From the NCBI GenBank assembly GCA_951406725.2, contig OX597837.1, positions 23,808,001-23,872,000 on the forward strand: a stretch of 64,000 nt of DNA, read 5' to 3'. Source of the DNA: Octopus vulgaris (lineage: Eukaryota). Shown in pieces: positions 1-64,000 of the stretch. A model generated the notes under the pieces. The model had not been told where the DNA came from and did no database searches. It saw only the letters and a list, made by a program, of their open reading frames with translations. Each line of letters begins with the position of its first letter. Position 1 is the first letter of the stretch. The position numbers and the translations under genes were made by a program.

Positions 1-147
1 ACTGGTGTCCTGTCCAGCTGGGGGGAACACATACACCTCAGAAACCGGGAAACTGGGCTCATGAGACTGGCTAGGCTTGAAAAGGGCGACGTTTATCATT
101 ATTATTCTATATATAAATATAAATATTTGTATAAATATAAACAATCG

Positions 148-534
148 GGCGCAGGAGTGGCTGTGTGGTAAGTAGCTTGTTTACCAACCACATGGTTCTG
201 GGTTCAGTCCCACTGCGTGGCACCTTGGGAAAGTGTCTTCTACTGTAGTCTCGGGCCGACCAAAGCCTTGTGAGTGGATTTGGTAGATGGAAACTGAAAG
301 AAGCCCATCGTATATATGTATATATATATATGCGTGTCTGTGTTTGTCCCCCTAGCATTGCTTGACAACCGATGCTGGTGTGTTTATGTCCCTGTTACTT
401 AGTGGTTCGGCAAAAGAGACCAATAGAATGAGTACTGGGCTTACAAAAGAATAAATCCCGGGGTCGAGTTGCTCGATTAAAGGTGGTGCTCCAGCATGGC
501 CGCAGTCAAATGACTGAAACAAGTAAAAGAGAGT
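148..534 (+). mobile_element. SINE family A (tRNA head, CORE-like segment, internal TA/TG microsatellite, GTAAAAGA tail), full-length copy
   Basis: A-box TGGCTGTGTGG, B-box GGTTCAGTCC, CORE-like GCACCTTGGGAAAGTG; near-identical copies recur more than 15 times in the window. Confidence 0.9.
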
Positions 535-1399
535 AATCACATCATTGAAATCTCAAAGCTACAAAGTAATACATGACTAATTCAATAAATATGAATAAAT
601 AAACATTACTTTTGACAGAGAAATTTGAATGTTGAAGGGTTAAGAGTGAGATTTGACTGCTACTTCTACCAGTTTGGATGGTCATGTAATTGTTTCTTTA
701 GAAAGAGCTGGTTTGAACAATGTGGCTTTGGTTAAGTAATTTCCGAGTTAATGTGCAATCATAGAAAGTCCATCTTAATTCTAGATGATACTCTCAGGAG
801 CCTCATTGAGGTGTTTCATGTCTTGCAAACACATTACACACAAATTATACAGCTTGTTTGTTTATGCTCAGACGAACAGACAGACATCTTTATGTTGAGC
901 TCATTGTGATCAATGTATGTCGTATGTGTGTATGTTTATGAATAAGCATGTGTGTATGTGTGGCTATATACTTCACAGCTGTGTGTGTGAGTGTGTATGT
1001 GGTTGTGTTGTTTTACAGGTGTATGGGTATATGTGTGTTTGTGAATGAGTATGTGTGTTTGTAAGTAAGCGTGTTTGCATGTGTGTGTTTGTTAGTGTGT
1101 TTGTTACTGTGTGTTTATAAATGTGTGTGTGCGTGTGTGTGTGGTTATGGATTTTACAGTTCTGTGTGTATGTTGTCTGTTTAATTGTCTACCCAGTAAT
1201 TCATTCATTGTGTATGTATATTTGACTATGTGCATATGTGTGTGTGTGTTCGTTATAGTCAGTGATCGTATTTATTTAGTAACATTAATATGTAAATATA
1301 TTTCATGATATCAAATTTGAATGGTAACTGATTCACAGATTGATTATTCTTTGTAAAATATTCTAGTTTTTATTGATTTAATATATGATTAAGATGCAC

Positions 1400-1432
<33 letters not shown>

Positions 1433-1947
1433 TCATACACACACACACACACATTCATACACACACACACACATTCATACACACACACACACATACTTCA
1501 TCATCATTGTTCTTATGTTCGCTTTTCCATGCTTGCATGGGTTGGACAGAATTTTGTTGTGCTAGATTTTCTATAGGCAGATCTACTTACTGCCAGCAAC
1601 CTCATCTGTTTCTAAGTATGGTTAATGTTTCCCTATTGCTAGCCATGCAATTTCTAAATGTAGTTCTCAAGGAAATTAAATGGGACACAGAATGTGACAA
1701 GGCTGGCCCTTTGAATTATGGGTACAACTCTTTTTTGCCTGTTGAGTGGACTAGGGTAACATGAAATAAAACGTCTTGCTCAGGGACACAACATGCAGCC
1801 AAGAATCAAAGTCATGATTTTACAATCAGGGTTCAAATACCCTCACCCTTACTAATACCCATTTTTACCATCGAGGTCTAATATGCCCGTATATTAGACC
1901 ATTTTCTATAACCAATACATGGCAAATGCTTATAAGCTTATAATTAT

Positions 1948-2290
1948 TCATCATCATCCTCATCGTTTAACCTCCGCTTTCCATGCTAGCATTGGTTGGA
2001 TGATTTGACTGAGGTCTGGCAAACCAGATGGCTGTACCAGGCTCAAGTCTGGTCTGGCAGAGTTCCTACAGCTGGATGCCTTTCCTAACACCAACCACTC
2101 CAGGAGTGTAGTGGGTGCCACAGGCATGAGGGCCAGTCAGGTGGTACTGGCAGTAGCCACGCTCAAATTGTGCTTTTTATGTGCCACCTGCACAGGAGCC
2201 AGTCCAGCGGCACTGGCAATGACCTCGCTCGAATGTTTTTTTTACGTGCCACCAGCACAAGTGCCAGTAAGGTGATGCAGGTAACGAGGT
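1948..2290 (-). mobile_element. Family E: RTE-LINE 3' tail or RTE-tailed non-autonomous element
   Basis: Reverse complement of ...AGGAAGGGCATCCAGCTGTAGAAAC...GGACGTTAAACGATGATGA; the same tail follows RTE RT fragments at 29655 and 36135. Confidence 0.75.
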
Positions 2291-2869
2291 GACGCACAAA
2301 ATTTTCACTTGTTATCATTTCTTAATTTAATACAGAATATGCTTATGTATGTTTGTTTACCCCATAATATAAAATTGTACTTCCTAAATCTAATGGAAAG
2401 AAATTGGTGGGTAAGTCAGTGTAATTGGTGAGCTCACTTATAAATAAAACAAGAGGTGCAGATTTGATTCCAATGCATACTAATACTAATTATTTTTTTC
2501 CCTTGAGTGGGGTTATATGCCCTAATATTAGACTATCTGTGTGTTCAACAAAGTCTTGTTATCTTGGGTGGGTCATTACACCATGTAATGATAATCACTT
2601 CTTTATTGTTAGTCAATTGGTTAAATATATCAAGGTATACTTTTTTGAAGAGACAGGGAGCATGTCATTGATGAGGCCACAAATACTGATGAAAGGACTT
2701 CAGCAAACAAACAACTGATTGGTTGTTTAATCAGTACATTAAACAAATGATCAATTAGTTGGATATGTAACCAACTGACTAACAATATGCAAGTGATATT
2801 GAACAAGTGCATGTGTTATCATTAATATTAGCATAACACCCTTCCCAAACACAACAATATATATGCATA

Positions 2870-3212
2870 TATGCCAGAGCAGCCAACTGGCTTCCATGCC
2901 AGTGGCACGTAAAAGGGCACCATTCGAGCATGATCGTTACCAACGTCGCCTTACTGGCACCTGTGCTGGTGGCACGTGTAAAAAGATTCGAGCGAGGTCG
3001 TTGCCAGTACCGCCCAACTGGCCCCCGTGCCGGTGGCATGTAAAAAGCATCCACTACACTCTCGAAGTGGTTGACGTTAGGAAGGGCATCCAGCTGTAGA
3101 AACTCTGCCAAATCAAGATTGGAGACTGGTGCAACCATCTGGTTCATCAGCCCTCAGTCAAAATCGTCCAACCCATGCTGGCATGGAATGCAGACGTTAG
3201 ATGATGATGATG

Positions 3213-3215
<3 letters not shown>
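2870..3215 (+). mobile_element. Family E RTE-tail element
   Basis: Internal GGTGGCACGTAAAA units and (GAT)n tail; matches 5868-6277 and 39990-40296. Confidence 0.75.
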
Positions 3216-3267
<52 letters not shown>

Positions 3268-3277
3268 GTGACTAAAG

Positions 3278-3592
3278 GTTCATGGCTCATTGGTTAGAGT
3301 GTGGGGCTTACAACCATGAGGTTGTGAATTCAATTCCTGGACCGGGATGTGTGTTGTGTTCTTGAACAAGACACTTTATTTCATGTTGCTGCAGAGTTCT
3401 TTCAGCTGTAGAAATGAATTACAATGTTACTGGTGCCAAGTTGTATCGGCCTTTCCTTTGGATAACATGGGTGGCATGGAGAGGGAAACTGGTTTGCATG
3501 GGTGACTGCAAAGAACCTTACCCAGACTTGTGCCTAGGAGGGGGACTTTCTAGTTGCAATCCCATGGTCGTTCATAACTAAAGGGGTGATCT
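3278..3592 (+). mobile_element. SINE family H (tRNA head plus CORE-like domain)
   Basis: TGGCTCATTGG A-box, TGTGTTCTTGAACAAGACACTTTATTTC; reverse copy at 28850-29185; partial copies near 1680-1850, 34280-34495 and 43090-43220. Confidence 0.8.
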
Positions 3593-3593
3593 T

Positions 3594-3628
<35 letters not shown>

Positions 3629-4169
3629 TACACACACCCACACATCCAAATATGTTTGCATATATGTTTTGCTTGTCTTTCAGTAATAGTATTGAAACAA
3701 TTATGTTTTATAATATCAATAAACAAAGTTGTAACGAAACAAAACAATAAGAAAGCATTCGAAATAATAACAATAGATGGAGATATAAAGAAATGGTAAG
3801 GCTGGCTGGAATGATGTTCTGTTGACAAAAGGGTAAATATATCTCATTGTAAAATACCATCGTGGGTCAATGCTCTCTCATCCTTGTTGACTTTAAAATA
3901 TCACTTTCGTTTCGTCTCTCTGTCAGTCTTAAGTTGAAAATGTCAAAAGACCAGTAAAACATTTTCATGTGAACAGTGTTGGATGGATGAACAAGGTGGT
4001 CATCCTAGCAAGGGAGATAACCTTTCTGCAGCATCAGTTCAGCCTTCAACAACTTAGTGGTTAATGTCTTGTTCTGTCCCCACCACCAGCATCATGTTTC
4101 CTACTTGAGTTAATCTCGTAGTTTGTTTGGATTTATGCAGGAATGAATAATTCAATAATATAATCAGAG

Positions 4170-4215
<46 letters not shown>

Positions 4216-4218
<3 letters not shown>

Positions 4219-4628
4219 TTTACTCTTTTACTCTTTTACTTGTTTCAGTCATTTGACTGCGGCCATGCTGGAGCACCGCCTTTGTTCGAGCAACTCGACC
4301 CCGGGACTTATTCTTTTGTAAGCCCAGTACTTATTTTATCAGTCTGTTTTGCCGAACCGCTAAGTAACGGGGACATAAACACACCACCATAGGTTGTCAA
4401 GCAATGCTAGGGGGACAAATACAGACACACAAACACACACACACACATATATATATACATATATACGACAGGCTTCTTTCAGTTTCCGTCTACCAAATCC
4501 ACTCACAAGGCTTTGGTCAGCCCGAGGCTATAATAGAAGACACTTGCCCAAGGTGCCACGCAGTGGGACTGAACCCGAAACCATGTGGTTGGTAAACAAG
4601 CTACTTACCACACAGCCACTCCTGCGCC
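4216..4628 (-). mobile_element. SINE family A, full-length
   Basis: Reverse complement of 148-534, in a (TA)n tract. Confidence 0.9.
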
Positions 4629-5331
4629 TATATATATATATATATATATCTTTTATCTTTTACTTGTTTCAGTCATAAGATTGTGGCCATACTGGAGCAC
4701 CACCTCGAAGAAATTTTAGTCAAATAAACTGACACCCACCCCCCCAGTACTTTAAAAAAAATTTTTTTAAGCCTGATAGTTATTTAGACTATATTTTTTT
4801 TGATGAACCGCTAAGTTACGGGGGAAGCCCGATATATACCCATCATGGCTACCCATCTGATAAGGGTACACCAGGCACGTGAATTACACCAACACCCTTT
4901 GTCAAGCAGTGGTGAGAGACAAACACAAACACACTCTCTCTCATGCATACACACACACACACACACACATACATGACGGGCTTCTCTAAACTTCTGTCTA
5001 CAAAATCCACTCACAGGGCTTTGGTCACCCCCAGGCTATGGTAGAAGACACCCAAGGTGCTATGCAATGGGACTGAAGGTGATGTCGTTTAATCCTGGTC
5101 CATTTCCTACTGTATCTCTTATCTTGTTTCATTTGTTGGAAGGGTTTTAGTTGAATAAATTCAATCCTTGTACTTATTATTCTTTTCTTTTTCTTTTTGA
5201 GCCTGTTGCTTATTCTACTGTTGCTTATAAGAAATCACTAAATTACAGAGGGACATAACAAATCAACACCAATTGTCAAGTGGCAGTTGGGCACAAACAC
5301 AAAGACACATAGGTATCAATATATATATATA

Positions 5332-5828
5332 CTAGCAGTATCGCCCGGCGTTGCTCGGGTTTGTAAGGGAAATAACTATATAAGCATTTTTAGAGAGTTA
5401 CTTCCCTTATAGATGTCAATTCGGGCTTTCTTAGCCATTTCTGTTTTGGTGTCTTCAAGCCATGAAGTCGTTGTTCTAAAAGAACGCTGGTCTCCTTGAC
5501 AACGCTTTACGACGTTGATTTCCTTATACTCCCTTCCCCACAGCTTCACAAGGGAGGGGAGAAGCAAACACAGGTGCAGGTGTTTGAGCGTGGACGCCAA
5601 CTCCGCCGCCATCGACACACGAAAAATTATGCATTAAAATGGAGTAAAAAATGATGTTAAATTATTTTTAAAATCGTAGACTCATCGTAGACGCGCGCTA
5701 ATAGCCAGACGGGCTCGATATTAATCACGACTATAAGATACCCGAATTTGGTTAAACTGCACCGCAAAATGTGGGAGGAGTTAGGAATCTAAATCGAAGG
5801 GGACAGACACTCACACAACTACAGTTTT

Positions 5829-5835
<7 letters not shown>
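5332..5835 (-). mobile_element. Non-autonomous Helitron
   Basis: On the minus strand it ends ...CCCGAGCAACGCCGGG (hairpin) CGATACTG CTAG|T; the 5' end merges into (TA)n; termini shared with 59719-60118. Confidence 0.75.
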
Positions 5836-5865
<30 letters not shown>

Positions 5866-5867
5866 GA

Positions 5868-6277
5868 GCATGATTGTTGCCAGAGCAGCAAACTGGCTTC
5901 CATGCTGGTGGCATGTAAAAAGCACCATTTGAACGTGATCGTTACCAGCATCATCTTACTGACACTTGTGCTGGTGGCACATGAAAAAACATTTGAGCAA
6001 GGTCATTGCCAGTGCCACTGGACTGGCTCCTGTACAGGTGGTATGTAAAAGGCACCATTTGAGCATGGTCATTACCAGTACTGCCTGACTGGCCCTCGTG
6101 ACGAGAGCCAGTCAGCACCCACTACACTCTTGGAGTGGTTGGCGTTAGGAAGGGCATCCAGCTGTAGAAACTCTGCCAGATCAGATTGGAGCCTGGTGCA
6201 GCCATCTGGTTTGCCAGTCCTCTGTCAAATCGTCCAACCCACGCTAGCATGGAAAGCGGACATTAAATGATGATGAC
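5868..6277 (+). mobile_element. Family E RTE-tail element
   Basis: Same sequence as 2870-3215 with more internal units. Confidence 0.75.
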
Positions 6278-6289
6278 GTAGTTGAAATT

Positions 6290-6475
6290 TACAGAAAAAC
6301 AAAAGACATGACAGATACATAAACAACAAGCAGGTGTATTAGTTTCACACTCAGAGGAGAGTGTGAAAGTCTTTTATGTTTCGAGCTTATGCTCTTGAAC
6401 ACAAGGAAATAAACAAACAGAGTGAGAGAATAAAAATAACTTGTAGATTTAGTGATCAATCATGGCAACTGGTTG
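6290..6475 (-). mobile_element. Solo pLTR of a Neptune-type PLE (family G), degenerate
   Basis: Homologous to 20710-20950. Confidence 0.6.
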
Positions 6476-7472
6476 GAAAAAGGTAGTTTGACAGGAGAGC
6501 TAGGAAGAGAGAGATAATAAAGTACTGGTGTTCCCAAAACGAAGGTGCACGTACGTGTGTGTATGTGAGAGTGTGTAAGTGTGTTACACAAATGAAAAAA
6601 ATAGTACTTGAATATCAAAAATAGAGTGATATACTTTTTATTAAAGGTGCAAAATTATCACAGAATTGTTATTCAGAGTTCCACGTTCCCATTTGTCAGA
6701 CAGGTGTGATGAATGTGAAACTCTGAGTAACAGTTCTGTGATAATTTTGCAAGTTTAATAAAAGGTGTGTGTGTGTGTGTGTGAATAGATAGATAGCTAT
6801 TTATGTATATATATATATAGATAGATAGATAGATAGATATAGACGTATATATACATGGTCTTCTTTCAGTTCTCATCTTCCAAATCCACTCCCACTAAAG
6901 CTTTGGCTGGCTCATCTCTATAGTAGATGACACTTGCCCAAGGTGCCTCACAATTGGCCTGAACCCAGAAGGATGTGGTTGGGAAGCAAGTTTCTTACCA
7001 CACAGCCATGCCTGACCTATCAGTTTCCAATGTTTAATTTAATTAGTCATGGCTCCAAGTACAGAAAACTCTTACATACAAAAAATATTTGAGATCAACT
7101 TAATATGCAGTAATTAATTGGTTAATTATGCATGATCCATGTTAAAAAATAATTAGCATAGAATTATGCATGATATATATATATATATATTAAACTCCAT
7201 CACACTCATTAAGTGAATTTCGTTAAATCTAAAATAAATTTCTTAATACAAACAACTGAGAAAAAATAGCCAAGGCAATATTGCACCATCACATCGTGAT
7301 CTGTCTCCACAGTCTGTAATTGAGACAAGTATCTTAGACTGTCCTAATCAACCAGTTTGTACTAAAAATTAAACTATCTATCTCCCACCTTACTACATTA
7401 ATTGTTTTCAATTTTAATTAGTCTTTGGTGCATTAATTCATTTCAAAGAATAAAAACAATGATTTTCTTCGA

Positions 7473-7503
<31 letters not shown>

Positions 7504-8064
7504 TTATCATTTTTTTTAAAGTTCTAAAGCAACAAGCTGGCTGAATCATCCGCATGCCAGACGAAATGCTTTATGGTATTTCTTCTGTCTTTACATTATC
7601 TGTTCAAATTCTAAGGAGGTTGAATTTGACTTTCATCCCGTCAGGGTCAAAGAAATAAGTAGCAGTTAAGCACTGGTGTCAATGTAATTGGACCAGCTCC
7701 CTCACACCAAAATTTCAGCCCTTGGGCTTATAACAGAAAGAATTATTATTATTATCAAATTTCAGGCTTTGTTCCAATAGTTGTTGCTTGTTCCTTCTCG
7801 AGCCATGCCTGGCTCATAAGGGCTGGTTTCCTGGTTTCCTTGGCGTATAGGTTCCCCACCTGGATGGGACGCTGGTCCATCGCAGGTGAGCCGCAAAATG
7901 CATGAGTGTTCTGAGTTTAAATTTCACTGAGGTCAGTTTTGCCTTTCATTCTTTCAGGGTCCATGAAGTAATAATCAGTTGGGATGTGGAGTTGATGTAA
8001 TCAACCAGCCATCCTCACTCCAAAATATTAGGCCTCGTGTCTATAGTAGAAAGAATTGTTTTGA

Positions 8065-8290
8065 AGGTGGCAAGCTGGCAGAATCATTAGCACACCGGGC
8101 AAAATGCTTAGCGGTATTTTGTCTGCAGTTATGTTCTGAATTCAAATTCTGCCAAGGTCAACTTTGCTTTTCATCCTTTCAGGGTCGATAAATTAAGTAC
8201 CAGTTACGCACTGAGGTCGATGTAATTGACCTAATCCCTTTGTCTGTCCCCTCTATGTTTAGCCCCTTATGGGCAATAAAGAAATAAGAA
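8065..8290 (+). mobile_element. SINE family B
   Basis: GGCAAGCTGGCAGAATCATTAGCAC...TTTCATCCTTTCAGGGTCGATAAATTAAGTACCAG...AAAGAAATA; about 20 copies in the window. Confidence 0.85.
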
Positions 8291-8439
8291 AGGATTGTTT
8301 TTAGTTGTTTCCCTTACCTTTGTCTTGGTTGTGTTTAAATATTGTTTATCAGAGTTAGCCACACCTTGTTATGGAGATAGTGTCAATTAATGAAAATTAC
8401 TGCATTTATCATATTAAATAAATTAGCATTAAATTCATT

Positions 8440-8848
8440 ATATAAATATGATAGTTGTTGTTGTAGTTGTTGCAGAGTTCCAGGTTGACTTTGATCAAAC
8501 AGATCTAACATCAAATGCATTCTAGCTGTAGTCATTGCATCATGTCTCAACCATTTCAGCTAGTTTGTATTTGATTTACATAGCAATTGCTATGAGTAAG
8601 TTAGCACTAATTTCACTCTATAAATATGTTGGTGGTTGTTGTAGTTGTGGTGTAACACCACACTAACTCAGGTCAGACAGTTCTAGCATCAAATGCTCTC
8701 CAGCTGTGGTCATTGCATCAAATATTTCAGTGCTTTTAGCTAGTTTCTATCTGATTTAAATAGCAGTTGCTATTAATGACTTAGCACTCACTAATTTAAC
8801 TCTATAGGTATGTTGGTTGTTGAGTAGTTCCAGGTCAGCTCTGATCTA
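8440..8848. repeat. Diverged tandem duplication, unit about 180 bp, about 2.3 copies
   Basis: ATCAAATGC..AGCTGT.GTCATTGCATC and AGCTAGTTT.TAT.TGATTTA.ATAGCA.TTGCTAT repeat at about 180-bp spacing. Confidence 0.65.
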
Positions 8849-9824
8849 TGAGCATATATATGTGTGTGTGTATATATATATATATATATAAATTACTCTT
8901 TAACAAGAATAGTGTTGACAGTGATTTTGAAGTTTCGGCCTGCTTAGTCCTCCTTAGACAGTGCCGCAACTGAGTACCTCTTGTCTTTATATAGTCTCTG
9001 TTAAGTTTAAATTTTCTGGTTTAGGTCGAGCTCTGTTGAATAATAATTAGGTTGTATGGCAGATTGTAATGGAAAGATATGATGGAAGGTTTTTATTGAT
9101 TAAATTTGGAGTTATGTTATTGTTCAAAATACAGTCATATACATGACTGTATTCTGAACAATATAGAACCTTGTAATCATGTTTATTTAGGTGTGCCAGC
9201 TTGAGGTGTTGCAATTTTTTAGGAGTTCACAAAATTATAGAGGCAAGTGAAATGGTTAGTTGGTCAACAGATGTGTAACTAAGTTTAACTATTCTTTGTC
9301 TTTTACATTTTTCATTTGTTGGTTTGTGGCCATGCTGGGGTACTACCTTAAAGTATTTTAGTCTGGTGTTACTTCTATCAATGACTTTTAGTTGAGCTAC
9401 TAAGTTACAGAGACATAAACCAACACTAGTTGTGAAATGGTGGCAGGGACAAACACAAAGATGGACTCTCACACACATACATATGATGGGCTTCGTTCAG
9501 TTTCCACTAACCAAAATGACTCACAAGACTTTGGTGGGATTGGGGCTATTATAGAAGACCCTTACCCAAGGTGCTGCACAGTAGGACTGAACTTGAAACC
9601 ATGTGGTTGGAAAGACATCACTGGGAGGTTTGTCCTCCTTGTTTTGGGAGCATGTGAAGGTTATAGTTCAGTGTACCATCCAGTATATAAAACTTTATAG
9701 TTAGGTGTGTTTATTTAGGTGTGCCAGCTATTAGGCCATGGGTTTTTTAAAGATTCGAAAAAGAATCTTTAAGTAGGTAGAAAAGTTTGTTGGTCAGCAG
9801 ATTTCTTTACTTGTTGTTGGTGTT

Positions 9825-10035
9825 AGGCGGCGAGCTGGCAGAAACGTTAGCACGCCGGGTGAAATGCTTAGCGGTATTTCGTCTGCATTACGTTGTGAGT
9901 TCAAATTCTGCCGAGGTCGACTTTGCCTTTCATCCTTTCGGGGTCGATAAATTAAGTACCAGTTACGCACTGGGGTCGATGTAATCGACTTAATACCTAT
10001 GTCTGTCCTTGTTTGTCCCCTCTGTATTTAGCCCC
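9825..10035 (+). mobile_element. SINE family B, young full-length copy
   Basis: GGCGGCGAGCTGGCAGAAACGTTAGCACGCCGGG...GTAATAAAGAAATAG with CpGs retained. Confidence 0.9.
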
Positions 10036-10531
10036 TTGTGGGTAATAAAGAAATAGTTATTCAGGAGATTTGACCTGTTTATCTTATGAAAGTGGATGCT
10101 TTTGTTCAGAATTCAGTCTAGTGTAAAAGACACTGTGATTAGGTGTGTTTATTTAGGTGTGTCAACTTCATGGTGTTGTTTGTATATAAATTTGCTTATC
10201 TTACACTTTAAGGTTCACAAAACAATGTAGGTAGATGGAATGGTTAGTTAGGGAGCAGATTTTCCCACTAGGAGTTAATTGTTCTTGATGTTGTTTGATT
10301 ACTATTTAGAAATTTGACCTTTGTGCTTTGGGGAAGTAAAGTTTGTGGACTATGATTTTTGTAAATATTTGTATTATTCGGTTTCAAGCAGATATTAGTA
10401 ATGTTATATTTATGATATATTATTTTGGACCTATGTGAACATACGCAAATGTGGGGCATTATGAAAATGTTTGCATATGATTATATAAATACTACTGCTG
10501 CTTCTACTACTACTACTACTACTACTACTAC

Positions 10532-10566
<35 letters not shown>

Positions 10567-10629
10567 TTACACAAAAATATTCTAAGTAATTCCACAGAGG
10601 AAAACAGGAAAATAGAACTCAAAATATGA

Positions 10630-10670
<41 letters not shown>

Positions 10671-10993
10671 AACACACACACACATATGTATATATATATA
10701 TATATATATTATTTTTCTTAAGATTTAATTGGCAAAAGTTACAAAGTAACTCAAGGACCTAGCATTTCATACATTGCTACTTATTAAACTGGTTTCAAAT
10801 TATGAGGATTGCATTCATATACACTGGTTAAAATGACAATTCTTTGGATTGTTCTAGAATAGATTATAAAGACAATTTGAAGGTTACCTGAATAATGCAT
10901 ATTTTTTCAAATGGTTTGCCCATTAAGCAATAAAATGATAGATAAACAACTAAATAAAGAAGGTAAAGTTAAAGGAAGGTGAAGAGGTACAAT

Positions 10994-11169
10994 ACGCAGG
11001 AGTGGCTGTATGGTAAGTAGCTTGCTTACCAACCATGTGGTTCCAGGTTCATTCCCACTGCATGGCACTTTGGGCAAGTGTCTTCTGCTATAGCCTCGGG
11101 CCGACCAAAGCCTTGTGAGTGGATTTGGTAGATGGAAACTTAAAGAAGCCTGTTGTATATATGTGTGTG

Positions 11170-11214
<45 letters not shown>

Positions 11215-11402
11215 TTGTCCCCACAACATCTCTTGACAACCAATGCTGGTGTGTTTACCTCCCCGTAACTTAGTGGTTCGGCAAAAGAAACCGATTGAAT
11301 AAGTACTAGGTTTACAAAGAATAAGTCCTTGGGTCGATTTGCGTGACTAAAGGTGGTGCTCCAGCATGGCCACAGTCAAATGACTGAAACAAGTAAAAGG
11401 GT
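10994..11402 (+). mobile_element. SINE family A
   Basis: Matches 148-534. Confidence 0.9.
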
Positions 11403-11417
11403 ATGAATAAAGAGTAT

Positions 11418-11599
11418 ATCTTTTACTTGTTTCAGTTATTAGACTGTAACCATGCTTCAGCACCGCCTTGAAGAATTTTTGGTTGAATGAATCAACCTCA
11501 GGTCTTACATTTTTGTAAAGCTTGGCACTTATTCTGTTGGTCTCTGTTGCTGAACTACAAACACCAGTTGTCAAGCAGCGGTGGGGGTCAAACGCAAAG

Positions 11600-11632
<33 letters not shown>

Positions 11633-11790
11633 CAATGAGCTTCTTTCTGTTTCTGTCTACCAAATTCACTTACAAGGCTTTGGTAAGCCTGAGGCTGTAG
11701 CACTAGACACTTGCCCAAGGTACCATGCAGTGAGACTGAACCTAGAACCATGTAGTTGGGAAGCAAGCTTCTTACCACTTAGCCACACCT
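11418..11790 (-). mobile_element. SINE family A, older copy, tail-to-tail with the previous copy
   Basis: Diverged reverse complement of family A. Confidence 0.8.
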
Positions 11791-12780
11791 ATGTAAGTCA
11801 ATTACATCAACCCCAGTGCTCAACTGGTACCTATTTTATTGACCCTAGAAAGCATGAAAGGTAAAGTTGACCTCAGCAGAATTTGAACTTAGAACATAAA
11901 ACACGGACAGAATTTTGCTAAGCCTTTCACCCAGCATGCTAATAATTTTATGAGCTCACCTATAATTATATATATATATTTAAAGAAATATTTTTTTTCT
12001 GAAAATAAAATTATTTATTATATTAAAAACATTTTTGAAAAACAGAATAGCATAAACCTTTTAGAAGGAAGTTTTCATATTAGTTATTTTCTTAAGAAAA
12101 ATTTGTATAATACATAAATATATATACACACGTACACGTCTGCAGGTGCATGCACACACACACGCACACACATGTATACATGCACACGTACTTATACATA
12201 TATGTTCATGTATCAATATACGTATTACATGAATAGAAGCAAAAACAAAATAAAAGCAGAATAAAATTATCTTATTTTCAAGAACACCGATTCTTATGCA
12301 TAACTAAATATATGATTAAATGTGGTTGTGTATATATACTTGTATACATACATACACATATGTGTGTGTGATACACACACAGACTCATATATATATTTGT
12401 AAAAATACACAAGTATATAGATATAAGGCCATACCTGTAGATATATGTATATATGGTCATACCTGTAGATAAGTGGGTATACAACTGTTGTGGATATGCT
12501 TATCGCAGTAGTTTACTGTGGTAGAAAAAGTGGAAGGGGAAATAAAACAATAAAGAATGATAGAAAAAGAATTGTTAGTTTTGGTAATCTGCACTAGTAT
12601 GAAACTTTATGAAACTCTACCAATGAAATATAATCTGTGTATGTGTGTGAGGACAAATGACTAAAAATTGAGTTAGCAAATCATTTTAATGCTTCATTTA
12701 CAGTTGTTTCATCATAATTCAATATAATCAATCTTGCATAATGCTGTAATCATTTCAGCAAGTATATTGATTAATTTTAT

Positions 12781-12827
<47 letters not shown>

Positions 12828-12930
12828 TGAGTGTATTTTTACCTTGTTAACAATTAACACGGAAAAATGAATAAATAGTTACCAGGTCAGCAAAATTTTT
12901 GCTAAAATGTCTTCTTGATGAGTTTCGTTT

Positions 12931-13026
12931 TTTTCACTTTCCTGAGGAGAAGATTGCATTGTTTATACCATTTATTCTTTTGAATAGTATCAGTGGAATT
13001 TTCGAAACATGTGTCGAAAGTAAAAA
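12931..13026 (+). ncRNA. Type I hammerhead ribozyme motif
   Basis: CUGAGGA (12942-12948), GAAA (13004-13007), GUC site (13013-13015); stem I TTTTCACTTTC/GAAAGTAAAAA; stem II GAAGATTGCATTG/CAGTGGAATTTTC; palindromic ACATGT in stem III. Confidence 0.75.
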
Positions 13027-13095
13027 TATTTGATTACACCTGCGTTAACTCCATTTTTTTATTCATATTTATATATATATATACATACATACATA

Positions 13096-13149
<54 letters not shown>

Positions 13150-13597
13150 GTATGTATACATGCATGTATGCATGTTTCATCAGTTGTGGGTATTTCTTCA
13201 CTTTTATATTTTTCTGTCTTTCCCCTCTCCGATGACACCATGCCTGGCTTATGGAATAATGATTAGCTATTCTAGAAGCAGCTCTTAGAGACTCTATCTG
13301 TTTATATTCACTATATAAATTGAATGTTTTCAAGTGATGCCAGATATTTTGGTTTTCATTTTTTTTATTTTAATATATGTATGTTTGTGTATCTGAAGTG
13401 TGAAACCTGTCGCATTTGTGTGGAACATTTGCTGTGTGACATCAAAGTGTTCATGTCCAAGCGAGATAATTCTTTCATCAAATTTACATCAAACAAGTTG
13501 TTTTCCTTTACTTAAAAACCTTTTAACATTCAGATTACTCCGTCAAATGTATAGCATATTTATTCGCATTTTCAATTTTTTATGTATTATCTCATAT

Positions 13598-14225
13598 CTA
13601 TTTCTTTACTACCTACAAGGGGCTAAGTGGAGGCGCAATGGTCCGGTGGTTAGGGCAGCGGACTCACGGTCATAGGATCGCGGTTTCGATTCAAAGACCG
13701 GGCGTTGTGAGTGTTTATTGAGCGAAAACACCTAAAAACTCCACGATGCTCTGGCAGGGGATGATGGTGATCCCTGCTGTACTCTTTCACCACAACTTTC
13801 TCTCACTCTTTCTTCCTGTTTCTGTTGTACCTGTACTTCAAGGGGCCGGCCTTGTCACTCTCTGTGTCACGCTGAATATCCCCAAGAACTACGTTAAGGG
13901 TGCACGTGTCTCTGGAGTGCTCAGCCACTTACACGTTAATTTTATGAGCAGGCTGTTCCGTTGATTCGGATCAACTGGAACCCTCATCGTCGTAACCGAC
14001 GGAGTGCTTCCCACAAGGGGCTAACACACAGAGAGGACAAAACAGGGACAATCAAACGGATTAAGTCGATTATATCGACCCCAGTGTGTAACTGGTACTT
14101 ATTTAATCGACTCCGAAAGGATGAAAGGCAAAGTCGACCTCGGTGGAATTTGAACTCACAACGTAATGACAGACGAAATACGGCTGCGCATTTCGCCCGG
14201 CGTGCTAACGTTTCTGCCAGCTCAC
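13598..14225 (-). mobile_element. SINE family B split by the family C insertion
   Basis: 3' end at 13598-13626, remainder at 14013-14225. Confidence 0.85.
13627..14012 (+). mobile_element. SINE family C (tRNA-derived) inserted in a family B copy
   Basis: tRNA head GGAGGCGCAATGGTCCGGTGGTTAGG; 12-bp TSD ACAAGGGGCTAA at 13615-13626 and 14013-14024; second copy at 38504-38887. Confidence 0.9.
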
Positions 14226-14394
14226 CCATACCTTCAAACTTTCAGTGCTGTGATTGCTTATTTTTAGAATAACATTGTTGGATAGGTATGAGAGTCAAGA
14301 TCCAGCTTGTCTGTACATAAATGAGGTAGACTGTTTGGGCCAGATACAGCTGGTTTAAACACCAAGAGGTTTTACTAAATTATATTCCTATTAA

Positions 14395-14603
14395 CCCTTT
14401 AGAATTCAAATTACTATATGAGGTGTAATTCTTATTGATTCACATCGTTTGGAATTGATCTTGCATTATCTTGCAGCTTTGAGAATTTGGTGACAAGATT
14501 CTTTATTTTTAGAATGTCATTATAAGAAGTCAAATCTGGCTGGTTTGAATATAAAACTAGCAGAATAATTCTGCAAGATATGGCCAGTTTAAACACTAAA
14601 GGG
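14395..14603. mobile_element. piggyBac-type MITE
   Basis: TTAA|CCCTTTAG...CTAAAGGG|TTAA; related copies at 535-643, 13517-14372 (interrupted), 45625-45792 and 55059-56158 (interrupted). Confidence 0.8.
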
Positions 14604-15296
14604 TTAATTATTATAATAAGCATTGGCATAAAAATGGCAATTAGGCTTTTTAGGATTTGTTCATAAGGCAGCCTTGGATATAACGTCCCTTAATTCATTT
14701 TCCAACCTTCTTCCACTGCCTGTAAAATAGGCCTTGAAGAGTTGGTTTTATGCTTATTTTTCTTCTCACTTTTCTTTTTTAATGCCAGAGCATTAAGAAG
14801 TCATTGTCAGAGGTGCCAACTATCTCGATTGACTAATATCATACTTAAATTGAAAAATTAAATAAAGAAAAAATGGAAAATGAAAATAAACATCATTTCT
14901 GCATTTATCTGACATTTTCTATTTAAAATTAAACCTTCGGAAAAATAGAGTGATGGGGTGTGGGTAGAGTAGGAAAGAAGAGGCATGGATTGGAATCAGG
15001 TTATGTTGATTACAACTTACCAACTGTAAAGGAAAAAGCTCATCTGAAGAATGTGATTGAAATATGTCATTTTTGACAGCAAGAGCAGGGTAAGTCATAG
15101 AGAATACTCCATAAATACATCAAGATATTTTGTGGTAAAAAAACAAAAGATTTGATTCCTTCTATTAAAAAAAAACAACAAAATAGGAAATAAGAAATTA
15201 TGATTGATTTAGTATTTGATGCGAACTCCGAATAAAAACTAATGGATGCTGGAGGAATGTCTATATGAACATGCTTAAAGCAATTTTCCTAAGTTT

Positions 15297-15349
<53 letters not shown>

Positions 15350-15580
15350 GGCGACAAGTTGGCAGAATCATTAGCACTCTGGGCAAAATGCTTAGTAGCA
15401 TTTTGTCCGCTATTACATTTTGAGTTCAAATTCTGCTGAGGTCAGCTTTGCTTTTTGGGGTCGATAAAATAAGTACCAGTTTAACACTGGGGTCAATGTA
15501 ATCGACTCATCCCCTCCTCCAAACTTACTTCCCTTCTGGCAAAATTTAAAACCATTATTATTATTACTATTATTATTATT

Positions 15581-15970
15581 GGAGTGGCTGTGTGGTAAGT
15601 AGCTTGCTTACCAACCACATGGTTTGGGTTCAGTCCCACTACATGGCACTTCGAGCAAGTGTCTTCTACTATAGCCTCGGGCCGACTAAAGCCTTGTGAG
15701 TGGATTTGGTTGACGGAAACTGAAAGAAGCCTGTCGTGTATATATATATATGTGTGTGTGTTTGTGTGTCTGTGTTTGTCCACCCGACATCTCTTGACAA
15801 CTGATGCTGCTGTGTTCATGTCCCCGTAACTTAGCAGTTCGGCAAAAGATACCGATAGAATAAGTACTAGGCTTACAAAGAATAAGTCCTGGGGTCGATT
15901 TGCTCAACTAAAGGCGGTGCTCCAGCATGGCCGCAGTCAAATGACTGAAACAAGTAAAAGAGTAAGAGAG
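15581..15970 (+). mobile_element. SINE family A
   Basis: Matches 148-534. Confidence 0.9.
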
Positions 15971-16002
15971 AGTAATTAGAGAGTATTATTATTATTATTA
16001 TT

Positions 16003-16388
16003 ATTCAGTAGTTTTATTCTTATAGCGTGCTTTCACTTCACTACCGAGCACAGCTCTGTGTGCCTTGAGTATGTGCTGTGATTTGTAGTGATGGTTACTG
16101 TATTGAAAGTGTTTTGCGTAGCATGTGTACAGTGCCCAGTAGTGCAATTTCTGTATGTTATATATATTTGTAAGTCCTGGTATTTTTGTTATGTATTTGT
16201 CTGTATATTTTTTTATCATACCTAATACACCTACTTTGATAGGAATTGTTTCTGTTTTTAGATTCCACATTCGAGTTACCTTTATTTCCAGGTCTTTGTA
16301 TTATGAAAGTTTCTCCATTTCTTTTAGAGACACGTTGTCATCTTCTGGTATTGATACATCAATTAGAAGGCATTTTTTTCTTCATGAT

Positions 16389-16390
<2 letters not shown>
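16003..16390 (-). mobile_element. 5'-truncated R4/Dong-like LINE (restriction-like endonuclease C-terminus plus 3' UTR)
   Basis: Translation IDVSIPEDDNVSLKEMEKLS*YKDLEIKVTRMWNLKTETIPIKVGVLGMI, typical of RLE non-LTR elements; (TTA)n on both sides. Confidence 0.75.
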
Positions 16391-16423
<33 letters not shown>

Positions 16424-16638
16424 GGCAACAAGTTGGCAGAACCATTAGCATGACAGGCAAAACGCTTAGCAGCATTTCTTCCGTCTTTACATTCTGAGTT
16501 CAAATTCATCCTTCAGGAGTCAGTAAATTAAGTACCAGTGAAACAGTGGGATCGATGTAATCAACTTGTTCCATCCCCTTAAAATTTCATACCTTGTGCC
16601 TATAATAGAAGAGATTATTATTATTATTATTATTATTA

Positions 16639-17181
16639 TTGAGTGAGAGAGGGAGCAGTGCATGCCATCAAAGTGACACTGGGGTAAAACTTACAAAGCT
16701 CAGTATACCCATCATGACTACCCTTCTGAAAAGGCTACACCAGGCACATGCGTCACAACCATATGTGCGTGACATGGTGATCTTATATCAAGATAAACAG
16801 TACATGACCTTGCAGGTGGGGCCAAGTTAGAATATTCTTCGGGTTGAGTAGCCCATCCCACTCAAAAGATCCCTGAATAAGGGTTGTTTAAAGTTGTTGA
16901 ATGAAACACCTGTTTCCAGAGGTGAATTATTCAAACTCTAAAGAATTCCTCTCAACACATGGCTATGATGCTCCCCCGCTACTTCTGCTCATGATCAGAG
17001 ATGCACATATCGTCAGACACCAAGAGACATGCTCAACTGGTTACGGTCAAACAAGTGACAAGCAAATCTGTGGTATTGAGCAGAATATTTGCTGTCGCCC
17101 ATCTTTTATACCAAGACAAAACAATGTACATGATAACACTTCCAATCAGTTAAGACGAGAAGCCATGAAAGCCACTGCCTG
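16639..17181 (-). mobile_element. Family F non-coding retroelement inserted in (TTA)n
   Basis: Same terminus TTGAGTGAGAGAG(G)CAGTGCATGCC abuts (TTA)n here and at 63599 and 63942. Confidence 0.7.
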
Positions 17182-17489
17182 ATTATTATTATTGTTGTTG
17201 TTGTTTTATTATTATTATTATCATTATGGTGGCAAGCTGGTAACATCTTTAACACACTGAAAGAAATGCCTAATGGCATTTTCCTCCAGCCCTTTCTGTT
17301 CTATATTCAAATTCCCCTGTGGTCACCCTTGCTTTCCTCCCTTTTGGCTCAATAAAATAAGTACCAGTAAGTAATTGAGTTAGTTCTGTCTCTGAATCTG
17401 CTTGTCCTTATGTACCTTTTGTGTTGGGCTTGGTAAATGGCCAATGAAATTAATTCAAACATTATTGCATAGTTAATTTCAGGAGACCC

Positions 17490-17670
17490 TAGTGGGCAGT
17501 TAGACATGTAGAAATATGTGTACACAACAGAAGGTTCCTTCAAGGACCAGATTCAATAAATTAAGTCTTCCTTTAATTTCCAGGAGTGGTGAAATTTTAA
17601 CAGCCCTAGCTAAACATGCATGGTCATTGAAGGAAAGTGCTGTGGATTACAGAAACTGTGGCTGGTGAAG
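17490..17670 (+). pseudogene. Degenerate Penelope GIY-YIG endonuclease fragment
   Basis: Translates approximately (one frameshift) as KYVYTTEGSFK...KSSF...TALAKHAWSLKESAVDY, like the PLE EN motif YIGxTExxFKxRxxxHxxSF...TxLSKHxWxLK. Confidence 0.5.
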
Positions 17671-17728
17671 TCATAGAAATTCTCCGATAACCATTTCTGA
17701 CTCTTTCCTGAGATATGATACTTATTTT

Positions 17729-17989
17729 GTGGTTGTATACTATAAACTTAACGTGACAGTAGGGGATTACACCACTGCTGTTTAGCCCTAGGAAGCATTG
17801 ACGCTTCCTGTCGGTTTCTACACATTTCCTGTCCTTATATATTTACGAAGGGGAGACAAATACCCCTTCATAAATATATAAGGACACAGGAAATGTGTCG
17901 AAGCTGACAGGAAGTGTCTATACTTCCTAGGGCTAAACAGCGGTGGTGTAAACCCCTACTGTCACGTTAAGTTGACAGTATACAACCAC
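17729..17989. repeat. Near-perfect fold-back palindrome (MITE-like), arms about 125 bp
   Basis: GTGGTTGTATAC...GAAGGGG agacaaata CCCCTTC...GTATACAACCAC. Confidence 0.85.
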
Positions 17990-19084
17990 TCTATCGCCCC
18001 ACCACCGTACATATCTCTATGAGACATTTAGAAATTTAATATTTCTGATACTTATTTTATAAATTCCAAAAGAATGAAAGGAAGCATCAACCCTAACAGA
18101 ATTTGAACACAGAACATTAAGATGGACAAGATACTGCGAAGCATTTTTGCCCATTGTGCTAAAGGTTCTGCCTGCTTGCCACACTCAAATGCTTTATAAT
18201 ATTAAAACTTGAATAAACATACACATTCTCATTCCCCCCTCTCTCTCTCACTCACTCTCTTTGTCCCTCTCTTTCTCTCTCTCATGGTAACACGTGAAGT
18301 TGGAGCCTTCGGCAATGATCCGTCAATACACATGAGTTACGCATGTATGCTATACATCCTCGTGCATCTACACATGCTATGCATGTAAATAATGTGCATA
18401 GCCATGTTATACAACAACACAGTCACACAACACATATGAACACAGGTGAACTATACAAATCACCATCATCTAAGTATGTTACCTTTGTAGACGATGAAAG
18501 ACTGGGGGAGGGGGAAAATGATATTGGCTTCTCTCTTGCTCTCCCTTCTGTTCTGCTGTTGTTTCTCTGTTCGTATCTCATTCTTTGGTTAGATTAAAAG
18601 ATGTCGATTATCTGTGCACCATCGCAGTAAGTTGGTTTATTCACTTCTGTTTGTTGCGCTCTGTGTGTCTGTGTGTGTGTGTGTGTGCTTGGAGGAGGTT
18701 GGGGGTGGAGTGGATGGCCATGTGCACGAATGCATATACTTGTGATGTGTTGAGGAGTGTGTGGGTGTGTGTGTGCGTGTCTGTGCATGAAAGGGGGCAC
18801 GTGTGTGTATGTGTGTGCGCTTGTTTTCGCTTGTTTCTCATTTGTATCTGAAGTAATAATTTTTCTTTTTATATCCTTATATATATGTGTGTGTTTATAC
18901 ATGTATGTGTGTGTGTGTGTGTCTATATATATATATATAGTCAAATCAAAAAATCAAACATTATAAACAAGAGGCTATGCACTTAGAATGTATTAGTTAG
19001 ACACTCAGTATGTATGTGTGTGTGTGTGTCTATATATATAATATAGTATGTATATATATATTATATATATATATGTATATATAT

Positions 19085-19117
<33 letters not shown>

Positions 19118-19262
19118 TATATATATATATGTATATATATTATATATATATATCATATATATATATATTATATATGTGTATATATATATTATATATGTGT
19201 ATATATATATGTATATATATATATTATATATATATATATCATATATATATATATATATATGT

Positions 19263-20950
19263 ATCACTATCTCCAACACCTCTGTCTCCTTCCTCGACAT
19301 TTCGGTTAGCATTCTTCACTCCACTCTTACCACCTCCATTCACTACAAACACACAGACTCACACTCATACCTCAACTTCTCTTCCTCCCACCCAGAACAC
19401 ACCAAGCTTTCCATCCCCTATTCCCAATTCCTCCGTCTACGTAGGCTCTGTAGTGACGACCATGACTTTGAGACTCAGTCTCAACGTATGGCTCACCACT
19501 TCATCCTACATGGATACCCCCTCACCACTATCCACACCGCCCTTGCCAGAGCACGTTCCGTGGACCGTGTATCTGCCTCTCTCCCCGAACCCGCCCTGTA
19601 GTCTCCCGCCTCCCTTTTCCCCTCACTTACCACCCCACGACCCTACCTCTCCAACGCACCATTCTTCAAGCTTTCCGTCATCTCCAGTCCGACCCGTCCA
19701 CTTCACACCTCTTCCCTAACCGACCCCTCCCCTCTTTCAAACGAGCCCATAACCTTCGAGACCTTTTGGTCCATAGCTCCTTCCCTGACCCTACCTCCCA
19801 ACCTGGCTCGTTCCCCTGCTCCCGCCCACGTTGCCACACTTGCCCTTACCTCTTCAACACCACCCTCCTCACTGGCACCCATCATTGACCCTATCGCATC
19901 ATCAACTCCTTCACCTGCACCTCCAGCAATATTATCTATTGCGCCTCTTGCTCTCTCTCTGCCATTCCCTGTACATCGGACAAACGGGACGCCACTTGGC
20001 TGACCGGTTCGCGGAACACCTTCGTGACATTCGCCTTGTGAACGACACACCGGTCTCATGCCATTTCCGCTCCACCGGTCACTCCTTGCAACACCTGTCT
20101 GTGTTCGGTTTGTCCTTACACAGAGGCCATCCAGATTCCCGTTTGCACCGTGAACAGGAATTAATCTTCTCTCTTCGCTCTTATACGCCATTTGGTCTCA
20201 ACTCTCCCCCTCCTCATCTAACCCCCCTCTTCCCCTCCTCATCTAACCTCCCCCGACCCCTACTTCTCTTCAGTCTTTCATCCTTTCACCCCTACTCCTC
20301 TTTCTCCCTCCCTCCTTCTTCCCTCTTCCCCTTCCCTCTGCTTCCTCACTCCCCTTCTCTCTCTCCCCCTCTCCCTCTATCCTCCCTCCTCCTCTCCTTC
20401 CTTCTCCCCCTTCCCCTTCCCTCTCCTCTTCTCCCCTTTCCTTCTCCCCTCTTCTCCCCCTCCCCATCCTCCTCCTCCCACCTCTTCTCCTCTCTCTACA
20501 CTACACCATACGACTTTACACATCACATCATATATACATACACACGTCCAGACCTCTCATACGCACTAATACTCTCTCATACACACACACACACTCTTCT
20601 CATACACATACACACACTCTTATGTTGGAGTGAGGTCATTCAACCCTATTATCTCCCCTAATTTCGCTCTTGCGTCTCATGTTTGATCTTTGACTTCTGG
20701 CCAAAATCAGATCGCCATGTTGATTCGCTAGCTTCTGCACGCATATTTTTTTCTCTCCTTCTTTCTGTGTTTTTTCTCAGTGTATCTTTCTGTTGAAGAG
20801 CGTAGGCTCGAAACGTTAAAGACTTGTTTTATTTATATTTCCTGAGCGCCATACTAATACAATTGTTTGTTTGTATTCCACCTGCCTTCGTCTTTTGTTT
20901 ATTTCCGTAAACCTGCCTTCGTCTTTTGTCTATTTTCATAAAGCTTCCCG
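19263..20950 (+). mobile_element. 5'-truncated Penelope-like element, Neptune type (RT C-terminus, Cys linker, GIY-YIG endonuclease, CT-rich tract, pLTR)
   Basis: FLDISV...HYKHTDSHSYLNFSSSHP...SIPYSQFLRLRRLCS; PCSRPRCHTC linker; TCTSSNIIYC...YIGQTGRHLADRFAEHLRDI...REQELIFSLRSYTPFGLN; frameshifts and stops; flanked by (TA)n. Confidence 0.9.
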
Positions 20951-20951
20951 T

Positions 20952-20984
<33 letters not shown>

Positions 20985-21159
20985 CAAATTGAGATAGGGG
21001 TTGTAAATGCAACCCTCCATGGGATAACATATATCCAATATACTGCTAGTGAAGTACCCAACAAGGTTAATACATAAATGTTAAGGATTGCGATGCAATC
21101 AATTCATTTACTGTATTATATGGGCAAAGGTAAAATGATTTACCACAAATTACTAATAC

Positions 21160-21560
21160 AAGATAAGAAAATGGAGAAATGCATCTAAATCAAATATCAA
21201 TTACCAGATAATACTCAATCACATACTTTATTAAACCACCACATAAGAGACTGTAGGGTTAAACATAAAAAAGCAGAACAACATAAAGGAATGTACATAA
21301 AAAAGTGTACATAAAAGAGTAATGTTGTATAATAAGTAGAATATATATAAAAAAGAGAATATGAATATAAGTATAGATTACATCTTACAGCTGTTTCGGC
21401 CATGTAGATAAGTATGTCTCATTTTACCAATATTAGCCTTTTATGGTAGGTCAATATATAGATATAAATGAGACATTTACAAAAATATTATAAGGCCTCT
21501 TCGGATATTATGTGATATAAATCAGTCTACATATATACCCATATGGGTGTGGGTACATAC
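21160..21560 (-). mobile_element. PLE pLTR-like fragment with a degenerate hammerhead
   Basis: Minus strand CCGAAGA GGCC...GGCC GAAAC AGCT GTA (21504-21386), followed by AATAAA. Confidence 0.5.
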
Positions 21561-22437
21561 CCATAATACAACATATACATATGAGTGCATATACTCACAC
21601 TCCTATACATATAAAAATATACATATACATAATGATGTAAATAAATAATATAAATTAGTAAACATATATATGTTCCACATTCAATGTTTCAGTTTTTCAA
21701 CTTAATATTGTGATAATAAACATACACATATTAGTACCTAGATGCAAATATACATACTCAATAGTACATTATATTACTTCCTACTAATTTGTAAAGTGTC
21801 ATTAAAGTTAGCATCATTATCGTTGTCAATACCATTAATGCTACCATTATTATAATTCATAATATTATTAATAACGCTTACATTAGGATCCAAAGTGGCA
21901 CATATGTATGTCCGGGTTCCAGTTAGTAATTTTCCTTATGACATAAATACACTATTGGATTTGAATTTAAATTATTATTGTCTTCCTCACAGTTGGTCCG
22001 CTGAGAGCTGCCCGACCTCCACCACACTGCACAAGAAAAACATGCACATCCACATTCAACCCTAAACCCACACATCCACACAAAAACTCACACACACATG
22101 CACACACACATGAATACACCCCGACACATCGCTACACATTCACTAAATTGCAGAGTGTATGTCTGTCATCGCATGGCTTATAGATAAATCAGTACAGGCA
22201 GCAGTGTCTATACACTAACACACACACTCACATGCATCAACATCATGTACCCAAACCAAATCAGAGATTCATCATATAATTAGTCCATGGCTTATATGCA
22301 TATAGTGTGAAAACTATATGCTGGTATGCCCAGACAATGCATACATAAGAAAAAATTGAATTATGAAATAGAGCCACTGATATGTCATCGATAATGTTTA
22401 TTACACTACCATTGCTTCTATTTAATATTTGAATATA

Positions 22438-23714
22438 TTAGATTGTCAAGAAAGTTCTTGTGGTTTTTAACCTTTAAATTCAGATGCACATAGCTCAAAC
22501 AAAACTTTATTAATCGAAATAAGCACCATCAGAATCAGCACACTTTTGCCAATGCAAAACAAGTTTATTTATGCCAGTAGCATAAAAATCCTGTGTTCTG
22601 GTGGCAGTGAAGTCGTTGAAGACGTGTTTGGCATCATCTTGGGTTTTGAAGTATTTCTCATGCAGGAAGTTGTCGAGATGCTTGAAAAAGTAGTAGTCTG
22701 TAGGCGAGAGGTCTGGTGAGTTTGGCGGATGAAGGCAGAGTTTCGTAGCTGAATTTGTTCAACTTCTGCAGGGTCAGTTGTGCGACGTGCAGCCAAGCGT
22801 TGTCGTGGAGAAGAATTGGTCCTTTTCTTTTGACCAATGCTGGCTGTTGTTGTCGGAGTTTCTTATGCATTTCATCCATTTGCTGACAGTACTTCTCCGC
22901 CATAATGGTTTCGTCTGAATTCAATAAGCTGTGATGGATGAGACTGGCCACAGACCACCAAACAGTCACTATGACCTTGTTTTGATGCAACTTTGGCTTC
23001 ATGAAGTGCTGTGGAGCTTCTCCAGTGTCCAACCACTGAGCTGAGCATCACCGGTTGTCATAAAGAATTCACTTTTCATCACGTCACAATCCGGTCGAGA
23101 AACGGGTCATTCTTGTTGTGTAAATGAAGGGAAGACGACACTTCAGAACAGCGTTTTTTTTTGGTTGTCGTTCAATTCGGGCGGCACCATTTTTCAAATA
23201 TTTTTGTTTTTCGAATCTCTTTCAAGTGGTTGAAAATTGTCATGTACATTACGTCTAATTCAGAAGCAAGCTCTCGAAAGGTTGTGCTTGGATTGGCCTC
23301 AACTAAGGCTCTTAGTTGATTGTTGTCAACATCCGATGGCCGACCACTACACTTATCATCTTCAAGACTCTCAACACTGCTACGAAATTTCTTGAACCAC
23401 CATTGTGCTGTACGTTCATTAGTTGTTCCTGAGCCAAACACATCATTGGTATTGTGAGCTGTTTCAGCAGCTTTTAGGCATAGCTTGAACTGGAATAAGA
23501 AAATTTTGCGAATTTGCTTTTTGTCCATGTTGTATTCAACGTTCCAGAAAATATGGCCTAATTATTCAAAAAGAAAAAGAGTAACACAATTGGATAGAGC
23601 GCAAAATGGGCTTTAAAATGATATATAAAGTCAAAGTAATTTAACAAAAATATATTTGAAAATAATACATTTAAAACAAAAATATTATAATTCCGCAAGA
23701 ACTTTCTTGACAAC

Positions 23715-23718
<4 letters not shown>
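22438..23718 (-). mobile_element. Full-length mariner transposon (cecropia/Hsmar1-like), 1281 bp
   Basis: 26-bp TIRs TTAG(A/G)TTGTCAAGAAAGTTCTTG(T/C)GG with TA on both sides; transposase relic inside. Confidence 0.95.
22510..23528 (-). pseudogene. Mariner DD34D transposase, frameshifted
   Basis: MDKKQIRKIFLFQFK...WFKKFRS...SGRPS; KPKLHQNKVIVTVWW; ILLHDNA; C-terminus WQKCADSDGAYFD*. Confidence 0.9.
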
Positions 23719-23761
<43 letters not shown>

Positions 23762-24007
23762 CAAGCATTTAAAATATGAAAATAACAAGTAAAGAGTTTG
23801 TTGTTATAGGTATGCATAAGATAAAATCGTATATAAAACACTGCTAAACAATTAGAAAAATGGAGAAGAGATGTTAAAAGTTCAAATTAGAATTTAAATT
23901 AAATTAAATTCTAATTTGAACTTTTAACATCTTCTCTTCTCATCTGCTGGCATGCACTGAACAATCTGACAGAAGCTGGAAAGCCAGAGAATTGCACCGT
24001 GCTCCAT

Positions 24008-24475
24008 TGTCTGTTTTGGCATGGTTTTCACAGCTGGAAACCCTTCTTAATGCCAACCTCTTTACAGAGTCGACTGGGTGCATTTTACATGGAAGTAGCT
24101 CTGACAGTCTATTTTGACATAGTTTTTACAGCAGGATGCTCTTTCTAACGCCAATCACTTTACAGAGTGGACTGGGGGCTTGTTATGCTGCACCAGCTCT
24201 AACAAGGTCTGTTTTGCCATGATTTTTACAGCAACATGCCCTCCTTATGCCAACCATGTTACAGAGTGGACTGGATACTTTTCACATGGCACTAGCTCTG
24301 ACGAGGTCTGTTTACGCATGATTTTTACAGTAGAATGCCTTTTCTAATGCCAGACACTTTACAGAGTGGACTGGGTGCTTTTTATGTGGTACCAGCACCA
24401 GCAAAATCTGTTTTGGCATGGCTTTCACAGTTGGATGTCCTTCCTTATGCCAACCCCTTTACAGGGCAGACCAAG
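24008..24475 (-). repeat. Tandem array of about 99-bp units (5 copies) derived from the family E tail
   Basis: TACAGAGTGGACTGG-like motif recurs near 24063, 24161, 24260, 24360 and 24460. Confidence 0.8.
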
Positions 24476-25534
24476 TGTATAGTCTCAATGCATATTTTTC
24501 TTTTTTCCCCTTAATGTAACTTCACCACCACCACCACCACTGTTTCTGCAAGCTGTCTGTATTATACCCATTCTTTGTTCATATCCCTTAAGTGCAATTT
24601 GGCTGCTATTTCTTGCAGGCCAAATTTGTAAGGCTCTATCCTATCACAGAAGTGTTGATTTATCCCTAGATCAGTCCTAATTCCACAGCCCTGTGATCAA
24701 AGGTGATTTATAATTATACCTTATCCTGTGCATCCTTTCACTGTTTAAGACAGCAAGGTGTGATTTGAGAGAGAGATTTGGTTGTTGTTTCTTGCAGGTT
24801 ATTTAACCACATAGAGAGTCCATTATAGGAATGAGGTAATTAGATAAAGTGTCGGAAGGTGTTTCAGCCTCCTCATCTGATGAAATTGGTGCAAGAGATC
24901 AATACATAGGAAGATATTGATTTGTAAACCTGGCCAACGTATACATGCACAAAATGCCAGACTTCTAAGCTAATACAGAGATATTGGACAGAAGACAGTT
25001 TGAAATTTATGTTCTCTCTCCCTCTCTCTTTTATTCTTTACTATTTTCAGTCTTTGGACTGCGGCGATACTGAGGCACTGCCTTGAAGTGTTTTAGTCAA
25101 ATGAATCAACTTACTTTTTAAGGCTTGGTACTTAGTACGTATATTGGTGTCTTTTGCTGAGCCACGAGGTTACAAGAATGTAAACAAACCAATACTAGTT
25201 CTCAAGTACACAAAAACACACACACAAGCACATATTTGTATGTGTGTATGTATATATATATATATATATATATGTACACGTGTGTGAGAAAGAAGTTTAT
25301 CTTAGAGACAAAACCACTATTTTGCAAATCAAACAAAGAAAGACTTAATCCAATACATAAAAAAATTTTAATATAAAGTAAATAAAATTAAATTCGCCAC
25401 TACATTTTGTCTCTAATTAATATTATATAATATTTTACTATAAAATTGGATTCAATCCTAAATCTGATTTTTCCCTGTAAATTTGGATTTATTCCCTAAT
25501 ATTTATTATTATATATATATATATATATATATAT

Positions 25535-25725
25535 AAGGGGAGAGTTTACGAAAAAACAAAAGACGAAGACAGGTGGTGTACAAAACAAACAGATGTATTA
25601 GTATAATGCTCAGGAATAGAAAAAGTCTTTTACGTTTCGAGCCTACGTTCTTCTACAGAAAGGGACATAGAAAAAACAAGGAGAGAAAAAAAATGTGTGT
25701 AGTGGCTAACAATCTATCATGGCGA
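25535..25725 (-). mobile_element. Solo pLTR, family G
   Basis: Homologous to 20710-20950; next to (TA)n. Confidence 0.75.
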
Positions 25726-25746
25726 CTCTCTCTCTCTCTCTCTCTA

Positions 25747-25785
<39 letters not shown>

Positions 25786-25968
25786 GACTTCTTTCAGTTT
25801 CCATCTACCAAATTCACTCACAAGGCTTTGGTAAGCCCAAGGCCATAGTAGAAGACACTTATCAAAATTGCATTGCAGTGGGACTGAACCTGGAACGATG
25901 TGGTTGGGAAGCTTATGTCTTACCACACAGCCACATCTGCACCTATATATATATATGTGTGTGTATAA

Positions 25969-25999
<31 letters not shown>

Positions 26000-26159
26000 T
26001 GGGGCAGGGACGTATAAGTAACTGGGGGTTGGAGTATGAACCACTCAGCCACTGCACCCCACTCCATAGAATGTTGTTGTTGTCATTGTTTTAATGGTTA
26101 TTAACATTATTCTGGAGAATGAGGTTGGTAACAATGATGGCAGGGATGATAGTGGACCA

Positions 26160-27630
26160 ACACTATGACTGCTACTATCACCACTACCACTACTACTACT
26201 AATGATAATGATGATGATGATGATGATGAGGTGAGGCTGATGATGACAGTGTTTATGGCTGCAGAGATAGCAAAATCATTGCTGGGTTAACTTAATGATT
26301 ATTAACGAATAAGCAAGAAAAAAAGGAAAAGAAGGACGAAGGAAGGAAGAAAAAGAGGCAAGCGGTGGTGGTGGTGGAGGTAGCGGTGGGGACCGTAGAT
26401 GGTGATGGGGGTGATGGGTGGTGGGGATGATTGATGGTGTTGGCGGTGGTGATGGGTGGTGGAGATGATGGATGGTGTTGGCGGTGGTGGTGGTGGTGTT
26501 GGCGGTGGTGGTGGTGGTGGTGGTGGTGGTGGTGGTGATGTTTAGGTAGAAACCTCATAAAGTTGTAGTTCTGATGTCTTTTGAAATGGTTCATTTGTAA
26601 GTAAATGTTTATTAGCTGAATATCTTATTCCTTTTGTACGACAAGAGTGATTGAAGTGCCAGGCAGCTGCAGGCTGCAACCCCCAATCTCTCTCTCTCTC
26701 TCTCTCTCTCTCATGCTGCTGCTGCTACTCCTGCTGCTGCTGTTTGCCATCTGATTTCTTTGCTAGTCAAAAAGAATTTCAGTGTTTGTTGAAAGATAAC
26801 TGGAACCCTGCCAACAGTTTTGTCCACACAAATCAATAAAATGGAAGTCCAGCGGTCTGGCCCTGCCCTTCACCCTGACCAACCAACTGACAATGATGAT
26901 GATGATGCTAACGAAGATGATGACGAGAATGATGACGATAACGTTGTTATTAAACTACTTCAATCATTTCTCTTTCATTGTTTATTATTTTGAAGGAACA
27001 GCCCAACATTTTTTTTTTTATTTTATTTAAATTTTTTTTATTCAATTTTTTGTCAGTTTTTTCCACACTTGCAGACAACCTCTTCTTCTCCCCCCCCCTT
27101 TTTCTCTCTCTTCACACACACACACATCCTTATGCAGCATATAAATTGGAAATATATACTGTGTCGTGCCCTTGTATGTTCTACACAACTTGTAGTCGAC
27201 ACCCGTACCACCACCCTTGTCATTGCCAACACTAGAACCGCTACCACCATCACCTTCAGCATTGTTGTTGTCCTCATCAACCTGCCCCACCCCCACCACT
27301 TCTGCCACCATCATTATCATCATTCCATCTATCATCATCATCATTGTTGCCACTGTTGCTAGCACTACCACCATCACTATCATCATCATCATCATCATCC
27401 CTCACCTCCATCATCACCACCACCACCACCACTGTCACTACCACCACCACCACCACCATCATCATCATCATCCCCATCTCCATTATGACCACCACCATTA
27501 CCACCATCATCATCACCCTCTCCACCCCCATCCTCATCATCCTCATCATTATAATTGTCATAATCATTATCAGCATTACTCTTACCACTGCCATCACTAC
27601 CACTACCACCATCATCACCATAATCAAAAC
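26160..27630. repeat. Low-complexity GGT/GAT tract (26160-26540) and CAC/CAT tract (27200-27630) flanking a unique block
   Basis: Direct reading of trinucleotide runs. Confidence 0.8.
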
Positions 27631-27792
27631 CTTTATTGTCATTCAATGTTACCTGCCCCTCCTTTGGCCAGGAATGTCAGATAGATTCACTCAATCTGGT
27701 AACCATGGTGAAAGACATTGCAAGAGGGACACAATTGAAGGCTTCTTTCTCTTTGACCAAGCTCTCATCAACTTTTTCTTCTCGAGTCATTG

Positions 27793-27831
<39 letters not shown>

Positions 27832-28849
27832 TGAACAGGACTCACTTGATGGGCCCACTTTTAACATTTTCAGTCCATGTTAGAAAAAGGGACACATGTA
27901 CCTGACAGTCAGGTTAATTTTTGATCTTTAGTGTGTTTTGGTTGGCAGAAACGTTAGTACGTTTTCATCTGCCATTACGTTCAAATTCCGTCGAGGTCAA
28001 CTTTGCGTTTCATCCTTTCGGGGTCGATAAATTAAGTACCAGTTACACACTGCCGTTTTTTCTAGTGGTGTCATATGAAATTGTCACCCATAATTATGAC
28101 CCTAGAATCAATCTATTGCATTTCAATCTATTTTAGATTTAGGGTGAGTTAGGGTTTGGGATGGGGGAAGGGTATCTTTTTTTCTTCGCAAATGTAAATA
28201 AACCCAATCTGTTACTTGAACGAGGGACATATTCATATGGCACAGAATGTTTTCACCTCAATAGACGGTCGTTGATTGGTTGAAATTGCCGAAATGCAAG
28301 AAATTAAAGACCAAATATCTTACAAACTATAGAATTTTCTCAAGAAAGCCAAGAGAAAAAGATGTTTTATAAACACATTCTACCAGTATACGAAGTTTAG
28401 AATTTTTTAGTTACCTAGAAATCATGTTAAAAACTGCCATTCAAACCGAAAAGATCCCAGCCTTGGGTCCAGCAGAGCTTTGGGAGTGGATTTGGGAGAC
28501 AAACTAAAAGAAGCCCGCCATATATGTATGAGTTGGTGTGTGTGTCTTTGTTTGTCACCCAGCACCTCTTGATAACAGGTACTGGTGTGTTTACATCCCC
28601 TTAACTTAGCAATTCAGCAAAAGATACTGATAGAAGAAGTACCAGGCTTAAAAAAAAAATGGGGTCAATTTGTTTGACTAAAATCCTTTGAGGTGGTACC
28701 CCAGCATGGCCGCAGTCTAATGACTAAACCACATAAAAGATACTTCTGTACATACATACACTGCTTTATGTTTCACTACCATATGCCATTTCTCATCATG
28801 AACTATGTATAGTCCTTTGACATTCACCATCCATGTTTCACTACCATAT

Positions 28850-29185
28850 TGAGACCCCCTTCGGTCATGACTGACCGTGAGATTACACCTAGAAAGTTAC
28901 CCTCTCAAGCACAAGTCCAGGCAAGGTTGTTTGTGGAAGACCAGCAGTTGCCCATGCATTCCGGCCTCCCTCTCTACGCCACCAGTGTTATCCAAGGGAA
29001 AGGCAAAGGGGCCGATACAGCTTGGCACCTGTGATATCACAACTCATTTCTACAGATGAGTGAACTGCAGCAACATAAAATAAAGTGCCTTGCTCAAGAA
29101 CACAACACGCAGCCCAGTCCGGGATTCGAACTCACAACCTCATGATCGTAAACTTGACACTCTAACTTTGAGCCATACACCTTCT
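28850..29185 (-). mobile_element. SINE family H
   Basis: Reverse homologue of 3278-3592 with B-box GTTCGAATCCC. Confidence 0.8.
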
Positions 29186-29654
29186 TTCACTACTATACAA
29201 CATTACAAATGATATACACTCTACATATATAGTTAGTACTTTACATTTACTCTCCAAGTTTCACTACTGTACAGTGACAAAACTTACACAGGAATCTAGT
29301 AAGTTTTCAAGATAAATATATTTAATAACATTAAAGTAGCACCAAAGTTTCATTTAATGGTGATTGGATTGTAAGGTTTTTGAATATTTATATTTAGGTT
29401 GAGTAGAGCTTTTTGCGTTTTCTTTTCATCACCTCTCGACAATAATGGAGAAATTGTGTATTGGTGAAAAAGAAGTGAAAACATAAACGCTACAAACATT
29501 GGTTTGTTGGAAGGTAACTATCATCATCATCATTGTCATCATCATCTTCGTTATTGTTGTTGATGGCTGTGGTGTTGTTACTGTCATAAGAAGAAGAAAA
29601 ACAATGACAACTAGAACAACAATAATTGGTTTATATTTTGTTGTCAGAGCATTG

Positions 29655-30450
29655 GCATATTGAGAGAGAAGTTGGGCATAAGAAGAATTATATGCAGTGT
29701 GCCAGAGAGGGGGCTGTGCTGGTTTGGTCATGTGCTGCAAATGTATGGGGGACAGTTGCATGAAGAAGTGCCGATCACTTAAAGTGGATGGAAGTTGTAG
29801 TAGAAGGAGACCCAAGAAGACATGGGACAAAGTATTGAAGGCCAATCTCAAAACATTGGATCTTGGAGATGACAGAGGACCGTGATATGTTGCATATTGC
29901 CATACTTGAGAACACTCGCCCACCACAACAGAACTGAGATCCTAAAACCAAGGTGCCATTTAAAAAGCATTGGTCTGGGTGCTGGTGCCACATAAAAAGC
30001 ACTCAGTACACTCTGAAAGTGGAGGCACATGGCCTAGTGGTTACAGCAGCGGACTCGCAGTCAAAGGATTGTGGGTTCGAATCTCAGACTAGGTGATGTG
30101 TGTGTTTATGAGTGAAACACCTAAGCTCCACATGGCTCTGGTAGAAGGTAATGGCGAACTTCTGCTGACTCTTCCGCCACAACTTTCTCTCACTCTTTCT
30201 CCTGCATCTTACAGCTCACCTGTGACGGACTGGCGTCCCATCCAGGTGGGGAATCTATACTCCAAGCAAACCAGGAAACCGGCCCTAGCCAGGCGTGGCT
30301 CAAGAAGGAACAAACAAAAACAAAGACACTGAAAAGTGGTTGGCATTAGGAAAGGCATCCAGCTGTAGAAACCAAGCCAAAACTGGTGTGACCCCTGGCC
30401 TTGCTAGTTCCTGCCAAGCTGTCCAACCCATGCCAGATGATGATGATGAA
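29655..30450 (+). mobile_element. RTE-clade LINE 3' fragment (RT C-terminus plus tail) interrupted by SINE D
   Basis: WFGHV...DSCMKKCRSLKVDGSCSRRRPKKTWDKVLKANLKTLDL, then the family E tail. Confidence 0.8.
30021..30325 (+). mobile_element. SINE family D (tRNA head, V-domain-like body)
   Basis: TGGCCTAGTGG and GGTTCGAATC boxes; CCTGTGACGGACTGGCGTCCCATCCAGG resembles the V-SINE domain; copies at 33472-33775 and 7780-7895 (partial). Confidence 0.8.
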
Positions 30451-30799
30451 AGTTTTTGCACAAGGCCAGTAATTTTTTTTTAGGGTTAGGTTGAATGTTA
30501 ATTACATCAACACCAGTGTTCAGCAGGTACTTATTTTATCAATCCTGAAAGGGTGAAATGCAAAACTGACCTTGATAAGATTTGAACTCAGGGTGCAATG
30601 ATGCAGAAGAAATGCTGATAAGCATTTTGCCCAGTGTGCTAACAATTCTGCCAGCTCACCACTTTAGTCATGGATGGGAAATATTATCTTGCTTGGAAAC
30701 AGGTGAATGTTAGTGACAAGAAAATCTGCTTCAACAAATCCTGTCCAACCCAAACTAGCAAGGAAAAGTGAATGTTAGATTATGTTGATGATAATCTTT

Positions 30800-31452
30800 A
30801 ATTCTTTATTGCCCACAAGGGGCTAAACATAGAGGGGACAAACAAGGACAGACAAATGGATTAAGTCGATTACATTGACCCCAGTGCGTAACTGGTACTT
30901 ATTTAATCGACCCTGAAAGGATGAAAGGCAAAGTTAACCTTGGCGGAATTTGAACTCAGAACGCAGCAGCAGACAAAATACCTATTTCTTTACTACCCAC
31001 AAGGGGCTAAACACAGAGAGGACAAAGAAGGACAGACAAACGGATTAAGTCGATTACATTGACCCCAGTGCGTAACTGGTACTTATTTAATCGACCCCGA
31101 AAGGATGAAAAGCAAAGTTAACCTCGGCAGAATTTGAACTCAGAACATAGCGGCAGACGAAATACCAAGCATTTCGCCCGGCATGCTGACGGTTCTGCCA
31201 GCTCGCTGCCCTAATAATTATATTTTTTTACTACCCACAAGGGGCTAAACACAGAGGGGACAAAAAAGGACAGACAAATGGATTAAGTCAATTACATCAA
31301 CCCCAGTGCGTAACTGGTACTTAATTTATCGACCCCGAAAGGATGAAAAGCAAAGTCGACCTTGGTGGAATTTGAACTCAGAACGCAGCAGCAGACGAAA
31401 TACCACTAAGCATTTCACCCGGCGTGCCAACGTTTCTGCCAGCTCGCCGCCT
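30800..31452 (-). mobile_element. Tandem cluster of three SINE B units
   Basis: CCCACAAGGGGCTAAAC...TTTGAACTCAGAAC repeated three times. Confidence 0.85.
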
Positions 31453-32130
31453 TAAATTATGTTGGTGATAATGATATGTGTGTGCACATGTGTATGTGTG
31501 TGCACATGTGTATGTGTGTGTGTGTGTGTGTTTATTTGTTTGTGTAAACTTGACTGACATAATTCAATCCCTGTTTCTTCTTTTATCATATCATATGTTA
31601 GGCTAAAATATAGGACTAATATCATTCCTGTTGTTCTTCCTAGAATTGTACTGACTGTCCACTCCTTTTATGTGGTTGCAGTCACGTAAACCCTTCCTGA
31701 TTTGTTTGGCATTCACAGATTGGCTTATATCAGCCTTGTTAGTTTATGTTTATTTACAGTCGTATCAAAGTCAACAGTTCACCCGTGCACTCCACCTATT
31801 TTACTTGTTCTTGTCATTACCCCCTCCCCCATTATCATCACAAATACTATGGTACTCCACTCACCACCAATTTTTATCAGCAATTCAAAAAAAAACAACT
31901 CTATTATTACTACTACTACTACAACACCCCCACCTCCCTCGTCACAAACTTCCTTCGCCACCATCCAACTCTTTGACTAACTACTTGGCAACAAACTAAA
32001 GTAAAATCTCCACCCGCCCACCCCTATTCCACACACACACACACATACACATAAATACAATTCATTATTCTGCTATAATTTTCGTAGACTATATGTAATA
32101 AATGAAAATTTGTGTAATACATCTGTATGC

Positions 32131-32174
<44 letters not shown>

Positions 32175-32288
32175 GCGTGAAGAAACGGTCACTCTCATAA
32201 CACACTTGTTTCATTCTGTATTTCTGTTTGATATGCAACACACAGGAATAAAGAGTGAGACAAAAGTATGGGAGTCTTAGCTTCTTCA

Positions 32289-32345
<57 letters not shown>

Positions 32346-32625
32346 GTATACATTTATACACACACACACACATACATAGATCATCATCATTCAATGTTCA
32401 TTTCCCATGCTGGCATTGGTTGGACAGCTTAAATAGAATTGGTAAGACTAGGGGACTGCACCAGGCTCTATGGTCTGTTCTGGTTTTGGTTTCTATGTCC
32501 TGATGCCCTTCCTAATGCCAACCACTTTACAGGTTGTACAAGGTGCTTTTTATGTGGCACCAGTATTAATTCAGCTATGGCAGATAGGTCTTCTTGAGTA
32601 AAGCAAGGCACTAGATTTCTCAGTC

Positions 32626-32662
<37 letters not shown>

Positions 32663-32931
32663 TTCCCTTCCTTGGACCTTTCTGTTTTCTATGTTTCTGA
32701 CGAAGAGCTCCGCTCTAAGCATTAAATCATCTTTCTTTCTTTCCTTTCCTGAGCATCCAATAACACTATACTTGTTCCACATCCTCACATTGTTGTGTTT
32801 TCACTTTGTTCATGTTTGGATTAACTATATATACATATATATATATAACAAAGTTGAGTTGTGGGGTATCGCACGAGTGGAATTATATACGAAATATATA
32901 TCTTTTAAATTGCATTTTCAAACCTTCTTTC

Positions 32932-32967
<36 letters not shown>

Positions 32968-33159
32968 TTGTTCCAGTTATTTGACTGTGGCCATGCTGGA
33001 GCATATATATATATATATTTCATTTATCCATTTTTACGTTTGTTTTCTCATGCCAGCATGTATTAAACAAATATATTATTGAGGCATTGTTTCAGAACTG
33101 GATGCCTTTCCTGTTGCTAACCATTATGTTTTTACTCAAGTGAGATTTATATCTATACA

Positions 33160-33470
33160 TACTCATGATCTTGCTTCTATAGTGGAATTTGTAACAAAAT
33201 TAGGAAAGGAATGGCAGGTGTGGAAGTAAAACCTGGAATTGAAGGGCCTAAAAGTTAACTTAACAAAGACCAAAGTTCTATTAAGCAGAAAAACAGAAAG
33301 GACTCTGCCCCTATCAGTTAAATGGCCCTCCTTAATATATAGGCAAGGTGAAGCCAGGAATTTTATTCGGTGTACCCAGTGCAAGCTATGGACACATGAG
33401 ATGTGCAGTAGAATCATAGGAAGACTATCAGAGAAAGTAGTGTTTGTATGTGGAAAATGCACAGATGCCA
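33160..33470 (+). pseudogene. RTE-clade RT fragment with Cys-rich insert
   Basis: LKGLKVNLTKTKVL...IRCTQCKLWTHEMCSRIIGRL...FVCGKC. Confidence 0.75.
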
Positions 33471-33471
33471 T

Positions 33472-33775
33472 GGAGGCACATGGCCTAGTGGTTAGAGTAG
33501 CAGACTCACAGTCGAGAGATCGTGGGTTCGAAGCTCAGACCGGGCGATGTGTGTGTTTATGAGCGAAACACCTAAGCTCCACAAGGCTCCGACAGAAGGT
33601 AATGGCAAACTTCTGCTGACTCTTTCGCCACAACTTTCTCTCACTCTTTCTTCCTGCGTCTTGCAGCTCACCTGCAACGGACCAGTGTCCCATCCGGGTG
33701 GGGAACCTATACACCAAGGAAACTGGGAAACCAGCCCTTATGAGCCAGGCATGGCTCAAGAATGAAGGAACAAAC
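33472..33775 (+). mobile_element. SINE family D
   Basis: Matches 30021-30325. Confidence 0.85.
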
Positions 33776-35711
33776 ATCCTCCATCTGATTGTGCTCAAAT
33801 TTGATATGTAGATACCAACGATATCAGGGCGTGTATAAGTTTTGAAAAAATTACAAAAATCGATTCCAGGTGAGAATGCCATTGATTAAAGCCATTTTGT
33901 CCTGCTTTTCTTCTGTCAACCTGTACATAACTGCACCTTCCATTTTTTGTTGTTTTTGTACTGCTTAAAGGCACGTTTCTTTCCTGCCAAGCTTAATGTT
34001 TAAACCATGTTTTCGTTCTCCCAGTCAACAGCCCTATGATTACTGGTACTTTAAACTCTTCAGTTGCATATTTGTGTGAATAAAATCATTTTTCTTTGGA
34101 ATAGAAAAAAAGTCTATCTTTATTTCTTCTTTTGCTGGTGTCTCAAATTTAGGTTAAATCAGTGTTTCTCAAAGGGGAGGCCTATGGGACGGTCGAACAA
34201 GTTGTTTTGAGAAAATTTGGTTTAAATGTTTGACAACTCAGCACCATCCATTGGACGGGGAGCGTTTTGCTCGTAGACTTATAAAGCTGGTTTCCTGGAT
34301 TCTGAGGTGTATATATTCTCCTATTGGATGAAACACCGATCCATTGCAGGATTACTTATTTTTGTTAACTGAGGTGAACTGGAGTAGTGTGAAATGAAGT
34401 GTTTTGCTCAAGAACACAATACATCACCCAATCCAGGAATTGAAACCACAATCTTACAATCATGAGTACAACACAATAACCACTGAGCCACATGGCTCCA
34501 TAATGTTCTGAATGAAAAGAGATTTAATGTATTGGTATGTTCTCTGTGAACCAGTGTAGAACTGTGCTTCAACTCTTATCAGACCATTTTCACTTAAGTT
34601 ATTGTTAATATCATTGGAAAATGTATTAATGCCATGGCTTCTCATTCCTCCTAACCTATATTTGTACATTTGATGTATTGTTATATCCAAAACTAATACA
34701 CTTTTTCTCATTCTTTTTCTCTTCTTCAAACACACGTTCACATTCATGAATACATACACACATGCACATGTATATATATATATATCTATGTACCCCCTGG
34801 AGAAATCAAATACAGCTATATTCCAAACCTACATCCATTCTGGCAACTTGAAATAATCAATTTTGCTGATACATTCCATTCTGTGAAGTTCCGTAGCCTT
34901 TTCTGAGAGTGCATTGTTGCAAATTTTAGCCACCTTAGAATTACCATTTCTTATCAACAACACTGCTTCAATTTTATTTATTTATTCATTTTTATTTATG
35001 TTTCGAGTCTTGTCTTCAGTAGAAAAAGTGATAAAAGAAATAAGGAATGGCTCTTTAATTTGGTTGTCATAAATTTAGTCTTATTTCTCCCTGGCACTTC
35101 AGTGAAGCGTCTTGTTTTGCTTTTGTTTTAATAGTTTTGTTCATGAGGAAACTATTTCGTCACCTGTGGAATTTTCTACAGGAGAATAAGTTTAAATGTT
35201 TTACATATATGTTGGTAAGTGCTCTGTGTTGGTTGGTGTTCATCTGAGCAGTTATCTTGCATGGTTGTGTAATATGAAACTTGCTTCCCAAGCATGTTTT
35301 CGTGGGTTCCATCTCACTAAATGAAGTTTTGGGAAAGTATCTTCTACAACAACCTTGGGCCTACCAAAGCCTTGTGAGTAAGTTTGATAGGTGGAAACTG
35401 AAAGAAGTATATATCCCTACACATTTTAAAAAATTCTCTCTCCATTTTTCCCTCTCAGCCCTTTCTGTCGAAGAGCCCAGAGACTTTTCCATTCTTTCCT
35501 AGCATTAAACTAATACACCTGCTTATTTCTCCCTCACCTATCTTTGATTTTGTTTTCGTATATTTGAACTATATATATCATCATCATCATCACACACACA
35601 CAAACACAAGGTACATTCCTGAGGTTTTGAGACTTTTCAGGTCAGACATTATTCATTTCAAAGAAGTAATAAAACTCTAATCTCCTTCAAAATAAGATCT
35701 TCTAACACACA

Positions 35712-35760
<49 letters not shown>

Positions 35761-35761
<1 letters not shown>

Positions 35762-36095
35762 GGCATCTTGGGCAAGTGTCTTCTGCTATAGCCCCGGGCC
35801 GACCAATGCCTTGTGAGTGGATTTGGTAGATGGAAACTGAAAGAAGCCTGTCGTATATATGTATATGTATGTATGTGTGTTTGTGTGTCTGTGTTTCTCC
35901 CCCTAGCATTGCTTGACAACCGATGCTGGTGTGTTTACGTCCCCGTCACTTAGCGGTTCGGCAAAAGAGACCGATAGAATAAGTACTGGGCTTACAAAGA
36001 ATAAGTCCCGGGGTCGATTTGCTCGACTAAAGGTGGTGCTCCAGCATGGCCGCAGTTAAATGACTGAAACAAGTAAAAGAGTAAAGTGTAAAAGA

Positions 36096-36097
<2 letters not shown>
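35761..36097 (+). mobile_element. SINE family A, 5'-truncated
   Basis: Matches family A from the CORE-like segment onward. Confidence 0.85.
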
Positions 36098-36134
<37 letters not shown>

Positions 36135-36135
<1 letters not shown>

Positions 36136-36640
36136 CAGATGCAATGTGCAAGATAGAGAACTGCACTGGTTTGATCATGTGATACATGTGGATGTTGAGA
36201 GTTGCATGCAGAAGTGCAGATTACTTAAAGTCAATAAAACTTGTGTAAGTGGGACATCCAGAAAGACATGGGATGAGGTATGGAAAACTGATCTCAAGGC
36301 ATTGAGCTTTACAAAGGAGATGTCAAGAGGCCAAGATAAGAATACCTTACTGTACTCAAGTAGATTCATCTGCCACAGCAGAATTGATATCGGTGCTGGT
36401 GCCACATAAAAAGCACTGGTGCTGGTGCCATGTTAAAAGTACTGGTGCTGGTGTCGCATATAATGCACCCAGTACACTCTGTAGAGTGGATGGTATCAGG
36501 AAGGCATCCAGCCATAGAAATCATACCAGAAAAGACAACAGAGGCTGACGTGGTCCCCGGCCTTACCCAGCCTCAATCAAACTGTCCAACCCATGCCAAC
36601 ATGGAAAACAAAATTAAATAATGATGATGATGATGACAAT
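36135..36640 (+). mobile_element. RTE LINE 3' fragment
   Basis: RELHWFDHVIHV...RKTWDEVWKTDLKAL, then the family E tail and (GAT)n. Confidence 0.75.
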
Positions 36641-36671
36641 GATCTACATATATATATATATATATATATAT

Positions 36672-36843
36672 AGGGAGAGTTTATGAAAAAAACAAAAGAC
36701 GAAGACAGGTGGTGTACAAGACAAACAGATATATTAGTATAACACTGAGGAATAGAAAAAGTCTTTTATGTTTCGAGCCTATGCTCTTCTACAGTAAGGG
36801 ACACAGAAAAAAATGTGTAGTGGCTAATGATTTATCATGGCGA
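36672..36843 (-). mobile_element. Solo pLTR, family G
   Basis: Homologous to 25535-25725; (TA)n on both sides. Confidence 0.75.
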
Positions 36844-37051
36844 ATATATATATATATATATATTTATTTTTCTTACAACTAAAAATAAGGGTGTCTGAGA
36901 GACACAACCATGCCAAAATAGCAGTCAAATCCCTGACTCTAAGAACCTTATTTTTAGTTGTAAAAAATTATTACCTTTGTATGGTACTTATTCCCATGCT
37001 GGCCACTTGATAATATCGATATTTAAATATCGATATTATCCTTATTTATAA

Positions 37052-37083
<32 letters not shown>

Positions 37084-37488
37084 ATATATAAAGCAGATAT
37101 ACAAATACATACATACGCACATATGTACACATAGTGAGGTACACATCTGCAGTTAGTCAAAATCCAATAAAACTGAAAGTAAAATGAAAGCTAGAAACAA
37201 CTGGAACATTTTCTGTATTGCCATGCAACCCAGTGTTTCCTGACTTCTCTTTTACTTCCTTCGTTGAGGTTTTGGTGCTCAGGTGTGAAGAATCTTTAAT
37301 GCCAAACAGCAAATGTTCTTAAACTGCCAACTATTTTGTAATCCAATTAATTTCTTATTACCACAAGTTTCTTTGTTTATTGTCTTTTTTTACATTTTAT
37401 TTAGAAAACTGCAAATTTCTTTGTTTTCTGGTATTTCATGTATTTCATGGTTCCTTTTGTTTTTTAGTTTTTTAAATTTATATTAGTG

Positions 37489-37541
<53 letters not shown>

Positions 37542-37716
37542 TATTATTATTATTATTATGAAGCATGGGTGTGTGGTTAAGACGCTTGCTTTGTAACTAC
37601 ATGGTTTTAAGTTCAGTCCCATTACTCAGTACCTTCAGCAATTGTTTTCTACTATAGCGCTGAGCCAACCGATGCTTTGTAAGTGAAATTGGTAGAAGGA
37701 AATTGTGAGGATGCCT

Positions 37717-37750
<34 letters not shown>

Positions 37751-37891
37751 CTGAGTTCATATTCTGCTGAGGTCAACTTCACTTTTCACCCTTTCAGGAT
37801 CAATAAAACAAGAACCAGTCAGGCAATGAGGTTGATGTAATTGACTAATTCCTTCCCTACAAATTTTAGATTTTGTGCATATAGGAGAAAG

Positions 37892-37892
37892 A

Positions 37893-37945
<53 letters not shown>

Positions 37946-38235
37946 TTTCATTATTAATTGTATTTAGATCATTATTATTATTATTATTATTTTCATTATT
38001 AATTGTATTTAGATCATTATTATTATTATTATTATTATTTTCATTATTAATTGTATTTAGATCATTATTATTATTATTATTATTTTCATTATTAATATTA
38101 TTACTATTATTATTATCATTATTATTATTATCATTATTAGTATTATCAAGATCATTAATATTATTATTATTATTATCATTATTATTATTATTAATATTAT
38201 TATCATCATTATTATCATTATTATTATTATTATTA
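37892..38235. repeat. (TTA)n microsatellite with a higher-order unit of about 50 bp
   Basis: TTCATTATTAATTGTATTTAGATC occurs three times within the TTA run. Confidence 0.85.
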
Positions 38236-38503
38236 TATATTTGGCTTTGGCTTCGCTTTGTATTTGTACAAGTTGACTTCAAGTCTCACCCAGAGACCTC
38301 AAGAAACAACAAGTTAGAAGTTCAGGTTGGTGTTAAGACTAGTGCGTCACACTCTTGGTTTTGCACAGGGTATTGTTCTAGACAATGTCTGTCAAAATAT
38401 AGGGAAATTACAACTTTGTTTTAAAAGTAATTTGGTGATAAGATGATAGTGTGATCTAAAAGTGGCAGTAAAAGGTGTTTGAGCTTAGCAGTATTTCATC
38501 TGT

Positions 38504-38887
38504 GTGGAGGCGCAATGGCCCAGTGGTTAGGGCAGCGGACTCGCGGTCATAGGATCGCGGTTTCGATTCCCAGACCGGGCGTTGTGAGTGTTTATTGAGC
38601 GAAAACACCTAAAGCTCCACGAGGCTCCGGCAGGGGATGGTGGTGATCCCTGCTGTACTCTTTCACCACAACTTTCTCTCACTCTTACTTCCTGTTTCTG
38701 TTGTACCTGTATTTCAAAGGGCCGGCCTTGTCACTCTCTGTGTCACGCTGAATATCCCCGAGAACTACGTTAAGGGTACACGTGTCTGTGGAGTGCTCAG
38801 CCACTTGCACGTTAATTTCACGAGCAGGCTGTTCCATTGATTCGGATCAACCAGAACCCTCATCGTCATAACCGGCGGAGTGCTTCC
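38504..38887 (+). mobile_element. SINE family C inside a degenerate SINE B
   Basis: Matches 13627-14012; B-like sequence on both flanks. Confidence 0.85.
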
Positions 38888-39683
38888 AAAAATATTCTGT
38901 GTTCAAATTCTGCTGAGATCATCTTTGCCTTTCATCATTTCAGGATTGATAAAATAAGTATCAGTCCAGTACATGTATACATACAGGTGTGGCTGTGTGG
39001 TTAGGAAGCTTGTTTCCCAACCATGTAGTTTCCGATTCAGTTCCACTGCAATGTATCTTAAGCAACTGTCCTATACTGTAGCCCCCAGGCTAAGTGTTGT
39101 ATAAGTGTAGTATAGTATAGTGAGTGGATACGATAGATGGAAACTGAAAGAAGCCTATTGTATACATTCATAAACACATACACACACACAGACGGATGGA
39201 TAGATAGATGGATTCTTTTATTCTTTTACTTGTTTCAGTCATTTGACTGCAGCCATGCTGGAGCACAGTGTTAAACAGTATTAGTCGAAGAAATCTTATT
39301 TTTTTTGTAAACCTAGTATTTATTCTATCGGTCTCTTTTGCCAAACCAGTAAGTTACAGGGACATTAACACACCAGCATTGGTTGTCAAGTGATAGCAGT
39401 GGGGGACAAACACACACACACACACACAAATATATATATGTATATATATATACATCCATTACCTACTTTGTTGTATCTTCAATCACATTGTTTACATAGA
39501 TGTATTTGTATACAAAACGTTGTAACTTACAGAGCTAGCTCTGAATTATATAGAAAATCTATAGAGATAATCTTAAAAATGAGAATATTGCACTGCTAAC
39601 ACAAAAAGTAAGACACAACGTTGACTTTATATATTAGGTAGTTTATTATGGTTGCAAAACAAAATACAGTGTCCTTGCTCACA

Positions 39684-39732
<49 letters not shown>

Positions 39733-41039
39733 GTATAGATAGATAGATAGATAGATAGATATTACATACATATAAGAGGGAAGTCCCCCCCCCCCATGGT
39801 CTTACCACTAAGAAAGGAATGTTCTCAAGAAAATTTAGAAAATGCCAGAACATAAGCGAGCAAGACAAGTGAAAAGATACAAAATATACTGATTAATCAC
39901 AAACCAGTTTTGTTGTTACCACTTACGTAATCACTTACGTAGATGTCCGCATGAGATTGAACATGTATATAATTCTACCAATTACATTTGGGGTTATATT
40001 TCAAAAGTCATCGTAAGCACCATCCGACCGTGGCCGTTGCCAGCTTCATCTGGTCCCCATGCTGGTGGCACGTAAAAAGCACCATCCGATCGTGGCCATT
40101 TGCCAGCCTCGTCTGGCACGTAAAAAGCACCCACTACACTCACGGAGTGGTTAGCATTAGGAAGGGCATCCAGCTGTAGAAACACTGCCAGATCAGACTG
40201 GGCATGGTGCAGCCTTCTGGCTTCCCAGACCCCAGTTGAACCGTCCAACCCATGCCAGCATGGAAAGCGGACGTTAAACGATGATGATGATGATGATATA
40301 TGTATTTATATATATACATGTATATATGTATGATGATAATATCATGATTATGTATATGTATACATAGATGTGTGAGTGTGTATGTATATATATATATATG
40401 TATATATGAAAGAATGAAAAGGCAGGAATAGTGAATTTAGTAAAGGAAACTAAAAGGAAAGAATGAAAGAAAATTTTTGAAAGAAGGAAAAGAAATTAAA
40501 TTGGTGAAAAGTCTGTGGAAAACAGTGATAACTTAGTTTGAATATTTCTTGAAAACTTGATGGATGGCAGTCCATGTTTTGTTTCTTTGTCTACTTAAAG
40601 CTAGTCAGAATTGTTTAAATTTTACACTTTCAAATATTACAACTATTCTTCTTCAAAAGCGATTCTCTGCAATTTCATTCAAGTATTTAAAAACAGAAAA
40701 CAAAAAACAAAACAAAACAAAAAAAAACACACACACACACATAAACACACAAACTAATGCCATATCTAATTACCAATTAAGTATTTCTGGTTTTGTCTGT
40801 TGACTGGGAATACTAATAGTCTGATATTTCCTCATCACTGAACCTGTTCCTACTTATCTGACAAAATTTCAAAGTTAAAACACTACACTACATCACAATA
40901 CACGTATGTTTATAAATAAGAAAAATTCATTTGGTTCTAAGCTGCTGGATGTCGGATCAACTTCAAAAGGAAATCATAAAATAATTACTTGCTCATTTTA
41001 AACAATTTCAGTTATTACTATGCTCCAAATTCATTATCA

Positions 41040-41370
41040 TAAACCAATGTAATATTATATTGGTTTATGCGAAAGTAATTTTAAAAGATGTTATGTAAAC
41101 TGCAAGTCTTCTTTTTGGCATATTGACAGAAGTAGAGCCACTAAGTTAGCTATCCACATATTGGGTTTGAAGATCTAATGCACACCGTCAATTGGAGAAT
41201 TGTAGAGAAATCTATGCTATGTTTAAATGTATCTGAAAGACACAATTCAAGCATAGCTGAAAGATTACACATTCTTTTTAGATCCAAAAATTTCATCACA
41301 CTATTTAATTCCAGATAAGAGATTTTCAGCAAATGCAAGCATATAGACAAATTTTTTTTGTTGAACTGGA
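41040..41370 (+). pseudogene. Degenerate Penelope GIY-YIG endonuclease C-terminus
   Basis: YYIGLCESNFKRCY...ATKLAIHILGLK...WRIVEKS...ERLHILF...NSR*EIFSKCKHIDKF. Confidence 0.65.
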
Positions 41371-42415
41371 GGTCACCACCCTCTCCAAATTGAGCAGCTG
41401 TCTCACAGACTTTGGACCATTCTCCATTGAATTATTTCACACCAGCTAGTTTAATTATGATTTCTATGATCAAAGGAGACATAACTCTAGTTTTTTCTTT
41501 TCCTTCCTTTTTCTGTTTTTATTCACTCTTGTTTTCTCATCTCACTTTTTGCATCAACCTTCTGGGGTTTTTTTCTTGTGATTTTTCATGTGCCAGCATC
41601 CTGTTTCTCAAATAGAACAAACCATGTGCCCAGAACCTAAAAAATTGCTTGGAGATACAGAGTTCTTTATAAAAATCTGCCTAACTATGTGTCTCAATGG
41701 CAAGATTCTATCAGTAGCTCATACCTTAATACAATGTGCATTAAATGGTATTTTTTTGTTGACCCTACCATAATGGAACAGTAAATTATATATATATAAA
41801 AATATATGTATGTATGTATATATATATATATATGTGCCTGTTTGTGTGTGTTTATGTATATACTTATGTATGCCTGTCTGTGTGTATGTGGCATTTGTCC
41901 GCCGCCACTGCTTCACATCCGATGTTGGTTTGTTTACATCCCTGTAATTTAATGGTTCAACAAGAGACCGATACATTAAATACCAGAATTAAAAATGAAT
42001 ACTGGAGTCGATTTGTGTGAATAATACCCTTCAAGGTGGTACCCCAGTGTGAAGCAAAAAAGAAAAAGTAAAGATAAAAGTTGAAGTCTAATAAGACCAA
42101 AACATATTTCTTGCTTTCGTCTATTCACTTTAAATATAAAATCCATTCTAAACTGCATTGTAGTTATTTTGCAAATATTTGGATTAGCTGACATTATTAA
42201 AACTATCTCATTTGCTTGCTTTTCAGATATTAAGCACTTCTTGTGGGAGATTTCTTCATCTAATTGCAAGGACAATTTTAGTTGATTGAAGTGTTAAAAA
42301 TCACTGTATTACATAATTGACACTAACATATGTGTATTTAGCATACAGAAGATATGCAGAGGTTCCCTAAGATTATCTCACTTAGCTCAGTCTTTGATAC
42401 GATACTGTCAATGTA

Positions 42416-42804
42416 CCTCTGTGTGAAAAGTCTGGCTGCATCCGAAAAAATATATATTATGAAACAAAAATAAACACAAAATTTATTACACGAATCTGTT
42501 ACCACCACGACAGTCAACTATTTGACGCCGAACACGAGTTTGATGTTGAATACATCCACGAATTTTCTGCTCAGATAGCTCTTCCCAAAACTGCAAAATG
42601 GCTTCGTGCAATTCATGCCTCGTTGTAGGGTTTTACAGTTCAACTTTATCGGTCAAAACTTTGAAAATGCCTTCATCTAATGGATTCCACGTGTAAACAT
42701 GTGTTGAATAGAACTCACTGAATAAATCTTAATTAACTGTGTTGTCAATTGTATGCACCTGACATATGCTAACGTGTTTGCAGCCAGACTTTTCACGCAG
42801 AGGA
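42416..42804. mobile_element. Tc1/mariner-type MITE
   Basis: TA|CCTCTGTGTGAAAAGTCTGGCTGCA...TGCAGCCAGACTTTTCACGCAGAGG a|TA; 25-bp TIR with 1 mismatch. Confidence 0.8.
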
Positions 42805-43317
42805 TACATTGATCCCCAGATCATATCATGTATCCATACCATCACAGGTCCAGCTACTGGAAATATTACCTTACTTATAAAAAAACAGGTGAGGGTTGGC
42901 AACAGGAAGGGCATCCAATCATAGAAAAGCTGCCTCAGAATATTCTACTTGACCCTTGTAAACATGGAGAAGTGGATGTTAAATGATGATGATGGGGAGG
43001 AGGATGATGCATACATGTATGTGCATACTCTCTCTCTCTCTCTCTCTCTCTCTTTCACACACACACACATCATATGTATGTGTACCTATGAGGACATATG
43101 GCCTAGAGGTTAGAGCGTTGCATTTGCAATCACTAAATCATGGGTTCGATCCTTGAACCAGGGTCTGCGTTGTGTTCTTGAGCAAAACAGTTCATCTTAC
43201 CTTGCTCTGCGGTTGCTCCAACATGTGATGCACCTGTACGAGCATGATCTGTGCAGGTTGTTCGTTAAGAAATTGCAAAATTGTTTTTATCTATCTCAAG
43301 AAACTACTGCAATGTAT

Positions 43318-43735
43318 ACTCTTTTTACTCTTTTACTTGTTTCAGTCATTTGCCTGCGGCCATACTGGAGCACCGCCTTTAGTCGAGCAACTCGACCCCG
43401 AGACTTATTCTTTGTAAGCCCAGTACTTATTCTATCGGTCCCTTTTGCCGAACCGCTAAGTGACGGGGACGTAAACACACCAGCATCGGTTGTCAAGCAA
43501 TGCTAGGGGGACAAACACAGACACACACAAACATACACACACACACACATATATATATATGTACATATATACAACGGGTTTCTTTCAGTTTCCGTCTACC
43601 AAATCCACTCACAAGGCTTTGGTCGGCCCGGGGCTATAGTAGAAGACACTTGCCCAAGGTGCCATGCAGTGGGACTGAACCCAGAACCATGTGGTTGGTA
43701 AGCAAGCTACTTACCACACAGCCACTCCTGCACCT
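43318..43735 (-). mobile_element. SINE family A, full-length
   Basis: Reverse complement of 148-534. Confidence 0.9.
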
Positions 43736-43919
43736 ATTATATTTGGTGTTTTTATTTTCTGTTGTCACAAGTCTCTTCTCTTCAGTATGCTTGCTTTGTT
43801 TCCATCTATCCACCTTCCAGATGTGGCTGGTTTAAATGCTAAAGGGTTAATATACTTGCTGATTACATGATGTTAAGTATTAGGAATGGATAAAAAAAAT
43901 ATTTAAGAAATAAAAATAT

Positions 43920-44310
43920 AAGATATGAGCAAAACGCCCCAAGTCCAATGGAAAGTGCTGAGTTGTCAAACATTTAAACTAAATTTTCTCAAAACAACTT
44001 GTCCAACTGCCCATAGGCTTCCTCTTTGAGAAACACTAATTTAACCTAAATTTGAGACACCGTGCATTTTTCTCATGTATGCATGGTTTCGATCGCAACA
44101 GCTGATGTACTTGCATGTACAAATGCATGTTCCCATGGCTTTATCGATCGCATTCTCACCTGGAATCGATTTTTGTAATTTTTTCAAGACTTATACACGC
44201 CCTGATACCGTCAGTATCTACATATGAAATTTGAGCGCAATCGGATGGAGGGTATCCGAGATCCTAGAAGACACACACACAGACAGACAGAATGGATTTT
44301 ATATAATAGA
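43920..44310 (-). mobile_element. Non-autonomous Helitron/Helentron-like (HINE-type) element
   Basis: Ends (CA)n(GACA)n...TTTTATATAATAGA|T; both terminal blocks match 33775-34282 in reverse. Confidence 0.55.
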
Positions 44311-46724
44311 TATGGTGCTGGTGTCATGTATAAAAAGGACTGGTGCTGGTGTCATGTATAAAAAGGACTGGTGCTGGTGTCATGTAAAAAGCACTGTTGA
44401 CTGTGCCATGTAAAAAGCACCCAGTACACTGTAAAGTGGTTGACTTTAGGAAGGGTATCCAACTATAGAAATCATGCCAAACAGACAATGGAGCTTGGTG
44501 CAGCTCCTGGTCTTGCCAGCTCCTGTCAAACCATCCAACCAATACCAGCAGGGAAAAACGGATGTTGAATGATGATGTGTATGTATGTCTGTGTATATGA
44601 GTGTAAATCTTTGTCAAGTTATACCCCTTTTACACAAGAAATGGTACGGCTTAGCTATTTCAATAAACAGTGATCGATAAAATTATGTACCTGATTGAAA
44701 TAATTAATGGTGTCAGTATGACCAACCAGAAAGAATAAAATGGTGCTAAAACCCTCGAAGATATTATCCCAGTATGGCCACAGTTCAATATCGGAAACCA
44801 GTAAAAGAGTTTTAAGTCGTAGATTTTATTTCCACCTGTCAGAATTATTACACTTTATTAGTTTGACACTCTCATACTACACAATGATGGATTTCTGATA
44901 CAAAGGGGCTATATAATTTAGTAGTGTATATCGCATTGATATTCTATACACTAGACAGATAAATAAATCATTAAAGTCGAAAGTAAAGGTGATGAAAAGA
45001 TTAGCACATAAATATTATTCATTAATGTGATAAATTAACGAAGATAATCAAAATGGTAATGGTTTCCGGACTAGGTTGTCTTTCCAAAATTTCACTGGCG
45101 TGGCTGTATGGTATGAAGCTTGCTTCCCAACTGCGGGGTTTTAGACTCGATCTTCTAATATAGCCTTGGACTGACCAAAGCCTTGTGAGTAGATTTGGTA
45201 AATACAAACTGAAAGAAACCCATCATATATATAAATGTATATACACACACATAAGTATGAAGCAATGAGAACAAATGCTCAACATTGCATTGGTGGATAA
45301 ATAGTTTTTATTTGCATATTAAGGCTACCATTAGTTTCATGTTAAGGAAAACATCAACAATTATCAAGCTTGTCACATGGAACATCAATGTTTGTCTCAA
45401 TTTTAATCCAAGATGAACACCAATGTTCCATGTGATAGGCTTGACAATTGTTAAGGTTTTCCTTAACATGAAACTAATGGTAGCCTTAATACATATATAT
45501 ATATAGTGTAGTACTTTCGGCCAGGTTTTAAATGAATAATTTGGAAAGCTGCTGGAACAAGCATTTACTTCTTTTCATTGTACTAAGATGGGTTACCTCA
45601 AATGCCATATTAGGCCAAAGTATTTAACCTGTTTTATGTTGAAACCATCCAGATCTGACCTCTTACCTCAACCCTAAAATGTCATTCTAAAACTAAGCAA
45701 TCACATCATCGGAATCTCTGAGCTACAAGATAATGCATGGTTAATTCAAAATGATATTATATTTGACAGAGTAATCTGAATACTAAATGGTTAGATTTGG
45801 TTGGTCAACTTCCAAGTGATTGTTTGACCAACACGTTAAACAAGTGAACAATTAGTTAGTTGGTTAGACATTTAACTGACTGACTAACAATAAAGAAGTG
45901 ATTCTGAACCAGTGTGTGTGTGTGTTTACTAATATTGGCATTATGACACTCCCCCAAGCAAAACAGCATATCAACCATATTTTATACTAATTTTCACGAG
46001 TAGCATTCGTATTTTAAACTAAATTTAATTAGCAGTAACCATATCAAGTTGAATTTGACATTAATCTAAGGTTGATTGGCTTGTCGGATATTGCCACCAC
46101 TGACCCCCCCACACACACACACACATACAAACACAAGAAGTCTCTCTGCTATTTTCCTCTTGTCTCTCTGTTCGACCTGCTTCATCTTTCAAAAGAGCTT
46201 GTAAGTTGAATATATTTCATTGCCGCGAGGAATGAAAAGGTCTGACATTTTCAACGCAACCTCTTCATTAAAGTGGTCAATTTAATAACCAGTAGAAGAG
46301 GAAAAGAAGTGAACAAGTTAAAAAGGTAGAAACGGAAAACTGGAAAGGAGTTAATCACAATGAGAGACGTAGGGAGAGAAGTGTGGGATATGTGAAAGAG
46401 CCCTATATTATCATTGTTCTCTACTCTTTTAATATCCTTCTTAGTGTCACTGCTTGCCAAATCAGCAGATCATTGGGCTGTCAGCCATAGACTTAATGAT
46501 TCGTACTCCTCCCATTGTCTGTACTACATTTTTTTTCTTCTTTAGGGAAGGCCGATTCCAGCCATTTTATAATAGACAAAGCTGATAATTCACTTTAAGC
46601 TTAAATTTATTTATTGCTACAGAAAAATATCCGCAACTTTGTTGCAGTTGTGCAGCAAATCTTTCAATAACTCATGAAATAAATTTAAAGTACATTTTTA
46701 ACAGCTATTATTTTTTAATCATGG

Positions 46725-48060
46725 CCTGTACTGGTGACACATGGAAGGCATCTTTGCCAGTTACACATGAAATGCACCTGTGCTAGTGACATGTTTAAGA
46801 CATCTGTGCCAGTGACATGTGAAAGGCATCCATGCCAGTGACACATGAGAGGGACCTGTGCCAGTGACATATGAAAGGGAGCTGTGCTGGTGACACATGA
46901 GAGGCCCCTGTGCCAGTGATACATGAAAGGGAGCTGTGCCAGTGACACATGAGAGACACCTATGCCAATGACATGTGAAAGGCACCTGTCTCAGTGACAC
47001 ATGAGAGACATGTATGCCAGTGACACATGAGACGTGCCTGTGCCAGTGAGACATGAAAGGCACCTGTGCTGGTGACACATGAGAGGCACCTGTGTCAATG
47101 ATACATGAAAGGTACCTGTGCCAGCGACACATGAGAGGCACCTATGCCAATAACATGTGAAAGGCACCTATCCCAGTGACACATGAGAGACATGTGCCAA
47201 TGACACATGAAAGGCACCTGTCCCTGTAACATGAGAGCTGCCTGTGTCAGTGAGACATGAAAGGCACCTGTGCCAGTGACACATGAGAGGCACCTATGCC
47301 AGTGACATGTGAAAGGCAACTGTGTCAGTGATGCATGAAAGGCATTTATGCCTGTGGCACATGAGAGACCTGTACCAGTGACACATGAGAGGCACCTGCT
47401 CCAGTGACACATGAAAGGCATCTAAGCCCGTGACACGTGTGAGACCTGTGTCAGTGACACAAGAAAGGCACTTGTCCCAGTGATGCATGAGAGGGACCTG
47501 CACCAGTAACATGTGAACAGCACCTGTGCTAGTGACACATAAGTAGCACCTGTGCCAGTGACATGTGAAAGGCATCTATGCCAGTGACACATGAGAGGCA
47601 CCTAAGCCAGTAACACATGAAAGGCATCTATACCAGTGACACATGGAGGTACCTGTGCCAGTGACACATGCAAGGCACCTGTGCCAGTGACACATGAGAG
47701 GCACCTGTCCTAGTGACACATGAGAGACACTTGTGCCAGTGACATATGTAAGGCATCTATGCCAGTGACACATGAGACACCTAAGCCGGTAACACATGAA
47801 AGGCATCTATACCAGTGACAATGAGAGTCATCTGTGCCAGTGACACAAGAGAGGCACCTGTCCTAGTGACACATGGAGGCACCTTTACCGGTGACAATGA
47901 GAGTCATCTGTGCCAGTGACACAAGAGAGGCACCTGTCCTAGTGACACATGAGAGACACTTGTGCCAGTGATACATGCAAGGCATCTATGCCGGTGACAC
48001 ATGAGTGGAGCCTGTGCCAGTGACACATGAAAGGCATTCATGCCAGTGACATGTAAGAGA
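46725..48060 (+). repeat. 26-bp minisatellite, about 50 units (CCTGTGCCAGTGACACATGAAAGGCA)
   Basis: Direct reading; runs into the family E tail at 48061-48117. Confidence 0.95.
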
Positions 48061-48811
48061 CACCCAGTACACTTTGTGGAGTGGTTAGTGCTAGGAAGGG
48101 CATCCAGCTATAGAAACGAAACCAAAATTGACTGGAGCCTGATGCACTGATATCTGTTAAGAATTTGTATGCACATGGATGTCCATCAGGGCTCAGTTCA
48201 CATCCCATTCCTGTTGTTCTCTGCAAAAACAGGATTTTGAAACCATTTGTCTGTGCGAAGCTCTGTATCTTTCATCCTTTACTTGTGCAGTCTTGGACTG
48301 TGACCATGCTGGAGCACTGCTGATGAAGGTGTTCTGACCATTCCACTCATGAAATTTCTAGCCCCATACTCGGATAATTTTAGAAATATGTTAAAGCAAT
48401 ATTATAAACCATGTATGTAGACATACTTACAGACATACATATGCACATGCATACATACATACATACATACAAAACAAAACAAAACATGCAAATCTGCACA
48501 TATACATACACACAAAAATACCCTGTTGTCATTGAAATTCCAATGAATGACCTTGGATCTTGATTAAAAACTGGCTCGCTCTTCTTTCTCTATTGGCAAG
48601 AAATCTTGAAATAAAACGTACATACATACATACATAATTATGCACATGTATACATGCATACTTATATGCATACATACATGATGTTGAAATTCCAATGAAG
48701 GATCCTTGGGTCTAGGTTTGAAACCAGCTCTTTCTCTATTGGCAAGAGAGATTGAAATAAAGCTGAATAATGACATACATACATACACACACACACACAT
48801 ATATGCATATA

Positions 48812-49133
48812 GCCAAATATTGTTGTGTGGGACCTCAAAAAATGCTATGCTCTCTTGTAAGAAATCAGCTGCTTTCTGGATATTGATGTGATCAGAAAAA
48901 TACAGGAGAGGACATTTATAGACCACTGATAAGGGTTTTGCAAATCCAGTACCCAAGATACACTTTCATTTTCATACTTATTATTGGAGCTACAAGATAC
49001 ATACCATCGCCTCTGGAGCAAAGTATGGCTGAACTTGGGTTCTTGGAGAGAGAATGCAACTCTTTAATTCACACACTACAAGTAATCGAGATATCTGGGA
49101 CTATAAAAATCAGCTAGACCTTTTTAAGGTTTA
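48812..49133 (+). pseudogene. RLE-type non-LTR retrotransposon C-terminus
   Basis: PNIVVWD...EISC.LD...DIYRPLIRVLQIQYPRYTFIF..IIGAT...LQVIEISGTIKI, with frameshifts. Confidence 0.55.
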
Positions 49134-49136
49134 AGG

Positions 49137-49474
49137 AAGGGGTTCTCAACCATTTTTTGCCTGTAGACCTCTTTGATTCCTATTTGCTTCAGTGGGGACC
49201 ATTAAACGTATACAAGTTTCTACTGTATTTTTATGCTTAAATATTGTTAGGAATTGTAGAAAAAAATATTTAAATATTTTGTGTATTATAGAAATATAAG
49301 TAATTTATAGGCATAGGAGTGGCTGTGTGGTAAATAGCTTGCTTACCAACCACATGGTTCCAGGTTCAGTCCCACTACGTGGCACTTTGGGCAAGTGTCT
49401 TCTACTATAGCCTCGGGCCGACCAAAGCCTTGTGAGTGGATTTGGTAGATGGAAACTGAAAGAAGCCCGTCGTA

Positions 49475-49511
<37 letters not shown>

Positions 49512-50002
49512 GTGTGTATGTTTGTGTGTCTGTGTTTGTCCCCCCAACATCAATTGACAACCGATGCTGGTGTGTTTACATCGCCGTAACTTAGCGGTCC
49601 GGCAAAAGAGACCAATAGAATAAGTACTAGGCTTACAAAGAATAAGTCCTGCGGTCGATTTTGCTCGACTAAAGGTGGTGCTCCAGCATGGCCGCAGTCA
49701 CATGACTGAAACAAGTAAAAGAGTAAAAGAGAATTTATTGCTCATCCCCCCACCTAACATCGCTTGACAACCGATGCTGGTGTGTTTACGTCCCCATAAC
49801 TTAGCGGTTCAGCAAAAGACACCGATAGAATAAGTACTAGGCTTACAAAGAATAAGTCCTGGGGTCAATTTTGCTTGACTAAAGGCGGTGCTCCAGCATG
49901 GCCACAGTCACATGACTGAAACAAGCAAAAGAGTAAAAGAGAATTTATTGCTCATAAATTTCAACAGCAAAATCTTATTTGGACCCTGATTGAGAAACAC
50001 TG
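49137..50002. mobile_element. hAT/Charlie-like MITE interrupted by SINE A
   Basis: AGGGGTTCTCAA...TTGAGAAACACTG termini. Confidence 0.5.
49309..49941 (+). mobile_element. SINE family A with a tandem duplication of its 3' half
   Basis: Full copy 49309-49731 with TSD AATTTAT; second 3' half at 49745-49941. Confidence 0.9.
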
Positions 50003-50545
50003 ATTAAACACTGATTTAAAGGATGAGGAACAGAACAAGATGTTTCCCTTCAAGCAGGTGGCTGGTCAAAATTAACTCTTAAATAAAAAGAAAAAAAAAA
50101 AAGAAAACATACATACATACATGTTTGTATATATGTATGTTCTATTATTTATACATCCAAGACATACTGTTAATAAATAAGCTAGACATCTCTGTAATTA
50201 ATTCTTTGTTCTTCATGACATATTTCCAATAAAACAGGCTTCTACACAATATTTTTAACTCAACGCCAATTTTGGTCCATCGTTTCTTTTCTTTTTTTTT
50301 TACTTTCTTCTCATCTGTTTCTTTCATTTCATTCAACTTTTTGTTTTTTTTTCTTTCTGTCTTCTCCTTCTCCCTTCTTACCCCCTCTCTCTCTCTCTTT
50401 CTCTCCTCTTTTCACTTCATTTATTTTTCTCCCTTATATTAACTGCCTCTAGGGGACTCCACATGTGTATACATATATGTGTATATGTATATATATGTGT
50501 GTATGTGTGCATATATATATGTGCATGTGTGTAAATATATATGTA

Positions 50546-50578
<33 letters not shown>

Positions 50579-51339
50579 GTGTGTGTGCATGTATGTAAAT
50601 ATATATATGTGTGCATATATATATATATATATATATGTGCATGTGTGTAAATATATATGTATGTGTGTAAGTATATATGTAAGTATGTATGTATGCATGT
50701 AAGTATATGTGTATATGTATGTGTATGTCTAGATGTATGCCTGTATTTGTATGTATATATGTATGTATGTATGCATGTATGTATGTATGTATGTATGTAT
50801 GTAAGTGTGTATGTATGTGTAAGATGTTACTATTTAGATGAAATCATTGGATCTATTGATGATAAAATCACTGAATCCTTCTTTTACATCTTGGATATTT
50901 ATTAGGTTATTTGCTGGTCAGTAATTTGTATGTTTTTTCTTCTTTTTTTTTTTCAAACATTTCTGGCAGAGTAGTGATAGAATTTTGGCCAGCTTCTCTG
51001 AAAACATTACTTCAAAAGGCTGTCAATAATGATGATAATGACAATTACAACAACAAAAGTGATGGTAATGATGATGACTGTGTCTTATATAGATGCAAGA
51101 TCATAAATTTAGGGAGATAATATGAATCCCTAGTACTTGACTGATATTTTATTCTAGTGACCCACAAAGAGATCTAAAATGAAGTTGACTATAGCAGGAA
51201 TTGAACTTATAACATGAGGTGTTGTAACTAGATATGACAGGAATTCTGTCCACTGCTCTAACAATTTTGTTGGTTCACTACTCTGATGAAGACAATGGTG
51301 GTTACAACGGTGTTTTTTTTTTTTTAACATAGACATCAT

Positions 51340-52240
51340 AGGTATAGGAGAGGCTGTGTGGTAAGTAGCTTGCTTACAAACCACATGGTTCCGGGTTCAG
51401 TCCCACTGCGTGGCACCTTGGACAAGTGTCTTCTACTTTGGCCTTGCGCCGACCAAAGCCTTGTGAGTGGATTTGGTAGATGGAAGCTGAAAGAAGCCCA
51501 TGGTATATATGTATGTATGCATATATATGTATATGTATGTGTGTGTATGTGTTTGCATGTCTGTGTTTGTCCCCCCCCCCACACAACATCGCTTGACAAC
51601 CGATGCTGGTGTGTTTACATCCCCATAACTTAGCAGTTTGGCAAAAGAGACCGATAGAATTAGTACTAGGCTTACAAAGAATAAGTCCTGGGGTCGATTT
51701 GCTCAACTAAAGGCAGTGCTCCAGCATGGCCGCAGTCAAATGACTGAAACAAGTAAAAGAGAGTAAAGAGTATAGTCCCTATCTCAGGTTAAACAGTCCC
51801 CCACCACTTCTAACTGATTCATATGATTTCAAGAAGTAAACTTAATCATGAAATAGAACAGGCATGGCTGTTTGTTAAGAAGTTTGCTTCCTACCACATG
51901 GTTCTTGGTTCAATCCCATAGTGTGACACCTTGAGCAGACATCTTCTACTATAGCTTTGGGCCAACCAAAGCCTTATTAGTGGATTTGGTAGACGGAAAC
52001 TGAAAGAAGCCCATCAAATATACATATCTGCATGCTTGTGTCTCTGCCTGTCCCCTACTACTGCTTGACAACTAGTGTTGGTGTTTTTCTGTCCCCGTAA
52101 CTTAGTGGTTCAGCAAAAGAGATCAATAGGATAAATACCAAGCTTAAAAGGTAAACACTGAGGTTGATTGATTCGACTAGAACTCTTCGAGGCAGTTTCC
52201 CAACATGTCTACAATTTAATGACTGAAACAAGTAAAAGAT
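51340..52240 (+). mobile_element. Two SINE family A copies (51340-51772 young, 51860-52240 older)
   Basis: Match family A. Confidence 0.85.
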
Positions 52241-52667
52241 ATATATATATATTTTATTTTCTTAAAAATTGTATGACCACTTTAAAATCTGGATGCTTTC
52301 CAAGAATTTCGTAGTTAAATGTATATTTTTGTACAATAATTTCAAAAACACGACTAAGAATGTGAACCAAAGAAAGAACTTTGAATTAAAAGGTGGAAGA
52401 AATTATTTTATATGATGATCACAAGCAATAAGCAAAAGAAAATATGTAAACACTTTCATTTCTTTTGTTTCTTCTTCTCTTTCTTTCCTTTCTAAACTTT
52501 CCGTTAAAATCATATCTTAATGGTGAACCTGCCCGATTCTTATTGCTGCTATAAATTGAACTGACAACCAAAACGATTCCATAGCATTCTATGAAAACAT
52601 ACTTATGGCCTTTCAAAGTATTAATACATTGTGTGCTGCCTTAATGTTTTCAAGTAAAACCAATGGC

Positions 52668-52704
<37 letters not shown>

Positions 52705-53339
52705 GTTCAATAATGGTAATAAAATTAGTAACAACAACTGCTAATAAAAAAATATTTAGGAAACTTTTGCTTTTGTGAATTTTGGCAAATGCCACCATTA
52801 AAAATAGTAGATCATCAATATTTGGCTAGTTAAAAATTTAATGGGTTATAACAAAGAAAAACCAGGTTGGTTTACAGATATTTTAAACTGCTGGCATTAA
52901 CCATAAAACTGAGCGGATTGTTTTCTATTTGGGTCCATAAAATTCTGATACACTATGACAACATTTAATGTTGTAAACACTGTGTTGTCTCTGAGGTCAC
53001 CAGAGGTTAGAAGGTGTCAGAGATCAACAGGTTACCTAAATTAGCTTACTTTCACTTTCCCTATTACATCATCATTGACTTTGTAGTCTTCTTACCTGGC
53101 TGTTTTTTTCTGCCTCTTATTTTGTTCTGACCAGCTTCCCCCTGGGAGTGGGGAAGCCTCTTAGATATTCTAAGCTGTAACCCATGCAACTGTGAACTCA
53201 GTGACCCTTATCGTGACCCTCAGTTGTCCTTAATGGTCACACAGACACCTAAAACATAGGGCCTGAAGGCTCCTAGAGTAGCGTTTTGCATGGATAGTCA
53301 TGGGCTGTGACTGTTAGAAAGAAGGTGGAAGAATTGTCA

Positions 53340-53775
53340 TTATCTTTTACTTGCTTCAGTCATTGGATAGCAGCCATGCTGGAGCACCACTTTGAAAGGT
53401 TTTCAGTTGAACAAATCGACCATTATACTTACTTTGGAAAGTCTCATATTTATTCTATTGGTTAATTTTGCCACACTACTCAGTTTCAGGGACATAAACA
53501 AACCAACAGTGGTTGTCATGTGGCGGTGACAAACAAGCACACATATAATAACATTTGCATGTACACCACATACATACACAAGCCCATACACACACAAACA
53601 TATATATACATTAAAATGTGACAGACTTCTTTCAGATTCCATCTACCAAATCCACTCACAAGGCTTTGTTTGGCCCAGAGCTATTGCAGAAGACACTTGT
53701 CCAAGGTACCATGCAATGGAGCTGAACCTGGAACCATGTGGCTGACAAGCAAACTTCCCACCACACAACCGCGCA
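53340..53775 (-). mobile_element. SINE family A, diverged
   Basis: Reverse match to family A. Confidence 0.75.
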
Positions 53776-54542
53776 TGATCAGTGAGACTGTTTTCTATCT
53801 GTAGCTAGTTCAGTGACAACATTTATGGCACCTTCTTCTTGTGTAATAAGTTGTTATTGCTGCCATTTAATCCCAGGTCAGCATCTGGATCCATATCAGA
53901 AAACCACTCCACCTATGACCTTAGCATCTTTTTTCTAAAATAGTCTTCTTAAACAACACTGCCTCATATGTCTTTTTGTAAGACCTGCCATTCTTTGACA
54001 GTGGTTTATCTGCTATTTCTAGCAGATCCAGTAAGTTGGTGACCACCACCTATTGGACGTGCCATTTCTAGTAGATCCAGTTAGTAGTGATCAATAAGGT
54101 GATAGAGCAGCAGGTTGGGGGTGCCAGTAAAAGGCCTGATAGTATAAAAATTTTCCTGTCCTATGGCAGTAGGATCCTCACCTGAGATTCCACATTCTGT
54201 GACCCCTTTTCCAGTGGCAACTTGGTGTGTTCAGCTACCAGCCCAAGCAAACTGTCACAGTATCAGTTGCTCTCTGACAGGTTTAGAGTCAAGCCTGTGA
54301 CAGTGGGGACCTTTGGAGTTCTCAGCCTCATCCCAGACCATATCCCTGCTCACTGCTATTGGGGCAAAGATGACTATCCTCAAGTGTGAACCCCATGAGG
54401 CAGAATGGCTGTTTTAGCACACCTCCCTCACTGTCCCTTGGGGCAATGCCTTTTCGATTTTGTCTGCTGGAATCATGAGTTGGTTTGAATTACAGGAAAT
54501 TGAGAGAATGTAAGAATTTCATTATCATTATTGTTATTATCA

Positions 54543-54940
54543 AGGTGGTGAGCTGGCAGTATCGTTAACACGCCAGGCAAAATGCTTTGCGGTATTTCGT
54601 CTGCCGTTACGTTCTGAGTTCAAATTCCGCCGAGGTCGACTTTGCCTTTCATCCTTTCGGGGTTGATTAAATAAGTACCAGTTACGCACTGGGGTCGATA
54701 TCATCGACTTAATCCATTTGTCTGTCCTTGTTTGTCCCCTTTGTGTTTAGCCCCTTGTGGGTAGTAAAGAAATAGGTTTTTCGTCTGCCGCTACATTCTG
54801 GGTTCAAATTCCACTGAGGCTGACTTTGCCTTTCATTCTTTCAGAGTCAATAAATTAAGTACCAGGGAAATACTGGGGTCCATGTAATTGATTATTCCCC
54901 TCTCCTAAATTTCAGGCCTTGTGCTTATTGTAGAAAGGAT
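54543..54940 (+). mobile_element. SINE family B dimer
   Basis: Full unit followed by a headless unit from about 54775. Confidence 0.85.
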
Positions 54941-55199
54941 TGTTGTTGTTCTTCTTCTTCATCTTCTCTCTCCCTCCCACCTCCTTTCTCTCTCTTTGTC
55001 TCTCTCACAGAAATTGGCTTGTGATCAAATCTGGCAAAGGATGGGCTCTCATACATTTAAACCTTTAGCATTCAGATTACTCTGTCAAATGTGATGCTTA
55101 TTTATTCACATTATTGGTATTCCACCCACCCCCACCCCACCCCATTCATCTCCTGAATTATCTGCCTCACATCTCAGCTCCATCTTGCAGCTTTAGAGA

Positions 55200-55850
55200 T
55201 GCAACACTTTCCTCAGCACATGTGCTGTTCCAAAGTATTGCTGCCAACTGTGAACTTCATATAAATTTTGGTATTTGCAGATTTTCATGCCAAAATATTG
55301 CCTTCTTGTTGTTATCACTCTTTTAATTCCAGCTTTGTTAGAACTCCTGGAATCTTGCATGTGTAATGGGCTTGCTACCTGTAGCCTGTGGTATGATACT
55401 ATCTGTTTTTTCCAATTATCTAATTCTTTGCGGATAATTCTGGCTGTGCCAAAGAAGCAGACCTCTTGTAACAATTCTACTGGGCATTCTATTCCCATTT
55501 CCTTTATATTCCTCTTAATGCCTTCTGATATTATCCCCAAGGCTCCAACAATAATTGACACCATCCTCATTTTCATTTTCCATAGTTGAGATATTCTATA
55601 TTCAAGAGGGTTGTGGATATCTATTTTATGCCTTCCTTCTTGACTATTCATGTGTCAGAGGAGTATGCAACATCAGTCATATAGCATATGTGGTTCACTT
55701 TGTCCACAACCATAATTCTAGCTTGTTGTGCTACATGCAGTACCATACTGCCTGTCCTTTTCAGCTTATACTTTCCTCATTATTCTAGCCATGCCAAGGA
55801 GGCAAACCTTTTGTAACAGCTCTACTGGGAACTTTATTCTGATTTCCATT
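55200..55850 (-). pseudogene. R4/Dong-like RLE C-terminal fragments
   Basis: ISQLWKMKMRMVSIIVGALGII...ELLQEVCFFGTARIIRKEL plus two further copies of the terminal motif. Confidence 0.65.
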
Positions 55851-56619
55851 GTGAGCTCAAATTCTGTTGAGACCAACTTTACCTTTCATCCTTTCGGGAT
55901 CAATAAAACATATACCAGTTGGACACTGGGACTGATGTCATCAACTGGGTCCCTACCACAAAATTTCAGGATTTATGCCTGTTGTAGATAGGGTTGTTTT
56001 GAATCAATCATACTTCAAGATTTTGATAATGTGATTATTTTTACAATGACTTTCTGGGGTGGGATTAAGGGGCCAGATCTGATTGGTTTGAACATAGAAC
56101 ATGTAGAATGTTCAGGCTGGTTATTGCTGGTTACGGCTGGTTTAATTGCTAAAGGGTTGCAATACTTACATGCCATATATCAAGATTGTGTCCCCTACTC
56201 CTGATTCCTCCATGAGTTGAGGGAGGGTTTAAAACATGGTAACGGGTCCAGTGACCATACAGGAATTTTCTTCCTGGTATACTAGCAGGTCATGTCAGAT
56301 GTCTTCCTGACGGAGGATCACAGAGACTCATGTGCATGAATGTGATGTGGTGATGGTGATGGTGGTGATGGTGGTGGCGATGGTGGTGGTGATGGTGGTG
56401 GTGGTGGTTTTGGTGGTGGTGATTCCGTGATAGAAGCGGCTGTGGTGAAGAAGTAGATGAAAGTCTAAAATCAATGAGTTTACTTTGAAAACTACCACAA
56501 ATAACAACAACAACAACAGCAACAACAACAGCAGGAAGAAACAGCAGAGTGATGCTGGCAAGATCAGAGGACTGTTACAGGATGCTTTTGTGCCAACATG
56601 TTTGTATGAATGTGTATAA

Positions 56620-56674
<55 letters not shown>

Positions 56675-56798
56675 AGTGGGTGTTTGCGAACGAAAAGGAA
56701 ATCTAGTGACTGCCATATGTTTCTCTTTTGTTCCCCTTCAATATTTACCTCTATTTCTCACCTACTTCCCTCCCACTCTCTCTTCCTCTCTCCCTCCA

Positions 56799-56831
<33 letters not shown>

Positions 56832-57359
56832 GTCACTCACACGCAAACACCCACATGCATGTGCCCTCACGCATTTACTGTTGCAACATTTCATAAAATT
56901 TGTGAAGCTAAGCATCTCGGCTGCACATAGAATCAATTGCAAAGAATAAATTCTTGCTTCTGTCATCATCTTCCTTAATATTATTTTTATTATGACAAAT
57001 AAATATTATAAATATTATTATTGTCATTCTTCCAATTATTATTAGTAATATTAGTGTTCTTATTATAACTATTATCATCATCATCTGCGTTTTCTTCTTA
57101 CTTTTTATTATTTTTTTAAGAGTTGTTACTTATAGCTTTAGTCTTAGCATTAATATCATTATCATTATTACTATTAATGTTTTTTGTCGTTGTTTGTTTT
57201 TGGTTTATTTATTTATTGATAATTTTCAGTTCAGTTCAGGAAAAAACAAAAACAAACCTGATATAAAAAAGGAAAACAATATTAATAATAATGATTCATA
57301 TATTTCTTGGTCGTTTCTGTAATTCCGTTCCATTTTTGTTCTGCTTTTCTTGCTTTTAG

Positions 57360-57419
57360 TGTATGTATGTATTTATTAAGCTTACACACACACACACATA
57401 CAGACAAACATATGTGTAT

Positions 57420-57511
<92 letters not shown>

Positions 57512-57776
57512 GCATATATATATATATTTACTTAAGTACATAAATGTTTGTGATATATATATATATGTATGTATATGGCATGTGAGTGTACAAGCATAGA
57601 TATATGCATGTGTATGTATGGGCGTGTGTGTGTGTGTGTGTATATATAATGCATATGCATGTGTATGTGTGTGTGTGTATTTATATATACACGCACACAT
57701 ATACATATGCATGAATATATATATATGCATGTATCTGTGTGTGTATATATATATATATATAGTTTACACACACACA

Positions 57777-57811
<35 letters not shown>

Positions 57812-58017
57812 GTGTCTGAATATGCCTGCATGTATATGTCTATGTGTGTGTGTATATAAATATATATATATATATACACACATGCATACAGGTATGTACG
57901 AATATGTATGTGTATATATTTATATACACACACACACACACGTATGTATGTATATATATATATATGTATTTATATGTGTATGTGTATATATATATATATA
58001 TATACACAATCATACAC

Positions 58018-58051
<34 letters not shown>

Positions 58052-58094
58052 GTATGATATATATGTATTTATGTGTGCCTGTGAGCGTGTGTGA

Positions 58095-58160
<66 letters not shown>

Positions 58161-58578
58161 TTGAAATAATTTGTGTGGTTCTTTTGTCCAGTCTTGCTTG
58201 AAATGGTTGTATAAGGAGTATTTTTAACCTACTATTTGTGTATTGTATGTAGCAATTTACTGAATGTGTCTACATTCACACATGCACGCCCGCACACGCA
58301 CACACACACACACACACACAATACACATATGCACATAAGTGCATGTGTGTGTGTGTGTGTGTGTATTCATGACTGTTTTTCCCTTTGGATTTTGTGATGA
58401 AAATGAGACGTTTTCCCTCTACCATTTTTACATTCTATAGAAGCAGAACCATCCATAGAAAAGACACATTGAAAAGATAAGAATAAATTGCAAATAAACT
58501 TCCTCTTTCCAACTACTATTTAAAAAATATATATAATGAAAATGAAAGCTCTGAAGTGGCTTATTTCTTCATGTATAC

Positions 58579-58627
<49 letters not shown>

Positions 58628-59116
58628 ATGTATATATGTAGGTGTGTATGTGTATATATATGTATGTATATATAATATATATGTATGTGTATATATATAT
58701 ATGTATGTATAATATATATATATATATATGCGTATATATGTATGTATATGTATATATGTATGTATATACATGTATATATATATATATGTGTATATATGTA
58801 TGTATATGTATATATAATATATACATGTGTATTTATATATGTATGTGTATATATAGATATATGTATGTGTATATATATAGATGTATGTATATATATATAT
58901 ATATGTGTGTCATGTTGAATCGCTAGCTTCTGCATGCATTTTTTTTCTCTCCTTGTTTCTCTCCGTGTTTCTTTTCTGTGTATCTTTCTGTTGAAGAGCG
59001 TAGGCTCGAAATGTAAAAGACTTGTTTCATTTATATTCCTGAGCGGCATACTAATACAATTGTTTGTTTGTACTCCACCTGCCTTCGTCTTTTGTTTATT
59101 TTCATAAAGCTTCCCG

Positions 59117-59148
<32 letters not shown>

Positions 59149-59392
59149 CATATGTATGTGTATATATATATATGCATATATATATATATGTATATACATG
59201 TATGTATATACATATATGTACGTATATATATATATGCATATATATATGCGTGTGTGTATATATATGTACGTATGTATATACATACATATGTATGTATATC
59301 TGTATGTGTATATATATGTATGGGTTTATGTATGTATATGTATGTATATGTATGTATATATATATATATATATGTATATATATGTATGTATG

Positions 59393-59426
<34 letters not shown>

Positions 59427-59638
59427 TGTATGTATATATATGTATATATATGTATGTATGTATGTGTGTATATATATATGTGTATGTATATATGTATGCG
59501 TGTATATATATATATATATATGTATGTATATGTATGTATATGTATATATATATATATGTATGTATATGTATGTGTATATATATATATATGTATGTATGTA
59601 TATGTATGTACATATATATATATATGTATGTACATATA

Positions 59639-59669
<31 letters not shown>

Positions 59670-59718
59670 GTATGTTTGTGTATATATATATGTATATATA
59701 TATGTTTGTATATATATA
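57360..59718. repeat. Long compound TA/CA/TATG microsatellite field
   Basis: Direct reading; similar fields at 19010-19262 and 50460-50820. Confidence 0.95.
58910..59116 (+). mobile_element. Solo pLTR, family G, within (TA)n
   Basis: Close match to 20715-20950. Confidence 0.85.
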
Positions 59719-60118
59719 CTAGCTGTATAGCCCAGTGTTGCTCGGGCTTGTTTTCTTTTTGACCCTTTAGAATTAGAATTTTTGAAAAGTAAAAATTTTG
59801 CATTATGTAGCTTGTTATCCACTTTAAGTGAACATTTTTTCTGGTTGAAATACATCGAAAAATGACGACACAGCAGTCAAAAAATCGTAAAAAATAGGGA
59901 TTTTCATAGGAAAAAAGCACCTTTTTTATGTAAATAATTTTTGGTGTTAACATGGTCCGATTTGAATTTTTTCTTGTACAGAAGGAAGAGCAAGCCTTCT
60001 TCTATCATACTCTCAATGCTGGTAACTTGCACCACAGGGTCTCGGAGGAGATAGTGTTATTTGAAAGCTACCAAAGCTGCCACACACAGACAACTTCAGC
60101 TTTATATATATATATAGA
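59719..60118 (-). mobile_element. Non-autonomous Helitron
   Basis: Minus strand begins TC and ends CCCGAGCAACACTGGG hairpin...CTAG; inserted between A and T. Confidence 0.8.
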
Positions 60119-61097
60119 TACATATACAAACACATGCAAAATACACACATGTGTCTGTGTGTTTGAAATGCCATTCATTTCCATGTCTGGCATGAGGAAA
60201 TATCATCGTGCTTGGAAACAGGTGAGGGTTGACAACAGGAACAGCTTCCAACCGATAAAAATCTGCCTGAATAAACTTAATAAACCCATGCATAGGAGAT
60301 ATTTAAACATTGATGATAATCATATATATATATATATACATACACATATGCAACCCCAACTTCTTCCCGCCTAAATGCTCAGTTATGTATGTATCTATGT
60401 AACTATTTATACATGTGCATTTTTTATATGTATGTATGTATGAATATATGTAGAGAAAGGCAAACAAACTCAAGCGGTTTTAATGAGTTTATTTACCTGG
60501 AATGCAAAATACAGAGTAGGAAATATAGAATACAAAATAAACAAAAGGTGCAATGTAATAGTTTTATCTTAACCGTTTCAAGTGAATCATAGCTTACATT
60601 GTAACCTCTTTCATTTCATAGTAAGAATGCTTTTAGCCAAATTTGTTCAATGCGGGGTATTTAGCTTTGTGTAATGTATCCATAGGAACCTGTGATATTC
60701 CATACACCTATGACATTATGGGTCTTTATCACATAAGGAAAATGGCTACATTGTAAGCATGCTTTACTCGAAACAGCTGTCAAGATAAGACTGTTACATA
60801 ACTCTTTTTGTTTGTTTTGTTTTTTTATTTCCTACTCTGTGTTTTACATTCTATGTAAATATATTCATTGAGCCTGCTTATGGTTATCTGCCATTTTCCT
60901 CCCATACCTGTTGAACAAGAATTGTTCTTATAGCCAACATTTTACAATGGAGATTCCTCTTGATGAAAGAGGTGGAATAAAAGTTCTCATTTATCTGAGT
61001 ACTGTTCCATAAATATTTATACTATACTAGCTTCAGCATTCCCCAAAACACTATTTTTATATGTGTCTATAATTACAAGAGGTACAATAAATGTTAA

Positions 61098-61448
61098 GAG
61101 GAATGGCTGTGTGGTAAGTAGCTTACTTATCAACCACATGGTTCTGGGCTCAGTCCCACTGCATGGCACCTTGGGCAATTCTACTATAGCCTTGAGCCAA
61201 CCAAAGCCTTGTGAGTGAATTTAGTAGACGGAAAGTGAAAGAAGCCCATTGTGTGTGTGTGTGTGTTTGTCCCCACCATCATTGCTTGACAACTGATGCT
61301 AGTGTGTTTAGAGTAACTTAGCGGTTCAGCAAAAGAGGCTGATAGGATAAGTACTAGGCTTACAAAGAAGTCCTGAGGTCAATGTGTTCGACCAAAGGCG
61401 GTGCTCCAGCATGGCCGCAGTCAAATGACTGAAACAAGTAAAAGAGCA
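61098..61448 (+). mobile_element. SINE family A
   Basis: Matches family A. Confidence 0.85.
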
Positions 61449-61639
61449 TATAGGAATAGATTTTCTTGAATGTTCAGTAGGATCCAGTGTGGTAGTAGAT
61501 AGATGTCATTAGTAGTGGGTGGGAGTTATACTAAAAGTACTGTTGCTAGAATAGGAACTGATAGGAGAAAATTCAGAGAATTATTAGCTCAGTTGGTAAT
61601 GAAAGGCCTCTCTCAGAGTGAAATGCAGATTGTTTGATA

Positions 61640-62056
61640 TTTGTTTCTTTACTACCCACAAGGGGCTAAACACAGAGAGGACAAGCAAGGACAGACAAAC
61701 GGATTAAGTCAATTATATCGACTCCAGTGCGTAACTGGTACTTAATTTATCGACCTTGAAAGGATGAAAGGCAAAGTTGACCTCGGCGGAATTTGAACTC
61801 ACAACGTAGCGGCAGACGAAATACCTATTTCTTTACTACCCACAAGGGGCTAAACACAGAGAGGACAAACAAGGACAGACAAATGGATTAAGTCAATTAT
61901 ATTGACTCCAGTGCGTAACTGGTACTTAATTTATCGCCCCCGAAAGGATGAAAGGCAAAGTCGACCTCGGCAGAATTTGAACTCAGAACGTAGCGGCAGA
62001 CGAAGTACTGCTAAGCATTTCACCTGGCGTGATAACGATTCTGCCATCTTGCCACC
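61640..62056 (-). mobile_element. SINE family B dimer
   Basis: Two units joined near 61824. Confidence 0.85.
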
Positions 62057-63039
62057 AGATTGTATGATACTTGTGTACAAACTGCAATGGGCTGTGAATG
62101 GAGAGGATGTGTAAAAATTAGAAAGAAATGAAGCTAAAATGTTCCACTGGATGTGTAAATGTCAGTGCATGTATAACAAAGTACAAATGTGTTGAGAGAA
62201 AAATTGGACATAAGAGGTGTCAGATATGGTATGTAGGTATGAAGACTCTGATGGTATGGTCATGTGATGCAGATAAAGAAGTGCTGTATAAAGAAGTGCT
62301 AATTGCTAACTATACAGACCCTGAATGAGAACCACTGATCATGCTTATTAGTTCCAGGCTGGCCAAACCATTCCAGCCTAGAAAAAATGGATATTAAATG
62401 ATGATGGTGATATCTATGTGAGTACAAAAGTACAGTGGCTGTATTCAGTACATAGAGTTAAATTTAGTAACAATGGTAAACAACTGTTGAAAATCTAGTT
62501 GTTTTTCTGTTGTTTATTATTAATATTATATATATATATATTTATGTATATATTTATGTATATGTATACATTTGCATGTAGAACTCTGCGTGTGAGCAAG
62601 TGTTTATTTCTTCTTTGTTTTTTTTTATGTTTTTCATTTCGCTATTCCCAAGCCATCAATTTCTTCCTAAATAATTGCTTCTAAAAAAAAAAAAGTACTA
62701 TTGATTTTGATCTTAAATTCTTTGGTGGAATTTTGTCCGCAACAACTGTTTTCCTAAGAAATTATTTTTACTGTACGAAAAGAAAATGGAAACAACAACA
62801 ACAACAATAATAATAATAATAATAATGATGATGATAACAAGGCATCAAGCTGACAAAATCATTAGCATGCCCGGCAAAATGCTTAGGGGCATTTAATCCG
62901 TTTTTATGTTCAGATTCTTCCAACTTTACCTTTCATCCTTCTGGGGTCGATAAAAGAGTACCATTTGAGCACTGGTGTCAGTGTAATCAACTAGGCCACT
63001 CCATCGACCTTGCTAGCCATGTTCCAAAATTTGGAACCA

Positions 63040-63074
<35 letters not shown>

Positions 63075-63196
63075 ATTATTACTAAGGCAGTGAGCTGGCA
63101 GAATCATTAGCACACAGGGCAAAATGCTTAGCGGTGTTTCATCTGCCGCTCTGTTTTGAGTTCAGATTCCGCCGGCGTCAATTGAATAAGTACCAT

Positions 63197-63565
63197 AAGG
63201 ACTGATTCTTGCTAATTCAGTTTTTGTTTAATCTACAAAATCTGCTGAGTATCTAAGTAATGATTATGCCCAAGTATTTATAGCCTTCACTAGATTTGGG
63301 CCATTTAGCTTTTACTTCGTTAGCTTCCTCATGATTCTGATGAATTCCTTCTCAATTTTTTGCTTTCATTTCTATAGTTAGTACTCTGTCAGATTCTAAT
63401 ACTCCTAGATACTTATAACTCTCTCCTTCGTTCAATGATTTTAATGTCTGACCATCTGGTAATTGAATGCCTTCACTGGTGACCACCTGTCTCTTTTTCA
63501 TGACTAACACTTCACACTTATCTATGCCAAATTCCATGCCTATATCTTTGTTGAAGATGCACACT
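63197..63565 (-). pseudogene. R4/Dong-like reverse transcriptase fragment
   Basis: DIGMEFGIDKC...ESYKYLGVLES...KLNGPNLVKAINTWA...LRYSA. Confidence 0.75.
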
Positions 63566-63598
63566 TATCTATGTCAAATTTCACTATTATTATTATTA

Positions 63599-63910
63599 TT
63601 GAGTGAGAGAGCAGTGCATGCCATCAAAGTGACACTGGGGTAAAATATACGAAGTCCAGTATACCCTTCATGACTACTCGTCTGATAAGGGTACACTAGG
63701 CACATGCATCACAACCATACGTGCGTGACATGGTGCTCTCATATCAGGATAAACAACGCATGACCTTGCAGGTGGGGGCCCAGTTAGAATTTTCTTCTGG
63801 TCGAGTAACCCATCCCGCTCAAAAGGTCCCTGAACTAGGGTTGTTTAAGGATGTTGAACAAACCACCCATGTTTCCAAAGGTGAATTATCCAATTATTAT
63901 TATTATTATG

Positions 63911-63943
<33 letters not shown>

Positions 63944-64000
63944 GAGTGAGAGAGCAGTGCATGCCATCAAAGTGACACTGGGGTAAAATATACGAAGCCC
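63599..64000 (-). mobile_element. Two family F copies separated by (TTA)n
   Basis: Match 16639-16935; the second copy starts at 63942 and runs off the window. Confidence 0.8.

Follow-up and report, generated by a model that had tools for sequence, protein, structure and literature searches.

A fixed uridine at core position 6 in a candidate hammerhead motif of Neptune-type Penelope-like elements in Octopus vulgaris

The role of hammerheads in Penelope-like elements (PLEs) is puzzling: nearly all of these elements have one, cutting is poor, and insertion in vitro can do without it. A motif at positions 20785-20823 of a 64,000-nt stretch of the Octopus vulgaris genome (contig OX597837.1; hereafter the window) raises this question in a sharper form. 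It is laid out like a minimal hammerhead, with uridine in place of the conserved adenine at core position 6, and the original prediction was that a lineage with this core kept spreading, either active or repurposed. We asked what such a motif might be kept for.

The 39-mer lies at 20785-20823 exactly as first described, with C3 at 20790 and U6 at 20793, and it does lie inside the pLTR of a Neptune element; the pLTR is the 3' one, and the host was assigned as Neptune-type by linker spacing, compared by eye. The motif is of putative minimal type I hammerhead form, and the Neptune-type PLE whose 3' pLTR holds it is truncated. Numbering of the motif follows the hammerhead consensus given in PMC3088659, and its parts are as follows.

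20785-20789 (+), stem I, 5' strand, pairing with 20818-20822.
20790-20797 (+), core C3-U4-G5-U6-U7-G8-A9 and an extra A before stem II.
20798-20809 (+), stem II of 4 bp with G10.1-C11.1 and a 4-nt loop (pair probability ~1.0 in the isolated motif).
20810-20817 (+), G12-A13-A14-A15.1, palindromic CG, U16.1 and U17, with G12 at 20810 and U17 at 20817.
20818-20823 (+), stem I, 3' strand.

The cut is predicted between 20817 and 20818 (GUU triplet). The motif shares with PLE hammerheads a pLTR location flanking an ORF with RT and GIY-YIG, a stem I of 4-5 bp and a stem II closed by G10.1-C11.1 (both weaker in a wider folding context), one added nucleotide separating position 9 from 10.1, and a palindromic 15.2-16.2 without stem III. 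The hammerhead core C3 U4 G5, G8 A9, G12 A13 A14, A15.1, U16.1 and H17 was present in 8/8 U6 consensuses, and A6 was replaced by U6 in 8/8. An Rfam search with 20740-20870 gave 0 matches at E<=10, so no curated hammerhead covariance model fits this segment; a scan of the whole window gave microsatellite-driven matches only among the 150 of 297 listed. Downstream of the motif, 20843-20862 carries a GAGCG block followed by ACTAATACA. It is kept across U6 subfamilies and is also present in A6 families, and it could form an alternative fold by pairing with the 3' strand of stem II.

The host element and its coding remains were delimited as follows.

19265-20951 (+), 5'-truncated, frameshifted Neptune-type PLE (RT thumb, linker, GIY-YIG, 3' pLTR), inserted in (TA)n.
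19817-19843 (+), C-x4-C-x2-C linker between RT and endonuclease, with the layout that Neptune rows have in PMC8557442's supplementary alignment.
19928-20202 (+), GIY-YIG endonuclease region (NIIY...YIGQT...R..EH...GLN), broken by frameshifts, recognized in translation.

The element has TA runs at both ends and is 91-94% identical to a full-length copy (L093). Compared by eye and without a tree, its linker spacing fits the Neptune rows and not the Nematis rows of the PMC8557442 supplement. Other Neptune features were the CX2-5CxxC linker and the long spacing before a C-terminal GIY-YIG, also compared by eye, as well as the (TA)n target bias and a tandem pLTR structure. Pfam recognized RVT_1 (E=1e-7) and GIY-YIG (E=0.005, below the curated cut-off) in an intact relative, and gave no match for the broken fragments of the window. 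The pLTR motif is preceded by a long pyrimidine tract, and a 31-nt tandem duplication near the 3' end of the element (20880-20941) is common to a sub-branch of the young family.

A protein search of the genome returned 10,521 candidates, and most of the 150 that were scored share one score. Twenty candidate loci were fetched, picked for long open frames or tandem layout, and every pLTR motif of their ORF-bearing elements was CTGTTGA with a GUU triplet. Nine of 18 extracted ORFs were open from Met through the endonuclease; these were nearly identical (mean pairwise difference 0.46%, some without any), so the family is very recent and, as predicted, kept spreading with U6. In these elements the motif lies ~750 nt upstream of the ATG, two motifs are 4.5 kb apart, and the 3' motif is ~130 nt from the element end.

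Besides 20785-20823, the window holds five further U6 copies, variously decayed, and a single A6 sister-family copy.

58983-59021 (+), solo pLTR copy, U6-U7, GUA triplet with CpG decay.
25625-25663 (-), older-subfamily copy, U6-A7, stem II broken.
36761-36799 (-), older-subfamily copy, U6-A7, decayed by CpG decay and a stem I change.
6369-6407 (-), strongly decayed U6 copy with 7 mismatches to the 39-mer, missing from the original prediction.
35461-35485 (+), U6-C7 copy lacking 14 nt across stem II and GAAAC.
32693-32729 (+), A6 sister-family copy, GAAAC decayed.

The first three of these had been named before and are real, all with U6. The copy placed near 35464 does carry U6-C7 (at 35465), but the 14 nt it has lost include the 3' strand of stem II together with GAAAC. 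Likewise, the copy near 32697 that had been called canonical does have A6, but its GAAAC is decayed and its family is mostly CCGACGA (U4C). In the U6-A7 subfamily of 25625-25663 and 36761-36799 (both minus strand), the core resembles a splice acceptor behind a long pyrimidine tract. Elsewhere in the window, 17729-17989 is a 260-bp near-palindromic element, ~87% self-complementary and possibly a MITE, and 22471-23047 (-) holds broken ORFs that we take to resemble a mariner-type transposase.

In a genome-wide search with positions 6 and 7 left free, 16,568 exact matches were found, compared with 0 for a reversed-pattern control; the 39-mer motif is therefore not a product of chance. A6 occurred in 184 of these matches (1.1%). 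With the 28-nt interior left free and the anchors placed outside it, position 6 was T in 98/100 among the matches listed (11,587 in total), and in older subfamilies, again with a free interior, in 93/100 among the matches listed (367 in total). All 61 matches of the oldest subfamily were read: position 6 was T in 47, A in 7, C in 6 and G in 1, two of the A6 copies being a duplicate pair. This excess of A6 hints that the switch to U6 may have taken place around that time. Contigs from four runs under other organism labels held no alternative base at position 6, nor at positions 7 and 17, which do vary, so these contigs say nothing about position 6. U6 is the master allele of the lineage, through eight successive subfamilies. 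The claim that U6 is lineage-wide thus agrees with the low share of A6 matches, and A6 was looked for in the consensus and in the youngest copies and was absent from both. An A6 ancestor with the same loop was also sought: the A6 copies of the oldest group had no clear common diagnostic sites, and genome-wide a large A6 family with this loop was not found, A6 matches of this kind numbering only 149.

Constraint on the motif was examined in 169 non-identical near-complete copies, 150 of which were assigned by flank diagnostics and 19 left out. They comprise eight U6 subfamilies, with median copy divergence of 0.8-7.4%, and two A6 sister families. For a U6 subfamily represented in the set by just one copy, the consensus was built from 15 pattern-selected copies. 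On a flank-built tree of the eight consensuses, 64 of 138 flank sites had changed in 97 steps (0.70 steps per flank site), whereas change in the 28-nt motif interior was confined to N7, with 4 steps, and H17, with 2 steps and either A or U. The difference from the flanks was significant both for all 28 sites (Fisher p=8e-5) and for the other 26, which had 0 changes (p=9e-7), with the qualification that some flank variation is guaranteed by setting subfamilies on flank diagnostics and that the search anchors kept stem I constant. N7 and H17 are the degenerate positions of the consensus hammerhead core as given in PMC3088659, and the chance of the variable sites being exactly these two is 1 in 378. 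Position 7 took all four bases, and so varies as it does in true hammerheads, in line with the original prediction, as is the conservation of the stems above background, the interior being far steadier than the flanks. Because only N7 and H17 varied in the interior, we infer that the hammerhead fold was kept under selection after the A6U change. The unpaired core bases C3, G8, A9, G12, A13 and U16.1, which a plain hairpin does not need, were all kept. Loop II and the extra A were also invariant, which is not demanded by catalysis alone, and further short pLTR blocks were invariant too. A dead motif might in principle hitchhike with a successful master element under no selection, as the dispensability of cleavage for insertion in vitro (PMC11167929) would allow; the unchanged 26 sites largely refute this, and we regard it as extremely improbable.

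Comparison with the A6 sister families bears on whether a fold or a linear sequence is conserved. Their flanks are 38-52% identical to those of the U6 families, yet stem II is identical, and it is kept with different loops between families. Stem I has C-G in the U6 families versus G-C in the A6 sisters, a single covariation event whose score is reached by 13/500 shuffles. The rest of the core is the same in both groups, and no compensating change accompanies U6. Conservation of the 36 nt might instead reflect a DNA element or a linear RNA element, such as a promoter part, a protein site or a splice acceptor, with the hammerhead as a relic. This would fit the promoters and introns described in the literature for pLTRs of other PLEs, the long pyrimidine tract ahead of the motif and the other invariant short pLTR blocks. 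The compensatory change in stem I, the retention of stem II under different loops and the four bases taken by position 7 argue against it, and we consider it very unlikely. Contigs from four presumed RNA runs were searched for youngest-subfamily sequence, and neither splice joints nor back joints were seen at the motif, so for this subfamily the splice-acceptor idea is unsupported; one contig reads through the motif.

The genome holds further hammerhead-like families. The sister family of 32693-32729, which also occurs at loci L200-L219, reads CCGACGA (U4C) in 74/100 among the matches listed (11,970 in total). Being mostly U4C, it does not serve as a canonical control. Because CpG decay runs from C to T, C4 is a master allele of this family. 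PMC3088659 describes a U4C hammerhead that is slow in vitro and nonetheless suffices for a viroid. With A6U and U4C both fixed, two large lineages in this genome took different uridine-turn changes. In a third abundant repeat (L116, L126, L127, L129 and L037), the minimal hammerhead is canonical, with A6, its stem II is longer, and a tRNA-like B-box stretch lies ahead of it; the repeat is possibly a SINE-like or non-autonomous element. At ~1440-1640 of L042 lies a chimeric pLTR, in which the upstream part belongs to the A6 sister family and the loop and downstream part to an old U6 subfamily, which suggests that a template switch or a conversion occurred at the motif. Two further hammerhead-like motifs, each on its own, were seen on the minus strand of L155 and L168; they have A6, and a 4-nt spacer precedes their cleavage triplet.

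Evidence of cutting was sought in the ends of genomic copies. Among the matches listed and as judged by eye, 39 loci were truncated between 7 nt before and 24 nt after the cut, of which 5 start clearly at the cut site and 2 ambiguously; three other TA-like positions had 5 starts each, so there is no excess at the cut site. In the A6 sister family, 2/43 copies start at the cut, again by eye among the matches listed, and this footprint does not separate U6 from A6. As no pile-up of copies starts at the cut site, cleaved RNA is rarely a template; thousands of copies run through the site, so in U6 and A6 families alike the template is usually uncut RNA. The PLE hammerhead of Anolis behaves comparably according to PMC11167929: it cuts only with the protein of the element, cutting is dispensable for insertion in vitro, and no RNA-seq ends were seen at the cut.

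Folding predictions indicate what U6 may do. When the motif is folded in isolation, U6 is predicted to pair with A15.1, within a helix joining both core strands, and P(G5-C15.2) of this closed helix was 0.45-0.98 in U6 motifs versus <=0.11 in natural A6 copies. In a 150-nt context, the mean P of the closed helix was 0.16 over 63 U6 copies versus 0.0004 over 18 A6 copies; the mean P of stem I was 0.11, the upstream pyrimidine tract competing with it. The youngest subfamily, which adds U17 and U7, had the strongest predicted closure. An A6-C7 sister family has a closed fold of its own, so closure is not unique to U6. We treat the predicted closure of the monomer by U6-A15.1 pairing as a lead rather than a result.

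No natural A6U hammerhead and no A6U rate were found in the literature searched, which did not extend to Lünse 2016, on variant PLE hammerheads, or to Cervera 2014's figure supplement, either of which may hold U6 cases. A search for "A6U" with hammerhead brought up only a twister paper. The nearest measured case is A6C. A natural A6C hammerhead has a kobs of <0.1/min, with one or two hydrogen bonds expected to be lost (PMC3088659), and A6C is far slower in Mg2+ and rescued by Mn2+, one ribozyme reaching 3.6e-6/min at 0.3 mM Mg2+ (PMC7151607). In the comprehensive mutagenesis of a type III hammerhead described in PMC9901934, every CUGA-turn mutant, whether single or double, was low, and only the C3/G8 swap rescued.

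It would be surprising in this light if U6 were fully compensated by its context (the extra A, loop II contacts, Mn2+ or a protein) and the activity equalled that of A6 relatives. Eight subfamilies with tens of thousands of copies went without reversion, A6 being one change away, and Mn2+ rescues A6C (PMC7151607); against these stand the lack of second-site rescue in the pairwise mutagenesis reported in PMC9901934 and the sameness of all other core positions with those of the A6 sisters. We consider full compensation quite unlikely.

A motif that no longer cuts and whose hammerhead-shaped fold is a binding or folding signal for the protein of the element deserves more weight, and we give it a modest chance. 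It agrees with the near inactivity of CUGA-turn mutants (PMC9901934), the dispensability of cleavage for Anolis insertion in vitro (PMC11167929), the spread of Naiads without canonical hammerheads (PMC8557442), the missing cut-site footprint, a loop II as invariant as the core, and the fixation of U4C in a second large family. Less easily explained by such a signal are variable sites that are exactly N7 and H17, with position 17 never G in any consensus, and the catalytic bases G8 and G12, which are unchanged in all consensuses.

On balance, we lean towards the motif being a slow, attenuated, probably protein-assisted dimeric ribozyme with U6. In this ribozyme, U6 would remove the A6 contacts and could pair with A15.1, so that a lone motif would fold shut as a hairpin. 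On a tandem transcript, two motifs at a distance of 4.5 kb could pair by way of the palindromic ACGU, and the share of transcripts cut would be small; PMC4209133 proposes hammerhead dimers for the motifs of PLEs. A cut in the 3' copy would strip the last ~130 nt, which every full 3' end copies, and would so destroy the template; weak cutting may therefore be tolerated or favoured. Slow cutting would leave most RNA usable as template, while the small cut share might serve processing, translation or turnover. A comparable balance was argued in PMC13725137 for viral 5'-UTR hammerheads driving translation. A broader and speculative proposal, which we think doubtful, is that PLEs tune hammerheads down through uridine-turn changes (A6U, U4C), with A6U as a switch that locks the monomer through A15.1 and is freed by the protein of the element or by dimerisation through the palindrome. 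If true, a hammerhead whose core counts as dead in mutagenesis would in nature be gated by protein, and would strike a balance between cut RNA and intact template.

The lineage amounts to a natural experiment, in which every catalytic base was kept for eight subfamilies while a change expected to cripple cutting was fixed. Comparing U6, A6 and G12A in one element would separate selected slow cutting from another function of the fold. For surveys of this genome, a CUGANGA descriptor passes over no fewer than 16,000 U6 matches, and over most of another 12,000 matches that belong to the sister family.

Among known systems, the closest are the minimal type I hammerheads of PLE pLTRs, which likewise lie in both pLTRs and have a stem I of 4-5 bp, an additional unpaired base ahead of stem II, G10.1-C11.1, no stem III, a palindromic 15.2-16.2 and predicted dimers. 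They differ in that U6 is fixed here, whereas the core variant named in the cited text on those motifs is U3-A8 only, and in that the Schistosoma stem II is given as 7-8 bp compared with 4 bp here. The Bcep176 A6C hammerhead (Perreault 2011, PMC3088659; Naghdi 2020, PMC7151607) shares a natural change at position 6 with the remaining core intact; it is a single, assayed phage ribozyme, whereas here A6U occurs in >16,000 copies of an animal retroelement. Poseidon PAc of Anolis (Frangieh 2024, PMC11167929) has in common a PLE pLTR hammerhead, uncut RNA as template and no ends at the cut site. For PAc, cutting with the help of protein was demonstrated and the motif overlaps the ORF start, whereas the present candidate motif carries U6, lies ~750 nt upstream of the ATG and belongs to a Neptune-type element. 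With the Neptune clade (Craig 2021, PMC8557442), the element shares the RT, the CX2-5CxxC linker spacing, the C-terminal GIY-YIG, (TA)n targets and partial tandems with pLTRs; its placement comes from linker comparison by eye, and it differs from the clade in its non-canonical hammerhead core.
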